A DNA stretch of 52,355 nucleotides from an uncultured Bacteroidales bacterium (GTDB lineage: Bacteria > Bacteroidota > Bacteroidia > Bacteroidales > Bacteroidaceae), in the NCBI GenBank assembly GCA_902773225.1, contig CACYEC010000077.1:1-52355 (forward strand), written 5' to 3'. Each line of letters begins with the position of its first letter. Within the stretch, counting starts at the first letter, position 1. The notes beneath the pieces are model-generated. The model was not told the origin of the DNA and did not search any database. It saw only the letters and a list, made by a program, of their open reading frames with translations. Both the position numbers and the translations under genes were made by a program. Below, one piece after another: positions 1 through 52,355 of the stretch.

Positions 1-19
1 ACTCGGTGGAGCTTGGACC

Positions 20-523
20 ATGATGTTCGCTGGTGCGATGATCAGTATCCGCACTGGCAGCTCATTGGCCACCCTACTGATGTTGGTTGCCGCCCTCGCG
101 TGCATTGTCCTTCCCTTTTACTTTGCCTCCCGCTATAAGAACAAACCTTTCAATGGCGAGAGCGGCATCAGTTATTTCCATGCGCTCTATTTCTCCTTCA
201 TCATGTTCTTCTATGCCAGCATGATATCTGCCGCCGTAACCTTCATCTACTTCCAGTGGATGGACGATGGTGCCTTTATCGACAGCATTTATGCCGCTAT
301 CGCCGAGATAGAAAAGGGCAAAGACAGTCTTCCTCCGGGTATGACAGAAATGCTGGAGAAGGAAAAAGACATGATTAACCAAATTGCAGGCATACAAATC
401 AAACCTATCGAGCAAGCCCTCGGCATGTTTAACCAGGGATTGATTAGCGGTTTGATTGTCTCTGTCGTTACAGCGCTATTCGCCAAGCGTGATCCCGACT
501 CCACCCCACCCCCGATTCCCTGA
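20..523 (+). CDS. Small multi-pass membrane protein (DUF4199-like). The frame is open to the left window edge, so the true start may lie upstream.
   Basis: 167-aa ORF with several hydrophobic helices (LATLLMLVAALACIVLPFYF, YFSFIMFFYASMISAAVTFIYF, LISGLIVSVVTALFA). No in-frame stop between nt 2 and 20. Lies directly upstream of a GT2 gene. The family name is from memory of Bacteroidales annotations, not from a search. Confidence 0.6.
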   Translation: MMFAGAMISIRTGSSLATLLMLVAALACIVLPFYFASRYKNKPFNGESGISYFHALYFSFIMFFYASMISAAVTFIYFQWMDDGAFIDSIYAAIAEIEKGKDSLPPGMTEMLEKEKDMINQIAGIQIKPIEQALGMFNQGLISGLIVSVVTALFAKRDPDSTPPPIP

Positions 524-547
524 AAACAGAAAACAAACCGACAACAA

Positions 548-1501
548 ATGGATATATCAGTAGTAGTGCCCCTCTACAACGAGGAGGAATCGCTCCCCGA
601 ACTCCACGCCTGGATCAAGCGTGTGATGGAAGCCAATCATTTCAGTTATGAGATAATCTTCGTCAACGACGGCAGTACCGACCGTTCATGGCAAGTGATA
701 GAAGAACTGGGTGCTCAGTACCCCGAAGTCAAAGGCATCAAGTTCCGTCGTAACTACGGTAAGTCCCCCGCCCTGTTCTGTGGTTTCGAGAAAGCACAGG
801 GGGATGTAGTCATCACCATGGACGCCGACCTACAGGACAGTCCTGACGAGATACCCGAACTGCGCCGTATGATTGTGGAAGAGGGCTACGACCTGGTGAG
901 CGGCTACAAGAAGAAACGCTATGACCCATTGTCGAAGACCATCCCCACCAAGCTTTTCAACGCCACTGCCCGCAAGGTATCGGGCATCAAAAACCTCCAC
1001 GACTTCAATTGCGGTCTGAAAGCTTATAGAAAAGACGTGGTAAAGCACATAGAGGTCTATGGTGAGATGCACCGCTACATTCCCTATCTGGCCAAGAACG
1101 CCGGTTTCGACAAGATTGGCGAGAAAGTAGTGCATCACCAGGCCCGGAAGTACGGCAAGACAAAGTTTGGTCTTAACCGTTTCGTCAACGGCTACCTCGA
1201 CCTGCTCTCCCTTTGGTTCCTCTCGAGTTACGGCGTGAAGCCCATGCACGTCTTTGGTTTCGTTGGTTCCCTGATGTTCATCATCGGTTTCATCGCTGTG
1301 ATTGTGGTGGGTGTTTTGAAACTGATTTCCCTCTCAAAGGGCATCTACGGTTTCCTGGTGACTAACTCCCCCTACTTCTATATCTCGCTGACGATGATGA
1401 TTCTCGGCACCCAGCTCTTCGTGGCAGGTTTCCTCGGCGAACTCATCTCCCGAAACAGCAGCGAGCGCAATAAATACGAAATCGAGAAAACCATAGACTG
1501 A
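548..1501 (+). CDS. Family-2 glycosyltransferase of the polyprenyl-phosphate sugar transferase type (DPM1/ArnC/GtrB-like) with a C-terminal membrane anchor
   Basis: GT-A signature VVVPLYNEEESL ... FVNDGSTD ... TMDADLQD (DxD). Two C-terminal TM helices (FGFVGSLMFIIGFIAVIVVGV and YFYISLTMMILGTQLFVAGFLG). Confidence 0.85.
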   Translation: MDISVVVPLYNEEESLPELHAWIKRVMEANHFSYEIIFVNDGSTDRSWQVIEELGAQYPEVKGIKFRRNYGKSPALFCGFEKAQGDVVITMDADLQDSPDEIPELRRMIVEEGYDLVSGYKKKRYDPLSKTIPTKLFNATARKVSGIKNLHDFNCGLKAYRKDVVKHIEVYGEMHRYIPYLAKNAGFDKIGEKVVHHQARKYGKTKFGLNRFVNGYLDLLSLWFLSSYGVKPMHVFGFVGSLMFIIGFIAVIVVGVLKLISLSKGIYGFLVTNSPYFYISLTMMILGTQLFVAGFLGELISRNSSERNKYEIEKTID

Positions 1502-1509
1502 TTCAAGAC

Positions 1510-2124
1510 GTGAGAAAACGTAGAAAACACCCTATTACCACGATGTTCATGTCAGTGCTGACCTTAACAGCAGCGCTGGCCGTGGCATGCTCGAGCAACA
1601 ACTGCCCGCTCGACAACACAGTGACCTGCAACTACTATTTCTACGACAGCAACGACAACCCCATCAGTCTTTATGACACCCTAACCGTGAGTGTCCTGTT
1701 GCCAGGACACGACACCCTCTACACCTACAGAATTGTGGGTTATCCCACCATCACCTCCAAGACACGCATTGACAGCCTCGTCAGCCAAGGATACAAGGAA
1801 GTAGTCAGCATCATACGGCACGACTCCATCCTCATCAACCAAGTGGTCAACGCATCCCACTTAGAGTTGCCCATGGCCTATTTCAACAAGGCCGACACAC
1901 TGGTCTTCGACTATTTCAACCTCAGGAATAACGACACCATCTACATCGACCACGACAATATGCCCCAGGTCAACCTACCCGAGTGCGGTTCCTATATGTT
2001 CCACAGAATCACCGGTGTAAAAAACACCAACGCGGCAATCGACAAGTTAGAGATCACCAACCCCAACGTCAACTATGAACGCAAAGAGAACATCAGGATT
2101 CACTTCGCTGGCACTATTGAGTAG
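1510..2124 (+). CDS. Lipoprotein of unknown function (possibly DUF6452-like)
   Basis: GTG start at 1510. An internal ATG at 1543 gives MFMSVLTLTAALAVAC, a typical lipobox. No catalytic motif recognised. Confidence 0.55.
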   Translation: MRKRRKHPITTMFMSVLTLTAALAVACSSNNCPLDNTVTCNYYFYDSNDNPISLYDTLTVSVLLPGHDTLYTYRIVGYPTITSKTRIDSLVSQGYKEVVSIIRHDSILINQVVNASHLELPMAYFNKADTLVFDYFNLRNNDTIYIDHDNMPQVNLPECGSYMFHRITGVKNTNAAIDKLEITNPNVNYERKENIRIHFAGTIE

Positions 2125-2914
2125 CCTGATACTGCTCCTCAGCGTAGAGTTGCACGCCCAGGAGCCAGGCGAACGGCCCAAGCCCACCCTCTATGTGGTG
2201 GACAGCCTCAACGTGGAGCAGAAGCAGACCTTCTTCCAAGGTTTCACACTCTCGGGCGACCTCTTTGGACTCATTCAGAAATACACCTCCGACTACGGTG
2301 TCTTCGAGGGTGCCTTGCGCGTGAACTTCAAGAACAAGTATTTCCCCATCGTGGAAGCCGGGTACGCCATCTGCGAGACCACCAACGAAGACACGCACAT
2401 CAGTTACGAAACCAAAGCGCCATACCTACGTGCAGGACTCGACATCAACATGCTGAAAAACAAGTGGCAGAACAACCGTCTTTACCTTGGCGCGAGATAC
2501 GGCATCTCCAAATTCAACTACGACATCAGTGGTCCTGAACAGACCGACAAGATTTGGGGAGTAAGCCAACCATTCCACTTCAAGGACATATCAACCACGG
2601 CACACTGGATAGAGTTCATAGCCGGCGTGCAGGTGAAGATATGGGGCAATTTCCACATGGGATGGAGTGTTCGGTTCAAGACAGCCATCAGCAAAGGTAG
2701 TACGGACTACGGCACACCATATTATATTCCAGGCTACGGCACCACCACCAGTGGCACTTGCTGGGGAGCGACCTACAACCTCAGTTTCGACCTCAACTGG
2801 GGACGGAAAAAGAACAAGACCATGTTGAATGCCGTGGTACATCCCGTGAGCCCCCAGTCGCCCCCCAAGCAACACAGAGTGGAGGACGAGCAGACGAAAG
2901 AAGAAACAGAATAA
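2075..2914 (+). CDS. Exported, probable outer-membrane beta-barrel protein of unknown function (possibly DUF6048-like)
   Basis: Signal peptide ending LLLSVELHAQ. Alternating aromatic/hydrophobic strand-like segments and a charged C-terminal tail. Overlaps the upstream ORF by 50 nt in another frame. Confidence 0.55.
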   Translation: MNAKRTSGFTSLALLSSLILLLSVELHAQEPGERPKPTLYVVDSLNVEQKQTFFQGFTLSGDLFGLIQKYTSDYGVFEGALRVNFKNKYFPIVEAGYAICETTNEDTHISYETKAPYLRAGLDINMLKNKWQNNRLYLGARYGISKFNYDISGPEQTDKIWGVSQPFHFKDISTTAHWIEFIAGVQVKIWGNFHMGWSVRFKTAISKGSTDYGTPYYIPGYGTTTSGTCWGATYNLSFDLNWGRKKNKTMLNAVVHPVSPQSPPKQHRVEDEQTKEETE

Positions 2915-2968
2915 ACAGACAACCGCCAGCAACATGACGGCCTACAACCACATTATACCACGCCATTC

Positions 2969-4045
2969 ATGCGCATCGAACTGAAAGAAAGGACAGAACC
3001 GCGGAAAAAGCAATGGTGGCACATTCCACTTCTGCTTTTCCTCATCGCCGGCACCATCTACATCATCCGTACCAACAACCCCGACGGCACGCCCAAATCG
3101 GGTGCATGGCCACAGCAAGAGGTGCAGCGATGCGAAGGCGCTATTTTCGGCACCTTCTACCACATCACCTACCAGTATTCCCATGATATCGAGGACTCCT
3201 TGGTGGCCGTCATGAACGAGGTGGATCGTTCACTCTCCCCTTTCAATAAAGAATCCATCATTACAGCCGTGAACCACAATAAGGACATGGAGGTCAACGA
3301 GATGTTCAGCGAAGTGTTCATGTTGGCCAAACGTGTCAATGAGCAGACCTCAGGCGCTTTCGACATCACCGTCGCCCCATTGGTCAATGCATGGGGATTC
3401 GGTTTCCAGCACAAGGAAGACATCAGTGACGCACTGATAGACAGTCTGATGGAGACCGTAGGGATGGAGAAGGTGAACCTTGAAGGTAACAAGGTAGTGA
3501 AAACCGACCCGCGTGTCATGCTCGACTGTTCCGCCATCGCCAAAGGCTACGGCGTAGACGCCGTAGGGCGCGAACTGGAAAGACTTGGCGTGAAAAACTA
3601 CCTGGTTGAGATTGGAGGTGAGTTGCGTATGCGGGGCATCAATCCCTCGGGTGCCACATGGCGAGTGGGAATCAACAAACCCATTGAAGACCTCTCAGGC
3701 GAGACGAACGAGATAGAACAGGTTGTGGAACTGTCCAACCAGTCGATGGCCACATCCGGCAACTACCGCAACTACTATGAGGAAGGCGGGAAGAAGTATG
3801 CCCACACCATCGACCCAAAGACTGGACAGCCCGTCCAGCACAGCATTCTCTCATCCACAGTCATCGCCAATGACTGCGCCACAGCCGATGCCTATGCCAC
3901 TGCATTCATGGTTCTGGGACTCGACAGCGCCCGGCAGGTGCTCAACCATCATCCAGAACTGTCGGCATACTTCATCTATACCGACAGCATTGGCAACTAC
4001 GCCACTTGGAACAGTGATAAAATGGCAAAAAACCTTGTGGAATGA
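2969..4045 (+). CDS. apbE: FAD:protein FMN transferase (ApbE family)
   Basis: N-terminal membrane anchor plus ApbE-type motifs AFDITVAPLVNAWGFG, DCSAIAKGYGVD, ATSGNYRNY, HTIDPKTG and TADAYATAF. Confidence 0.85.
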   Translation: MRIELKERTEPRKKQWWHIPLLLFLIAGTIYIIRTNNPDGTPKSGAWPQQEVQRCEGAIFGTFYHITYQYSHDIEDSLVAVMNEVDRSLSPFNKESIITAVNHNKDMEVNEMFSEVFMLAKRVNEQTSGAFDITVAPLVNAWGFGFQHKEDISDALIDSLMETVGMEKVNLEGNKVVKTDPRVMLDCSAIAKGYGVDAVGRELERLGVKNYLVEIGGELRMRGINPSGATWRVGINKPIEDLSGETNEIEQVVELSNQSMATSGNYRNYYEEGGKKYAHTIDPKTGQPVQHSILSSTVIANDCATADAYATAFMVLGLDSARQVLNHHPELSAYFIYTDSIGNYATWNSDKMAKNLVE

Positions 4046-4109
4046 CATAAAAAGACTCAAGAGGAAATTAAAATGGCAAAAACACTGCTTTTATATCATT
4101 ATTAATGAC

Positions 4110-4117
4110 TATCTTTG
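4110..4117 (+). promoter_or_regulatory. Putative Bacteroidetes -7 promoter box for prs
   Basis: TATCTTTG matches the TAnnTTTG consensus and lies 46 nt upstream of the prs ATG. No clean -33 TTTG was seen. Confidence 0.4.
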
Positions 4118-4163
4118 CAAAGTAAACGCCAAAAAGAACAAAACCACATCAACATTATAAAAA

Positions 4164-5108
4164 ATGAATGAGATAGTAAGACCTTTCAAGGTTTTCTCGG
4201 GCACCAAGACCAAGTATCTCGCAGAGAAGATATGCCAGCAACTTGACTGCCCACTTGGTAACTTAGTCATCACCCACTTCGCCGACGGTGAGTTCAGTGT
4301 GTCGTTTGAAGAATCCATCCGAGGCAAGGACGTGTTTCTCGTTCAATCACCCTACCCCAACAGCGACAACCTCATGGAACTGCTTTTGATGATAGATGCC
4401 GCCAAGCGTGCTTCAGCCCGTTCCATCATCGCTGTATGTCCGTATTTCGGTTGGGCCCGTCAGGACAGAAAAGACAAGCCAAGGGTATCGATAGGTGCCA
4501 AACTGGTAGCAGACCTATTGAGCGTAGCAGGTATCAACAGATTGATTACCATGGATTTGCATGCCGACCAGATACAAGGTTTCTTTAATGTTCCCGTTGA
4601 CCACCTCTATGCTTCCAAGGTGATGCTTCCCTACATCGAATCGCTTCAATTAGAGAATCTCGTCATCGCCACTCCGGATGTCGGAGGTTCCAAACGCGCC
4701 AACACTTACGCCAAGTACTTGCAAGTGCCCCTGGTACTGTGCAACAAGACTCGCGCGAGAGCCAATGTGGTGGAGAACATCCAGATAATCGGTGACGTGA
4801 AAGACAAGAACGTGGTATTAGTTGATGACATGGTAGACACAGCCGGAACCATCACCCGTGCAGCCGACGAGATGTTCAAGGCAGGCGCTAAATCAGTACG
4901 TGCCATAGCATCCCATTGTGTGATGAGCGACCCCGCCACAGAAAGGGTTAGTAATTCCGCACTGACAGAGATTGTGTTCACCGACAGCATCCCCTACAAC
5001 CGTTCATGCGAAAAGGTGAAGCAGTTGTCGATAGCCAATATGCTCGCCAACGCCATCATCGCCGTTTCGACCAACCAATCCATCTCTGCCACCCAGTACA
5101 TCATCTGA
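4164..5108 (+). CDS. prs: Ribose-phosphate pyrophosphokinase (PRPP synthetase)
   Basis: Full-length match to the Prs pattern: FSG..., HFADGEF, PYFGWARQDRK, DLHADQIQGFF, and the PRPP loop VVLVDDMVDTAGT. Confidence 0.95.
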   Translation: MNEIVRPFKVFSGTKTKYLAEKICQQLDCPLGNLVITHFADGEFSVSFEESIRGKDVFLVQSPYPNSDNLMELLLMIDAAKRASARSIIAVCPYFGWARQDRKDKPRVSIGAKLVADLLSVAGINRLITMDLHADQIQGFFNVPVDHLYASKVMLPYIESLQLENLVIATPDVGGSKRANTYAKYLQVPLVLCNKTRARANVVENIQIIGDVKDKNVVLVDDMVDTAGTITRAADEMFKAGAKSVRAIASHCVMSDPATERVSNSALTEIVFTDSIPYNRSCEKVKQLSIANMLANAIIAVSTNQSISATQYII

Positions 5109-5130
5109 CACGACCACATCACCACAAAGC

Positions 5131-5168
5131 AAAAGCGCGGGCAAATCGAAAGATTTACCCGCGCTTTT
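5131..5168. terminator. Bidirectional rho-independent terminator between convergent prs and the Wza-like gene
   Basis: AAAA-GCGCGGG-(16-nt loop)-CCCGCGC-TTTT: a perfect 7-bp GC stem flanked by an A-run and a T-run. Confidence 0.7.
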
Positions 5169-5217
5169 GCTATGCTATTATATCTGTGGCTGGACGAAGA
5201 ACTGAAGAGTATGTTCC

Positions 5218-6030
5218 TTACTTGAGGATGTTGTAGAGCAAACTGGTCAGTGACACAAGGATTGAAGTAGCGGAGAACCAGAGACTGGTTTCAGAACCGA
5301 TGCCAGAGTTCTTGGCCTTAACCTTGTTAGGAGTGACATAGATGATATCGTTCTGTTGCAACTGATAGTAAGGCGAGTTGATGACATTGGCGTCGTTGAG
5401 GTTGAGTTCCACCACCTGCTTGCGTCCTGTAGCATCCTCGCGGATGAGTTTCACATTCTCGCGCTTGCCATGAATGGTGAGGTCGCGAGCCATGGCAAGA
5501 GCCTCGAAGATATTCACTTTTCCGTTAGTGACGGTATAAATTCCCGGCTGAGTCACCTCGCCCATCACTGCCACTTTGTAGTTAGACATAGTCACGGTGA
5601 CGATGGGTTTGTCCTTCAGGAATTGACCATGAAGTCTGTTGGCGATGTATTCCTCCAGTTCAGTCTTTGTCATTCCGACCACTTTGAGCATACCTAACTC
5701 AGGGAAATTGATTTCTCCTTGGTTGGACACAAGGTAAGTCTGGAGAGATGGCTGCTGTGTAGAAGTACGGCGCGACAAGTTGGCTGTGATCTCGGTCTGC
5801 ACTGTAAGGTTATAGATGGCAGTAGCCTCAGGGTCGCGAGGGCAGTTGACAGTGATGGTCAACTGATCCTTTGGCATAATCCTCGCATCGTAAAGACGTG
5901 TGCCTTCAGAGTAGTCCACGTATGCGCTGTTTTGGATGTAAGGCACATTCTTATAGGATGTACAAGAAGCGAAGAAGAGCATTTGTGCTCCGATAAGAGC
6001 CATGAATGCCAGATTGAATATCTTTCTCAT
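5218..6030 (-). CDS. Polysaccharide export outer-membrane lipoprotein, Wza family (copy 1, distal end of the locus)
   Basis: The ORF extends to 6054, but the ATG at 6030 gives MRKIFNLAFMALIGAQMLFFASC (lipobox). Poly_export/SLBB-like body (YIQNS..., ITV..., GEVTQPGIY, LQQNDIIYV). The putative -7 box at 6066-6073 leaves too short a leader for the 6054 start. Confidence 0.8.
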   Translation of the reverse strand: MRKIFNLAFMALIGAQMLFFASCTSYKNVPYIQNSAYVDYSEGTRLYDARIMPKDQLTITVNCPRDPEATAIYNLTVQTEITANLSRRTSTQQPSLQTYLVSNQGEINFPELGMLKVVGMTKTELEEYIANRLHGQFLKDKPIVTVTMSNYKVAVMGEVTQPGIYTVTNGKVNIFEALAMARDLTIHGKRENVKLIREDATGRKQVVELNLNDANVINSPYYQLQQNDIIYVTPNKVKAKNSGIGSETSLWFSATSILVSLTSLLYNILK

Positions 6031-6065
6031 ATCAATGTATGTATGTTTTATCATTAAATATTATG

Positions 6066-6073
6066 CAAAAGTA
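6066..6073 (-). promoter_or_regulatory. Putative -7 promoter box for Wza-like copy 1
   Basis: The plus strand reads CAAAAGTA, which is TACTTTTG on the minus strand (TAnnTTTG). It lies in the 193-nt gap after the last GT4 gene. Confidence 0.45.
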
Positions 6074-6247
6074 CAATTTTTCTCTGATATACGCACGAAT
6101 AAAGTGAAAAAGTTTGTCCTTTTGAGCCAAAGAACCGAAGTTTTGTGTTTTTGCAAGAAGAAAAGTTGGGAAAAAGAGTTGCCACGGCGTCAGAGGTGGT
6201 TGCGGACGATGTGCTTAAGGATATAGGGAACGTAGATTTTGGCTTCA

Positions 6248-7417
6248 TCACTTTCTCTCCCTACTTCGTCTTTTGTTATGTATCAAGGTCGTGAAAAGAT
6301 TCATTTGCATTGCGATGATCTTATCCATTGCAAACGCTTTCGACCTTTCAAGGGCAGCCTTACCCATCCGTCGCCTTAGTTCTTCATCTTCAATAAGATG
6401 GCAGATACATTTAGCCAACATGCCTTCATTGCCTAAAGCCACTAAGAAGCCATCTTTCCCATCTGTGACGATATCACTTGGTCCACATGGGCAAGCATAG
6501 CTGACGGCAGGCAAACCGCACGACATGGCTTCGAGCAAGACGAGCGCGAACCCTTCATACCGGGAACTCAGCACAAAAATCGATGCATCGGCAAATTTGC
6601 TCATAATGTCATCTGTATATCCCATCAGATGTACTTTGTCATTCAGACCGAGTGAATCAATCTGCTCTTCAAGCATATTCTTATCGCCTCCATCCCCCCA
6701 GATCATAAGTCGCCAATCTGGATGAATGCGTTCAACATGCCCCCATGCCCGTATCAGCGATGGATAGTTTTTCGGGTAAGTTAATCTACCAGCCGTCACA
6801 ACGACTTTATTTGTAAGAGTGGAGCGTTGATTATGCTTGACAGTCAATGGATTGGGCATGACTACAACCTTTTTGTCATTATTCCAATAACGATTCTTAT
6901 CCTCCTGGGTCAACACTGTAATACAGTCGTATTTTTTTATGAGAATACGATAATCCAAAAAATCACTCGCCCAGGCCATCAGCCTCCAATACCATCCATA
7001 AGCCGTTCTTCTGCGATAATCACTTGTATAATGAATCTCTCTAATAAATACAGGCTTTGACTTGACTTTCAAAAATGACAAAAAATACTTCTCCGAATAA
7101 CCAGTCGAGATGACGATATCGGGTTGTATTTCGTCGAGCGATTGTTTCAACCTCTTTTTGTGCAATGCTCTTTTCCCCAAAAAACCTTTCAAGACATACC
7201 ATTTCCCTTTCCAATCTTCTGCAGTATAATTGACGCCGAGATTCACGAAATTCACTTTTTCAGAGAGTAGTAGCGGAAAAAATGGTTTTCTGTGTTCCGC
7301 TGCCACTATCCAGACTTGATTTCCCTCCATATCTGCCAATGCATTGGCCTTAGCGATTGTGATTCTCTCGATTCCACCTAGATGACAAATCGCATCAATG
7401 CAATAAACAATCTTCAT
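6248..7417 (-). CDS. Glycosyltransferase family 4 (GT-B)
   Basis: C-terminal E-x7-E motif: RYEGFALVLLEAMSCGLPAVSYACPCGPSDIVTDGKDGFLV. Confidence 0.85.
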   Translation of the reverse strand: MKIVYCIDAICHLGGIERITIAKANALADMEGNQVWIVAAEHRKPFFPLLLSEKVNFVNLGVNYTAEDWKGKWYVLKGFLGKRALHKKRLKQSLDEIQPDIVISTGYSEKYFLSFLKVKSKPVFIREIHYTSDYRRRTAYGWYWRLMAWASDFLDYRILIKKYDCITVLTQEDKNRYWNNDKKVVVMPNPLTVKHNQRSTLTNKVVVTAGRLTYPKNYPSLIRAWGHVERIHPDWRLMIWGDGGDKNMLEEQIDSLGLNDKVHLMGYTDDIMSKFADASIFVLSSRYEGFALVLLEAMSCGLPAVSYACPCGPSDIVTDGKDGFLVALGNEGMLAKCICHLIEDEELRRRMGKAALERSKAFAMDKIIAMQMNLFTTLIHNKRRSRERK

Positions 7418-7584
7418 TATTGAAATATCGGTTTTAATGGGATAAAAAACAAATAATCCTCACTATTGGGCCAACATTGGTTATAATTGCCAACATGACA
7501 AATGAAGTGCTGAATCTTGTGCCTCGTTTCATCGTCTGGAATAGGCTCAATGGGCTTTCAGAGACCCCTAAATCTAACGTAAAT

Positions 7585-8715
7585 TCATGAGAGAGATGTA
7601 TAGAAATCAAGAAGGCTGTTCCATAAAGCACGCTGTTCGTATCGAGAGGCGATAAGCTGGCGTGCCTTGCCTGCCATTTGTCGGATTAGTCCAAGATTCT
7701 CGGCAAAACTCTTCATGGCCAGGAAAAGACTATCCTCGTCCTTGGGTGGTATAATCACTCCGTTTTCTCCCTGAATGATGATTTCATTCGCTCCATTGAT
7801 GTCAGTGGCAATAATGGGCAATCCCATCGCACCAGCCTGAAGCAAGACATTGGGGAATCCCTCTCTGTAACTCGGAAAGACAAATGCGTCGGATGCGGCG
7901 AGGAATGGGCGTATATCATCCTGCCAGCCCATGAAATCCACTTGGGGCGAGTTAAGGAAGAACTCCTTTGTTGCAGGTTGCACAGGGTCGAGTTTGTCCT
8001 CAAAAGACCCGACAATGAGCAAACGCACATTGGGATGGTCGCCCAGGAGTCGTTGTAGCGCATGCGCCAATTCGTTCATCCCCTTGTCGCCCACAACCCT
8101 ACCGACGAAACAGAAGGTGAACAAGTCGTCACGTTTGTATTTATGCGCCAGAGCCGACACCACTTCCGAAGGCTGGAAATAATCGAGGTCAATACCGTTG
8201 ACATTACCATTACCGATAATGACGAGTGGCTTGTTGGTGATTCTAGCCTGTTCGAGGTCGCGTTTCACTCCCTCACCTTCGGGATTAACCACAGTGGCGC
8301 AAGCACAAGTCAAACGGTCGGTGAGCATGAGTAACCTCCGTTTGAATCCCTTGGCGTAGGGGAAAAGAAGTCCTGTAAAAGTATGTACCCTAATCGGGAC
8401 ACCACTAATTCTCGCTGCCATCATGCAGAGCAAGCCAGCTTTGGGTGTGAGAGAATGGACCATCCACGGACGCTCGGTACGGAAAAGTTTGATTAGACGT
8501 ATCAGTGCTTTAAGGTCCTTGAAAGGAGAGATGTGACGCTCCATTGGCACAGCTTCAACGCGCACGCCTTCCCTAGTCGCCACAACCTGCAGATCATCGC
8601 CTGGTGAAGATACAGCCAAGACGTCGTAGTGCTGGGAGAGCATCTTCAATTGTCCCTTGAGCAAAATATTGAGCGACATGGGGATTGTGGATGCCCTTAT
8701 GATTTTGGTCTTCAT
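7585..8715 (-). CDS. Glycosyltransferase family 4 (WbuB/PglA-like)
   Basis: YREGFPNVLLQAGAMGLPIIATDINGANEIIIQGENGVIIP. The N-terminal half is typical of GT4 enzymes that usually sit next to an initiating sugar transferase. Confidence 0.85.
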   Translation of the reverse strand: MKTKIIRASTIPMSLNILLKGQLKMLSQHYDVLAVSSPGDDLQVVATREGVRVEAVPMERHISPFKDLKALIRLIKLFRTERPWMVHSLTPKAGLLCMMAARISGVPIRVHTFTGLLFPYAKGFKRRLLMLTDRLTCACATVVNPEGEGVKRDLEQARITNKPLVIIGNGNVNGIDLDYFQPSEVVSALAHKYKRDDLFTFCFVGRVVGDKGMNELAHALQRLLGDHPNVRLLIVGSFEDKLDPVQPATKEFFLNSPQVDFMGWQDDIRPFLAASDAFVFPSYREGFPNVLLQAGAMGLPIIATDINGANEIIIQGENGVIIPPKDEDSLFLAMKSFAENLGLIRQMAGKARQLIASRYEQRALWNSLLDFYTSLS

Positions 8716-9776
8716 GATTTACGTTGTCTAAATAAAGTCTTTACTTTATATCTGATAGCAAGATAAGCATTATCCAATCTTATCAATTGATGAAGCAGAG
8801 TCACATTCATAAGTTTGTTTTTGCGCCATCGGTCTATCACCCTGTATTTCCATCCAAAGACGGTAATATAATACTCACCAACATCATTGTACAAATCCGG
8901 GCATGAGGTCTTTAATTCTTCATCGAAACCTTTGATTAACTGCAAGTTCTGCTCGTCCACACGCTCCTGAACGAACACAAGCATGAAGATGGTGATGATA
9001 TAATTACGCAATGTCATTCTGGCATTGTTTTTCATCGGACTTCCTTGGTTGTGAAGATAAGCATGAAACATGTTGCGCAACACAGTTACCCTGTGTGACA
9101 TTTTCTTTTGCTCCAACTCCTTGCTCATGCTTTGCCCTTCCCTTCCTAACATATATTGGTATACTTTGAAATGGAAATAGCAAATCGTCTTTGCATCCAA
9201 CAAGGGGATGAACGACCATTCAGAGTCGGTGTAGAGGATACCTTCTGTTTGCTTGTAGTTGATACGGCGCAACAAATCGGTCTTGTAGGTCAAGCCATGC
9301 ATCATCAATAACCCAACAGTATTATTCTCGATGGTGACAACCTGGCCATGCACCAGATTCATGTTAACCGACTTGTAGAACACATTCCCTTGCGAATCCA
9401 CTTGATTAAAGTCAGTCACCACCACTTCCGCATCAATCCCATTGAGGGCATCGAGATACCGGCTGAATTCCTTGTTGTCGAAATAATCATCGGCATCAAG
9501 CACTCTGATATACTTACCCTTGGCTACCTTCAGTGCGGCGTTGATACAACTGCCATAATGGCCGTTCTGCTTGTCAATCACACGGAAAGAATTGGGGTAT
9601 TTTTCCTCGTATGTATGAGCGATGGCAGAAGTGGAGTCGTTGCTACCATCATTCACAATCATCACATCCAACCACTGCATTTGCTCTGCCCCGACTACCA
9701 AAGAGTCTAAGCAACGAGGCAGATAAGCCTCCATATTATAGGAAGGAATAATAATAGACAACAGTTTCAGCATCAT
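8712..9776 (-). CDS. Glycosyltransferase family 2
   Basis: IIIPSYNMEAYLPRCLDSL ... VNDGSNDST ... VLDADDYF (DxD). 4-nt overlap with the downstream GT4. Confidence 0.85.
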   Translation of the reverse strand: MMLKLLSIIIPSYNMEAYLPRCLDSLVVGAEQMQWLDVMIVNDGSNDSTSAIAHTYEEKYPNSFRVIDKQNGHYGSCINAALKVAKGKYIRVLDADDYFDNKEFSRYLDALNGIDAEVVVTDFNQVDSQGNVFYKSVNMNLVHGQVVTIENNTVGLLMMHGLTYKTDLLRRINYKQTEGILYTDSEWSFIPLLDAKTICYFHFKVYQYMLGREGQSMSKELEQKKMSHRVTVLRNMFHAYLHNQGSPMKNNARMTLRNYIITIFMLVFVQERVDEQNLQLIKGFDEELKTSCPDLYNDVGEYYITVFGWKYRVIDRWRKNKLMNVTLLHQLIRLDNAYLAIRYKVKTLFRQRKS

Positions 9777-9816
9777 TGATTGGGATTTCTAAAAACGTAA
9801 AACAATAAGGATGCCC

Positions 9817-10863
9817 CTAAACATATCCGAGGAGATAAGACACAATTTTTTTCTTCATTCTCTGCCAACGTTGTTGTTTCACCAATGCCTCACAGAGGTT
9901 GTAGATGGCCTCGGCATCCTTTTCGGCCATGGCCTTAACGAAAGGGTCGTCGAGGAATCCTTCAGTGTTCCTCACTTTCTGCACTTCCTGATAAATAGGG
10001 TCGCGAAGTTCATCCTTAATTTTAAACAAAATGTCTTCCTTGTCGCCAAAATTGAAAATGATTCTCTGACAGATATCGGAACGCAACACATTCTTCAGTT
10101 CAATACGTAGGTAGTCGAATGCCAAATCGTAGTGCTGTTTCCGACTCAATTCGTCTTTAATGACAAAGAGTTTCTTCAGGTCGTCCAACAGCGTTGGATT
10201 ATAACGAGTGGTTATTCCTCCGAATCTGTAGTTATACCCAATCTTGTCTAAAATATAGATGGAATTGAGGTGTGGGAAGAGCATCAGGTTGAAGTAGAGG
10301 TCCTCTCCCATTTTCAGTCCACTGGGCTGTACATTGGCTTTTTCAAGAAGCGAGCGCTTGTAGAGTTTTCCCCACATGGTGACCGAGAGGATGTTCTTAC
10401 CAAAGAAGGAAACATAATAGTCGTTGAACAATTCCGGTTGCTTGATTAGTCCATAGACTGGGCATGACGACTTGGTGCGTATCAGTCCCCAACTATCCAT
10501 TACCCTTTGTGACATCACCTCCACATAGTCTGCGTCAGTTTCCACAATCTTGTCGTACATGACTTGCAGCGTATCGTTACCACACAACCAGTCATCAGAA
10601 TCCACAAACATGACATACTCGCCCTTCGACTCCTCAAGCCCAATCATTCTGGCTTTCTCCACACCTTTATTTACGATGAGGTTGATGACCTTGACTCTTT
10701 TGTCGGATTGCTCGAAACTACGTCCCACCGTAAGTGTGTCGTCAGTAGAAGCATCGTTCACAACGATTACTTCTATGTCAGAATAGGTTTGTTTCAGAAT
10801 GGAACGAAGGCATTGTTCCAAATACAAGCCTGTGTTATAGGCTGCCAATATCAGAGAAATCAT
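9817..10863 (-). CDS. Glycosyltransferase family 2 (paralogue of the two modules of the next gene)
   Basis: ILAAYNTGLYLEQCLRSILKQTY ... VVNDASTDDT ... FVDSDDWL ... MGEDLYFN ... YNYRFGGITTRYNP. Confidence 0.85.
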   Translation of the reverse strand: MISLILAAYNTGLYLEQCLRSILKQTYSDIEVIVVNDASTDDTLTVGRSFEQSDKRVKVINLIVNKGVEKARMIGLEESKGEYVMFVDSDDWLCGNDTLQVMYDKIVETDADYVEVMSQRVMDSWGLIRTKSSCPVYGLIKQPELFNDYYVSFFGKNILSVTMWGKLYKRSLLEKANVQPSGLKMGEDLYFNLMLFPHLNSIYILDKIGYNYRFGGITTRYNPTLLDDLKKLFVIKDELSRKQHYDLAFDYLRIELKNVLRSDICQRIIFNFGDKEDILFKIKDELRDPIYQEVQKVRNTEGFLDDPFVKAMAEKDAEAIYNLCEALVKQQRWQRMKKKIVSYLLGYV

Positions 10864-10920
10864 AGTATTCTAATGATGAATTATACTTGAAAACGTTTTT
10901 CTTATGCTGTAAACGAATGG

Positions 10921-13056
10921 TTATGCAGACACCAGTCTGGAAATGCCAGACAGCAGTTTGGTTCTCATTACAGACCATCTTGAGACATGAGCCTCAATAT
11001 ATTTGACAACACTTTTGGTATCCTTTTCCCGAAGAAGCTGAAGGAACTCATCCTGACTGTCTTCTATTGACATTAATTCCTTGTATTCGTCTGTGGTATA
11101 AAAATCATTCACGAACTCTACCGTCTCGGTTCTTCTATTGGGTGAATTGACAAGACAGAGCCGGTACTTGATCACATCCTTGAACGTGTTCAAGAAATAA
11201 TGCTTCAGGCCAGGTAGATATTCAGGTTCATGTTCCTGCGCATACTTTTTCCTCAACCAATAGAGTTTGCTATGATCTGTCCAGAACTTAGGATTAAAAG
11301 TAGATGTGGAACCACCGTATCTGTAATAATACTTACATACCGGTAGGGAGTAAAGCGAGTGGATATAGGGAGATATTTCCTGCAAGAAGAGCAAATCATC
11401 GCCAAAATGGATGTCAGAATCGTGAAAATCAAGCCGTTCGAACACCTTTGTCCGAAAGAGTTTAGACCACACATTGTTGGAAAAAACTTTTTGGGTATAT
11501 ATGCTATGATACTTCTTCATAGCCTCGCTGTCATACTTCTGCTCCTTATAAGGACAAATAGATTGCTTCAGCCACCCCCGACTGTCCATCGTCCTCTTAA
11601 ACCCCATGGCCACAATGTCAACATCGTGCTGTTCCGCACATTCTACCGCAGTTTGGATATAATCACTATCTATCCAGTCATCGGAATCAACCTGAAAAAA
11701 GTATTCACCTTGAATGAGTTCCAAAACACAGAGTCTACTATTATAAATACCTTTATTCACTGAACTGTCTATAACACGTACTCTTCTATCTTTCGCCTCG
11801 TACTCACGACATATCTCTAAACTATGGTCGTTCGATGCGTCATTGAAAAGGATGATTTCAAGATTGTAATAAGTCTGATTCAAGATTGACTCCACACATT
11901 GTCTCAGGAATTTCTCCGAGTTATAAACAGGTACAAAAACACTGACTAAATGCTGACCAATAACCTTATTCACATGCCTTTTGCGTAGGCAAAGAATGCC
12001 TTCAGCCCTCAATATGAAATTAGAGAAAGATGACAGGAAATTATAACCTTTAGCAATCCACTTAGTTCGCAGGATATCGAAAGTAGAGTTATTATTTTTT
12101 ATAAATCGAATAATACCCTCAGAGTCCTTTTTACGAAGCAAGTTCAGAAACATGTCGTCATCTTCAAGGGCAATCAACTCCTCATACTCCTTAGTCGAAT
12201 AAAAGGCCTGCAAATCGGCAACCACCTCCTCGAATTTCGTATTTGACTTGTAAAAGAATATTTTATTCCTTATGACCGACTTCACTATATCCAAAAAGAA
12301 CAAGGTTAATCCGTGCACATAATCGGGTTCATACTTCAATGCATAGTCCTTGCGTAACCAGTACAGTTTACAGTGATCAGCCAGGAACTTGGAATGATAA
12401 TTCATAGTTGAACCGCCATACCTATAGTAATATCCTTGATAGTCACAGACATAGATAGAGTTGATTGCAGGCGATATGCTTTGTGTGAACAACAAGTCTT
12501 CTCCAAAATGAATATCAGATGGTTGAGGTTTACAAGCCATGATGACATCCATTCGTATCAACTTCTCCCACACATTATTGTAAAAAACCCTTTGCGTGTA
12601 TATATGATGGTATTTGGCCAAATCCTCCTTCGTGTACAGACCGGGTTTGTATGGGTATGATTTAGCGTGAATCAGGCCCCATTTGTCCAAAGTACGTATG
12701 AATCCTACTGTGACAACATCGACATGATAGGATTCAGCCTTTTCTACCATGGTCTTTATACAGTCTTTATCTATCCAGTCATCGCTATCGACCTGAAAGA
12801 AATATTTACCAGTCATCAAGTCCAGTATCTTGAGTCTGGAATTATACAAACCCATGTTCTTTTCATTATGAATCACCCTCACTCTCCGGTCCTTCATTTC
12901 ATATTCACAACAGATACCAGGACTGCTGTCTGTAGAATGGTCATTACACAGCAAAACCTCAATATCCTTATATGATTGGCCCAGTATAGAATCCACACAC
13001 TGACGAAGATATTGTTCCGCGTTGTAGATAGGAACGAAAATTGAAACTGTACTCAT
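10921..13056 (-). CDS. Bimodular glycosyltransferase: two complete family-2 GT modules fused in one 711-aa ORF
   Basis: Module 1 begins MSTVSIFVPIYNAEQYLRQCVDSILGQSY ... QVDSDDWIDKD ... YYYRYGGSTMNYH. Module 2 begins HLVSVFVPVYNSEKFLRQCVESILNQTY ... QVDSDDWIDSD ... YYYRYGGSTSTFN. The two are collinear over about 345 aa each. Confidence 0.85.
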   Translation of the reverse strand: MSTVSIFVPIYNAEQYLRQCVDSILGQSYKDIEVLLCNDHSTDSSPGICCEYEMKDRRVRVIHNEKNMGLYNSRLKILDLMTGKYFFQVDSDDWIDKDCIKTMVEKAESYHVDVVTVGFIRTLDKWGLIHAKSYPYKPGLYTKEDLAKYHHIYTQRVFYNNVWEKLIRMDVIMACKPQPSDIHFGEDLLFTQSISPAINSIYVCDYQGYYYRYGGSTMNYHSKFLADHCKLYWLRKDYALKYEPDYVHGLTLFFLDIVKSVIRNKIFFYKSNTKFEEVVADLQAFYSTKEYEELIALEDDDMFLNLLRKKDSEGIIRFIKNNNSTFDILRTKWIAKGYNFLSSFSNFILRAEGILCLRKRHVNKVIGQHLVSVFVPVYNSEKFLRQCVESILNQTYYNLEIILFNDASNDHSLEICREYEAKDRRVRVIDSSVNKGIYNSRLCVLELIQGEYFFQVDSDDWIDSDYIQTAVECAEQHDVDIVAMGFKRTMDSRGWLKQSICPYKEQKYDSEAMKKYHSIYTQKVFSNNVWSKLFRTKVFERLDFHDSDIHFGDDLLFLQEISPYIHSLYSLPVCKYYYRYGGSTSTFNPKFWTDHSKLYWLRKKYAQEHEPEYLPGLKHYFLNTFKDVIKYRLCLVNSPNRRTETVEFVNDFYTTDEYKELMSIEDSQDEFLQLLREKDTKSVVKYIEAHVSRWSVMRTKLLSGISRLVSA

Positions 13057-13155
13057 AGAAAGATGAACATATAGTATTATGAGGTATTACACGAGTAGCG
13101 AAAGACTCATTTCCTCACATTGGGGTTCGGATTATATGAAATTGTTGAATAAATA

Positions 13156-14277
13156 CTACGACTGAAACCTAATAATGTTGTAGTAAAAATTAAAAGAGTA
13201 CATGATAATGATTGCATATCCCATATACTTCTCATGGTCGGTCCAAAATCGTTTCTTCGAGGTTGGGTATGACATGACAAGTGGAAGGATGAACCATGAG
13301 ATCTGTGCAATACGGTTGGAATAGGTGGCACGAATCACAATAATCCAGAACGCATTGGCCAGGCAATAAATATTGAACACCCAGATATAAAACTCATCCT
13401 TGAACTTTCTCTTGATGATAAAATACCATCCGAAAGCGATACCTAATGCACTGAACAAAACGAAGTCCCAACGGAACTCCATGGTGGTTTGCACAATCTC
13501 TCCTACCTGGTTGGTTCCTGTAAGATAACCATTAAATCGTTCATCATCCTGCATGATCCCCAAACCAGAAATCATGTTTTGCAATGTCATACCCATGGTC
13601 AGTGACAGTATGATAGAAAGGAACCATCCCACTATATAGAGATACGAATTCTTAATATACCATGCTATTACAGCCGCCCCAACAACAAGCCACATGGATT
13701 TATGAAACCCCGTGCTACAGAAAGCAAGAAGCATAGCAAGTCCAGGGCGATTGATATTGGCGAGTGCAAGAATGAAAACAGATGCGCCAAGCCCGTTTCT
13801 GATTCCATTCACGCCGTAAGTCCAGAAAGTGAACATACTGAGAAACACAAGAAAGGGCACATAATAGTGTTGTCCGAAAATGATTCTGATAGCCAACCAC
13901 AATCCCCCCACATAAATGACGGCATTGATTAAGAACAAGACATGAATATCAGCATAAGAAGCACAGAAGTTACTTAAATTGGTATAAGCCCACTCTCGAC
14001 CAAAGAACGGCTCAAAGACATAACCTCGTTCTTGCAATGCAAAGAATCCTTTGGAATAATTGATAGTATCGCCAAAACGCCAGTCAACAGGCCGCAATCC
14101 CATAAGAAGAATGAAGAACACAGTAAGGAAAACGCCAAAAGAGCCATTGAGTGCTTCCACATCGGGACGCAGAATCTGCTGGGTATGACATTGGTAGACA
14201 GTCAGGATTACAAACACCATAACCATGTAATAGTAGATCCTGGAGAACATATATGGTTCAAGAAAAGTAATCTCCAT
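13156..14277 (-). CDS. Polytopic membrane protein, O-antigen/EPS polymerase type (Wzy/EpsG-like)
   Basis: 373 aa, about 10 hydrophobic helices and no soluble domain. It is the only polytopic integral membrane protein in the locus. Confidence 0.7.
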   Translation of the reverse strand: MEITFLEPYMFSRIYYYMVMVFVILTVYQCHTQQILRPDVEALNGSFGVFLTVFFILLMGLRPVDWRFGDTINYSKGFFALQERGYVFEPFFGREWAYTNLSNFCASYADIHVLFLINAVIYVGGLWLAIRIIFGQHYYVPFLVFLSMFTFWTYGVNGIRNGLGASVFILALANINRPGLAMLLAFCSTGFHKSMWLVVGAAVIAWYIKNSYLYIVGWFLSIILSLTMGMTLQNMISGLGIMQDDERFNGYLTGTNQVGEIVQTTMEFRWDFVLFSALGIAFGWYFIIKRKFKDEFYIWVFNIYCLANAFWIIVIRATYSNRIAQISWFILPLVMSYPTSKKRFWTDHEKYMGYAIIIMYSFNFYYNIIRFQS

Positions 14278-14358
14278 ATAAAAAACTCAGTTTAATTTTG
14301 TTTGTTCAGAATAAAGAGGATTTTTGGCTTCGTAAAAAAAGTGATTAAGCAAGAGTCC

Positions 14359-15390
14359 TTATCTATAGATGAGTTTATAGATGGTTACCAGTAACAAGTA
14401 AACTCCTAATGGGAAATTATACTTCGCACAAGCGAAGAATGTTTTCCAATGCAGGGGAAAATACTTCAAAGGCATTCTACTAACAGCCCTCCGGTACCAT
14501 TCTTTCTGCATGAAAGCCTTGATTTTCTTATAATGGTTACGACTAGAATCTTTGGCAAAGAGTATATTAAGCCCCACTCCAATGATACAAATCGCCTTTC
14601 TGGTGTCGAGCGCATCCACCAATGTCTGGTCTTTCAAGGGTGTGAGCCAAGTTCCTATTTTTTCGAACAGCGTTTCCCATTGTTCAATCAGACGTGGTTT
14701 GTTGGCACTCGACAACGATGCGTTCTCCAGTTTTCTGTAATGATATAGACATTGAGCCAGGTAGTAAGCAGACTTGATATACGTGAAATAATAAACATTG
14801 AAAAGCAAGTCTTCCGTGCCAATCTCTTTGGTATCAACAAACTGGATGTGATGCTTTTTGATGATGTCGGTCTTATACAATTTTCCCCAAGCGGTTGACA
14901 GGCTGTCAATCTTCTCGGGGTGAGCCAAGTCCTCTCCCATTGGAGATATCAGCCTTTGGAAAAGGCTGTGCATTCGCTCTCCATCAAACTTGATGTCTTG
15001 GTCGGAAAAAATCTGCTTGGAAAGCGACTTAGTGGGAAATTCGCGTATGTAAGAGAAAAAGACAAGATCCATGTCCTTACCACAGGCTATGGCCTTCTCA
15101 CAACAGTCAAGTTCCAGTTCGTCGTCGCTGTCCACGAACATGCACCATTCCCCCATGGCTTTTGCCATACCAGTGTTTCTCGCACCAGAAAGACCTTGGT
15201 TGGACTGCTGGCAGATGATGATGCGGGAATCCTTTTGCCTGTATTGGTTCAAGATGTCGGCTGAAGCATCTTTTGAACCGTCATCGACACAGATGATTTC
15301 CAGATCCTGATAAGTCTGCCCGATGACAGAATCGAGGCATTTTTCAAGATAATCCTCTGAATTGTAAACAGGAATTATAACACTAATCAT
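14359..15390 (-). CDS. Glycosyltransferase family 2
   Basis: VIIPVYNSEDYLEKCLDSVIGQTY ... CVDDGSKD ... FVDSDDEL. Confidence 0.85.
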   Translation of the reverse strand: MISVIIPVYNSEDYLEKCLDSVIGQTYQDLEIICVDDGSKDASADILNQYRQKDSRIIICQQSNQGLSGARNTGMAKAMGEWCMFVDSDDELELDCCEKAIACGKDMDLVFFSYIREFPTKSLSKQIFSDQDIKFDGERMHSLFQRLISPMGEDLAHPEKIDSLSTAWGKLYKTDIIKKHHIQFVDTKEIGTEDLLFNVYYFTYIKSAYYLAQCLYHYRKLENASLSSANKPRLIEQWETLFEKIGTWLTPLKDQTLVDALDTRKAICIIGVGLNILFAKDSSRNHYKKIKAFMQKEWYRRAVSRMPLKYFPLHWKTFFACAKYNFPLGVYLLLVTIYKLIYR

Positions 15391-16277
15391 CTGTTCTTAC
15401 GATTTTTATACATGATATATCCATAGAAAGCGACCCCGAGCGGAGTGGCAAGCAAAGTGATGAATTTTCGGGGTGATTCCTTGATGTAATTGCCATTACG
15501 CAAGATGATGCTACTCGACACATAATGGGCGGCTTCGATGAAACGCCGTTTCCAAGTAGGTGCCAGACACATAGAGTTCTTGCGGATAAAAGCGAATCCC
15601 TTAGGATTGCGCAGATACTGACGGAACATGTTCATACTTGAACCATCGGCTCGGTATTCCACCAGACATACAATTTCATTGAGTGTCAGCAGTTCATAGT
15701 CTTGGTCAATCAACTGGTACTTGTAGCCAAGCGACACATACTTCTCACCCTCGAACAATGGATATTCGGGATATGAGCATATCACGTCGGTTCGGTAGAT
15801 TAACTTTTTGTCGCCTCTTCCGCCATTCGCATAAAAACCGTTGACCGTGCTGTGTTTCATGTCTTCGGGAAAAGGCGTGCCTATCACTTTACCCTGTAAA
15901 TCAGCATCGAGGGCCATCATGCCAGCATACTTGTCGGACCCATACTTACGCCAGAAAGAGATGATTTTCTCCACTGCGTCATCGGGCATGTAGTCGTCAG
16001 AATCAATGCAGGTGTTCAATTCCGTGTGAATATTCCTGTAGGCGGTGTTGTGAGCGCCATGCATGCCCTGGTTATCTTGATAAATATAACGGATGTTCAC
16101 TTTCCCTTCGTCCATCCACTGTTTGACCAGTTCTCGGGTGTTGTCAGTGGAACCATCGTCCACAATCAGCCACTCGAAGTCATCACAAGTCTGACGGCAG
16201 AGTGCTTCATAACCGAGCGGTAGGGAATAAGCACGATTGTATGCAGGGGTGAAAATGGTCAGCGTTTTCTTGTCCAT
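15387..16277 (-). CDS. Glycosyltransferase family 2
   Basis: TIFTPAYNRAYSLPLGYEALCRQT ... IVDDGSTDNT ... CIDSDDYM. 4-nt overlap with the downstream gene. Confidence 0.8.
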   Translation of the reverse strand: MDKKTLTIFTPAYNRAYSLPLGYEALCRQTCDDFEWLIVDDGSTDNTRELVKQWMDEGKVNIRYIYQDNQGMHGAHNTAYRNIHTELNTCIDSDDYMPDDAVEKIISFWRKYGSDKYAGMMALDADLQGKVIGTPFPEDMKHSTVNGFYANGGRGDKKLIYRTDVICSYPEYPLFEGEKYVSLGYKYQLIDQDYELLTLNEIVCLVEYRADGSSMNMFRQYLRNPKGFAFIRKNSMCLAPTWKRRFIEAAHYVSSSIILRNGNYIKESPRKFITLLATPLGVAFYGYIMYKNRKNR

Positions 16278-16367
16278 AATGATAGGAACATAATTAATGC
16301 TATAGGGATGTTCGATTGAACCCGAGCGACCCGATTTGTCTTTTTGTGCCTGGTAGGTCTGTCGTAT

Positions 16368-17528
16368 CTATTCATGTAAGGTTCTTGTCAAGCCCTTTTC
16401 TATTTGTGATATATAGAAATCTTGGAGCAAAGGGGCGTTTTTGCTGACATCGTATCCAGCATCGATGACTTGCTGCAGTGTGGAAGTCCTTTCTTTTGTA
16501 GATGCGGCCAACTGCAGCAGTTGCTCAGCCCATTGTTCGGCAGTTTGATTGAGCGACATCACATGCATCCTTTGGGTGACTATCACCTCCTTGGGAATCC
16601 TGTCGGAAATCAGGCAGTTTAATCCTGTGGACTGTGCTTCAATGAGCGTGACGGGCAGTCCCTCGAAAATGGAGGGGAACAGGAAGGCATCGGCAGCCAT
16701 CATGACATCGGGAATATCGTCGCGACTGCCAAGGAATCGAACATAGCCTTGAAGTCCAAGACGCGCCACTTTCTCTTCGATGGCTTGACGTTTTGGACCT
16801 GCCCCCGTCAGCAACAAGACGCTGTCTTCATGCAGTTTGTGGAATTGCTGGAATATATCAATAATGAACGGATGATTCTTGGGCATGACAAAACTCCCCA
16901 CGTGCAAAACCACCAGTGTGGAATCAGACAGCCCGAGTTCGTTTCTCACCTTTTCTCTTTTGGCACCAGAGAAGATATACCGATTGGTGTCGATGGCATT
17001 GTTGAGATGGATGGCTTTCTTACCCAGTTTCTTACCGAAGAGCCAAGTAGCGGCTTCATTACCACAAGTAAACCCATGAGTGAGATAAGGACGCATCCGA
17101 TGTTTTAGGTAGGTGCGCATGATGAGTTTCAAGTCGAAAGGGACATGACTACTGTGAGCATGCGCTATGATGACCGGCACACCTCTCTTGGCGGCTTCCC
17201 GATAAAAGAAATAGCCCGACTCTGAGCACTGTCCATGAATCACTTTGTACTCAGGATGCTGGTCGAAGAAAAGACTGATTTGTTTCTTGTATTGATGAAA
17301 AGTAAGGGGATTGAGAGGCATGAAACGGTAAATACGGCCTCCCAATGACTCTATCTCGTCTTCGTAGGCACCGCGTTCCTGACGATGAACGGCAAAGTCG
17401 AACTGCACTTTATTTCGGTCGATATGGCGGTAGTAGTTCATCACCATGGTCTCAGCACCACCTCGGTTGAGTATGGTGAAAAGCATGAGCACTCGTAACG
17501 GTCCTTTTTGTGATTCTGTCTGCATCAT
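16368..17528 (-). CDS. Glycosyltransferase family 4
   Basis: FPSIFEGLPVTLIEAQSTGLNCLISDRIPKE (E-x7-E), with the Rossmann-like N-terminus RVLMLFTILNRGGAE. Confidence 0.85.
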   Translation of the reverse strand: MMQTESQKGPLRVLMLFTILNRGGAETMVMNYYRHIDRNKVQFDFAVHRQERGAYEDEIESLGGRIYRFMPLNPLTFHQYKKQISLFFDQHPEYKVIHGQCSESGYFFYREAAKRGVPVIIAHAHSSHVPFDLKLIMRTYLKHRMRPYLTHGFTCGNEAATWLFGKKLGKKAIHLNNAIDTNRYIFSGAKREKVRNELGLSDSTLVVLHVGSFVMPKNHPFIIDIFQQFHKLHEDSVLLLTGAGPKRQAIEEKVARLGLQGYVRFLGSRDDIPDVMMAADAFLFPSIFEGLPVTLIEAQSTGLNCLISDRIPKEVIVTQRMHVMSLNQTAEQWAEQLLQLAASTKERTSTLQQVIDAGYDVSKNAPLLQDFYISQIEKGLTRTLHE

Positions 17529-17558
17529 CTGATAGTGAAAAAAAACGTCAAGCCGGTT

Positions 17559-18251
17559 TCACTCCATCTTCTGGCCTATGAGCCTGTGATATAATTGCGC
17601 CAACTTCTGCCTCCATGACTTGACTTTCAACCATGACTGTCCAAACCAATGGATGGCATGGGTATGGGGTGTCTTGTGAAGCAATCCTGTAATATAGTCA
17701 TAGGGAGTGAAATAATCGGTAGGGAAAAGATGGAACAAGTCATGATTCTGCTCTTGTCCATCGAGCCTCACGCCATATTCTGCAGTAAGCATAGACGTGA
17801 AAACCATGACATTGGTATCAAGGTCAAGACTGCCGTCTTTCTTGATGAAAGTTCGCTGGGCATAGTGGTCCATGAAATTCTTCAGTATGGGATTGTCGGA
17901 TTCTGAGGCCATGGTACTGGTCGCCACCCACTTTGTTCCCTCAAAGCCGAAGAAAGCGTGATAATGAAGCAAGTCGTCGAAGTCTCTGACCACCTCCACA
18001 TCCGTGTCCATATAGATACCTCCAAAAGAGAAAAGGGCATATAGGCGGGCTACATCGCTCACAAATGCCCATTTTTTCAGAGAGTAGGCTTGTTCACAAT
18101 AAGTGTTGATATGGACATCGAAATTGGTCTCGTTCCATTCCACAATCTCGTAGTCAGGACACATCTTTCGCCAGGAGGCGATGCACTCAAGCACATCCTT
18201 TGGTTTCGGACAACCACCAAACCAACAATAATGTATTTTCTTGGGAATCAT
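17559..18251 (-). CDS. DXD-motif sugar transferase (GT32 / capsular 'Gly_transf_sug' type)
   Basis: KKIHYCWFGG ... EIVEWNE ... GGIYMDTDVEV (DxD). The ATG at 18251 overlaps the upstream stop (ATGA), so the 22-codon extension to 18317 in the ORF track is unlikely to be translated. Confidence 0.75.
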   Translation of the reverse strand: MIPKKIHYCWFGGCPKPKDVLECIASWRKMCPDYEIVEWNETNFDVHINTYCEQAYSLKKWAFVSDVARLYALFSFGGIYMDTDVEVVRDFDDLLHYHAFFGFEGTKWVATSTMASESDNPILKNFMDHYAQRTFIKKDGSLDLDTNVMVFTSMLTAEYGVRLDGQEQNHDLFHLFPTDYFTPYDYITGLLHKTPHTHAIHWFGQSWLKVKSWRQKLAQLYHRLIGQKME

Positions 18252-18781
18252 CTGACGACAAGTTCTTGCTTGTGATACACCACACTGCCAGCGGGTATGT
18301 CCTGATAGACGATACATCCTGCGCCCACCACACAGTTATTGCCAATGGTCACCCCCTTGAGCACCACCACATCTGATGCCAGCCAACAATGGTCGCCTAT
18401 GACAATAGGTGCAGAAGTGAGTTGGGTGCTCACCCCTGTCTCATGCGAATGGACATGGTTGTTGTCGAAAACCTTGACACCAGCACCAAAAAGGCAGTGT
18501 TTGCCAATGGTCACACCAGAGTGGGCACTGACCATGCAATAGCGGTTCATGTAAGTGCCTTCACCGATTGAGATAGTGGCATCGTCGAAGACCTCGATGT
18601 CGCAACCATGGGCAAATTCACAGTTACGGCCAATCTCCAACCTTCCACGCTGAAAAATTTTCAAGGCACAGAAAGGACTGATACGTTGCAAGTGATGGAC
18701 GGCATAGCGACTGCCATGCGACAAGCGTCCTACGGCTATGCGCAACAAGTTCATCAGTATGACGATAACGGAACGAATCAT
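18248..18781 (-). CDS. Hexapeptide-repeat O-acetyltransferase (left-handed beta-helix)
   Basis: Repeated [LIV]-G-x4 hexapeptides: IGRNCEFAHGCDIEV, IGEGTYMNRYCMV, IGKHCLFGAGVKV, IGDHCWLASDVVVLKGVTIGNNCVVGAGCIV. Confidence 0.85.
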   Translation of the reverse strand: MIRSVIVILMNLLRIAVGRLSHGSRYAVHHLQRISPFCALKIFQRGRLEIGRNCEFAHGCDIEVFDDATISIGEGTYMNRYCMVSAHSGVTIGKHCLFGAGVKVFDNNHVHSHETGVSTQLTSAPIVIGDHCWLASDVVVLKGVTIGNNCVVGAGCIVYQDIPAGSVVYHKQELVVR

Positions 18782-20001
18782 AATACTTCTAACTTTCTGG
18801 CTTCTTGTTCATTGCCATAGTGATGACAAGACAAGTAATCTTTGATGGAGTCTTGCAAGGCCTTATTGTTGATGAACTCCTCTATTCCATCTGCTGCACC
18901 TTCCACGTCGTTTTCCACAATCACGCCGTCAACCTTGTCGTGAATTTGGCTGTGGGCAGTAGCATAGGAAGTAATGACGCAAGGTTTACAGAGTATCTGT
19001 GCCTCACGCACGGTCACCGCATTGCCTTCATAACGGGAAGGCTGCACATAGATGTCGCACGACTGGATGTAGGGATAAGGGTTTTCTTTCTTCCCCACAA
19101 GCACGAAACGACGTTGCATGCCAGTATCATTGATGGCCTTTTGGATCAAAGGCTCATCGCCACCATAACCGACAATATACCAGAGGATGCTGTAGCCATG
19201 GTCTATCATCGTCTTGCAGATATAGACTGCCCTGTCGAAAGCCTTGGGGTAGGAGAATCGGCCGACAGAACACAAACGGATCATCTCTCCCCCAGCCCTG
19301 TCGCACAAGGAACCGATTTCCTTTTCCACTTCTTCAAGACCTTCCTTGGCCTGTTGTCTGACAAACGACTCTGAAAGGATATTCTCTATCTGTATAATCT
19401 TGCCAGCCAAGGAGGGAAACTTCCCCAGAAAACCCTTGGTGACATCAGGAGAGATGGAAACCACATGGTCGTATGCATCCCATACTGGCAGTTCGTCATT
19501 AGTATCCACATCCACAAAGGAATAGTCGGTGTGAATCCAAGCCAACTTGCGTTTTGCCACCACTTTGTCGCGGACTATATTGTGAGGGATGAGGAAACTG
19601 ATGGCCAGATCGTACTCTCCATACTTGCTTAAGGATGGCAACAAAGGAGTAGTATAGTCTGCGACATACTGATAGATGGCTATCGACTCCTTCACTCCCG
19701 TTCGATGTTCAAACCTACGTGCTGGAATGCGGGCGAACAGTCGTGCAAGTGCAAGGGCGACATAACCACGACGGACAATCTCTGAAATGGGTTGCGAAAG
19801 AGCCGCATAGCGCTTGTTCTCAGGCAGGAGACGAACCTGATCAGGTACCAGTTTCAGAAACTCCCCCGTATGCTTGTAGACAAATAGATCGACATCGAAT
19901 TTGGAATAATCGATGGCATTGAGCAGACCAATCAGCGAACGTTCGGCTCCTCCAATCTCCAGATACTGGATGGCTATGAATATACGTTTTTTTGCGCTCA
20001 T
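18778..20001 (-). CDS. Glycosyltransferase family 4
   Basis: QPSRYEGNAVTVREAQILCKPCVITSYATAHSQIHDKVDGVIV. 4-nt overlap with the acetyltransferase gene. Confidence 0.8.
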   Translation of the reverse strand: MSAKKRIFIAIQYLEIGGAERSLIGLLNAIDYSKFDVDLFVYKHTGEFLKLVPDQVRLLPENKRYAALSQPISEIVRRGYVALALARLFARIPARRFEHRTGVKESIAIYQYVADYTTPLLPSLSKYGEYDLAISFLIPHNIVRDKVVAKRKLAWIHTDYSFVDVDTNDELPVWDAYDHVVSISPDVTKGFLGKFPSLAGKIIQIENILSESFVRQQAKEGLEEVEKEIGSLCDRAGGEMIRLCSVGRFSYPKAFDRAVYICKTMIDHGYSILWYIVGYGGDEPLIQKAINDTGMQRRFVLVGKKENPYPYIQSCDIYVQPSRYEGNAVTVREAQILCKPCVITSYATAHSQIHDKVDGVIVENDVEGAADGIEEFINNKALQDSIKDYLSCHHYGNEQEARKLEVL

Positions 20002-21113
20002 TAAGATTCAAAATCAAGAGCCCTGTTGAGATAGTCCTTAGACGATTTGGTCAGGGATTGCATCTTTTTATCCACCTGCTCATCATCTATACTTTCCAAC
20101 AAAGACGGAGTAAACTCCGACACTATCCTATGTTTCATTCCGTAGTCATCAACAAGGTCTTCCAACCTAAGGTTGATGCCGAGTTGACGTCTCACCACAC
20201 AAAAACGTTTATGATAAAGCAATGAGAAAACCGTAGCGTGATAGGAAGAAGAGACGATGAAACTCGCACCACGAACCAGTGACAGAAACTCCTCTGGGCC
20301 TATTCCTCTTAGTTTAGTTCCCAAACCGCCCAGGGTGTCAATACTGATGTTGATAATCCTCAATCCCTCTGCTTTTGATATGGCTCTGGCGATGGAAGAT
20401 ATCTGTTTGTTACCATCAAAATCATAGACCAGCAAGTATGGCACCTTCACCAATGAACGACATGGGATAAGAGTGTCCCATTCTTGCTGATTGAAAAGCA
20501 ACACAGGGTCACAAACGACCTCAGCATCCCCTCGCCCCATTTTCTTAAGGAAAGGAAGTGAACTTTTCTCCCTAACAGACACGAAATCGAAAGTGGGCAG
20601 ATACTTTTGGTAGATGGATTCCCAACGAGGCTCGATTTGATTGACAGAGATACTGGGTGCATAAGCCACTTTCCTCGCTTTGGACTTCACGAAATCCAGA
20701 TAGAAAATGCTGTCTCGGCCAGCGAGAAACATGCTGTTCCAAATCTGGTCACTGCCAGCAATGAACACATCGGCATCGAGATGGGAAGACATCAGTTTGG
20801 GTTTGTCGTAACACTCTGGAGTGAGATGCAATCGTGAAGCGGTGAACTGACGGAACATGCGGTTTCTTTCCAGATGCCTTATGCGCTGTGGCAAGCGATA
20901 AAGCATCTTGGCAAAGTTCATCAGACGGTTATTCCCTTTCTCCATCACAAACAACTTCTGGTGGCGTGGAGGCTGGTAATGAGGCTTGTAATCCACTATC
21001 TGCACAAGATGGCCTAACCGTTCAAGATAAGTTTGAAGGGCATACACCTGAAGGGATGCGCCGAAATTATACACATCGTGGCAGGTGATTATCTTGATAT
21101 CCAGTGAACTCAT
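20001..21113 (-). CDS. Polysaccharide pyruvyl transferase family protein (WcaK/CsaB-like)
   Basis: N-terminal IKIITCHDVYNFGASLQVYALQTYLERLGH and C-terminal SSSYHATVFSLLYHKRF fit the PS_pyruv_trans pattern. Start and stop overlap both neighbours. Confidence 0.7.
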   Translation of the reverse strand: MSSLDIKIITCHDVYNFGASLQVYALQTYLERLGHLVQIVDYKPHYQPPRHQKLFVMEKGNNRLMNFAKMLYRLPQRIRHLERNRMFRQFTASRLHLTPECYDKPKLMSSHLDADVFIAGSDQIWNSMFLAGRDSIFYLDFVKSKARKVAYAPSISVNQIEPRWESIYQKYLPTFDFVSVREKSSLPFLKKMGRGDAEVVCDPVLLFNQQEWDTLIPCRSLVKVPYLLVYDFDGNKQISSIARAISKAEGLRIINISIDTLGGLGTKLRGIGPEEFLSLVRGASFIVSSSYHATVFSLLYHKRFCVVRRQLGINLRLEDLVDDYGMKHRIVSEFTPSLLESIDDEQVDKKMQSLTKSSKDYLNRALDFES

Positions 21114-22270
21114 AGACCGAAAAGTTCCTCGACTTTCCTAATTTCAGTGTCAGCGTTATCAGCGACACTGTTTTTCAACACGGTAGAAAACTGTTGGCGC
21201 AGGTTCTTGTCTTCAACCAATCTGCAGATGGCATCGGCAAGCGATTCTGGTGTTTTCTTTGTTATCAGTCCGTTTACCCCGTCTTCCAACTGGTTATAGA
21301 CCACATCAAAGTCGGTGCTGACGATGGGCTTACAAAGCATCTTCGCCTCTGAAATAGTCAGTCCAAAACCCTCATGTAATGAAGTCTGGACATAGATGTC
21401 GCAACCATTGATATAAGGATAGGGATTGAGTCTCAATCCTAATGCACGGACACGATCCTCAAGGTTGTTCTCAACAATCATCTGCCGAATCGAGCCTAAC
21501 ATTGAACCTTGGCCGACAAAAAACCAAATAAAGTCCACCCCACGTTCACGAAGCAACGAAGCGGTCTGGACTGCCAAAGGATAGTTTTTCAAGTATGCCA
21601 TACGTGCAACAGTCGTCAAGACAATCCGTCCAGAAGGTAAGTCTTTGAGTTCTGGTACGACCTCGGACGACATCTTCCTCACCATCTCTGGACTGACTAT
21701 ATCATATACACAACGAATCTTGCTGGCAAACTGTGGCATATAGCCTTTCACCTTTTCCTCCAGCATATCCGAAACGCACGAGATGTAACTCATCTTTTCG
21801 TAGAAAGGAGCGTTGTAACGAATGTCGTAGCCAGCCGACATGATATCTGTATTGATCCACCCCACTTTGATGTCAGCATGGATTTTCGTAGCAACAAGAT
21901 AAGTGGGAGTACCCTGCTGATAGGCCACGGCAACATCATAAGAGTCCTCAAGACCTTTGGTGAAAAAACCAAACGATTTCCAATACAACTCCGCAGGGTG
22001 AGATTGATGTGTTTTCTTGCCGTTCTGCCTTAAACGGAAAGAGAACAAGCCTTGGCATAAACGCATGATCCATTGGTGGATCTTGCTATACAAAGGCGAT
22101 TGCACTATCGTCACATCGCTTGGTACCACTTTATCGAGCACCCCCCCGGGATGGAGTATCCAGAGGTGCTTCTCATATTTCTTGGTGTCAAGAGTGTTGA
22201 GTAGGGAAAGAAGGCTTCTTTCCGCACCACCGCAATTCAGTGAGTCAATGACGAACAGAACCTTTTTCAT
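21110..22270 (-). CDS. Glycosyltransferase family 4
   Basis: QTSLHEGFGLTISEAKMLCKPIVSTDFDVVYNQLEDGVNGLI, with N-terminal KVLFVIDSLNCGGAERSL. Confidence 0.85.
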   Translation of the reverse strand: MKKVLFVIDSLNCGGAERSLLSLLNTLDTKKYEKHLWILHPGGVLDKVVPSDVTIVQSPLYSKIHQWIMRLCQGLFSFRLRQNGKKTHQSHPAELYWKSFGFFTKGLEDSYDVAVAYQQGTPTYLVATKIHADIKVGWINTDIMSAGYDIRYNAPFYEKMSYISCVSDMLEEKVKGYMPQFASKIRCVYDIVSPEMVRKMSSEVVPELKDLPSGRIVLTTVARMAYLKNYPLAVQTASLLRERGVDFIWFFVGQGSMLGSIRQMIVENNLEDRVRALGLRLNPYPYINGCDIYVQTSLHEGFGLTISEAKMLCKPIVSTDFDVVYNQLEDGVNGLITKKTPESLADAICRLVEDKNLRQQFSTVLKNSVADNADTEIRKVEELFGL

Positions 22271-22334
22271 TCAGCGAGTGAGACGGCATGACTACCGTAT
22301 ATATAACTTGGAGAATAAACAATACTGATGAATG

Positions 22335-23363
22335 TTAAAGCAAGAAATGCCCCTTCTGCATCTTATGATCAGTCCATCCACCCTCAGATAGACTATAGCC
22401 ATCGCACATTACTGCACCTTTGTAAAAAATATGGTCAATCTTCGGCAAAAAAGGCGCTTTCAAAAATGATGAAACAGCAAGAAGCAAGGGACTTTGCCAT
22501 GCCGCATCGCTCATGCCCCGAGCAACGGTCTGACAGGAGTATGAGAAAAGAGGTGAATTGAAATCTCCGCAGACAATCACAGAGTTATCTTTCTCATTCT
22601 CGATATCGTTGTAAATTTGATCAGCCTGTTGATTGCGTATCTCAGCATTGTAGATGACCAACTTCAACTTATCAATAAAGGAAGAGGACGCATTATCAGA
22701 GACACTGGTCGTTTGCGAATGCACATTGTAGAGACGGAGTTTCTTGCCGTCAACATCCACATCCACCGATAAGTACTTGTTATAAGACTTCGGGAAATAC
22801 GCGTTCTTGACATTTGTCAGTGGATACTTCGAAAGCACCATCAGGTTCAGCACCTCGTCTTCCCTATCATTACAGGCGACATAGGGATAGTCGGGGAAGT
22901 GTGATACAATGACCTCTTTCGACATTAGATTCTGATGCGGACGTTCCTGAATGCAGATGATGTCGGGAACGACGGTTTGCATGACGTAGGCCAGTTCATC
23001 AAGACAATGGAGGTCGAGGCTGAAATTACCGACGTTCCATGACACCACAGTAAGTTCAGAATTCAGGCCATCCCTTCCCTTGTTTGTTCCAAGGGGATAA
23101 TGAGCAACAAGAGGACACAATGCCAGCAGGAGGGCGATGGCATCAATAATGATGAGCAGACGCTTCCTAAGCACAGCATGCCACAGCAACATCAACAAAT
23201 CGGCCACTATGACATAGAAGCCACCAAGGGCAAGCAATTCCAAGTTCGCACTCCATTTTCCGCCGAGCCAAGGAATGGCTGTAAGCAACAAAGAAAAGCA
23301 CAACAGGAATGCCGACAACAACTTAGATGTAAGAGTTGTTCGCGACAAGTTCATCGATGGCAT
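22335..23363 (-). CDS. Membrane-anchored endonuclease/exonuclease/phosphatase (EEP) family protein
   Basis: Three N-terminal TM helices, then EEP-like motifs LTVVSWNVGNF, ICIQE, VCGDFNS, IDHIF. The start overlaps the 3' end of the phosphatase gene by 41 nt (32 nt if the second ATG is used). Confidence 0.65.
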   Translation of the reverse strand: MPSMNLSRTTLTSKLLSAFLLCFSLLLTAIPWLGGKWSANLELLALGGFYVIVADLLMLLWHAVLRKRLLIIIDAIALLLALCPLVAHYPLGTNKGRDGLNSELTVVSWNVGNFSLDLHCLDELAYVMQTVVPDIICIQERPHQNLMSKEVIVSHFPDYPYVACNDREDEVLNLMVLSKYPLTNVKNAYFPKSYNKYLSVDVDVDGKKLRLYNVHSQTTSVSDNASSSFIDKLKLVIYNAEIRNQQADQIYNDIENEKDNSVIVCGDFNSPLFSYSCQTVARGMSDAAWQSPLLLAVSSFLKAPFLPKIDHIFYKGAVMCDGYSLSEGGWTDHKMQKGHFLL

Positions 23364-24042
23364 CGAGATGTTTCTTGGTCAGTTTCATCTTTTCCATCAT
23401 GGGTTTATAGACATCAAGGTGATGGAGATCGCTGCCTACATAATCGTACATGCCACTTTCCAATAACTTGAATGCCACAGCCTTGGGACGTGGACCATAA
23501 TAACCCGTAAGAGACATGATGTTCAACTGGAGATCAAAGCCATACTCCTTCAAGTGTTCGTAATCACGCTTGCCCATGTACATGTAACGCTCAGGATGAG
23601 CGATAAGAGGGCGAAAACCCGCCTCCCAGACGCTCATCAGAATTTCGTCGAGCCCTACAGGCGGGTTCATATACGATGTTTCTACAAGAAGGTGTTCGGT
23701 GCCAAGACGCAAGGGGTCGGTCGTCAGACGCTCCTTGAAGCCCTCGTCCATCATGTACTCAGAGGAAAGGTGGAGTTTCACGCCCCCTGTATATGCCTCT
23801 TTTAATGTGGAAAACACAGCAGAGAGTTTCTCTGCTGTGTTGTGCAAGTCACGCATGACATGTGGTGTAAGCCACACATTGCTAAAACCAATCTGCTCCG
23901 ACATGAATTCCAGTAACTGCAAACTGGTTTCAATGTCAGGCGACCCGTCATCTACGCCAGGTAGTACATGGCAATGGATGTCTGTCGCATCCTTCAGTAT
24001 TCCTGACTCTAAAAGTTTATATTTTCTCTTGAATCCAAACAT
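23323..24042 (-). CDS. PHP-family protein-tyrosine phosphatase (CpsB/CapC/YwqE type)
   Basis: DIHCHVLPGVDDGSPD, WLTPHV, IAHPERY, GSDLHH. It lies 3 nt downstream of the tyrosine kinase gene. Confidence 0.85.
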   Translation of the reverse strand: MFGFKRKYKLLESGILKDATDIHCHVLPGVDDGSPDIETSLQLLEFMSEQIGFSNVWLTPHVMRDLHNTAEKLSAVFSTLKEAYTGGVKLHLSSEYMMDEGFKERLTTDPLRLGTEHLLVETSYMNPPVGLDEILMSVWEAGFRPLIAHPERYMYMGKRDYEHLKEYGFDLQLNIMSLTGYYGPRPKAVAFKLLESGMYDYVGSDLHHLDVYKPMMEKMKLTKKHLDAIDELVANNSYI

Positions 24043-24045
24043 GTG

Positions 24046-26655
24046 TTATGCGTTGTCCGTGGTTGATGCGCTATTGTCAAGTGCAGTGTCATCGTCTGAA
24101 GCCGATGTGCTCACCTCACTGTCATCGCTGTGATGATGGTGGTGGTGATGATGATGCTCGTCTTTCTTCTTCGAGCCGAAAAGACGTTGCCAAATTGACT
24201 TCTTTTCCTCACCATAACCACTGCCGTAACCATAGCCGTAACCATAGCCATAACCATAGCCGTAACCATAACCATAGCCATAACCGTAGCCATAACTGTA
24301 ACCCAACTGACGGATAACGGAACCATTGAGAATCAAACACATGTTGTTCAATTTGCCACTTTTGTATATTTTCTCAATCTCTGGCATCATACGACGGTCG
24401 AGACGGCCCACACGAATCACGAAGATGGTCAAGTCAGCCACGCGGTTGGTGATGGCAGCGTCAGCTACCAGACCGTAAGGCACATTGTCGAGGAAGACAT
24501 AGTCGTATCTATTTCTCAACTCATTGATCAACTTGTCAAGCCCGTCGCTCAACAGCAACTCCGCTGGGTTAGGAGCAACAGAACCAGCCGTAATTACGTC
24601 AAGGTTTTCACATAGCGCGTCTTTCTGGATAATCTCGTCGATTGTAGCATGGCCTGTCAGGTAGGTTGTCACACCTAATGCCTTACGACCTCTCAGTGCA
24701 GAGGTCAATGTTCCCTTACGGATGTCGAGGTCCACCAGCACCACTTTCTTGTGGGTCTGGGCAAACGTGGCGGCAAGGTTGCTTGAGATGTAAGTCTTAC
24801 CTGATGATGCACCAAACGAACTGAAAGTGATGACCTTCATGTCCTTGCTGTTGACACGCATGAAATCCATGTTGGTACGTATAATACGGAAAGCCTCGGA
24901 AATAAGGTCTCGTCCCTGCGCCTTTACGGAGATGATGTTCTCTTTGCTCTTCACACCCAATTTGTTGAGTTTTGCCTTTTTCTTGTCATTAGGTATCTCA
25001 CCGAGGAAAGGCACGGTGGTAAGGTCCTCAATGTCCTTACGGTCCTTAATACGGGTGTCGAAGAACATAAAGAAGAGCAAGCAAGCTGTCGGTATCATGA
25101 AAGCATACATAGCACTCTTACCCAAGTCCTTGCTCAAGATGGGAGAAACGGGAACATCACTTCCTCGGGCAGGTTCCACAATACGTGCATCGGATTGTGT
25201 AGAGGCCTGAGCCAACTCGTTCTCCTCGCGTTTGTTAAGCAAGTAAAGGTATAACTCTTGTTTGATGTGCTGTTGACGTTCGATGTCGAGCATCTCACGT
25301 TGCTTTCTCGGTACACTCGACACGCGTGAACGGGCTTCACCCGCACGTCCTTGAATGTTGCTTATTTGTACGTTGAGGTTGTTGTTCTTATTATCTACAG
25401 CGCGGATAATACCTTGTTTCATGGCTTGGAGTGACTTGTTCAACTCCTGAACCACGGGGTTCTTGTCGCTACTTTCCTCCAAGAGTTTGTCTCGACGCAT
25501 CTTGGCATTGTTATACTGTGCAATCTGGGACTCCACCATACCATCGCCAATGCCTGTGTTTGTGGGTATGAGTTCCATGTCCTTGGATGGGTCGGCCAGG
25601 TAATCACGCATGGCATTGACCTGTTGAGCCTGAACAAGAAGATCCTTGGTTTGGTTGGTATAGGCATTGCGCTCCGACAGAGCAGTACCCGCCTCGGAAT
25701 TGACATCCACAAGATTATTCGCGACCTTGTACTGCTCTATTTCGCTCTCCACATTGCTCAACTCTTTGGTAATAATCGCCAAACGTTCGTTAATGAAGTT
25801 GGATGTGGTCACAGCGGCCATATTCTTGTCCCTGATTGTCTGCTCGTTGTAGAAAGTAATCAGCATATTAAGTATGTCTTCTGCTCTGACAGGAGAGAAG
25901 TCAGTGAGTGTCATGTTGAGAATGGAGGAAGATACGATAGATGTACCCATCAGAGAACCACGAGGGTCGGCAATCTCAGCCTGCGTGATGACCAGTTTAG
26001 GTGAAATCTCACTGACGAACGAGTTAACATTCTTCTTCGTTACCGTAACCGGAGTGTTGAACCAATCAGAAGAATAATACAATGTGGGAGTAATCGTGAT
26101 AATACCTAATGGTGTTTTCACTGTAGTACCCAAATTCGCGATAAGGTCAGGACTTTTGCCCATGGAAAAGTCCGACAATTTCACCTGGGTCTTCGATAGA
26201 GGAGTCACCTTCAAGCTCAGCACCATACTCTCATCCACATCGTGGAAGGTGATTTTCACGGGTGCTTGCGAATATAATTCTTTAACACGCATGTAGTCCA
26301 TCACGGTGTAACTCACCTCAGCATGAAGCGCTACTACCGCATCGTGCATCAGTTTAGTGGACTTGAACTGAAGTATTTCATTGGACACATTGACGGTAGG
26401 TGTGTAATTACGGAAACGGTCCATGCCTGCCACCACACCTAAGTTCTTGAAAATCACCGATCCACGGCAAGAATAAGAATAGGGTGTGGTAGAATACTTA
26501 TACCAGGTATAACCAAAGAAGATTGCAAAAGAGATGACATACCAAAACCAGTTGACCAGCAAATATTTGACGATGTCGATAGGATTGAGATTCAATCCTT
26601 TGCTGACGGTGGTTTTTTCCGGTGCCAAATCCTGATTATCTGTAATTTTTACCAT
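24046..26655 (-). CDS. Polysaccharide co-polymerase / bacterial tyrosine autokinase (Wzc/Ptk/GumC-like) with an atypical C-terminal tail
   Basis: Two TM segments (WFWYVISFAIFFGYTWY and AMYAFMIPTACLLFFMFF) flank a long coiled-coil periplasmic region. The kinase domain has Walker A SSFGASSGKTY, A' VVLVDLDIRKG and B YDYVFLDNVP. The C-terminus carries a GY repeat, a His9 tract and an acidic tail. Confidence 0.9.
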   Translation of the reverse strand: MVKITDNQDLAPEKTTVSKGLNLNPIDIVKYLLVNWFWYVISFAIFFGYTWYKYSTTPYSYSCRGSVIFKNLGVVAGMDRFRNYTPTVNVSNEILQFKSTKLMHDAVVALHAEVSYTVMDYMRVKELYSQAPVKITFHDVDESMVLSLKVTPLSKTQVKLSDFSMGKSPDLIANLGTTVKTPLGIITITPTLYYSSDWFNTPVTVTKKNVNSFVSEISPKLVITQAEIADPRGSLMGTSIVSSSILNMTLTDFSPVRAEDILNMLITFYNEQTIRDKNMAAVTTSNFINERLAIITKELSNVESEIEQYKVANNLVDVNSEAGTALSERNAYTNQTKDLLVQAQQVNAMRDYLADPSKDMELIPTNTGIGDGMVESQIAQYNNAKMRRDKLLEESSDKNPVVQELNKSLQAMKQGIIRAVDNKNNNLNVQISNIQGRAGEARSRVSSVPRKQREMLDIERQQHIKQELYLYLLNKREENELAQASTQSDARIVEPARGSDVPVSPILSKDLGKSAMYAFMIPTACLLFFMFFDTRIKDRKDIEDLTTVPFLGEIPNDKKKAKLNKLGVKSKENIISVKAQGRDLISEAFRIIRTNMDFMRVNSKDMKVITFSSFGASSGKTYISSNLAATFAQTHKKVVLVDLDIRKGTLTSALRGRKALGVTTYLTGHATIDEIIQKDALCENLDVITAGSVAPNPAELLLSDGLDKLINELRNRYDYVFLDNVPYGLVADAAITNRVADLTIFVIRVGRLDRRMMPEIEKIYKSGKLNNMCLILNGSVIRQLGYSYGYGYGYGYGYGYGYGYGYGYGYGSGYGEEKKSIWQRLFGSKKKDEHHHHHHHHHSDDSEVSTSASDDDTALDNSASTTDNA
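24211..24303 (-). repeat. Imperfect hexanucleotide (GGY-TAY) repeat encoding GYSY(GY)11GSGYG
   Basis: Read directly as the plus-strand triplets ACC ATA ACC ACT GCC GTA ... ACT GTA ACC. This gives 14 Tyr in 31 residues. Codon alternation (GGT/GGC, TAT/TAC) breaks perfect nucleotide periodicity. Confidence 0.95.
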
Positions 26656-26754
26656 ATTATGACTTTAACTTTTGAAAAATAAATCGAAACTATAACCTGT
26701 GATGAAACCAAAGTCCAATCCTTGAGTAAATGACAGGAAAAATGAATTCAGACG

Positions 26755-27567
26755 CTACAGTTTGTTGAAAAGCAGAATCAGAGAGAGTGTGGAAGTGACG
26801 AAACCAAAGAGCGACTGAATCATGAAGAGGTTGTTACGGTTTTCCTGTGTAACTTTCTTACCTGTGGGCTCCACATAAATAATGTCGTTCTGCTGCAAGT
26901 AGAAGGTTGGCGAGAGGAATATGTCCTTGGAACGAATATCGTTCCAGTAAATACGACGGCTGTCTCCATACTCACGAATTACGCCAATACGGTCGAGACG
27001 GGCATTATTTGTAAGGTCGCCACAAGCGGCGATGGCATCAAGCAATGTGAAACGGTCGCCCTGAAGACTGATGGTACCGATACGTCCCACCTCACCTAAC
27101 ACCGAAATCTTGAGATTCAAGAACTCCACAATAACGATAGGATCTTTCAGCAACTCCAAATCCACAATCTTCTGGGTAATCAGATCTACCAACTGCTTGC
27201 GTGTCAACCCCTCCACATGAAGAACACCCAACATAGGGAATGTGATATTGCCATCCACTCCAACAGTGTAGCCACTGACACGTGAATCTGCAGACATATT
27301 TGTATTGTTGGCAGATATGGATCCATCACTACTTACAGAATAGCCACTCTCACCGAAAATGTTGAAAGCGAGAGCGAGTTCAGGACTCTTGCAACCCACC
27401 TTGATGCTCAGTTTGTCATCGCGCTGAATCACGGTCTCATACTTCTGGACTACGGGGTATTCCAGTTTATCGTCCATATCCTGGAGATAGATGTAATCAC
27501 CTCGTTTCACACATGATGTCATCATAACGATGACAAACAAACAACTTAATTTTACAATTGTTTTCAT
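26755..27567 (-). CDS. Polysaccharide export outer-membrane lipoprotein, Wza family (copy 2, adjacent to the kinase)
   Basis: MKTIVKLSCLFVIVMMTSC lipobox. Poly_export/SLBB-like body (GDYIYLQD, IKVGC, GEVGRIGTISL, LQQNDIIYVEP). Confidence 0.8.
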   Translation of the reverse strand: MKTIVKLSCLFVIVMMTSCVKRGDYIYLQDMDDKLEYPVVQKYETVIQRDDKLSIKVGCKSPELALAFNIFGESGYSVSSDGSISANNTNMSADSRVSGYTVGVDGNITFPMLGVLHVEGLTRKQLVDLITQKIVDLELLKDPIVIVEFLNLKISVLGEVGRIGTISLQGDRFTLLDAIAACGDLTNNARLDRIGVIREYGDSRRIYWNDIRSKDIFLSPTFYLQQNDIIYVEPTGKKVTQENRNNLFMIQSLFGFVTSTLSLILLFNKL

Positions 27568-27606
27568 ATTTACTATAGTTATTTTTTATTTTCTAAACCT
27601 ATAAAC

Positions 27607-28734
27607 TCAGCAACTGCTTTTGTTGGAATGCATGCTTTCTTTTATTCTGTTGTAAATCAACAGGAGGAGAGCCCCTGTGGCCTCGCCGTATGAATGGCGT
27701 GCAAAAAGACGGTAATTGTGCAACAGCCGTCTGAACGTATCCTTTCGAGTGGAGGAATTGGTTGTACCTGAGAAACGGATATCACCCTGACCAAAATTGG
27801 CAGTCTGCCAAATCTCCTCCATTAGCGTGTCGGCATCTTTCATACTGCCAGACTCCACTGGGGAGAATTCGTCTGGCATACCTAAGTAGTGAATGAGCGC
27901 TGTCATCAGACAACGTGTCCACCCTATCATCTTCCAGTCTGATGCCCAACGTGAGAACTCATCACGCTGAATACGGTCACGCTCTTTACTCAGGAAGAGC
28001 GCAATGTCAGCCATCTGCCGTAAGCCAATACCACTATTGATGACATGCTTGTAACTGTGGCTAACCAACTGAAGCAATGCCAAAGTGGGATTGAGCGTCG
28101 TAATGTCAGAGCCTTGTATATCGACCTGACAATATGCATCTCTCGATGATAGAACGTCAAGCAATCGTTTTTTTGCCGATGTCCGGACCAACGGGTTATA
28201 ACTTAAGAATAAGTGCCCGTGATTCTCCACCACCACGTTACCGAGCATGAAGATTGACTCTTCATTGAGTAAACGCTGGATGTGAATCCCCCACCCCTCG
28301 ATAACGTCATCAGCCTCACGCTTGCGATCCACAGAACCGTAGAACAAGTCAATGTCACCTGAGAAACGGTGTTGTGGATATGGATAGCACGACGATAAGA
28401 CCAAACCTTTCAGCACCACAGGCGTGATGTCTGAAGCCTGGAACCGCCCGTAGAGATAATTGACAGTCCGCAACTGCCCGAGGTATGCTTTCTCCTGCCG
28501 AGCAACACTCTCCGACCATATTGTCATCAAACGCCCTTTGGGCCGTAAGGGCTCAGGAAGAGAGGTGATGGCATCGAAGACAACCGACTGCATGGTATGC
28601 CTCATAGCGGTGGTATAAATCCATTGCCACTCAGGGTCAGAAATCGGCAACAAACTCGTGTCGGACTCAATCTTCCACATCGCTGAACGCAACAGTTGCA
28701 GAAACAGCGACTTCAGTTTGACCTCATCCAACAT
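27607..28734 (-). CDS. Uncharacterised nucleotidyltransferase-family protein (pol-beta superfamily, NTP_transf_5-like)
   Basis: RFSGDIDLFYG fits the G[SG]-x-D-x-D pol-beta nucleotidyltransferase signature. The length and helical C-terminal half are typical of this family in capsule loci. The assignment is from memory. Confidence 0.55.
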   Translation of the reverse strand: MLDEVKLKSLFLQLLRSAMWKIESDTSLLPISDPEWQWIYTTAMRHTMQSVVFDAITSLPEPLRPKGRLMTIWSESVARQEKAYLGQLRTVNYLYGRFQASDITPVVLKGLVLSSCYPYPQHRFSGDIDLFYGSVDRKREADDVIEGWGIHIQRLLNEESIFMLGNVVVENHGHLFLSYNPLVRTSAKKRLLDVLSSRDAYCQVDIQGSDITTLNPTLALLQLVSHSYKHVINSGIGLRQMADIALFLSKERDRIQRDEFSRWASDWKMIGWTRCLMTALIHYLGMPDEFSPVESGSMKDADTLMEEIWQTANFGQGDIRFSGTTNSSTRKDTFRRLLHNYRLFARHSYGEATGALLLLIYNRIKESMHSNKSSC

Positions 28735-28827
28735 GTATGGTCGATAATCTAAAATGCAATTAAACGAGGGCAGAGTTGAAGATGTTCAAACTATGTCGAG
28801 CATGAGCATTTTAGGCGATGCCAATGG

Positions 28828-29985
28828 TCAACGCTCAATGACAAAGCCCTTAATGATGTCAACAATTCGCTCCACGTCGTCGTTGGAAACCATCGGACCT
28901 GACGGAAGGCAAAGACCGCAATTAAACATCCGCTCCGACACACCGTTGATATATGCTGGTGCCTGAGAGAATACAGGTTGCAAGTGCATGGGTTTCCAGA
29001 GCGGACGGCTCTCGATGTCATGACTGGCCAACAAGTTCGCCAAAGTACGATAATCCTTGCCTCCCAGTCTTTCTGCATCCACGCAGATGCAACTGAGCCA
29101 GTAATTGGGGCCGATAGGTCTGTCAGCCTTTGGTTCCATCACGCTGATGCCTTCCACACCAGAGAGCATGGAGGCGTACATGTGGTGTATCTCTATGCGT
29201 CTGGCCAAATGCTGGTCAACAACCTGCATCTGGCCTCGTCCTATTCCAGCGCTAACATTGCTCAAGCGGTAGTTGTATCCTATGCGCTCATGTTGGTAAT
29301 AAGGGAAGTTCTCACGAGCCTGTGTGGCGTAGAACTTCACTCTGTCGGCATCTTCCTTGCTTCGGCATATCAACGCACCTCCACCACTTGTGGTAATCAT
29401 CTTGTTGCCGTTGAACGACATCACGCCGAAACGGCCGAAAGTGCCACAATGGAATCCATCGTAGGTCGAGCCCATAGCCTCGGCAGAATCCTCGAGGACG
29501 GGTATGTCGTACTTACTCGCCACAGCCATAATCTGACCGATTTTGGCTGGATTGCCATAGAGATAGACAGGTATAATTGCCTTAGGTTTCTTTCCTGTCT
29601 TGTTGATGCGGTCGTGAATGGCTTCTTCCAGTAACCCAGGATCCATGTTCCATGTGTCTGTCTCACTATCGACAAACACAGGTGTAGCACCCTGGTAGGT
29701 GATGGGATTGGCAGAAGCGGCAAAAGTGAAACTCTGGCAAATCACTTCATCACCCTTCCCTACGCCCAGCATGACTAACCCCAAATGAATGGCCGCAGTG
29801 CCAGCGCTCAAGGCCACCACATGGTTCTCATGGTCGCTCTTTTGGTTAAGCCACTGCTCAAGGTCGTTCTCAAATCCATTGACATTTGGACCAAGAGGCA
29901 CCACCCAATTGGTGTCGAAAGCCTCTTTCACAAAATCACGCTCCGCTCCACCCATATGGGCAAGCGACAACCAAACACGTGCCAT
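28828..29985 (-). CDS. PLP-dependent sugar aminotransferase (DegT/DnrJ/EryC1/StrS family)
   Basis: Conserved N-terminal GAERDFVKEAFDTNWV. Active-site lysine context SFNGNKMITTSGGGAL. C-terminal LCLPSG. Confidence 0.9.
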   Translation of the reverse strand: MARVWLSLAHMGGAERDFVKEAFDTNWVVPLGPNVNGFENDLEQWLNQKSDHENHVVALSAGTAAIHLGLVMLGVGKGDEVICQSFTFAASANPITYQGATPVFVDSETDTWNMDPGLLEEAIHDRINKTGKKPKAIIPVYLYGNPAKIGQIMAVASKYDIPVLEDSAEAMGSTYDGFHCGTFGRFGVMSFNGNKMITTSGGGALICRSKEDADRVKFYATQARENFPYYQHERIGYNYRLSNVSAGIGRGQMQVVDQHLARRIEIHHMYASMLSGVEGISVMEPKADRPIGPNYWLSCICVDAERLGGKDYRTLANLLASHDIESRPLWKPMHLQPVFSQAPAYINGVSERMFNCGLCLPSGPMVSNDDVERIVDIIKGFVIER

Positions 29986-31374
29986 TTATTTGTTCTTTTT
30001 TTGTTTTTTAGCCTGACGTACCTGTTCTTTCAGAGATTTCTTCTGGGCTTTCACCGCATTTTTATAAGATTTCTTCTCAGCCTTCTCAGCCTCTTTGCGA
30101 GACTTCTTCTCGGCTTTCTCTTTTTGCTCATTCAATTTCTTCTCCGCTTTGGCTGTCTTTTTGTCGATTGGCTGTTCCAATAAAACCTGACGAGTCTGCA
30201 CTGCAGGCCTTACATCTGTAGCGGATACGCCTGTTGTTGATACTCTGACCGAACCGGGTTTATCATCGATATAAACCACCACAGCCACCTTCTCAGGATC
30301 AAGCGTCATCACCACTTCGGGATTCCTCTCAATTAAGATACTACCAGCAGGAACGACGTATTCTTTCATCATTTTATCCCTGATAGCACCGGCGCGCAAA
30401 AGGAACAAGGACAAATTGGATGGAACGGCATCTTTCACAGTCAAGTAAATCTTCACGCTGCTGTTGTGGGCGCGATACTGGTTCACGGCTTCATCCACAA
30501 CCTTACTGGCTTCATAATCAAGCGAAGCCGAATCGGGTGCGAAATATGCGTAGGATTGGATTCTGTTTCTATCGTCAGTAGCGACTATCGAAATATACTC
30601 ACTCTCGATTTTCCTGATCTTGGGACGCTTGTGGTGATAAGAAGTCATATACCTGCGACCTTTGAAAGTCATCAGATGGCTTCCAGTGCTGTTGCGGAAT
30701 CGATAGCCCAAGGTGGCCATGATGTTGACGTGACCATCATAACCACTTCCACGGTAACCACCGTCGAAGGTATTGCCAGAGAATGTCACAACGCCTTCCA
30801 TACCAAGGTCCACAGCCTGGCTAACCCTGAATTTCAGACCGAGACCTGTGTGAATAGAGAGATGTAGTTTATTGCTGTTGTTGTAATAAAATTGACTTAC
30901 ATTCCAAGCATAGTCATCGAAACCGAAGGTATATTCCGCACCCACACCGAGAATACCCTGTACATCAATCCATCTCTTAGGATTATAGCGGAAAAAGATG
31001 TTGGAAAGACTGAGTACAGCATCACCAGTGCCTGCCACAGATTTAAAGCCATAACTGCGCTTGGGGCCCAGCAACTGTGCTTTGTTCTGACCATACATGA
31101 ACTGAAGCCTTGGAGCAACATACGGATTGAGCCACTTACCTACCGCTACACCGCCACCAGGATTGAAGCGACGGAAGAAAGCAGCAAATCTGAGGTTGGT
31201 ACCCCAGGAAAGATAACTTCCTGCATGCAATTCAACAAAAAAATTGTCGGTGAATCTTGATTTAATTGTGACCAATCGGTCGTTGGGGTCTGCAAGCTGA
31301 TTATCTCCATCCTGTGCGAATAAAGACATAGAGCCAAGCAACAGGAAAAAGGTCAGTAAAATAGTCTTTTTCAT
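29986..31374 (-). CDS. Outer-membrane beta-barrel protein with a possible OmpA_C-like domain and a lysine-rich repetitive C-terminal tail
   Basis: Signal peptide MKKTILLTFFLLLGSMSLFAQ and beta-strand-rich N-terminal half. A segment YFAPDSASL ... NLSLFLLRAGAIRDKM loosely follows the OmpA C-domain pattern. The last ~60 aa are KKTAKAEKKLNEQKEKAEKKSRKEAEKAEKKSYKNAVKAQKKSLKEQVRQAKKQKKNK. The start overlaps the capD-like stop (ATGA) and the stop abuts the aminotransferase ATG. Confidence 0.65.
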   Translation of the reverse strand: MKKTILLTFFLLLGSMSLFAQDGDNQLADPNDRLVTIKSRFTDNFFVELHAGSYLSWGTNLRFAAFFRRFNPGGGVAVGKWLNPYVAPRLQFMYGQNKAQLLGPKRSYGFKSVAGTGDAVLSLSNIFFRYNPKRWIDVQGILGVGAEYTFGFDDYAWNVSQFYYNNSNKLHLSIHTGLGLKFRVSQAVDLGMEGVVTFSGNTFDGGYRGSGYDGHVNIMATLGYRFRNSTGSHLMTFKGRRYMTSYHHKRPKIRKIESEYISIVATDDRNRIQSYAYFAPDSASLDYEASKVVDEAVNQYRAHNSSVKIYLTVKDAVPSNLSLFLLRAGAIRDKMMKEYVVPAGSILIERNPEVVMTLDPEKVAVVVYIDDKPGSVRVSTTGVSATDVRPAVQTRQVLLEQPIDKKTAKAEKKLNEQKEKAEKKSRKEAEKAEKKSYKNAVKAQKKSLKEQVRQAKKQKKNK

Positions 31375-33314
31375 TTATTTTGTTTGTTTTTAGTTTCAGA
31401 TTCTTTAGGGCCGTCGAGTTTCTCATAGACTGAGTTCTGGCTTTTATAGTCGGGAACGATGGCCTTAATGATTTTCACTGTCTCCACTTTGTCGAAGTCC
31501 ATAGCAGTGCTGATAAGTCTGTCAACCAACTCGGACACTTTATCATACTCATAATTAATACTCTTGGCATGGAAAATCTTACTATGGTTAGTGGGAAGCG
31601 TGTTTTCTTTCTGATACAACAATTCCTCGTAGAGTTTCTCGCCTGGACGGAGACCAGTATAGACAATCTTAATGTCAATATCTGGTCTCAGACCGCTGAG
31701 TTCAATCATCTTTCGTGCAAGGTAGTCGATTTTCACCGGTTCCCCCATATCAAAAATGAATAGGTCGTTGCCAGTGCCAAGGTACACAGCCTCCAGCACA
31801 AGACGGCATGCCTCAGGAATAGACATGAAATAACGGATGATGTCCTGATGGGTGACCGTGACAGGTCCCCCCTTCTCTATCTGCTTTCGGAAGAGAGGAA
31901 TCACACTGCCATTACTGCCCAGGACATTGCCGAAACGGGTGGTGACAAAAGCGGTTTTACCTTCCACTTTGCCATCTTGCTCCGCCTTTCCTAAACTTTG
32001 GACGTAGGTTTCGGCCACACGTTTGGTGGCTCCCATGACATTGCTCGGCTTCACGGCCTTGTCGGTCGAGATCATCACAAACTTATCCACATGATACTTC
32101 AATGCCATGTCGGCCACATTCTTCGTGCCCAGCACGTTGTCAATGACCGCCTCGCAAGGATAACTCTCCATCAAAGGTACATGCTTGTAGGCCGCAGCGT
32201 GGAAGATGATGTTGGGATGGGTACGCTTAATCACCGTCTCCACACGTTCTCGGTTGCGGACATCTGCGATGACAGAAAAGACATTCTTCGCATTCAGGTC
32301 GCAACGAAGTTCCATGTCGATATTGTAAACGCCAGTTTCCGAGAAATCCACCACCACCAACTGCTTGATGTCGAAGTGAATCAACTGACGGCACAACTCA
32401 CTGCCAATACTTCCTGCGGCACCAGTGACCATCACAATCTTGTCATGAAGAACACGGTGGATTTCATCAAGGTCTATTTTGATTTCATCACGTCCCAAAA
32501 GGTCCTCAATTTGTATGGAACGCAACTGAAACTCTGTGTGCTCGCCAGTCATTTCTGAGGCAGGCACAATGCGCATACTCAACTTGTTTTCCAAGCCATA
32601 GTTCAACAAGTCGTCGTTCTTCTTCAGGTCATCGCTGTTGGCGAACATCATGCAGTCGATGCTCAGACTACGGACCAACTTGTCGATGCTCTCGATGTCG
32701 GCACCATAATAGATGGGAGTATCGTAAATGCGGTAACGGTTGCGCTTTGGGTGACGACTGATGAAACCAAGCATACGATATTTGCCATTCACTCCCCTCA
32801 GGAAACTTGCTATCTTCAAGGAGTCCTCGCCAGTGCCATATACAAGAGTGTTGAGCACCGCCTTCTCTGTGTGTTGTAGCACATAGTGGTAAAAACTCTG
32901 GACCATAATGCGCCAGAGGATAAGTAGAACCACGGAGATGAAGAAATCGCCAATGATGATGGAATAGACATGAAACGAAATCTGCGAGAATCCGAAAAAG
33001 CCAAAGGATGAGAAAAGGAGCAACGTCAGAGACTTGAAAAACATAGCCTTGACAATACGGAACATCTCAACTGTGGTCGTATGGCGAATCACTCCATCAT
33101 GAACCCTGAAAATCACAGTCCATACACCAGTGGCGATGGCTCCCACGAGCAGCAACTGCCATATCAGACCTATGGCCAAGGTCACATTAAGCAGATAATT
33201 GATAAACAGAAAACTGAGCAGAAGAGACGACAAAGAGATAATCATGTCGAATCCCCAGACGATATATCTGTTGAGTATTTTGAATTTACTGAATTTCAGA
33301 ATGGTAGCGTTCAT
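31371..33314 (-). CDS. Membrane-bound nucleotide-sugar 4,6-dehydratase/epimerase (CapD/WbpM/PglF family)
   Basis: Four N-terminal TM helices, Rossmann motif VTGAAGSIGSEL, catalytic YxxxK (AAAYKHVP). First gene of the locus. Confidence 0.9.
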   Translation of the reverse strand: MNATILKFSKFKILNRYIVWGFDMIISLSSLLLSFLFINYLLNVTLAIGLIWQLLLVGAIATGVWTVIFRVHDGVIRHTTTVEMFRIVKAMFFKSLTLLLFSSFGFFGFSQISFHVYSIIIGDFFISVVLLILWRIMVQSFYHYVLQHTEKAVLNTLVYGTGEDSLKIASFLRGVNGKYRMLGFISRHPKRNRYRIYDTPIYYGADIESIDKLVRSLSIDCMMFANSDDLKKNDDLLNYGLENKLSMRIVPASEMTGEHTEFQLRSIQIEDLLGRDEIKIDLDEIHRVLHDKIVMVTGAAGSIGSELCRQLIHFDIKQLVVVDFSETGVYNIDMELRCDLNAKNVFSVIADVRNRERVETVIKRTHPNIIFHAAAYKHVPLMESYPCEAVIDNVLGTKNVADMALKYHVDKFVMISTDKAVKPSNVMGATKRVAETYVQSLGKAEQDGKVEGKTAFVTTRFGNVLGSNGSVIPLFRKQIEKGGPVTVTHQDIIRYFMSIPEACRLVLEAVYLGTGNDLFIFDMGEPVKIDYLARKMIELSGLRPDIDIKIVYTGLRPGEKLYEELLYQKENTLPTNHSKIFHAKSINYEYDKVSELVDRLISTAMDFDKVETVKIIKAIVPDYKSQNSVYEKLDGPKESETKNKQNK

Positions 33315-33510
33315 AAAAACCGCTTCTAATCGTTACAGTGCATACTCTTGGTTCATCCAAAGTCTGAAAAACAGCCGTTGAACTTATTGATATACACACA
33401 ATTACAACAACAAACACCTAAAACGCCACTTAATAAAGCCCTTTCAACAGGATGAATAGGCGATGTAAAGAGGTTACGATGCCGTTGTCTCCAGATTTTT
33501 TTCACAACTG

Positions 33511-33518
33511 CAAAGTTA
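33511..33518 (-). promoter_or_regulatory. Putative -7 promoter box for the polysaccharide locus
   Basis: The plus strand reads CAAAGTTA, which is TAACTTTG on the minus strand (TAnnTTTG). It lies about 195 nt upstream of the capD-like start. No clean -33 element was seen. Confidence 0.35.
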
Positions 33519-33663
33519 GACATTTTTACCATCTTAAAAAAATTTCTTTTGTCCTTTTCTACCAAATCTGCCAAAAACGTTGTTTTTTTCTCCAAAATGT
33601 CACAAAACGGCCCCAAACTAATTAAAATAACTCTGCCAAGAAACAATTCCACGTTTTTTTTAT

Positions 33664-33671
33664 TAACTTTG
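33664..33671 (+). promoter_or_regulatory. Putative -7 promoter box for trmD
   Basis: TAACTTTG (TAnnTTTG) about 137 nt upstream of the trmD GTG, divergent from the locus promoter. Confidence 0.35.
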
Positions 33672-33807
33672 CATTCGGCACTCGGTAAAGCGACTTTTCG
33701 CCTTCCAAAAGAAGAGCCTAACAAACCCATAAAACCCAAGACTCCTTTGTACTCATCAGACCGAAAGAGTCCATAGAACCCACCAACCCTATAAAACCCA
33801 TAAAAAA

Positions 33808-34485
33808 GTGAGAATCGACATACTGACCGTGATTCCGGAACTTATCGAGGGATTCATGAACGAAAGCATCATCGGAAGGGCACAGAAGAAAGGCATTGCG
33901 GAAATACACATCCACAACCTCCGAGACTACAGCACCGACCGCCACCGAAAGGTTGATGACTACCCCTTCGGTGGATTTGCCGGCATGGTGATGAAATGCC
34001 AGCCTATCGATGACTGCATTTCCGCATTGAAAGCAGAGCGTGACTACGACGAGATTATCTTCACCACCCCCGACGGTGAGCAGTTCGACCAACCCATGGC
34101 CAACGACCTGTCGCTGAAGAAGAACATCATCATCCTCTGCGGACACTACAAGGGCGTTGATTACCGCATCAGAGAACACCTCATCACAAAAGAAGTGAGC
34201 ATCGGCGACTTCGTACTTACAGGAGGAGAACTCGCCGCGGCTTGCATGACCGACGCCATCGTTCGCGTGCTCCCCGGAGCCATCGGTGATGAACAAAGCG
34301 CCCTCTCCGACTCTTTTCAGGACAATTTACTCGCCGCACCCGTCTATACCCGACCCGCCGATTACAAAGGATGGCAAGTGCCAGAGATACTCCTTTCCGG
34401 ACATGAGGCAAAAATCAAGGATTGGGAACTTCAACAGGCACTTGAACGCACCCAAAGACTCCGGCCCGACCTTCTCAAGAAATAA
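33808..34485 (+). CDS. trmD: tRNA (guanine37-N1)-methyltransferase
   Basis: GTG start. [37 protein letters not shown] and [11 protein letters not shown] are classic TrmD blocks. Confidence 0.95.
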
Positions 34486-34626
34486 GGCCCCAGTGATAAA
34501 TTCCATCTTTTCATCAAAACCAACAACCCCATCATTTCCTTGAACCCATCAAACCCATCATACCCTGTACCTCCATAATATACCATAACTAAATAACAGA
34601 TATAATCATCATAAAACCCATAAAAC

Positions 34627-36156
34627 ATGAAAAAGAAGATTTTACCTGTCCTTTTAGGGCTGACAGTCTTGATTGCAGGCATCCTTGTGGCTGTTTTCCT
34701 GTTCAAATCAAGCAATGACAACTACCTCAATGCCATACCCGCCGACGCAAAGTTGGTAACCGGTATCGATGTCGCCAACCTCTTTGACAAAAGCGGTATC
34801 GACGACATGAATCTGACCGACAAACTCAAAAATGCCCTTGGCGGTTCGGTTTCTGAAGAGGAACTGAACGATGCGACCGATTACCTCGACTCTCCCCAAA
34901 AAATAGGCATCGACTTCCGTAGCAAAGTCTATCTATTCTCCACCCCCGACAATTCCTTCTGCCTGGTGGCCAAGGTGGCCGACAAAGACAAAGTCAATGA
35001 ATTCATGACCAAGATGGCGAAAAACGGTGTCAGTGAGAAGCCCACTGAAAAAGATGGTATCTATTGGACAAAACTCTTCGGAGAACTTCCTACAGCCTTC
35101 AACTCCCAGACGCTTTTGGTCATGATGCCAACCGACGGTTTCTACAACCCAAACGACGCCATCACCAAGATGCTCCAGCAGGACAAGAAAGACAGTTACA
35201 TTTCCACTGACCAAGGAGAGAAACTCATCAAGACAGAAGGCGACATCACCATGTCGACATCCCTGTCTGCACTGCCACAAAACATTCTCGGTGCCTATGC
35301 TCAAATTATTCCCCAAGAGGTACGCCTTTCCGAAGTCGATGTCAATGCTTCGCTCGAATTCCTCAATGGCAAATTGGTATTGAAATCAGGTCTTTCAACT
35401 CAGAACAAAAAACTTAAAGCATTGCTTGAACAAATCAACGCAAACACAAAGAAAATAAAAGGATTATACGTTAAAAAATCCCAAGAAAATGTTGTTTTCT
35501 GGTCCAGTGCTGGAGTCAATGGTGAATGGTTGCTCGAAGAGATGAAAAAGAATGATGACCTGAAGCAAATACTCTTCATGGTTGAACGCGCCATCGACAT
35601 CGAAAAGATGATCAAAAGCATCGACGGCGACCTCATGGCGTCCATTCCCGACATCAATTCAAGCACTTTCGATATACCATACATTGTGGCCGCCCAAACC
35701 AAGAACCAAGACTTCCTCAACGATGTAGATTACTGGATTTCATCCATGCGCGAGTCAGGGCTGAGCATGACACCTTCCGGCGACAACATGTACAAACTTA
35801 CTGCTGACGACCAGACCTTCTATTGGGGTACACGACCAGACGAGCTCTATATCACCTCCACGCCTTCACTCGTTCAATCCACGCTATCAGGGACAGGAGC
35901 AAGCAAGCTCAAGGATATGGAGGACGAGATATGCGACTCACGTCTCTTCGTCTATATCAACCTCCAGCAACTGGCCAACGCAAGTCAAGAAACAGCCGGC
36001 ATCCCCTACTACTTTACACTTGCGCAAGCTTTCGAAGGCATCACATTCAAATTGACAGAGGCCGAGAACATGGAAGTGGCTGTCCAAATGACTAACAAGG
36101 ATGTCAACGTGCTGAAATTCATCATAGACAATCTGGTAGATAGTTTCCTGCAATAG
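34627..36156 (+). CDS. Membrane-anchored or exported protein of unknown function (possibly DUF4836-like)
   Basis: N-terminal anchor MKKKILPVLLGLTVLIAGILVAVFLF followed by a 480-aa soluble region without recognisable catalytic motifs. The family guess is from memory. Confidence 0.5.
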   Translation: MKKKILPVLLGLTVLIAGILVAVFLFKSSNDNYLNAIPADAKLVTGIDVANLFDKSGIDDMNLTDKLKNALGGSVSEEELNDATDYLDSPQKIGIDFRSKVYLFSTPDNSFCLVAKVADKDKVNEFMTKMAKNGVSEKPTEKDGIYWTKLFGELPTAFNSQTLLVMMPTDGFYNPNDAITKMLQQDKKDSYISTDQGEKLIKTEGDITMSTSLSALPQNILGAYAQIIPQEVRLSEVDVNASLEFLNGKLVLKSGLSTQNKKLKALLEQINANTKKIKGLYVKKSQENVVFWSSAGVNGEWLLEEMKKNDDLKQILFMVERAIDIEKMIKSIDGDLMASIPDINSSTFDIPYIVAAQTKNQDFLNDVDYWISSMRESGLSMTPSGDNMYKLTADDQTFYWGTRPDELYITSTPSLVQSTLSGTGASKLKDMEDEICDSRLFVYINLQQLANASQETAGIPYYFTLAQAFEGITFKLTEAENMEVAVQMTNKDVNVLKFIIDNLVDSFLQ

Positions 36157-36227
36157 ACAGCAATTAGTGCAAAGTGGCACATAGACATTAGTACATAACC
36201 ACAAAGACATTAGTACATAGGCACAAA

Positions 36228-36872
36228 ATGAACACAATCCGACTGAAATCGACTTTGCCCAACGTCTTCCTCAACCGCGATGACATCGTCAGCGACATCT
36301 GGCGCCAAGACGTCACCCTTGAAAAAGGCAAACTCTATCTGATAGAAGCCAACTCTGGGACAGGCAAGTCGTCCATCTGCAGTTTCATCTTCGGTTACAG
36401 AAACGACTACAGAGGTGAGATACTTTTCGACGACAAGAACATAGCCCAACTGCGCCGCAAAGACTGGACCAAGATACGTCGTAAGCACATTGCACTTCTG
36501 TGGCAAGAACTGAGGCTCTTTCCCGAACTCACCGCGATGGAGAACGTACTGATCAAGAACAAACTGACGGGTTACCAGAAGAAAAAGACCATCGTGCAAT
36601 GGTTCGACATGCTCGGTATCAGCGACAAGGCCGACACGCCCCTGCAACTCATGTCGTTCGGACAGCAACAGCGAGTGGCGCTCATCAGGACTCTGTGCCA
36701 GCCCTTCGACTTCATCTTCGTCGATGAGCCCATCAGTCACCTTGATGACGCGAATGCTTCGATTATGGGCAACCTGCTCACCGACGAAGCCAAAAGGCAA
36801 GGTGCCGGGGTGGTCACCACAAGTATCGGAAAACATATCGAACTCGACTATAATCAGATATTCAAACTATGA
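36228..36872 (+). CDS. ABC transporter ATP-binding protein (LolD/FtsE-like)
   Basis: Walker A EANSGTGKSS, signature-like MSFGQQQRVALIRTL, Walker B FIFVDEPISHLD. Confidence 0.85.
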   Translation: MNTIRLKSTLPNVFLNRDDIVSDIWRQDVTLEKGKLYLIEANSGTGKSSICSFIFGYRNDYRGEILFDDKNIAQLRRKDWTKIRRKHIALLWQELRLFPELTAMENVLIKNKLTGYQKKKTIVQWFDMLGISDKADTPLQLMSFGQQQRVALIRTLCQPFDFIFVDEPISHLDDANASIMGNLLTDEAKRQGAGVVTTSIGKHIELDYNQIFKL

Positions 36873-38068
36873 AACTGGTATGGAAACTTCTGCGGCAGCA
36901 CATCAGCATACCGCAGTTTGCAGGATTTTTCTTCGCCAACCTTGTAGGTATGCTCATCATCCTGCTGGGCGTACAGTTCTACAACGACATACAGACCGTC
37001 TATGACAGCGAGGACAGCCTGATGAAGTCGGACTACATGATCCTCAACAAGAAGGTCGGCACACTTGGCAGTATCATTGGCAAGTCTGGCGCTTTCAGCG
37101 AGGATGAGATCAAGGACATCAAACGTCAGGACTTCTCCAAGCGTGTGGGGATGTTCACCCCTTCCAACTATAATGTCAGGGCCAGTTTCGATATTGAGGG
37201 ATTCTCCAAATTCTCCACCGAGATGTTCTTCGAGTCAGTGCCAGATGAGTTCGTCGATGTCAAGTCGGAACAATGGGGTTACAGGGAAGGCGACACCACC
37301 ATCCCCATTGTGCTTCCCAAGAACTATCTTGACCTCTATAACTTCGGATTCGCACAGAGCCGAAGCCTGCCCAAACTATCGGCGGGCATACTCGGTGCCA
37401 TCAAACTGCGGATTCAGATTGCCGGCAATGGTCATGCGGACAACTTCGACGGACGAATCGTAGGGTTCAGTTCAAGGCTCAACACCATCCTTGTTCCACA
37501 GGACTTCATGCTTTGGGCCAACAAAACCTACGCAAGTGGAGACCAGAAAGACGCCCAGCGCATCATCATGGAGGTTGATAACCCCACCGACGAGGACATC
37601 ACCGCATACATCCGCGACCACAACTACGAGACTGACACCGAAAAGCTGCAGGCCAGCAAGACCAACTACGTGCTGAAAATCATCATCGGCATCGTCATGT
37701 CCGTTGGACTCCTCATCAGCATTCTCTCCTTCTACATCCTCATGCTCAGCGTCTATCTGCTGGTGCAGAAGAACACCACCAAACTGCAGAACCTGCTCTT
37801 GCTGGGCTACTCCCCAGGCAAGGTCTCCCTGCCCTATCAACTGCTCACAGTGGGTCTCAACGTCCTCGTGTTCGCACTGGCATGGGTGTTGCTGATTGTC
37901 GTCCGAAAGGTGTATCTCAATATGCTCGAGTCTTTCTTCCCCAATATGCAACGGCCTTCTATGATTATAGCACTCTGCGTAGGTATCGCCCTGCTCGTTG
38001 TGGTTTCCATCATCAATGTTGTGGCAGTCAGGTCGAAAATCATGGGTATCTGGCGACAAAAGGAGTAG
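36869..38068 (+). CDS. ABC transporter permease, FtsX-like
   Basis: N-terminal TM, a large extracytoplasmic loop, and three C-terminal TM helices (IIIGIVMSVGLLISILSFYILML, LLTVGLNVLVFALAWVLLIVV, MIIALCVGIALLVVVSIINVV). ATGA overlap with the ATPase stop. Confidence 0.75.
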   Translation: MKLVWKLLRQHISIPQFAGFFFANLVGMLIILLGVQFYNDIQTVYDSEDSLMKSDYMILNKKVGTLGSIIGKSGAFSEDEIKDIKRQDFSKRVGMFTPSNYNVRASFDIEGFSKFSTEMFFESVPDEFVDVKSEQWGYREGDTTIPIVLPKNYLDLYNFGFAQSRSLPKLSAGILGAIKLRIQIAGNGHADNFDGRIVGFSSRLNTILVPQDFMLWANKTYASGDQKDAQRIIMEVDNPTDEDITAYIRDHNYETDTEKLQASKTNYVLKIIIGIVMSVGLLISILSFYILMLSVYLLVQKNTTKLQNLLLLGYSPGKVSLPYQLLTVGLNVLVFALAWVLLIVVRKVYLNMLESFFPNMQRPSMIIALCVGIALLVVVSIINVVAVRSKIMGIWRQKE

Positions 38069-38136
38069 AGTTAGTAGTTTTTAGTTGATAGTTTTTTAGT
38101 TGTTACTTAGTTTTTTAAGTAAAGGTCAAGTATTCA

Positions 38137-39711
38137 TTGCCTCAAAAGCGTAATAGACAACGACACAATATGCCCCAATCACTTATAACCCTTTACCGCA
38201 ACACCTTTGGCCAAGAACCGTCCATCGAGCCGTTGAGTTCCGCTGGCAGCAACCGTCGCTACTATCGTCTCACGGCACCTGATGGCCAGACTTTGATTGG
38301 CGTGGAAGGAACCAACGAGGAAGAAAACCGCGCCTTCGTGGAAATCGCAAGATGCTTCGCCAGCCACGACCTACCCACCCCCCGTGTTCTGGCTGTTGAT
38401 GAGGCCAATCTGGTTTATATCCAAGAGGATTTGGGCAACCTGTCGCTGTTCGATGCCATCAGTCACGGGCGCAGTAACCACGGCGACTACAACGAAGAAG
38501 AAGAACGGCTTCTCCACGCTACCATCCGCCAACTGCCACGATTGCAGTTCGAGGGAGTGAAGGGTCTCGACACCAGTGTTTTGTTTCCTTCCCAGCGGAT
38601 GGACGCTCAGAGTTGTATGTTCGACCTCAACTACTTCAAGTACATGTTCCTGAAACTCGTCGGGGTGGAGTTCAATGAGTTCAAACTGCAAACGGATTTC
38701 GACCGTCTTGCCCAGTCACTCTCCAATACAGAGCCACAAGCTTTTCTCTACCGCGACTTCCAAGCGCGCAACGTGATGCTCCGAGATGGCACAAGGCCTT
38801 ACTTCATCGACTTCCAGGGAGGTCGTTTGGGTCCGATTTACTACGATTTGGCCTCTTTTCTGTGGCAAGCCTCCGCACACTACTCCGACGCACTTCGCCA
38901 GCGTCTGGTGGCCTCCTACAAGACAGCCTTGTTGCCCTACGTCACCATCGATGACAGCACCTTCACATCCAAACTGATGGAGTTCGTCATGTTCCGCATG
39001 CTTCAAGTGCTGGGTGCCTACGGTTACCGCGGGCTATGGGAAAAGAAATTATACTTCATACGCAATATCCCTTCGGCCATCTCCACGCTGAAACAACTGA
39101 CCGCCGATGGTTGGTGCGACAATTATCCCCACCTGAAAGCCATCGTAGGCAACATCGTTCAATCCGACGAAGTGTTCCGCATCATGAAGGAATGTGAACA
39201 GACGGCTTCCATCAACAGTGATTTGCACCGACAACCCCTCGGCAACCACGTTGCAGAACTATTGGAACAAGATGTCAACTACACGCAATCCGACAAGGAA
39301 CCGTTAGTCATCGATGTGATGAGTTTCTCCTTCAAGAAAGGTCTTCCCGAAGACCCGTCAGGCAATGGTGGCGGTTATATATTCGACTGTCGCAGCACCC
39401 ACAACCCAGGCCGTTATCAGGAATACAAACAACTCACTGGACTCGACCAGCCCGTCATCGACTTCTTAGAACAAGACGGTGAACTCATCGATTTTCTCAA
39501 GAGCGTCTATCGTCTGGCAGACTTCCATGTAGAGCGTTTCATGGAACGCGGATTCACTCATCTCATGTTCTCCTTTGGTTGCACTGGCGGTCAGCATCGC
39601 AGTGTCTATTCCGCCCAACATCTGGCAGAGCACCTCCATAGAAAATACGGCATCGAGGTCAGAGTCAATCACCGCGAACAGCATATCTTCCAAGTGCTGA
39701 AAGCCCAATAA
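38137..39711 (+). CDS. Fusion protein: APH-fold sugar/anomeric kinase (AmgK-like) N-terminal domain plus a RapZ C-terminal-like domain. The likely true start is the ATG at 38170.
   Basis: N-terminal half: GSNRRYYRL, LYRDFQARNVM, FIDFQGG (Brenner/APH-type kinase motifs). C-terminal about 135 aa: MSFSFKKGLP, FDCRSTHNPGRY, LTGLDQPVIDFL, FGCTGGQHRSVY. These align motif for motif with E. coli RapZ SFGFKHGIP, FDVRFLPNP, TGLDKPVAAFL, GCTGGKHRSVY. Confidence 0.8.
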   Translation: MPQKRNRQRHNMPQSLITLYRNTFGQEPSIEPLSSAGSNRRYYRLTAPDGQTLIGVEGTNEEENRAFVEIARCFASHDLPTPRVLAVDEANLVYIQEDLGNLSLFDAISHGRSNHGDYNEEEERLLHATIRQLPRLQFEGVKGLDTSVLFPSQRMDAQSCMFDLNYFKYMFLKLVGVEFNEFKLQTDFDRLAQSLSNTEPQAFLYRDFQARNVMLRDGTRPYFIDFQGGRLGPIYYDLASFLWQASAHYSDALRQRLVASYKTALLPYVTIDDSTFTSKLMEFVMFRMLQVLGAYGYRGLWEKKLYFIRNIPSAISTLKQLTADGWCDNYPHLKAIVGNIVQSDEVFRIMKECEQTASINSDLHRQPLGNHVAELLEQDVNYTQSDKEPLVIDVMSFSFKKGLPEDPSGNGGGYIFDCRSTHNPGRYQEYKQLTGLDQPVIDFLEQDGELIDFLKSVYRLADFHVERFMERGFTHLMFSFGCTGGQHRSVYSAQHLAEHLHRKYGIEVRVNHREQHIFQVLKAQ

Positions 39712-39718
39712 CCAAATG

Positions 39719-39743
39719 CCGGAAAGCCAGAATTTCGGTTTTT
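39719..39743 (+). terminator. Putative rho-independent terminator
   Basis: CCGGAA-(loop)-TTTCGG stem (6 bp including one G.T pair) followed by TTTTT, 8 nt after the stop codon. Confidence 0.45.
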
Positions 39744-39867
39744 CGAAACAGGGATATAAAGATATCACACCATGCCGTCACGGCATAAGAATAATTCATA
39801 AATCACAATTAATAACTTCATATATTCCAAAGAATTACAACATTTTATTAAAGCAACACTTCAACCA

Positions 39868-40641
39868 ATGAAAGCACTGATATTCGCAGCAGGTTTGGGC
39901 ACTCGCCTGCGTCCCTTGACCGACAACCGTCCTAAGGCACTGGTATCCATTAGCGGTCGTCCTTTGCTCCAAATATTAATAGAGAAACTGCGAGAAGAGG
40001 GTTTCAACGAGGTCGTAGTCAACGTCCACCATTTCGCCGGCATGATTAAGGATTTCCTGCGAGACAACGACAACTTCGGCATCGACATCCGCATCAGCGA
40101 CGAGACCGACATGTTGCTTGAAACTGGTGGTGGTGTGAAAAAGGCGGCGAGACTGTTTAGTCAGAATGGGGAGCCCTTCCTCATTCACAATGTCGATATA
40201 CTGAGTAACCTTTCCCTCGGAGAGTTCCTTGACAGAGCCACACATCGCGAGGTGGTATTTGCTGACAATCTGCAGGCACCTTCAGCCACCCTGATGGTCA
40301 ACGGACGCACCTCGTCGCGCTACCTGCTATTTGATGCCAACAACATGCTTGTGGGCTGGACCAACACCAACACTGGCGAAGTGAAGTCGCCCTACCCAGG
40401 ACTGAAGGTTGAGACCTGCCAACGTTATGCCTTCTCTGGCATCCATGTGTTCAATCCTTCGCTCCTTCCATTGATGGACTCGTGGCAAGGCAAGTTCTCC
40501 ATCATCGACTTCTACCTTTCCGTGTGCGACCGTGTTCCGATTTACGCAGAATTCAGTCCCACCCTCCAACTCCTTGATGTCGGGAAACTCGAATCCATTG
40601 CCAAAGCGGAAGAATTCATCAAATCGGAAGAATCAGAATAA
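39868..40641 (+). CDS. Sugar-1-phosphate nucleotidyltransferase (MurU-like MurNAc-1-P uridylyltransferase candidate)
   Basis: N-terminal LIFAAGLGTRLRPLTDNRPKALV G-loop, about 250 aa single-domain NTP_transferase, located just after an AmgK-like kinase. Confidence 0.75.
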   Translation: MKALIFAAGLGTRLRPLTDNRPKALVSISGRPLLQILIEKLREEGFNEVVVNVHHFAGMIKDFLRDNDNFGIDIRISDETDMLLETGGGVKKAARLFSQNGEPFLIHNVDILSNLSLGEFLDRATHREVVFADNLQAPSATLMVNGRTSSRYLLFDANNMLVGWTNTNTGEVKSPYPGLKVETCQRYAFSGIHVFNPSLLPLMDSWQGKFSIIDFYLSVCDRVPIYAEFSPTLQLLDVGKLESIAKAEEFIKSEESE

Positions 40642-40693
40642 TCGGAGGAGTCAGAGCATTCAGATGAATTGGAATAATCGGAGGAGTCAGAGC
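40636..40693 (+). repeat. 22-nt perfect direct repeat (GAATAATCGGAGGAGTCAGAGC) x2 separated by 14 nt
   Basis: Copies at 40636-40657 (spanning the stop codon of the nucleotidyltransferase gene) and 40672-40693. Confidence 0.9.
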
Positions 40694-40743
40694 TGTTTTC
40701 AATCCATTGTTCCAAAGTTTTTTGAATTTTTTCCTAAAAATTC

Positions 40744-40774
40744 TTTGTCAGTAAAAATAAAAGGTGTAACTTTG
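40744..40774 (+). promoter_or_regulatory. Putative Bacteroidetes promoter (-33 TTTG / -7 TAACTTTG) for the tRNA cluster
   Basis: TTTG at 40744-40747 and TAACTTTG at 40767-40774, with 19-nt spacing. The first tRNA starts 33 nt downstream. Confidence 0.55.
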
Positions 40775-40806
40775 CACTCGCGTTTGAGAGAAAGCGTTGC
40801 AGAAAT

Positions 40807-40879
40807 GCGGAAATAGCTCAGTTGGTAGAGCACAACCTTGCCAAGGTTGGGGTCGCGAGTTCGAGTCTCGTTTTCCGCT
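40807..40879 (+). tRNA. tRNA-Gly (anticodon GCC)
   Basis: Manual cloverleaf: acceptor GCGGAAA/TTTCCGC, D arm GCTC-AGTTGGTA-GAGC, anticodon arm CAACC-TTGCCAA-GGTTG, T arm GCGAG-TTCGAGT-CTCGT. No encoded CCA. Confidence 0.92.
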
Positions 40880-40896
40880 CTTCAAGTAAGACAAAA

Positions 40897-40977
40897 GCCC
40901 AGGTGGCGGAATGGTAGACGCGTACGTTTCAGGTGCGTATGTCGAGAGGCGTGCAGGTTCGAGTCCTGTTCTGGGCA
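40897..40977 (+). tRNA. tRNA-Leu (anticodon CAG), type II with long variable arm
   Basis: Acceptor GCCCAGG/TCTGGGC, anticodon arm TACGT-TTCAGGT-GCGTA, long variable arm, T loop TTCGAGT. Confidence 0.88.
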
Positions 40978-40984
40978 CATGATT

Positions 40985-41057
40985 GCGGAAATAGCTCAGT
41001 TGGTAGAGCACAACCTTGCCAAGGTTGGGGTCGCGAGTTCGAGTCTCGTTTTCCGCT
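40985..41057 (+). tRNA. tRNA-Gly (anticodon GCC), identical second copy
   Basis: 73/73 identical to 40807-40879. Confidence 0.92.
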
Positions 41058-41087
41058 CATCATTTAAGGGGTTAAACTTTTTAAAAA

Positions 41088-41128
41088 AACCACATCAGCA
41101 GAGATTGCTCATGTGGTTTACATTTTTT
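41088..41128 (+). terminator. Putative terminator hairpin after the tRNA cluster
   Basis: AACCACAT-(15-nt loop)-ATGTGGTT, an 8-bp stem, followed 4 nt later by TTTTTT. It lies between convergent transcription units. Confidence 0.4.
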
Positions 41129-41226
41129 ATGGTATTGAAGTTTGTTTCCCACCCTTATGGAGTGTCGCAGCCGATAGACTCAGAAAGCGTCAGAAAGTTG
41201 CGTATTTCCATAAGGGTGGGAAAGTT

Positions 41227-43563
41227 TTATTTCACGAGGGTCTTTTGTCCGTTGACGATATACAAGCCCTTAGTAGGATGGCTGACGTGGCGTCCGCTCA
41301 TGTCATAGACGTTGTACGACTCAATCAAGGCGTCTTTCACCTCGACAGACTTGATGTCGTTAGGCACTTCCACTTTGCGGTAGGAGATGTACGGAGTGAG
41401 GTATTGGTTAACCGTGATGCCGTTGATGGTGCCGAACTTGTTGTAGTTCTTCATGTGTAGTTCGACGCGGTCGGCATAGACATAAACCATCAGCGCCTGG
41501 ACGATGTTGGGCGTTTCCACTGGCATATCACCTGGATCAATGGTGTTGTAGTAATAGCGCATCGAACCCATGAAGGCAGAGAAGAAACTCGGGGTGCCCT
41601 CTTTTTCCTTATATGCAGACATTTTCCAGACCGCATTGGCGTTGGCTTCAGTAATGGTGATTGTGCCGTTGGAGTCCGTCACTTTAAGACCAATGAGTCG
41701 GTGACTGCCCTCCACTGCATATTCCTCGTTGGTCACAGCATAGAGCAAGGATCGGTCCTTTGCGTTCTCAGCCACGATGAGGTAGAGTTCTCCATCAGTC
41801 GGTTCAGTCACTTTCTGAGCCACAATCTGGCTGTCATCCATACTGGTCACGTGGTAGAAATAGGTGGGATATTTGTCAACATTAGCCGAGAAACGCCCGC
41901 TCGAGCTGGAAATCATATAGTTGCCGTTCGACTCCGAGCCGTTGCCTTCCACCTTGATAGCGTATGCATTTGTGGTAGCGTTGGTCAGTTCGATGGTAAC
42001 AGCATTCTCGTCATCCACTGTGGCGAGGTTGAAAGCATTGAATCCCATGTATTTTCCAGTCAGGAAACTGGTCATGCACCATTTATGGGACGTAGCTTGG
42101 GGTTGTGCATCATCGTTGTAAGGTTCGAAATTCCAGAGCAGGTCATTATTGGCCTCAGCGAGCGTGAGCGTCTCAAAGTCGGTTGAGAGCGATACCTGTA
42201 CGCGTTGCATGCGCTGGGCAGTGCCAGAGTTGTACAAAGCGTTGGAGAGCGCATAGTAGTTACTACCATTTTGCCCTACAAGCATATAGACAGCGTCATC
42301 TTTAATGGTACTGATGCGGTGTGCTTTTGTTCCGTCTCCTTCCTTGTCGAGTTCATATAGGAAGAGTTGAGACGGGTCTCCCCCTGAGAAATATCCGTTG
42401 GAGCCCACGTGAATGGAACTTGTGGTGGTTCCCGAGGGGTTGGTGGCATCGAAAGTGGCGGTAAAGGTCTTTTCTGCCGTTTTCTTGAAGGTTAGTTTGA
42501 AAGGAGTCTCCACAGGAGCCAAGTTATAGGAGTTATATCCTAAATACAGGTTGTTGGATTGGTTTTTCAAGCATCCGACCCAGTTTTTGTCCTCTGAAGT
42601 ATCCCCTGTGACACCTTCAGGTGTTTCGCCGTCCACATGTGTTTCGTCGTAAGTGTCGATTACCTTACCCTCCGTATTGTACCTTGTGACTCGTTGTGAA
42701 GTCTTCTCTCTGGTGTAAGCCTTGTCCTCGCCATGGTCGTGTCCGTAGAGCATAATCAGGTTAGGATATTTGCTCAAGGTCTGTTTCAGCAGTTTCTCCC
42801 CTGGCGACGAGGCTATTCCCTTCGACGGCGAACGTATGCTGTTGGAATCGGCAAAGGGCACATGCAGAGCGAAGAACACCGTCTTGTCGGGATTATCGGC
42901 ATAGATTTCGGCCAATTTGTCGGCCACCCATTGCACCGACTCCTCTGAATAGACGTAGTCCCACGCGCTCTTGAAGAAGTTCTTTCCGCAGTTGAGAATC
43001 ACGAAGTCGAAGCCATGAATCACGTAGTGATAAGCAGCAAGGAGCGACATGGTGCCGAGTGACCCGTTGTCGGCATCCTCATAGAAAGCGTCGTTGTCGC
43101 CAAGGACGCCGATATCATCCTTCATGGGGAAGGTGTAGTAGTCGCCGGCGTTGTAAGGTTTTGGTATATTGTCCCAATTAGCCACTTCGTAGTCGTGGTT
43201 TCCAGTGATGTAGATAACCGGTCGTGAGTCATCGGTAGGAAAGGCTCTGCGTGTGTAGTTGGCGATGAGTTTTCTCACCTGTCTCCAGTTGGTCACGGGT
43301 ATTGTGGCATCGCTGGTGCAGTCGCCTCCTAACATCATCACGTCGATGTTCTCTTCTTGCTTGATTTTTCTGAGTGTCTGAATGAACGAACCTCGAAGAG
43401 CGATGTCACTGAGGTTTTCACAGTCGATGAGCGACCTTTCGGTATGGATGTCAGATATACATGCCAGTGTCAGCAACGGTTTCTCATCATTCTCTTGTGC
43501 TTTGAGCAGGCCAGCATGGAACAAGATGAATGCCAGACCGCAAAAATATAATATACTCCTCAT
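41227..43563 (-). CDS. Secreted calcineurin-like metallophosphoesterase with duplicated middle domains and a T9SS C-terminal sorting domain
   Basis: Signal peptide. Metallophosphoesterase motifs ISDIHTE, GGDCTSD, GNHDY, ALHVPF, GHDHGE. C-terminal NVYDMSGRHVSHPTKGLYIVNGQKTLVK is typical of Por/T9SS tails. Confidence 0.8.
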   Translation of the reverse strand: MRSILYFCGLAFILFHAGLLKAQENDEKPLLTLACISDIHTERSLIDCENLSDIALRGSFIQTLRKIKQEENIDVMMLGGDCTSDATIPVTNWRQVRKLIANYTRRAFPTDDSRPVIYITGNHDYEVANWDNIPKPYNAGDYYTFPMKDDIGVLGDNDAFYEDADNGSLGTMSLLAAYHYVIHGFDFVILNCGKNFFKSAWDYVYSEESVQWVADKLAEIYADNPDKTVFFALHVPFADSNSIRSPSKGIASSPGEKLLKQTLSKYPNLIMLYGHDHGEDKAYTREKTSQRVTRYNTEGKVIDTYDETHVDGETPEGVTGDTSEDKNWVGCLKNQSNNLYLGYNSYNLAPVETPFKLTFKKTAEKTFTATFDATNPSGTTTSSIHVGSNGYFSGGDPSQLFLYELDKEGDGTKAHRISTIKDDAVYMLVGQNGSNYYALSNALYNSGTAQRMQRVQVSLSTDFETLTLAEANNDLLWNFEPYNDDAQPQATSHKWCMTSFLTGKYMGFNAFNLATVDDENAVTIELTNATTNAYAIKVEGNGSESNGNYMISSSSGRFSANVDKYPTYFYHVTSMDDSQIVAQKVTEPTDGELYLIVAENAKDRSLLYAVTNEEYAVEGSHRLIGLKVTDSNGTITITEANANAVWKMSAYKEKEGTPSFFSAFMGSMRYYYNTIDPGDMPVETPNIVQALMVYVYADRVELHMKNYNKFGTINGITVNQYLTPYISYRKVEVPNDIKSVEVKDALIESYNVYDMSGRHVSHPTKGLYIVNGQKTLVK

Positions 43564-43612
43564 TTTTGTGAAAATTTTAAGGTTAGTAAGAAAGTTGTCA
43601 ATGTAGTCTCTC

Positions 43613-44833
43613 CTACTCTATCTGCTCCATCGTTTCGTCAGAATCCTCATCCAAGCCCTCTTCTTCGCCATCCACGCCTTCGTTCAAGTACTCATACCTG
43701 CCAGGCATGAGCATAACGGCCTCAATCATGGCGTCGTTTCCGAAATAGTTTTCTCCGAAACGAATCACGTTTGTTCTTCCTGCAATACTGAGTGCGCACG
43801 CCATGGCGACTTTGTCGTCGGGATGCTGTTCGATGCGTTTGAGACAAGCCTTGTAGCATTTCTGACGGTATGTGTTGTAGTAATCGCTGGGAATGACGGA
43901 AGTGCGTGACATTCCGAAGTATTCCGACTGGCACAAAGCCCTGAAGATGAACCAGATTTTGTTAATCAAAGGGCTGTAGTGTCCACTGTCCATCAACTTT
44001 TTTCCCACAGCGAGAATCCATACGTTCTCGTCGACGGAGTTGAGGCTGTTGGTCCAGTTGCACCAGAGGGAGCATTGCTCGTCGAAGTTCTCGCAGGCAT
44101 TGAGTTCATTCAGCATCACCTTCAGCCGGTCATTTTCCTCCGCATCGGCATACTTGACTGCTTTCTCTTTGGTCAGTCCAGTCACCAAGCGCATGATACT
44201 GTCTAATGAGTCGGAGAAGAGTTCGGGATTCTGATAGAACTTATACAATTTTTTGTCAATGGCATTGTTAAATGTCTCCAGTGACTCGTATGGCAAACGA
44301 GAGTCGTTGTCCATCCTCGCTTCGCTGTCGTCGTTCATGTAGTGAACCAAGAAATTCTTGAACCTACTTGCAGCTTGCCTGACATCGGCGTCGTGGATGA
44401 AGTCAATGCTGATGCCATTGATACTGGAAGCCACATCCTGTGGACTACAAATCTCATCGCCAACCACAGAGTGGAACCAGATTTCCTCATTGCTCCAAAG
44501 GTTCCACCCCAGCACAAGGCTATTGTAGAAGTCCTCGGCAAAACAGAGGAAAGGATGAGTTGACTGGGCATACTGTGGCACATGCAGCACAAAGGAAGTG
44601 TCGCTGAGCAACCATGTTGCCTCCTCTGGGTCAGGCAGGTCTGGCTGCAACTTCGTCTGCAAGAGTTCGTCTTTGTCCTCCCCCTGGTTGTTGGTGTACC
44701 ATTCATGAGCCTGTATCACTTCAGTCAAATCCACTGCTGGACTGTAGTCGAAGATTTCGTCATGACGGTCGTTTCCGCACCCCGTCATCACCATAGTTGC
44801 CAATGCAACGATAAGCAATTTATTCGTATTCAT
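43613..44833 (-). CDS. Lipoprotein of unknown function
   Basis: MNTNKLLIVALATMVMTGC lipobox, a Trp/Cys-containing helical-looking body and an acidic C-terminal tail (GVDGEEEGLDEDSDETMEQIE). No motif recognised. Confidence 0.6.
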   Translation of the reverse strand: MNTNKLLIVALATMVMTGCGNDRHDEIFDYSPAVDLTEVIQAHEWYTNNQGEDKDELLQTKLQPDLPDPEEATWLLSDTSFVLHVPQYAQSTHPFLCFAEDFYNSLVLGWNLWSNEEIWFHSVVGDEICSPQDVASSINGISIDFIHDADVRQAASRFKNFLVHYMNDDSEARMDNDSRLPYESLETFNNAIDKKLYKFYQNPELFSDSLDSIMRLVTGLTKEKAVKYADAEENDRLKVMLNELNACENFDEQCSLWCNWTNSLNSVDENVWILAVGKKLMDSGHYSPLINKIWFIFRALCQSEYFGMSRTSVIPSDYYNTYRQKCYKACLKRIEQHPDDKVAMACALSIAGRTNVIRFGENYFGNDAMIEAVMLMPGRYEYLNEGVDGEEEGLDEDSDETMEQIE

Positions 44834-44905
44834 GTGTATATTGTTTTTATGTGTGAATGAAATTCTTTAGTTTTACTGTTTTTGTCCAAGTCGGCGTTTC
44901 ACACC

Positions 44906-47900
44906 TTATTTCACAAGGTATTTCTTGTTGTTTCGGATATAGACACCCTTTTGTGGAACGGTAGTCAACTGATGCCCTTGCAAGTCGTAAATCCTCGACG
45001 ACCGTGCCTCAGCCTGAGGCACGTCGTCGATGGCAGTGACGTCAGCGTCAGCCTGGATGCCGATTTCAGAAGCCGATGTCCAGGCATTGCCGTTGATTTC
45101 CGACTTGGCTACGAACTTGATGTAACGCCCGGCAGTGGGTTTTGTCAACTTCGCCACTTGTAGGGCAGTGGTGTTCTTGAACTCCCCTTTAGCCACAGGG
45201 TTGCCCCAATTCTTGCCGTCGGTGCTGAGATATACCTCGTATTCCTTCACCATACCGTTCGAGTTTCCGTCCTGTCGGCTCATATACGTAAAGGCCGTCA
45301 CTTTGTAGATTTTAATCATATCCACAATCAGTGTGTGCGGACATCTTGGCTCAGTTCCCCCCCATTCGGTGTGCCAGAATGTGGAGAGATTGTTGTCGAA
45401 TGCGAGTCGTGCCTCATTGCCCCCATGCTGGCTGTCTGCGCTAATCAGTTTCCATGCCGACTTGTTGATATACAGGTCGAAAGTGTAACTCATTGTCGGG
45501 CTGTCCATCAACCCGTCTTTTGCGCAGAAGGCCTTGATGGTGCAAGCGTCGTTGTGAGCGAAGGCAGAAGTATAGGTTTTGTATTCCTCTCCATCGATAC
45601 TGTAGTAGATGGTCGCACCCTTTGTGGATGTGGTCATCTTGATGCTTCCATTGTTCTGTCTCTCGCAACTGACAGGCTGGCACACCGGTATATCCACGCG
45701 TGCGGCAGCCTTAGCATCCACCTCGGAAGCGAGAGGAATGATGATGAAGCGGAAAGGCGTGTTGGCGGCGCGCAACTCATACTTGTCGCGCACATCAGGT
45801 CCACAACTGGCGTTACCGAGTCCTCGTGTGGCTGCATCGAGGGACACCACGGTGTTGACGCAACTCTTGAACTGGTATGTATGTCTGGAGCGGTTGTTGC
45901 GGTCGGTGTAGTTGTCCTCTGGACGGAAATGTACAGCCGATGCAGCCATCTGGTCGGGTGCCACGAAGAGCAGTCCCTGTCCGCTGTCGTTGGTCAGCGA
46001 CAACCATCTCACCTCTTGTTTAGTACCGTGCTCCTGCGGGAGGATATATTCCTCGTACTGGTCAGTGACAGTGCTTTGATAGATAGCAGGCAGACATGCC
46101 TCCTGACGGTCTCGGTAACTGTCCCAAGGTCCTCGTCCGAACCACGTGAAGTTTTCCATAGCAGAAGGCATCTCGAGTCGGAATCCGAGTTTAGGAATCA
46201 CCGCCCCAGTATTGGAAGGCCTTATGAAAGCGTTGGTCATGATGGTTCCATCAGCGCAGACGATAAACTGCATGTTGACATCGAATGTAGTGCCGTTCAG
46301 TCCGGTGTAGGTGGTGTTGAGTTCCAGTGTGACCGTCTTTCCGTCCTTGGCTTCAGTAACCTCGCATCCAGTACCTTTCGGCGTCAACTTGCGCAGTCCC
46401 ATGTTGTCCCAACTGCTGTTCTGGCGTCCATCGTTGTCTGTTGGCAGACGGAAGGCATTGAGGAGCAAAGGTTTTGACATCATCTGCACCTTGTCGAAGG
46501 TATAACTTGTGAGGGTGCCTTGCAGTTTGCTGAACACAGCCTCGAAACGTTTGCCAGTGATGACCAGTGTCGTCCCCTTGTCATTGACAGAGAGGGATTC
46601 GAAGGAGTCGAGGCGCGAAAGGTCGTACATTGGTTTCGTCGCTTTCTTGACAGGCAGTTTTTCTTCAGCCACCACATAACCAGCATCGGCCCACGGGGTG
46701 TTCTCACGCTGTGTGGCGACAAACCTCACGAAAGCCTCTTGGTCAGCAGGCACCGTATCCACCGCAGAAAGGTCGAGGCTGACCAATACGCTGTCGCCAG
46801 CCGCCACCTCCTGAGTGATGTTGCCACTCGAGAGAACCTTGCCGGCTTCATCCATCACCTCGTAGCGAACGTCATAGGCAGTGGTAGGCAGGAATGCCAT
46901 CTTGTTCTTGATACGGAATGACGAGGCACTGTTCTTGATGGGTTTGAAATCGATGGGTTGGTATATTTTCTTCGTGTTGTAGGACTTTGCAGTGAGCGAC
47001 CAGTCGGGATGCACCAGTCCGTTGATGCAGAAGTTGCCGTCGTTGGGATTGTCGCCGAAGTCGCCACCGTATGCCCAGTACTCCTTTCCAGTGTTGCTCT
47101 TTGTGAGCAGTCCCTGGTCCTTGAAGTCCCAGATGAACTCTCCAGTGAGGCACGGATATTTCTCGTAGAGGTCGAACATATCGCGCACATTGCCCATGGA
47201 GTTTCCCATGGAGTGGCTGTTCTCGCACTGTATATGTGGTTTCTGCCCGCTCTGTCCCTGTCTTGAGGAACCGATCCAGCTGATGGTCTCGTAACTGCCG
47301 TACATGGTGCTGGAGACATCGGCGTAGTCGCTGTTGCCCTCATAGTGAGTCAGTCGTGTCTTGTCGAGCGCCTTGATGCCCTGTGCCACATACTTGAAGT
47401 TGTCGCCACCACCGCACTCGTTTCCGAATGACCAGATGAAGATGCAGACGTGGTTGCGCATCCAGCGCACGTGGTTCTGTGAACGCTCCACCATTGCGTT
47501 GCGGAACTTCGGCTCTGAAGAGAGACGCTGGTTGGCGTGGCACTCCACGTTAGCCTCGGCCAGCACGTAAAGTCCGTATTTGTCGCAAAGGTCGTAGAAG
47601 ATGGGATCGTTGGGATAATGTGAGGTACGCACAGCGTTGATGTTCAACCGCTTCATGGTCTTGATGTCGTTCTCTATTTCCTCGTCGCTGATGGCGCGTC
47701 CATTGACAGGTGAGAAGTCGTGGCGGTTGACCCCATGGAACACCATTCGCTTACCGTTGATAATCAGCGCACCGTCGGCCCGAATGCCGACCTCACGGAA
47801 ACCGACCTTGCCACCACGGATATCTACAGCCTCGCCCTTTGCGTTGCGTAAGACAAGCACAAGGTCGTAGAGGTTAGGCGTCTCAGCACTCCAGAGTCGT

Positions 47901-48868
47901 GGTGCAGTCACGTCCATGTCGATACTCAATTCGTTGGCCACATTGGCAGTAGCCTTGGCGATGGCAGTTCCGTTGTCCTCGATTCGCGCCTCCACGGTGC
48001 CCCCTTTCACGTTGTCGGCACCTGTCAGTGTGACCTTGACGTTGGCTTTAGCGTTGACATAGGCGTTGTCGAGGTCGGTGGTGAAGAAGTAGTCGCGAAT
48101 TTGGCTCTTGGGAGCAGCCCAAAGGAAGCAGTGACGCTGTATGCCAGTCAGTCGCCAGTAGTCCTGGCACTCGAGGAAGGAGCCGCTGGTGAATCGATAG
48201 ACCTGCAATGCCATGGTGTTCTCGCCTTCAGTGATATACGGTGTGATATTGAACTCGGATGGCAGGTAGGAGTCCTCAGAGTATCCCACACGCTGTCCGT
48301 TGACCCAGAGGTAGTATCCATGCCCCACTCCATTGAAACGGACATAGACATCCCGTCCATTCCAGTCAGATGGAATGTTGAACTTACGACGGTAAGTGCC
48401 AACGGGGTTGGGCATGTTACTGTTGTAGGTGAACCATCCCGGTCTGTCGGCCATCACTGAGAAGGTGGATTCGTTGAAAGAGAAAGGATAGGCGACGTTG
48501 CAGTATAGCGGTTTGTCCCAAGCCTTGTTGTGGTGGAGTCCCCAGACCTGCCAACTGGATGGCACGTCGATGTCGGTCCATGAAGCGTCGTTATAGTCGG
48601 CTACGCACATGGCGTCCCTGGCCTTGGTGGGTGCATTCACCCAGTAGAACTTCCATGTTCCGTCGAGGGACTGGTAGTAAGGCGACTTAGAGAAGTCGTT
48701 GAGTCTGACATCAGCTTCCTTGGCCATGGGTATGGCGAGTGTGTGTGCAGTTTCTCTGTTAACGCTGGTGATGGAAGGGTCGTCCCATTCCTTGCCCGTC
48801 TGGGCCTGTGCGGCAGTGACGCTTGTCAGCAAAGCCGCAGAGATGAACATGTTGTGTAAAGTCTTCAT
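44906..48868 (-). CDS. GH2 beta-galactosidase (LacZ-like) with C-terminal F5/8 type C (discoidin) domain and T9SS sorting tail
   Basis: Signal peptide. GH2 blocks WSFGNECGGG (acid/base region) and IQCENSHSMGNS (nucleophile region, compare LacZ ILCEYAHAMGNS). Bgal_small_N-like region. FDNNLSTFWHTEW...GRYIKFVAKSE discoidin domain. C-terminal RIYDLQGHQLTTVPQKGVYIRNNKKYLVK. Confidence 0.9.
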   Translation of the reverse strand: MKTLHNMFISAALLTSVTAAQAQTGKEWDDPSITSVNRETAHTLAIPMAKEADVRLNDFSKSPYYQSLDGTWKFYWVNAPTKARDAMCVADYNDASWTDIDVPSSWQVWGLHHNKAWDKPLYCNVAYPFSFNESTFSVMADRPGWFTYNSNMPNPVGTYRRKFNIPSDWNGRDVYVRFNGVGHGYYLWVNGQRVGYSEDSYLPSEFNITPYITEGENTMALQVYRFTSGSFLECQDYWRLTGIQRHCFLWAAPKSQIRDYFFTTDLDNAYVNAKANVKVTLTGADNVKGGTVEARIEDNGTAIAKATANVANELSIDMDVTAPRLWSAETPNLYDLVLVLRNAKGEAVDIRGGKVGFREVGIRADGALIINGKRMVFHGVNRHDFSPVNGRAISDEEIENDIKTMKRLNINAVRTSHYPNDPIFYDLCDKYGLYVLAEANVECHANQRLSSEPKFRNAMVERSQNHVRWMRNHVCIFIWSFGNECGGGDNFKYVAQGIKALDKTRLTHYEGNSDYADVSSTMYGSYETISWIGSSRQGQSGQKPHIQCENSHSMGNSMGNVRDMFDLYEKYPCLTGEFIWDFKDQGLLTKSNTGKEYWAYGGDFGDNPNDGNFCINGLVHPDWSLTAKSYNTKKIYQPIDFKPIKNSASSFRIKNKMAFLPTTAYDVRYEVMDEAGKVLSSGNITQEVAAGDSVLVSLDLSAVDTVPADQEAFVRFVATQRENTPWADAGYVVAEEKLPVKKATKPMYDLSRLDSFESLSVNDKGTTLVITGKRFEAVFSKLQGTLTSYTFDKVQMMSKPLLLNAFRLPTDNDGRQNSSWDNMGLRKLTPKGTGCEVTEAKDGKTVTLELNTTYTGLNGTTFDVNMQFIVCADGTIMTNAFIRPSNTGAVIPKLGFRLEMPSAMENFTWFGRGPWDSYRDRQEACLPAIYQSTVTDQYEEYILPQEHGTKQEVRWLSLTNDSGQGLLFVAPDQMAASAVHFRPEDNYTDRNNRSRHTYQFKSCVNTVVSLDAATRGLGNASCGPDVRDKYELRAANTPFRFIIIPLASEVDAKAAARVDIPVCQPVSCERQNNGSIKMTTSTKGATIYYSIDGEEYKTYTSAFAHNDACTIKAFCAKDGLMDSPTMSYTFDLYINKSAWKLISADSQHGGNEARLAFDNNLSTFWHTEWGGTEPRCPHTLIVDMIKIYKVTAFTYMSRQDGNSNGMVKEYEVYLSTDGKNWGNPVAKGEFKNTTALQVAKLTKPTAGRYIKFVAKSEINGNAWTSASEIGIQADADVTAIDDVPQAEARSSRIYDLQGHQLTTVPQKGVYIRNNKKYLVK

Positions 48869-48927
48869 ATCAGGTTGTTTTCTTGTTAGCGGATTTGTTT
48901 TGGGTGCAGTATAGTTGACCTAATATG

Positions 48928-48935
48928 CAAAAGTA
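48928..48935 (-). promoter_or_regulatory. Putative -7 promoter box for the GH2 gene/operon
   Basis: The plus strand reads CAAAAGTA, which is TACTTTTG on the minus strand, 60 nt upstream of the GH2 ATG. Confidence 0.45.
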
Positions 48936-49097
48936 CGAAAAAAAAACAGAAAGTGAGCAATGAATTGTTTCAAAAACTGCAAGTAATGAAACATGATGTC
49001 CTGGAACATTGGCACTCTTCCATTTAAAACTTTTTATCATCACGAAAAAACACCCTTGCAAGCCTTGCAGAAATTATTAATCGCATCATAGTCGTTG

Positions 49098-49105
49098 TAC
49101 TTTTG
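49098..49105 (+). promoter_or_regulatory. Putative -7 promoter box for the Sel1-repeat gene
   Basis: TACTTTTG (TAnnTTTG) 41 nt upstream of the ATG at 49146. It overlaps the TTG start proposed by the ORF track. Confidence 0.45.
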
Positions 49106-49145
49106 CACCGTCAAACGACGAAGTCTAACTAAAAGAACAACAATT

Positions 49146-50357
49146 ATGGATTATTCGATTAAAGATTTGCTCAAAGGAGCACAAGTGATTTCGAAGAGTG
49201 TTTTCGGACGCAAGGACGAGTACGAACTGCAGTTCAACCACGAGGCTGATGGATGCTGGTATGTTGATTTCCCTGGCTGGCCATTCTCCCACCACAACCT
49301 AATGATGGTGGCTGGCGCTGACAAACTTTGCGCCTTCCTCTCCGACGACGACATCCACGCCTGTGTCAAGGTCATCCCTGCCAATAAAGAGGAAGACCAT
49401 CCTGGGTACGCCAAACTTGTTCAGAAGGAGCACTCGCTGACTGGTGGCAGCACCTATCAAGTGACAGGACTTGAGGGTTTCGAACGCGACATCTGGCTTT
49501 GCCCCGTCACCCTCTTCGTTTTGGGCCAGTACCCCAAGTACATCTATGTGAAGAAAGCGGACGGTGGCTGTGGGCCGACCGGCTCCGATGACATCTGGGA
49601 CGCATCGTTGGAGTCCATCTCCGAGAACGAGCGCATCCGCTACAGAATCGCCGAATACACCGACCACTTAGAGTTAGGCGACACATACAGCTCGCGCGAC
49701 ATCTTTGGAGAGAACATGACATTCAATGAGTACTATGCATTTATGGAGTTCCAAACCATGGTCTTTGGGATTCGTCCCTTTGATAGCCGCGAGGAGTTTG
49801 AAGACGCCATATCGGAAGTAGAGGGAGCCACCGACCCAAACAGCAAAGAGGGGAAGACCACTCTCATGAACAATATCGCCAGTACTTATTTCGTAGGGAT
49901 TGAAGGTGTGACAGACCAAGACTTCACCGAAGCATTGCGTTGGTTCGAAATGTCGGCAGCATTCAACGACGCGCATGCTCTTGTCATGATTGGGAGCATG
50001 TACTATCATGGTCAAGGCGTACAAAAGAACTATAGAAAGGCTATGGAATACTATAAAAAGGCAATCGTGACCTCTGCCCATCAGGATGCTCTACTCAATC
50101 TGGGCTTGGCATATCTCGACGGTGAGGGTGTTCCCAAAAACGAGAGCCACGCCTTCTCTCTGATGCTCCGTTCCGCCCGACAAGGCAAGGGGGCAGCCAG
50201 GTTCAACATGGCACATTTCTATGCTGCAGGCATAGGTGTGGAGCGTAATCAAGAGGAGGCCCTGCGTTGGCTACGTCTCAGCGTGGCAAGTGGCTATGAA
50301 GAAGCCATCCCCTATCTACGGTATTATGAAGAGCGAAGGAACGACATGGTACAATAA
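49146..50357 (+). CDS. Sel1-like repeat (SLR/TPR-family) protein with an uncharacterised N-terminal domain
   Basis: The C-terminal third has 3-4 Sel1 repeats (MIGSMYYHGQGVQKNYRKAMEYYKKA, LNLGLAYLDGEGVPKNESHAFSLMLRSA, FNMAHFYAAGIGVERNQEEALRWLRLS). No signal peptide. The start is set at the first ATG downstream of the -7 box. Confidence 0.7.
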   Translation: MDYSIKDLLKGAQVISKSVFGRKDEYELQFNHEADGCWYVDFPGWPFSHHNLMMVAGADKLCAFLSDDDIHACVKVIPANKEEDHPGYAKLVQKEHSLTGGSTYQVTGLEGFERDIWLCPVTLFVLGQYPKYIYVKKADGGCGPTGSDDIWDASLESISENERIRYRIAEYTDHLELGDTYSSRDIFGENMTFNEYYAFMEFQTMVFGIRPFDSREEFEDAISEVEGATDPNSKEGKTTLMNNIASTYFVGIEGVTDQDFTEALRWFEMSAAFNDAHALVMIGSMYYHGQGVQKNYRKAMEYYKKAIVTSAHQDALLNLGLAYLDGEGVPKNESHAFSLMLRSARQGKGAARFNMAHFYAAGIGVERNQEEALRWLRLSVASGYEEAIPYLRYYEERRNDMVQ

Positions 50358-50394
50358 CTCGTTCACGGGTCTGGGGAAGGTGCTGTTTTCTTAT

Positions 50395-50456
50395 TCTAAG
50401 GAGATGAGGAATAAAGGAGGGAATGCCTGAGGCATTATGGGTGTGCGGAAGGTATG
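50395..50456 (+). repeat. About 60-nt dispersed repeat, copy 1 (purine-rich head plus AATGCC-NNN-GGCATT hairpin plus TGGGTGTGCGGA)
   Basis: TCTAAGGAGATGAGGAATAAAGGAGGGAATGCCTGAGGCATTATGGGTGTGCGGAAGG is roughly 80 percent identical by eye to 51543-51604. Confidence 0.8.
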
Positions 50457-50668
50457 TTTTTTGCAGAAATGGTGGGTTGTCAAATGTTTCATAACAAATG
50501 TTAAAACGAAGGGGTTTATGCAGAAAAGGTATAAAAATCCGTGTTTTTTGGGTGATTTTAGGTGTTTTTTTGTATTTTTATGCAATGTCATATACAAAAA
50601 TGTTTCATGGGTATGACAAAATGAAACATTTTGAAACATGATAAATTGCTCACGCTCGGCATTATTTC

Positions 50669-50710
50669 CATTGACCGTTGACCATTGAGCATGGAACATG
50701 GAGCATGGAC
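50669..50710. repeat. Six tandem degenerate heptamers (CATTGAC CGTTGAC CATTGAG CATGGAA CATGGAG CATGGAC)
   Basis: Read directly. Strict 7-nt phase, consensus CATKGAS. Confidence 0.85.
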
Positions 50711-50741
50711 TTCCTATTTTGCTAAAGTGGAGCGTATAGTT

Positions 50742-50780
50742 TTAGGCGTCAGGTTCAAGTTTTTTGAGCCTGACGCCTAA
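50742..50780. terminator. Strong hairpin just downstream of the minus-strand lipoprotein gene (possible terminator, no U-tract)
   Basis: TTAGGCGTCAGG-(15-nt loop)-CCTGACGCCTAA, a perfect 12-bp stem. The stop codon of the lipoprotein gene is at 50788. Confidence 0.4.
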
Positions 50781-50787
50781 TGCCTAC

Positions 50788-51282
50788 TTAAGGTCTGTTA
50801 ATCTCATCAATCTTGTACTCGTCGCCTTCTTTGATGACCGTTAGCACGACACTGTAATCTTCGTTATCGTACTTGTTTTCCACCAAGAAGTGATTGCCGT
50901 CTTGTTCCTTTACAGTACGTGATATCTCTCCACCTGTATCACCGCCAGCTTCGTAAAAGAAGATCCATGTAGCGAGACATTCGCCCTCACAGTCATACCC
51001 ATATTCATCCTTCAATTGCTGAAGCGCTTTGGGCGTGATGAATTTCTTTACGTAGTCATAGTCGAGCAAGTCATCCCAGTCGGCATAGAATTTCTCAACG
51101 AATGCCTTTTTGGCGTCAATCTCTTGTTGGGATACAGTCACCGTTGCAGCCTCTGGCTCTGCTTCCAGAGACACAATCGTCGTGTCCTCCGGTGCATTGG
51201 CGTTCTCCTGTTTAGTGGGGGTGTTATTGCCGCCGCAACTCATCAAAGCCACCATCGAAAAAATAAAAACAGTCTTTTTCAT
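50788..51282 (-). CDS. Small lipoprotein of unknown function
   Basis: MKKTVFIFSMVALMSC lipobox, a Glu/Thr-rich linker, then a compact Tyr/Asp-rich domain containing a CEGEC pair. Confidence 0.65.
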   Translation of the reverse strand: MKKTVFIFSMVALMSCGGNNTPTKQENANAPEDTTIVSLEAEPEAATVTVSQQEIDAKKAFVEKFYADWDDLLDYDYVKKFITPKALQQLKDEYGYDCEGECLATWIFFYEAGGDTGGEISRTVKEQDGNHFLVENKYDNEDYSVVLTVIKEGDEYKIDEINRP

Positions 51283-51370
51283 TTTGATTGGTAATGATTA
51301 GTGAATAATTGAATCCTTATCCTATCCGATATCAGAAGCAGTCTATAGCTCCTCTCTATCATCAGACTTA

Positions 51371-51378
51371 CAAAATTA
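51371..51378 (-). promoter_or_regulatory. Putative -7 promoter box for the small lipoprotein gene
   Basis: The plus strand reads CAAAATTA, which is TAATTTTG on the minus strand (TAnnTTTG), about 90 nt upstream of the ATG. Confidence 0.3.
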
Positions 51379-51542
51379 ATCCTTTTTTCCTTCATTTTCT
51401 GTATGGCAGATGATTTTTGCAAGTTATTTTGATGCGAAGCGATTTGCATCCGTGTCGGTAGCCACGGATGTGAGAGCTCTACGGACTTAGAGGACTTAGA
51501 GGACTGGCCGCAAGCGCGGCCTGGGGACTATTCGATTGTTAG

Positions 51543-51604
51543 TCTAAGGAGAGAAGGAGGAAATGAGGGAACGCCTAAAGGCATTCTGGGTGTGCGGATG
51601 ATGG
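51543..51604 (+). repeat. About 60-nt dispersed repeat, copy 2
   Basis: TCTAAGGAGAGAAGGAGGAAATGAGGGAACGCCTAAAGGCATTCTGGGTGTGCGGATG, same orientation as copy 1. It ends about 50 nt before CRISPR mini-array A. Confidence 0.8.
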
Positions 51605-51652
51605 GCACAAGCTATTGTTTTTCGCTTATTTCGCCTCGTTTTCGTTTTTTTC

Positions 51653-51982
51653 GTAGTTAATCCTTGTTGTAGTGGGACAAGCCGACTAAGCGAGGGCAGA
51701 GCCAAGCTCGCTTGAACTATGCCGAGCGTGAGGGTTGAAGGCGAAGCCAATTAGGTCTCTGACATAGCTGGTATTATGGATGTACAATGACCTACGAAAA
51801 GTCTTAATCCTTGTTTTAGTGGAAGTAGGTCTCTGACGCAGCACATCTACGATCTGACCGCCGAAAAGGGCTGGTCTTAATCCTTGTTTTAGTGGAAAAT
51901 GGTTTACGACGAACAGTTGACTCGCACTCCTCATCCGTTACCATCGTCTTAATCCTTATTTTAGTGGAAGTAGGTCTCTAAA
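51653..51982. CRISPR. CRISPR mini-array A: a 111-nt split repeat, three spacers (37, 36, 35 nt) and three 37-nt repeats. Transcription direction unresolved.
   Basis: Repeats at 51653-51763 (long form), 51801-51837 (GTCTTAATCCTTGTTTTAGTGGAAGTAGGTCTCTGAC), 51874-51910 (3' half variant) and 51946-51982 (degenerate end ...CTCTAAA). The spacers are unrelated to each other. The minus-strand reading ends in ATTAAGAC, similar to the ATTGAAAC-type handle of Cas6-processed repeats. Confidence 0.8.
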
Positions 51983-51984
51983 TC

Positions 51985-52042
51985 ACGAAATATGCGAAAA
52001 TTAACGAAATATGCGAAAATTAACGAAATACACGAAAACTTA
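51985..52042 (+). repeat. Three tandem 19-20-nt units (ACGAAATATGCGAAAATTA x2, ACGAAATACACGAAAACTTA) between the two arrays
   Basis: Read directly. Units at 51985-52003, 52004-52022 and 52023-52042. Confidence 0.9.
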
Positions 52043-52119
52043 CTCATACATACTCATCAGCAAAGTTACCAAACATTTTGCTGATAGCAAAACTATTTTC
52101 GCTTATTTCGACTTTTTTC

Positions 52120-52355
52120 GTAGTTAATCCTTGTTTCAGTGGGACAACCCGATTGAGCGAGGGCAGAGCCAAACTCGCTTGAACTATGCCGAGCGTGAGG
52201 GTTGAAGGCGAAGCCAATTAGGTCTCTGACACGTTCTCATCTAATCTGACGGATTTCATCTCTGCTGTGTCTTAATCCTTGTTGTGCTGGAAGTAGGTCT
52301 CTGACGGCCCGACAGCGAGGGTGGAAAAGAGGCAGGTGGCGAGTCTTAATCCTTG
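52120..52355. CRISPR. CRISPR mini-array B: a 111-nt split repeat, two spacers (38, 37 nt), one full repeat and a repeat cut by the window edge
   Basis: Long repeat at 52120-52230. Repeat at 52269-52305 (GTCTTAATCCTTGTTGTGCTGGAAGTAGGTCTCTGAC). A repeat starts at 52343 (GTCTTAATCCTTG...) and runs off the window. Confidence 0.8.

Follow-up and report, generated by a model that had tools for sequence, protein, structure and literature searches.

A small folded repeat element in the trailer-end repeats of Bacteroidales CRISPR arrays

Two CRISPR arrays lie at the right-hand end of a 52,355-nt stretch of DNA from an uncultured Bacteroidales bacterium, the whole of which was analyzed (hereafter, the window). 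Each contains one repeat of 111 nt, and the question is what the extra sequence is and how it came to reside within a CRISPR repeat. The arrays are otherwise of regular construction, with 37-nt direct repeats and unique spacers of 35-38 nt. In both long repeats, the 5′ and 3′ pieces of the 37-nt repeat flank a 76-nt insert and are in sense orientation, as described in an earlier sequence-only reading of this DNA. That reading was also correct in that: the spacers adjoining the two long repeats are unrelated; a common flank of ~30-40 nt accompanies both, as part of a direct-repeat family (D1, 138 nt, 89% identical); and the insert, at 58% G+C, is more GC-rich than the window (47%) or the repeat (41%). 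Its placement of all differences between the two inserts in the 5′ third is nearly right: on the plus strand, three of them fall in the first 14 bases and the fourth at base 31. Two origins were offered: an accessory RNA made by the CRISPR system, or a small insertion fixed before the array was duplicated. Our analysis favors the latter, because copies of the same element that are not part of a CRISPR array occur in this window, in a related species and on viral contigs. The features are collected in Table 1.

Table 1. Positions of the CRISPR features and element copies in the window
Feature	Position	Strand	Details
Intact non-CRISPR copy	28750..28825	-	Model R1 78 bits, E 6e-19
Decayed copy	50640..50705	+	TAAATTG plus 14-mer CTCACGCTCGGCAT, directly followed by heptad repeats (CCATTGACCGTTGACCATTGAGCATGG)
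Trailer module, CGAAA-rich, duplicated with long repeat	51611..51652	-	Second copy ~52083-52119
Long repeat A, terminal (trailer-end) repeat of array 1	51653..51763	-	GTCAGAGACCTA + 76 nt + CCACTACAACAAGGATTAACTAC
Element copy A	51676..51751	-	Model R1 103 bits, model R2 89 bits
Array 1 body	51801..51982	-	Repeats 51946-51982 (first; 5′ end degenerate), 51874-51910, 51801-51837
Array 1 leader	51983..52119	-	Bacteroidetes-type promoter TTTG-N19-TAACTTTG, ~52061-52091
Long repeat B, terminal repeat of array 2	52120..52230	-	
Element copy B	52143..52218	-	4 of 76 positions differ from those of copy A; P1 helix CAACCC/GGGTTG perfect
Array 2 distal end	52231..52355	-	Repeat 52269-52305; repeat from 52342 onward cut by the window edge; array continues rightwards

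The arrays are transcribed on the minus strand from promoters in their leaders. This assignment follows from: the Rfam model CRISPR-DR7, which matches the repeats on the minus strand only (24.6 bits, under the gathering score of 37; E 0.064); the orientation of related arrays, in which the leaders adjoin cas genes and the last repeats are degenerate; and the promoter motif TTTG-N18/19-TAnnTTTG, which is present on the minus strand and was not found on the plus strand of positions 51200-52355. The long repeats, which had been taken to begin the arrays, are thus the last repeats, the terminal position of long repeat A resting on this strand assignment. The term mini-array is likewise wrong for array 2, as at least eight further repeats are found on metagenome contigs of the same organism. 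When read on the minus strand, the array repeat is GTCAGAGACCTACTTCCACTAAAACAAGGATTAAGAC and terminates in the 8-nt tag ATTAAGAC. The spacers of array 1 measure 35, 36 and 37 nt, the last of these spacers being located at 51764-51800; its leader contains three 19-nt tandem units (51980-52036), and the upstream part of this leader also serves as the trailer of array 2.

Judged by their sequence, the arrays probably belong to a Bacteroidales type III (Cas6b/Csm) repeat family. Near-identical repeats adjoin Cas6b, Cas10 and Csm2-5 at one locus (L044), and Card1, Csx20, Cas1, a CRISPR primase-polymerase and Cas2 at another (L013). The 8-nt tag is shared with the type III-B repeat of Bacteroides fragilis (PMC9367070). 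No cas gene or other defence gene is present among the 40 ORFs of the window (PADLOC), in agreement with the earlier observation that cas genes are missing here; a location beyond the right edge, as had been proposed, fits the corrected orientation, in which the array 2 leader is directed to that side. A scan of viral contigs for the repeat family, a blastn comparison of the long repeat with plasmid and phage genomes, and a first metagenome search pattern specific to the long repeat each returned no match. Contigs with homologues of the gene upstream of the array in L011 all end at the leader and contain no further long repeats.

Each 76-base insert represents a copy of a small folded repeat element, and this element is not specific to CRISPR. 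Covariance models built from the insert (R1 and R2) identify a third intact copy elsewhere in the window. This copy fills the 93-nt spacer between a DegT aminotransferase gene (28828-29985) and the next gene (27607-28734), both of which are polysaccharide-synthesis genes on the same strand as the element, and it is present in four of four strain contigs. The decayed copy in the window contains an exact match of the 14-mer; its core recurs together with the heptads in L053 and L056, and R1/R2 matches are also present in L053, L056 and L057. A 14-nt match at 50649 was considered as a target for RNA-RNA pairing and is better explained as this decayed copy, with the same heptad flanks. In a related species, a copy is present where there is no array at this locus, and a further 11 copies are found on eight predicted viral contigs. 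A weak model match at 1360-1389 of L051/L052 was judged to be an unrelated hairpin.

One of these viral copies (L069; phage contig IMGVR_UViG_3300045988_160793) is located precisely within the T-loop of a tRNA-Arg(TCT) gene, where removal of 72 nt restores a canonical tRNA-Arg cloverleaf. Orientation with respect to the flanking genes is sense for the copies at window position 28750 and in L065, L066, L075 and L076, for the tRNA copy, and for all CRISPR copies; the opposite orientation is seen for three copies, of which two are in L077 and one is in L078. Family members range from 71 to 87 nt with indels that are not multiples of three, and the motifs inside the element do not vary although host G+C content spans 39-65%. 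Identity of the window copies is 76-80% with non-CRISPR copies and only 53-61% with the copies in L011 and L022.

The description of the insert as a conserved structured module is borne out by comparison of the copies, and part of the fold drawn for it is retained. The element is built from a 5′ GGC-NNN-GCC mini-hairpin, the closing helix P1, two paired invariant motifs, GGCAUAG/CUCUGC (P2), and the apical hairpin P3. Of the pairings proposed earlier, the CAACCC/GGGTTG helix corresponds to P1 and is a family feature with strong covariation, and one of the two GGC-NNN-GCC mini-hairpins is likewise a feature of the family. The proposed main stem of 7 bp (AAGCGAG/CTCGCTT) fails, as it is broken in the strain variant L060B (AAGCGTG/CTCGCAT) and absent from other family members; the GGGAC/GTCTC closing helix that would use the repeat half is absent in relatives. 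Across 20 distinct copies, in alignments that were fitted to the model and hence favor the structure, 92.6% of cells are paired, as compared to 75.7 ± 1.2 in shuffles (0 of 500) and 34-49% when the partners are slid. In the same copies, 11 pairs are changed on both sides, the covariation score is 0.44 versus 0.145, and there are 30 G.U cells versus three A.C cells, which favors the crRNA-sense strand and makes the fold strand-specific. Folding energy gave no such signal: no version of the long repeat was significantly better than shuffled sequence on either strand (z +0.7 to -1.9).

No described family accounts for this element. A scan against Rfam 15 with the CRISPR copies, the copy at 28750 and L053, which included ribozymes, introns and Bacteroidales sRNAs and had been called for by the sequence-only reading, identified no RNA family at E up to 10 beyond chance-level matches, and a literature search for the motifs returned irrelevant matches only. 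The sequence-only reading had named a match to a known MITE, IS terminus or unrelated Rfam family as grounds against a repeat-embedded accessory RNA; the presence of copies outside CRISPR comes close to this, although they belong to no described family. A tRNA origin was rejected since the 76-nt insert has no tRNA-like match, and reading the long repeat as a degenerate repeat-spacer-repeat (111 = 3 × 37) was rejected since its inner parts are unlike the repeat.

By comparison with normal repeats and with the sister strain L060, copy A may be regarded as 73 nt cleanly inserted into the repeat at CTT^CCA, accompanied by a C-to-A change in the CTT before it. On this reading, the window long repeat is 111 = 38 + 73 nt; that of L011 is 116 = 37 + 79 nt. 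In this second array lineage (L011 and L022), a diverged copy of the element occupies the identical position CTT^CCA with the tag intact, and one copy is internal to the array. In L060, the terminal repeat of array 1 is of normal length and is a fusion of the 5′ part of repeat R1 with the 3′ half of the long repeat; neither the insert nor the last spacer remains, and the same trailer module is present. This loss, by recombination between repeats, is the sole case of presence/absence polymorphism observed. Other arrays of the family have ordinary terminal repeats, and the element is in sense orientation in five of five complete long-repeat arrays.

Together, these data suggest that a dispersed structured element was inserted into a type III terminal repeat and is tolerated there, rather than being CRISPR machinery; we consider this the probable explanation. 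An ordinary type III repeat, processed by Cas6b and bearing the 8-nt tag, would have received an element of ~73-79 nt between T15 and C16. Within the last repeat, at the 3′ end of the pre-crRNA, the element has the sense orientation, and the long repeat retains an intact 3′ stem-loop and cleavage region. Cas6b would then still be able to cut the long repeat and type III 3′ trimming would remove the extra RNA, so that immunity should be unaffected. Tolerance and inheritance of the insertion may be explained by its position, as the trailer-end repeat is never renewed by adaptation and has no crRNA downstream. The element was presumably copied when the terminal repeat-plus-trailer module was duplicated, and could be lost through recombination between repeats. 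Mobility is suggested by dispersal only, as no transposase was identified and neither terminal inverted repeats nor a clear target-site duplication could be found. What speaks against a merely tolerated insertion is that the same repeat position is occupied in a second lineage with the tag intact, since such persistence or recurrence could mean usefulness, and that every one of the complete long-repeat arrays carries the element in sense.

The same observations could be read as use rather than tolerance. If the element were an RNA module with a function in cis, such as 3′-end protection, a processing site or transcription attenuation, the arrays may have adopted it as a cap for the 3′ end of the pre-crRNA, much as it lies between the cistrons of operons. 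The strand-specific, covarying fold, the sense orientation of most copies, a location that is in every case at the distal end of the array or close to it, the shared site in two lineages, and the type VI-B long repeat, which is also distal and processed, are each consistent with this proposal. We nevertheless regard it as unlikely, if deserving of consideration: L060 lost the element and its array remains; most arrays of the family lack it; the L077 and L078 copies are antisense; the closing helix of the CRISPR copies is not followed by a U-tract; and the folding energy is no better than shuffled. The insertion in the phage tRNA raises the further possibility that the element is intron-like, and is tolerated in RNA genes (the tRNA T-loop and the CRISPR repeat) because it is excised or cleaved from the transcript. 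Its exact DNA boundaries in the tRNA, with the cloverleaf restored upon removal, its invariant internal motifs in hosts of such different G+C content and its strand-specific fold would all agree with RNA removal. This becomes improbable given that no Rfam ribozyme or intron family is matched at the threshold above, that excision would be purposeless for the intergenic copies, which are the majority, that no conserved splice-site-like 3′ end is present, and that the tRNA may be merely a disrupted gene.

An accessory RNA dedicated to CRISPR, whether tracr- or scout-like or a CreA-like pseudo-crRNA, possibly on the plus strand, was suggested by the sense repeat halves flanking the element, by the capacity of the plus-strand 5′ repeat half to pair with the insert, and by one compensatory change between copies A and B. 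This is now largely refuted and very improbable: the element exists without any repeat context; the plus strand has no Bacteroidetes-type promoter; the excess of G.U over A.C cells favors the crRNA-sense strand; and L011 and L022 do not preserve the pairing between the repeat half and the insert. In addition, type III systems use Cas6 and not tracrRNA. A coding function can practically be dismissed. TTG-initiated ORFs (MASPSTLTLGIVQ...) of 68 and 57 aa do cover both inserts, three of six differences between the copies are synonymous, and L011 differs in length by a multiple of three. Yet no homologue was found among 5.8 billion proteins, no gene is called there in the fetched contigs, the indels within the family do not come in multiples of three, and conservation tracks base pairs, not codons.

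With insertion of a dispersed element as the preferred explanation, known sequences of similar kind can be considered. REP/BIME, Correia/NEMIS, ERIC, BOX/RUP and Rickettsia palindromic elements are small non-autonomous repeats that are co-transcribed with genes. Like these, the present element is ~75 nt in length, multi-copy, dispersed in intergenic or intercistronic positions and able to form stable stem-loops; it can land in functional genes, including RNA genes, and one of its positions, that in array 1, differs between strains. Unlike these, it has no terminal inverted repeats, no transposase was identified with it, it adopts a nested three-helix fold with invariant internal motifs in place of a simple palindrome, and it is strongly strand-specific and common to Bacteroidales chromosomes and G+C-rich phage-like contigs. 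REP/RAYT or IS200/IS605-derived elements have strand-specific hairpins that are recognized as single-stranded DNA, together with a partner Y1 transposase gene; of these features, the element shows a strand-specific structure. Terminal inverted repeats of the MITE kind were not found, the 5′ end being TTGGCUUCGCC and the 3′ end the variable P1 arm. As to a target-site duplication, TT is present at both ends of the copies in L011, L022, L060B, L053, L065, L066, L072, L075 and L078, but not of window copies A and B, the window copy at 28750 or the tRNA copy. Nor do the copies resemble intrinsic terminators: the CRISPR copies are followed by CCACUAC... and an A-rich trailer, and most copies have one or two U after P1.

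IS or MITE insertions reportedly interrupt CRISPR arrays or cas genes, with one example said to date from 2023. The element shares with these the presence of a mobile or repeated sequence within a CRISPR locus. It differs in that both functional repeat halves are intact, the site is the trailer-end repeat, and the same nucleotide position is used in two lineages with different element subfamilies. As in CreA, tracrRNA and scoutRNA, a repeat-like sequence is joined to RNA that is not a spacer; in contrast to these, there is no anti-repeat and no pseudo-spacer with a target, and the element is not CRISPR-specific. Furthermore, tracrRNA and scoutRNA serve type II or type V effectors, whereas the relatives here are type III, which do not use such RNAs.

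The earlier statement that no CRISPR class has a sense-oriented repeat split in this way is wrong, since type VI-B arrays have a distal "long DR" that is processed and functional (bioRxiv 10.1101/092577). In Bergeyella zoohelcum, the long direct repeat of the type VI-B (Cas13b) system is processed to a long, still functional crRNA (Smargon et al. 2017; bioRxiv 10.1101/092577). By our comparison, this appears to be the closest precedent for the long repeats described here. The likeness, which is by description only, includes: occurrence in Bacteroidetes; a sense repeat whose 5′ and 3′ fragments are separated by a repeated sequence; and presence at the array's distal end, alongside normal repeats. 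The systems differ in that type VI-B has cas13b, 36-nt repeats and 30-nt spacers, while the arrays here appear to be of the type III/Cas6b family with 37-nt repeats and 35-38-nt spacers, and processing of the long repeat is only predicted.

The idea of a CRISPR-built accessory RNA that opens the array is thus replaced by a testable one, in which a small folded element, absent from Rfam and with no literature match found, is present in type III terminal repeats and elsewhere. This extends the distal long DR, whose sole known precedent is in Cas13b arrays, to a Cas6-dependent multi-subunit system, and hints that the distal long repeats of Bacteroidetes share one cause. The element merits study in its own right for its strong covariation, its invariant motifs across very different hosts, and its precise placement within a tRNA loop and a CRISPR repeat. 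On the practical side, it marks a site at which a type III/Cas6b repeat accommodates ~75 nt of additional structured RNA. More speculatively, and with a low probability in our view, it may represent an undescribed class of ~75-nt strand-specific structured elements, common to Bacteroidales and phage-like contigs, with repeated insertion at NTT^S sites in structured-RNA genes. Two subfamilies would then have entered the same type III repeat position independently, and another copy a tRNA T-loop. If true, the element would be either removed at the RNA level, as a new kind of mini-intron or ribozyme, or a portable RNA module, and would explain the distal long repeats of Bacteroidetes arrays generally, those of Cas13b included.

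In each of the two 111-nt units of the window, pieces of the 37-nt repeat flank a 76-nt insert. As the sequence-only reading had proposed, the spacers beside them are unrelated and a flank of ~30-40 nt is common to both (direct-repeat family D1, 138 nt, 89% identical). That reading placed the long repeats at the start of their arrays. The arrays are, however, transcribed from the minus strand, making each long repeat the terminal, trailer-end repeat of its array. Rfam CRISPR-DR7 matches the repeats on the minus strand only (24.6 bits, E 0.064, under the gathering score). The minus-strand repeat is GTCAGAGACCTACTTCCACTAAAACAAGGATTAAGAC, and its 3′ end is the 8-nt tag ATTAAGAC, which also ends a Bacteroides fragilis type III-B repeat (PMC9367070). 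A genome-collection scan recovered arrays at 1-5 differences from the window repeat; read in the equivalent direction, these have a leader and cas genes upstream and a degenerate last repeat. Leaders carry the Bacteroidetes promoter motif TTTG-N18/19-TAnnTTTG on the crRNA strand only; array 1 is preceded by it (Table), and the plus strand of 51200-52355 contains none.

The genes near the related arrays are type III. One locus encodes two copies of Card1, Csx20, a RecD-like helicase, Cas1, a CRISPR primase-polymerase and Cas2; another encodes a WYL regulator, Cas6b, Cas10 and Csm2-5. In the window itself no cas gene was detected, as first noted: PADLOC found neither these nor other defence genes among 40 ORFs. 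The description as a mini-array fails for array 2, which continues for at least 8 further repeats on contigs of the same organism. In this extension (L002; L001), one spacer and its neighbouring repeats occur twice, through a genuine internal duplication or a loop in the assembly.

The array 1 leader has three TTTCG-rich 19-nt tandem units, and the inverse CGAAA motifs occur in the trailer behind each long repeat, so that similar inward-pointing motifs bracket each array. A 63-nt repeat pair, in which a minus-strand hairpin (GAATGCC/GGCGTTC) runs into a pyrimidine tract, lies downstream of two minus-strand transcription units (a lipoprotein gene; array 1) and may be a terminator-like module. 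The trailer region also contains tandem GACTTAGAG units with a GGCCGC-AAGC-GCGGCC hairpin; comparable GACTTACGGC units, also in tandem, precede a related array's leader.

Coordinates of features in the window and in relative contigs (L-numbers)
Feature	Contig	Position	Orientation	Basis
Long repeat, array 1	window	51653-51763	-	
Long repeat, array 2	window	52120-52230	-	
Promoter motif ahead of array 1	window	~52061-52091	-	motif match
Array 1 leader units	window	51980-52036		
Trailers	window	51611-51652, 52083-52119		
63-nt repeat pair	window	50388-50449, 51536-51598		82.5% identical
Trailer-region tandem and hairpin	window	51485-51525		
Similar tandem	L006	400-470		
Duplicated spacer, array 2 extension	L002	1-56, 535-570		
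Third intact element copy	window	28750-28825	sense with both flanking genes	R1, 78 bits, E 6e-19
14-nt match to insert	window	50649-50662	inverted	exact
Heptads	window	50664-50705, 28826-28845		
Heptads	L053	1-36, 113-150		
Heptads	L056	60-100		
Element in tRNA gene	L069	3941-4016		
Paired element copies	L077	10941-11087		
Paired element copies	L072	7616-7861		
Paired element copies	L078	351-1002		
P0001 family protein	L011	307-1422		
RAMP-rich locus	L049	1-15760		

A second array lineage (L011/L022) has long repeats of 116 nt, with the extra sequence at the identical repeat position and the 8-nt tag intact; two copies close an array and a third lies inside one. Compared to normal repeats, the insertion is clean, between T15 and C16 (CTT^CCA). 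The L011 long repeat resolves into 37 + 79 nt and that of the window into 38 + 73 nt, with a C-to-A change directly upstream of the insertion. The 5′ junction is TT|GGC in every copy and most copies end in TT; a 2-bp target duplication is possible, although inconsistent between copies. The inserts of the two lineages are significantly similar in the same orientation only (z 3.7-3.9; 0/1000 shuffles reach the score). Four other arrays of the repeat family end in ordinary repeats. In a strain variant (L060; flanking lipoprotein 98% identical), array 2 retains a third long-repeat variant. The array 1 terminal repeat there is of normal length and combines the 5′ part of repeat R1 with the long repeat's 3′ half, evidently through inter-repeat recombination that deleted the insert and last spacer. 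The insert has been lost from array 1 in this strain. In a related species (lipoprotein 84% identical), there is no array at the corresponding locus; a SusC/SusD locus stands in its place (L050-L059), and homology to the window ends at ~51387 (compared: 51283-51387).

Between a Csx20/MJ1673-like gene and the leader, L011 encodes a 371-aa predicted membrane protein (P0001 family) without a Pfam or NCBIfam match; the search recovered just three homologues, each at this same place, and the protein could act as an ancillary effector of type III systems. L049 carries an unusual RAMP-rich locus, possibly a variant type III system, which encodes RAMP proteins of 467 and 790 aa, CHP04423, MJ1674/MJ1673-like proteins, Card1, a homologue of the transmembrane protein, a PIF1-like helicase, TerB, an M48 peptidase and Cas2.

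The insert belongs to a dispersed element family with a conserved fold. It is GC-rich as claimed (58% G+C; window, 47%), and its two copies do differ at 4 positions. A homologous core lies elsewhere in that related species (L053, L056, L057), ~10 kb from the lipoprotein gene and flanked by heptad tandem repeats; this accounts for an exact 14-nt inverted match in the window, which marks a decayed copy accompanied by these heptads. R1, a covariance model made from four copies, identified a third intact window copy, present in 4/4 strain contigs. It fills the 93-nt gap that separates, within a polysaccharide operon, a DegT aminotransferase gene from its neighbour. At 28826-28845, the heptads beside non-CRISPR copies (GAACATT/GACCATT/GACCATG) extend over the DegT stop codon and the codons just before it; several contigs break inside these heptads, which could be either a component of the element or a target that it prefers. 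In viral contigs, a pattern scan followed by R1 gave 9 significant copies and a second model, R2, 2 more, lying between large genes and usually in sense; three contigs carry two copies each, in tandem or a few hundred bases apart. The Rfam scan proposed as a check matched no family to any copy scanned, the long repeat matched no plasmid or phage genome record, and the element family is absent from Rfam and had no match in the literature.

Folding energy gives no support for a special structure: no long-repeat version on either strand exceeds dinucleotide shuffles (z +0.7 to -1.9). The family shares a 5′ mini-hairpin (YTTGGC-NNN-GCC), a closing helix of 6-7 bp (P1) and an apical hairpin (P3). 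Two motifs, CUCGGCAUAG and CUCUGC(Y)CUC, are invariant and able to pair with each other as P2. P1 is fixed in position and wholly different in sequence between lineages: CAACCC/GGGTTG in the CRISPR copies of the window, AAAATGC/GCATTTT in L053 and the copy at 28750, and AATCTTG/CAAGATT in L011. In alignments fitted to the model, paired cells reach 92.6% across 20 distinct copies against 75.7 ± 1.2 for shuffles (0/500) and 34-49% for slid partners; both-sided changes occur at 11 pairs, and the covariation score is 0.44 against 0.145 shuffled and <=0.12 slid. As P2 never varies, it stays a candidate helix. G.U cells outnumber A.C cells 30 to 3, an excess that assigns the fold to one strand, the one from which crRNA is also read, where, judged from sequence, it would form as RNA or as single-stranded DNA. 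Of the stems drawn in the sequence-only reading, the covarying CAACCC/GGGTTG (P1) survives, as does one of the two GGC-NNN-GCC hairpins. The other mini-hairpin fails, and so do AAGCGAG/CTCGCTT and the helix that extends into the repeat half.

One viral copy interrupts a tRNA. In L069 (IMGVR_UViG_3300045988_160793, a predicted phage contig), the element lies exactly in the T-loop of tRNA-Arg(TCT), at GTT^CGAGT. ARAGORN calls no tRNA as is and a canonical tRNA-Arg(TCT) after removal of 72 nt; the Rfam tRNA model matches the 5′ part of the gene. Just upstream, a sequence ends like a tRNA/tmRNA 3′ end and is called by neither ARAGORN nor Rfam.

The CRISPR copies of the window are 76-80% identical to non-CRISPR copies (L053, L077) and 53-61% to the CRISPR copies of L011/L022, whose nearest relative is L077 (416/500 bootstraps). 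These sequence comparisons weakly favour two independent insertions at one repeat position over a single ancestral event.

On unstructured repeats of this kind Cas6b binds at two sites, between which the insertion would fall. The 3′ stem-loop and cleavage region of the long repeat are intact; Cas6b would still recognize this 3′ module, the element would end the pre-crRNA, and excess RNA would be removed by type III 3′ trimming. The trailer-end repeat would be the safest site for a passenger, because adaptation never replaces it and no guide is made downstream of it. The element is probably a passenger tolerated in the terminal repeat. Exaptation as a 3′ cap or processing site would account for the recurrence, the distal position and the invariably sense orientation, but is unlikely; it is weakened by the loss in L060 and because most arrays lack the element. 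That the element is intron-like or self-processing is suggested by the tRNA case alone and is very improbable. A CRISPR-dedicated accessory RNA, the headline interpretation of the sequence-only reading, falls; it and a small ORF are both nearly excluded.

Among known systems, the type VI-B long direct repeat comes closest: its repeat fragments are split by an intervening repeated sequence, and it is array-distal, processed and active (bioRxiv 10.1101/092577). Compared by description, it looks like the same phenomenon, although the window long repeats, being type III, are not members of that system. The element resembles small co-transcribed repeats of the REP, Correia and RPE classes, but its termini are not inverted, and its fold is nested, specific to one strand and marked by internal motifs that do not vary. 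That a covarying element should recurrently occupy exact sites in a CRISPR repeat and a tRNA loop is unexpected, and it can be tested directly.
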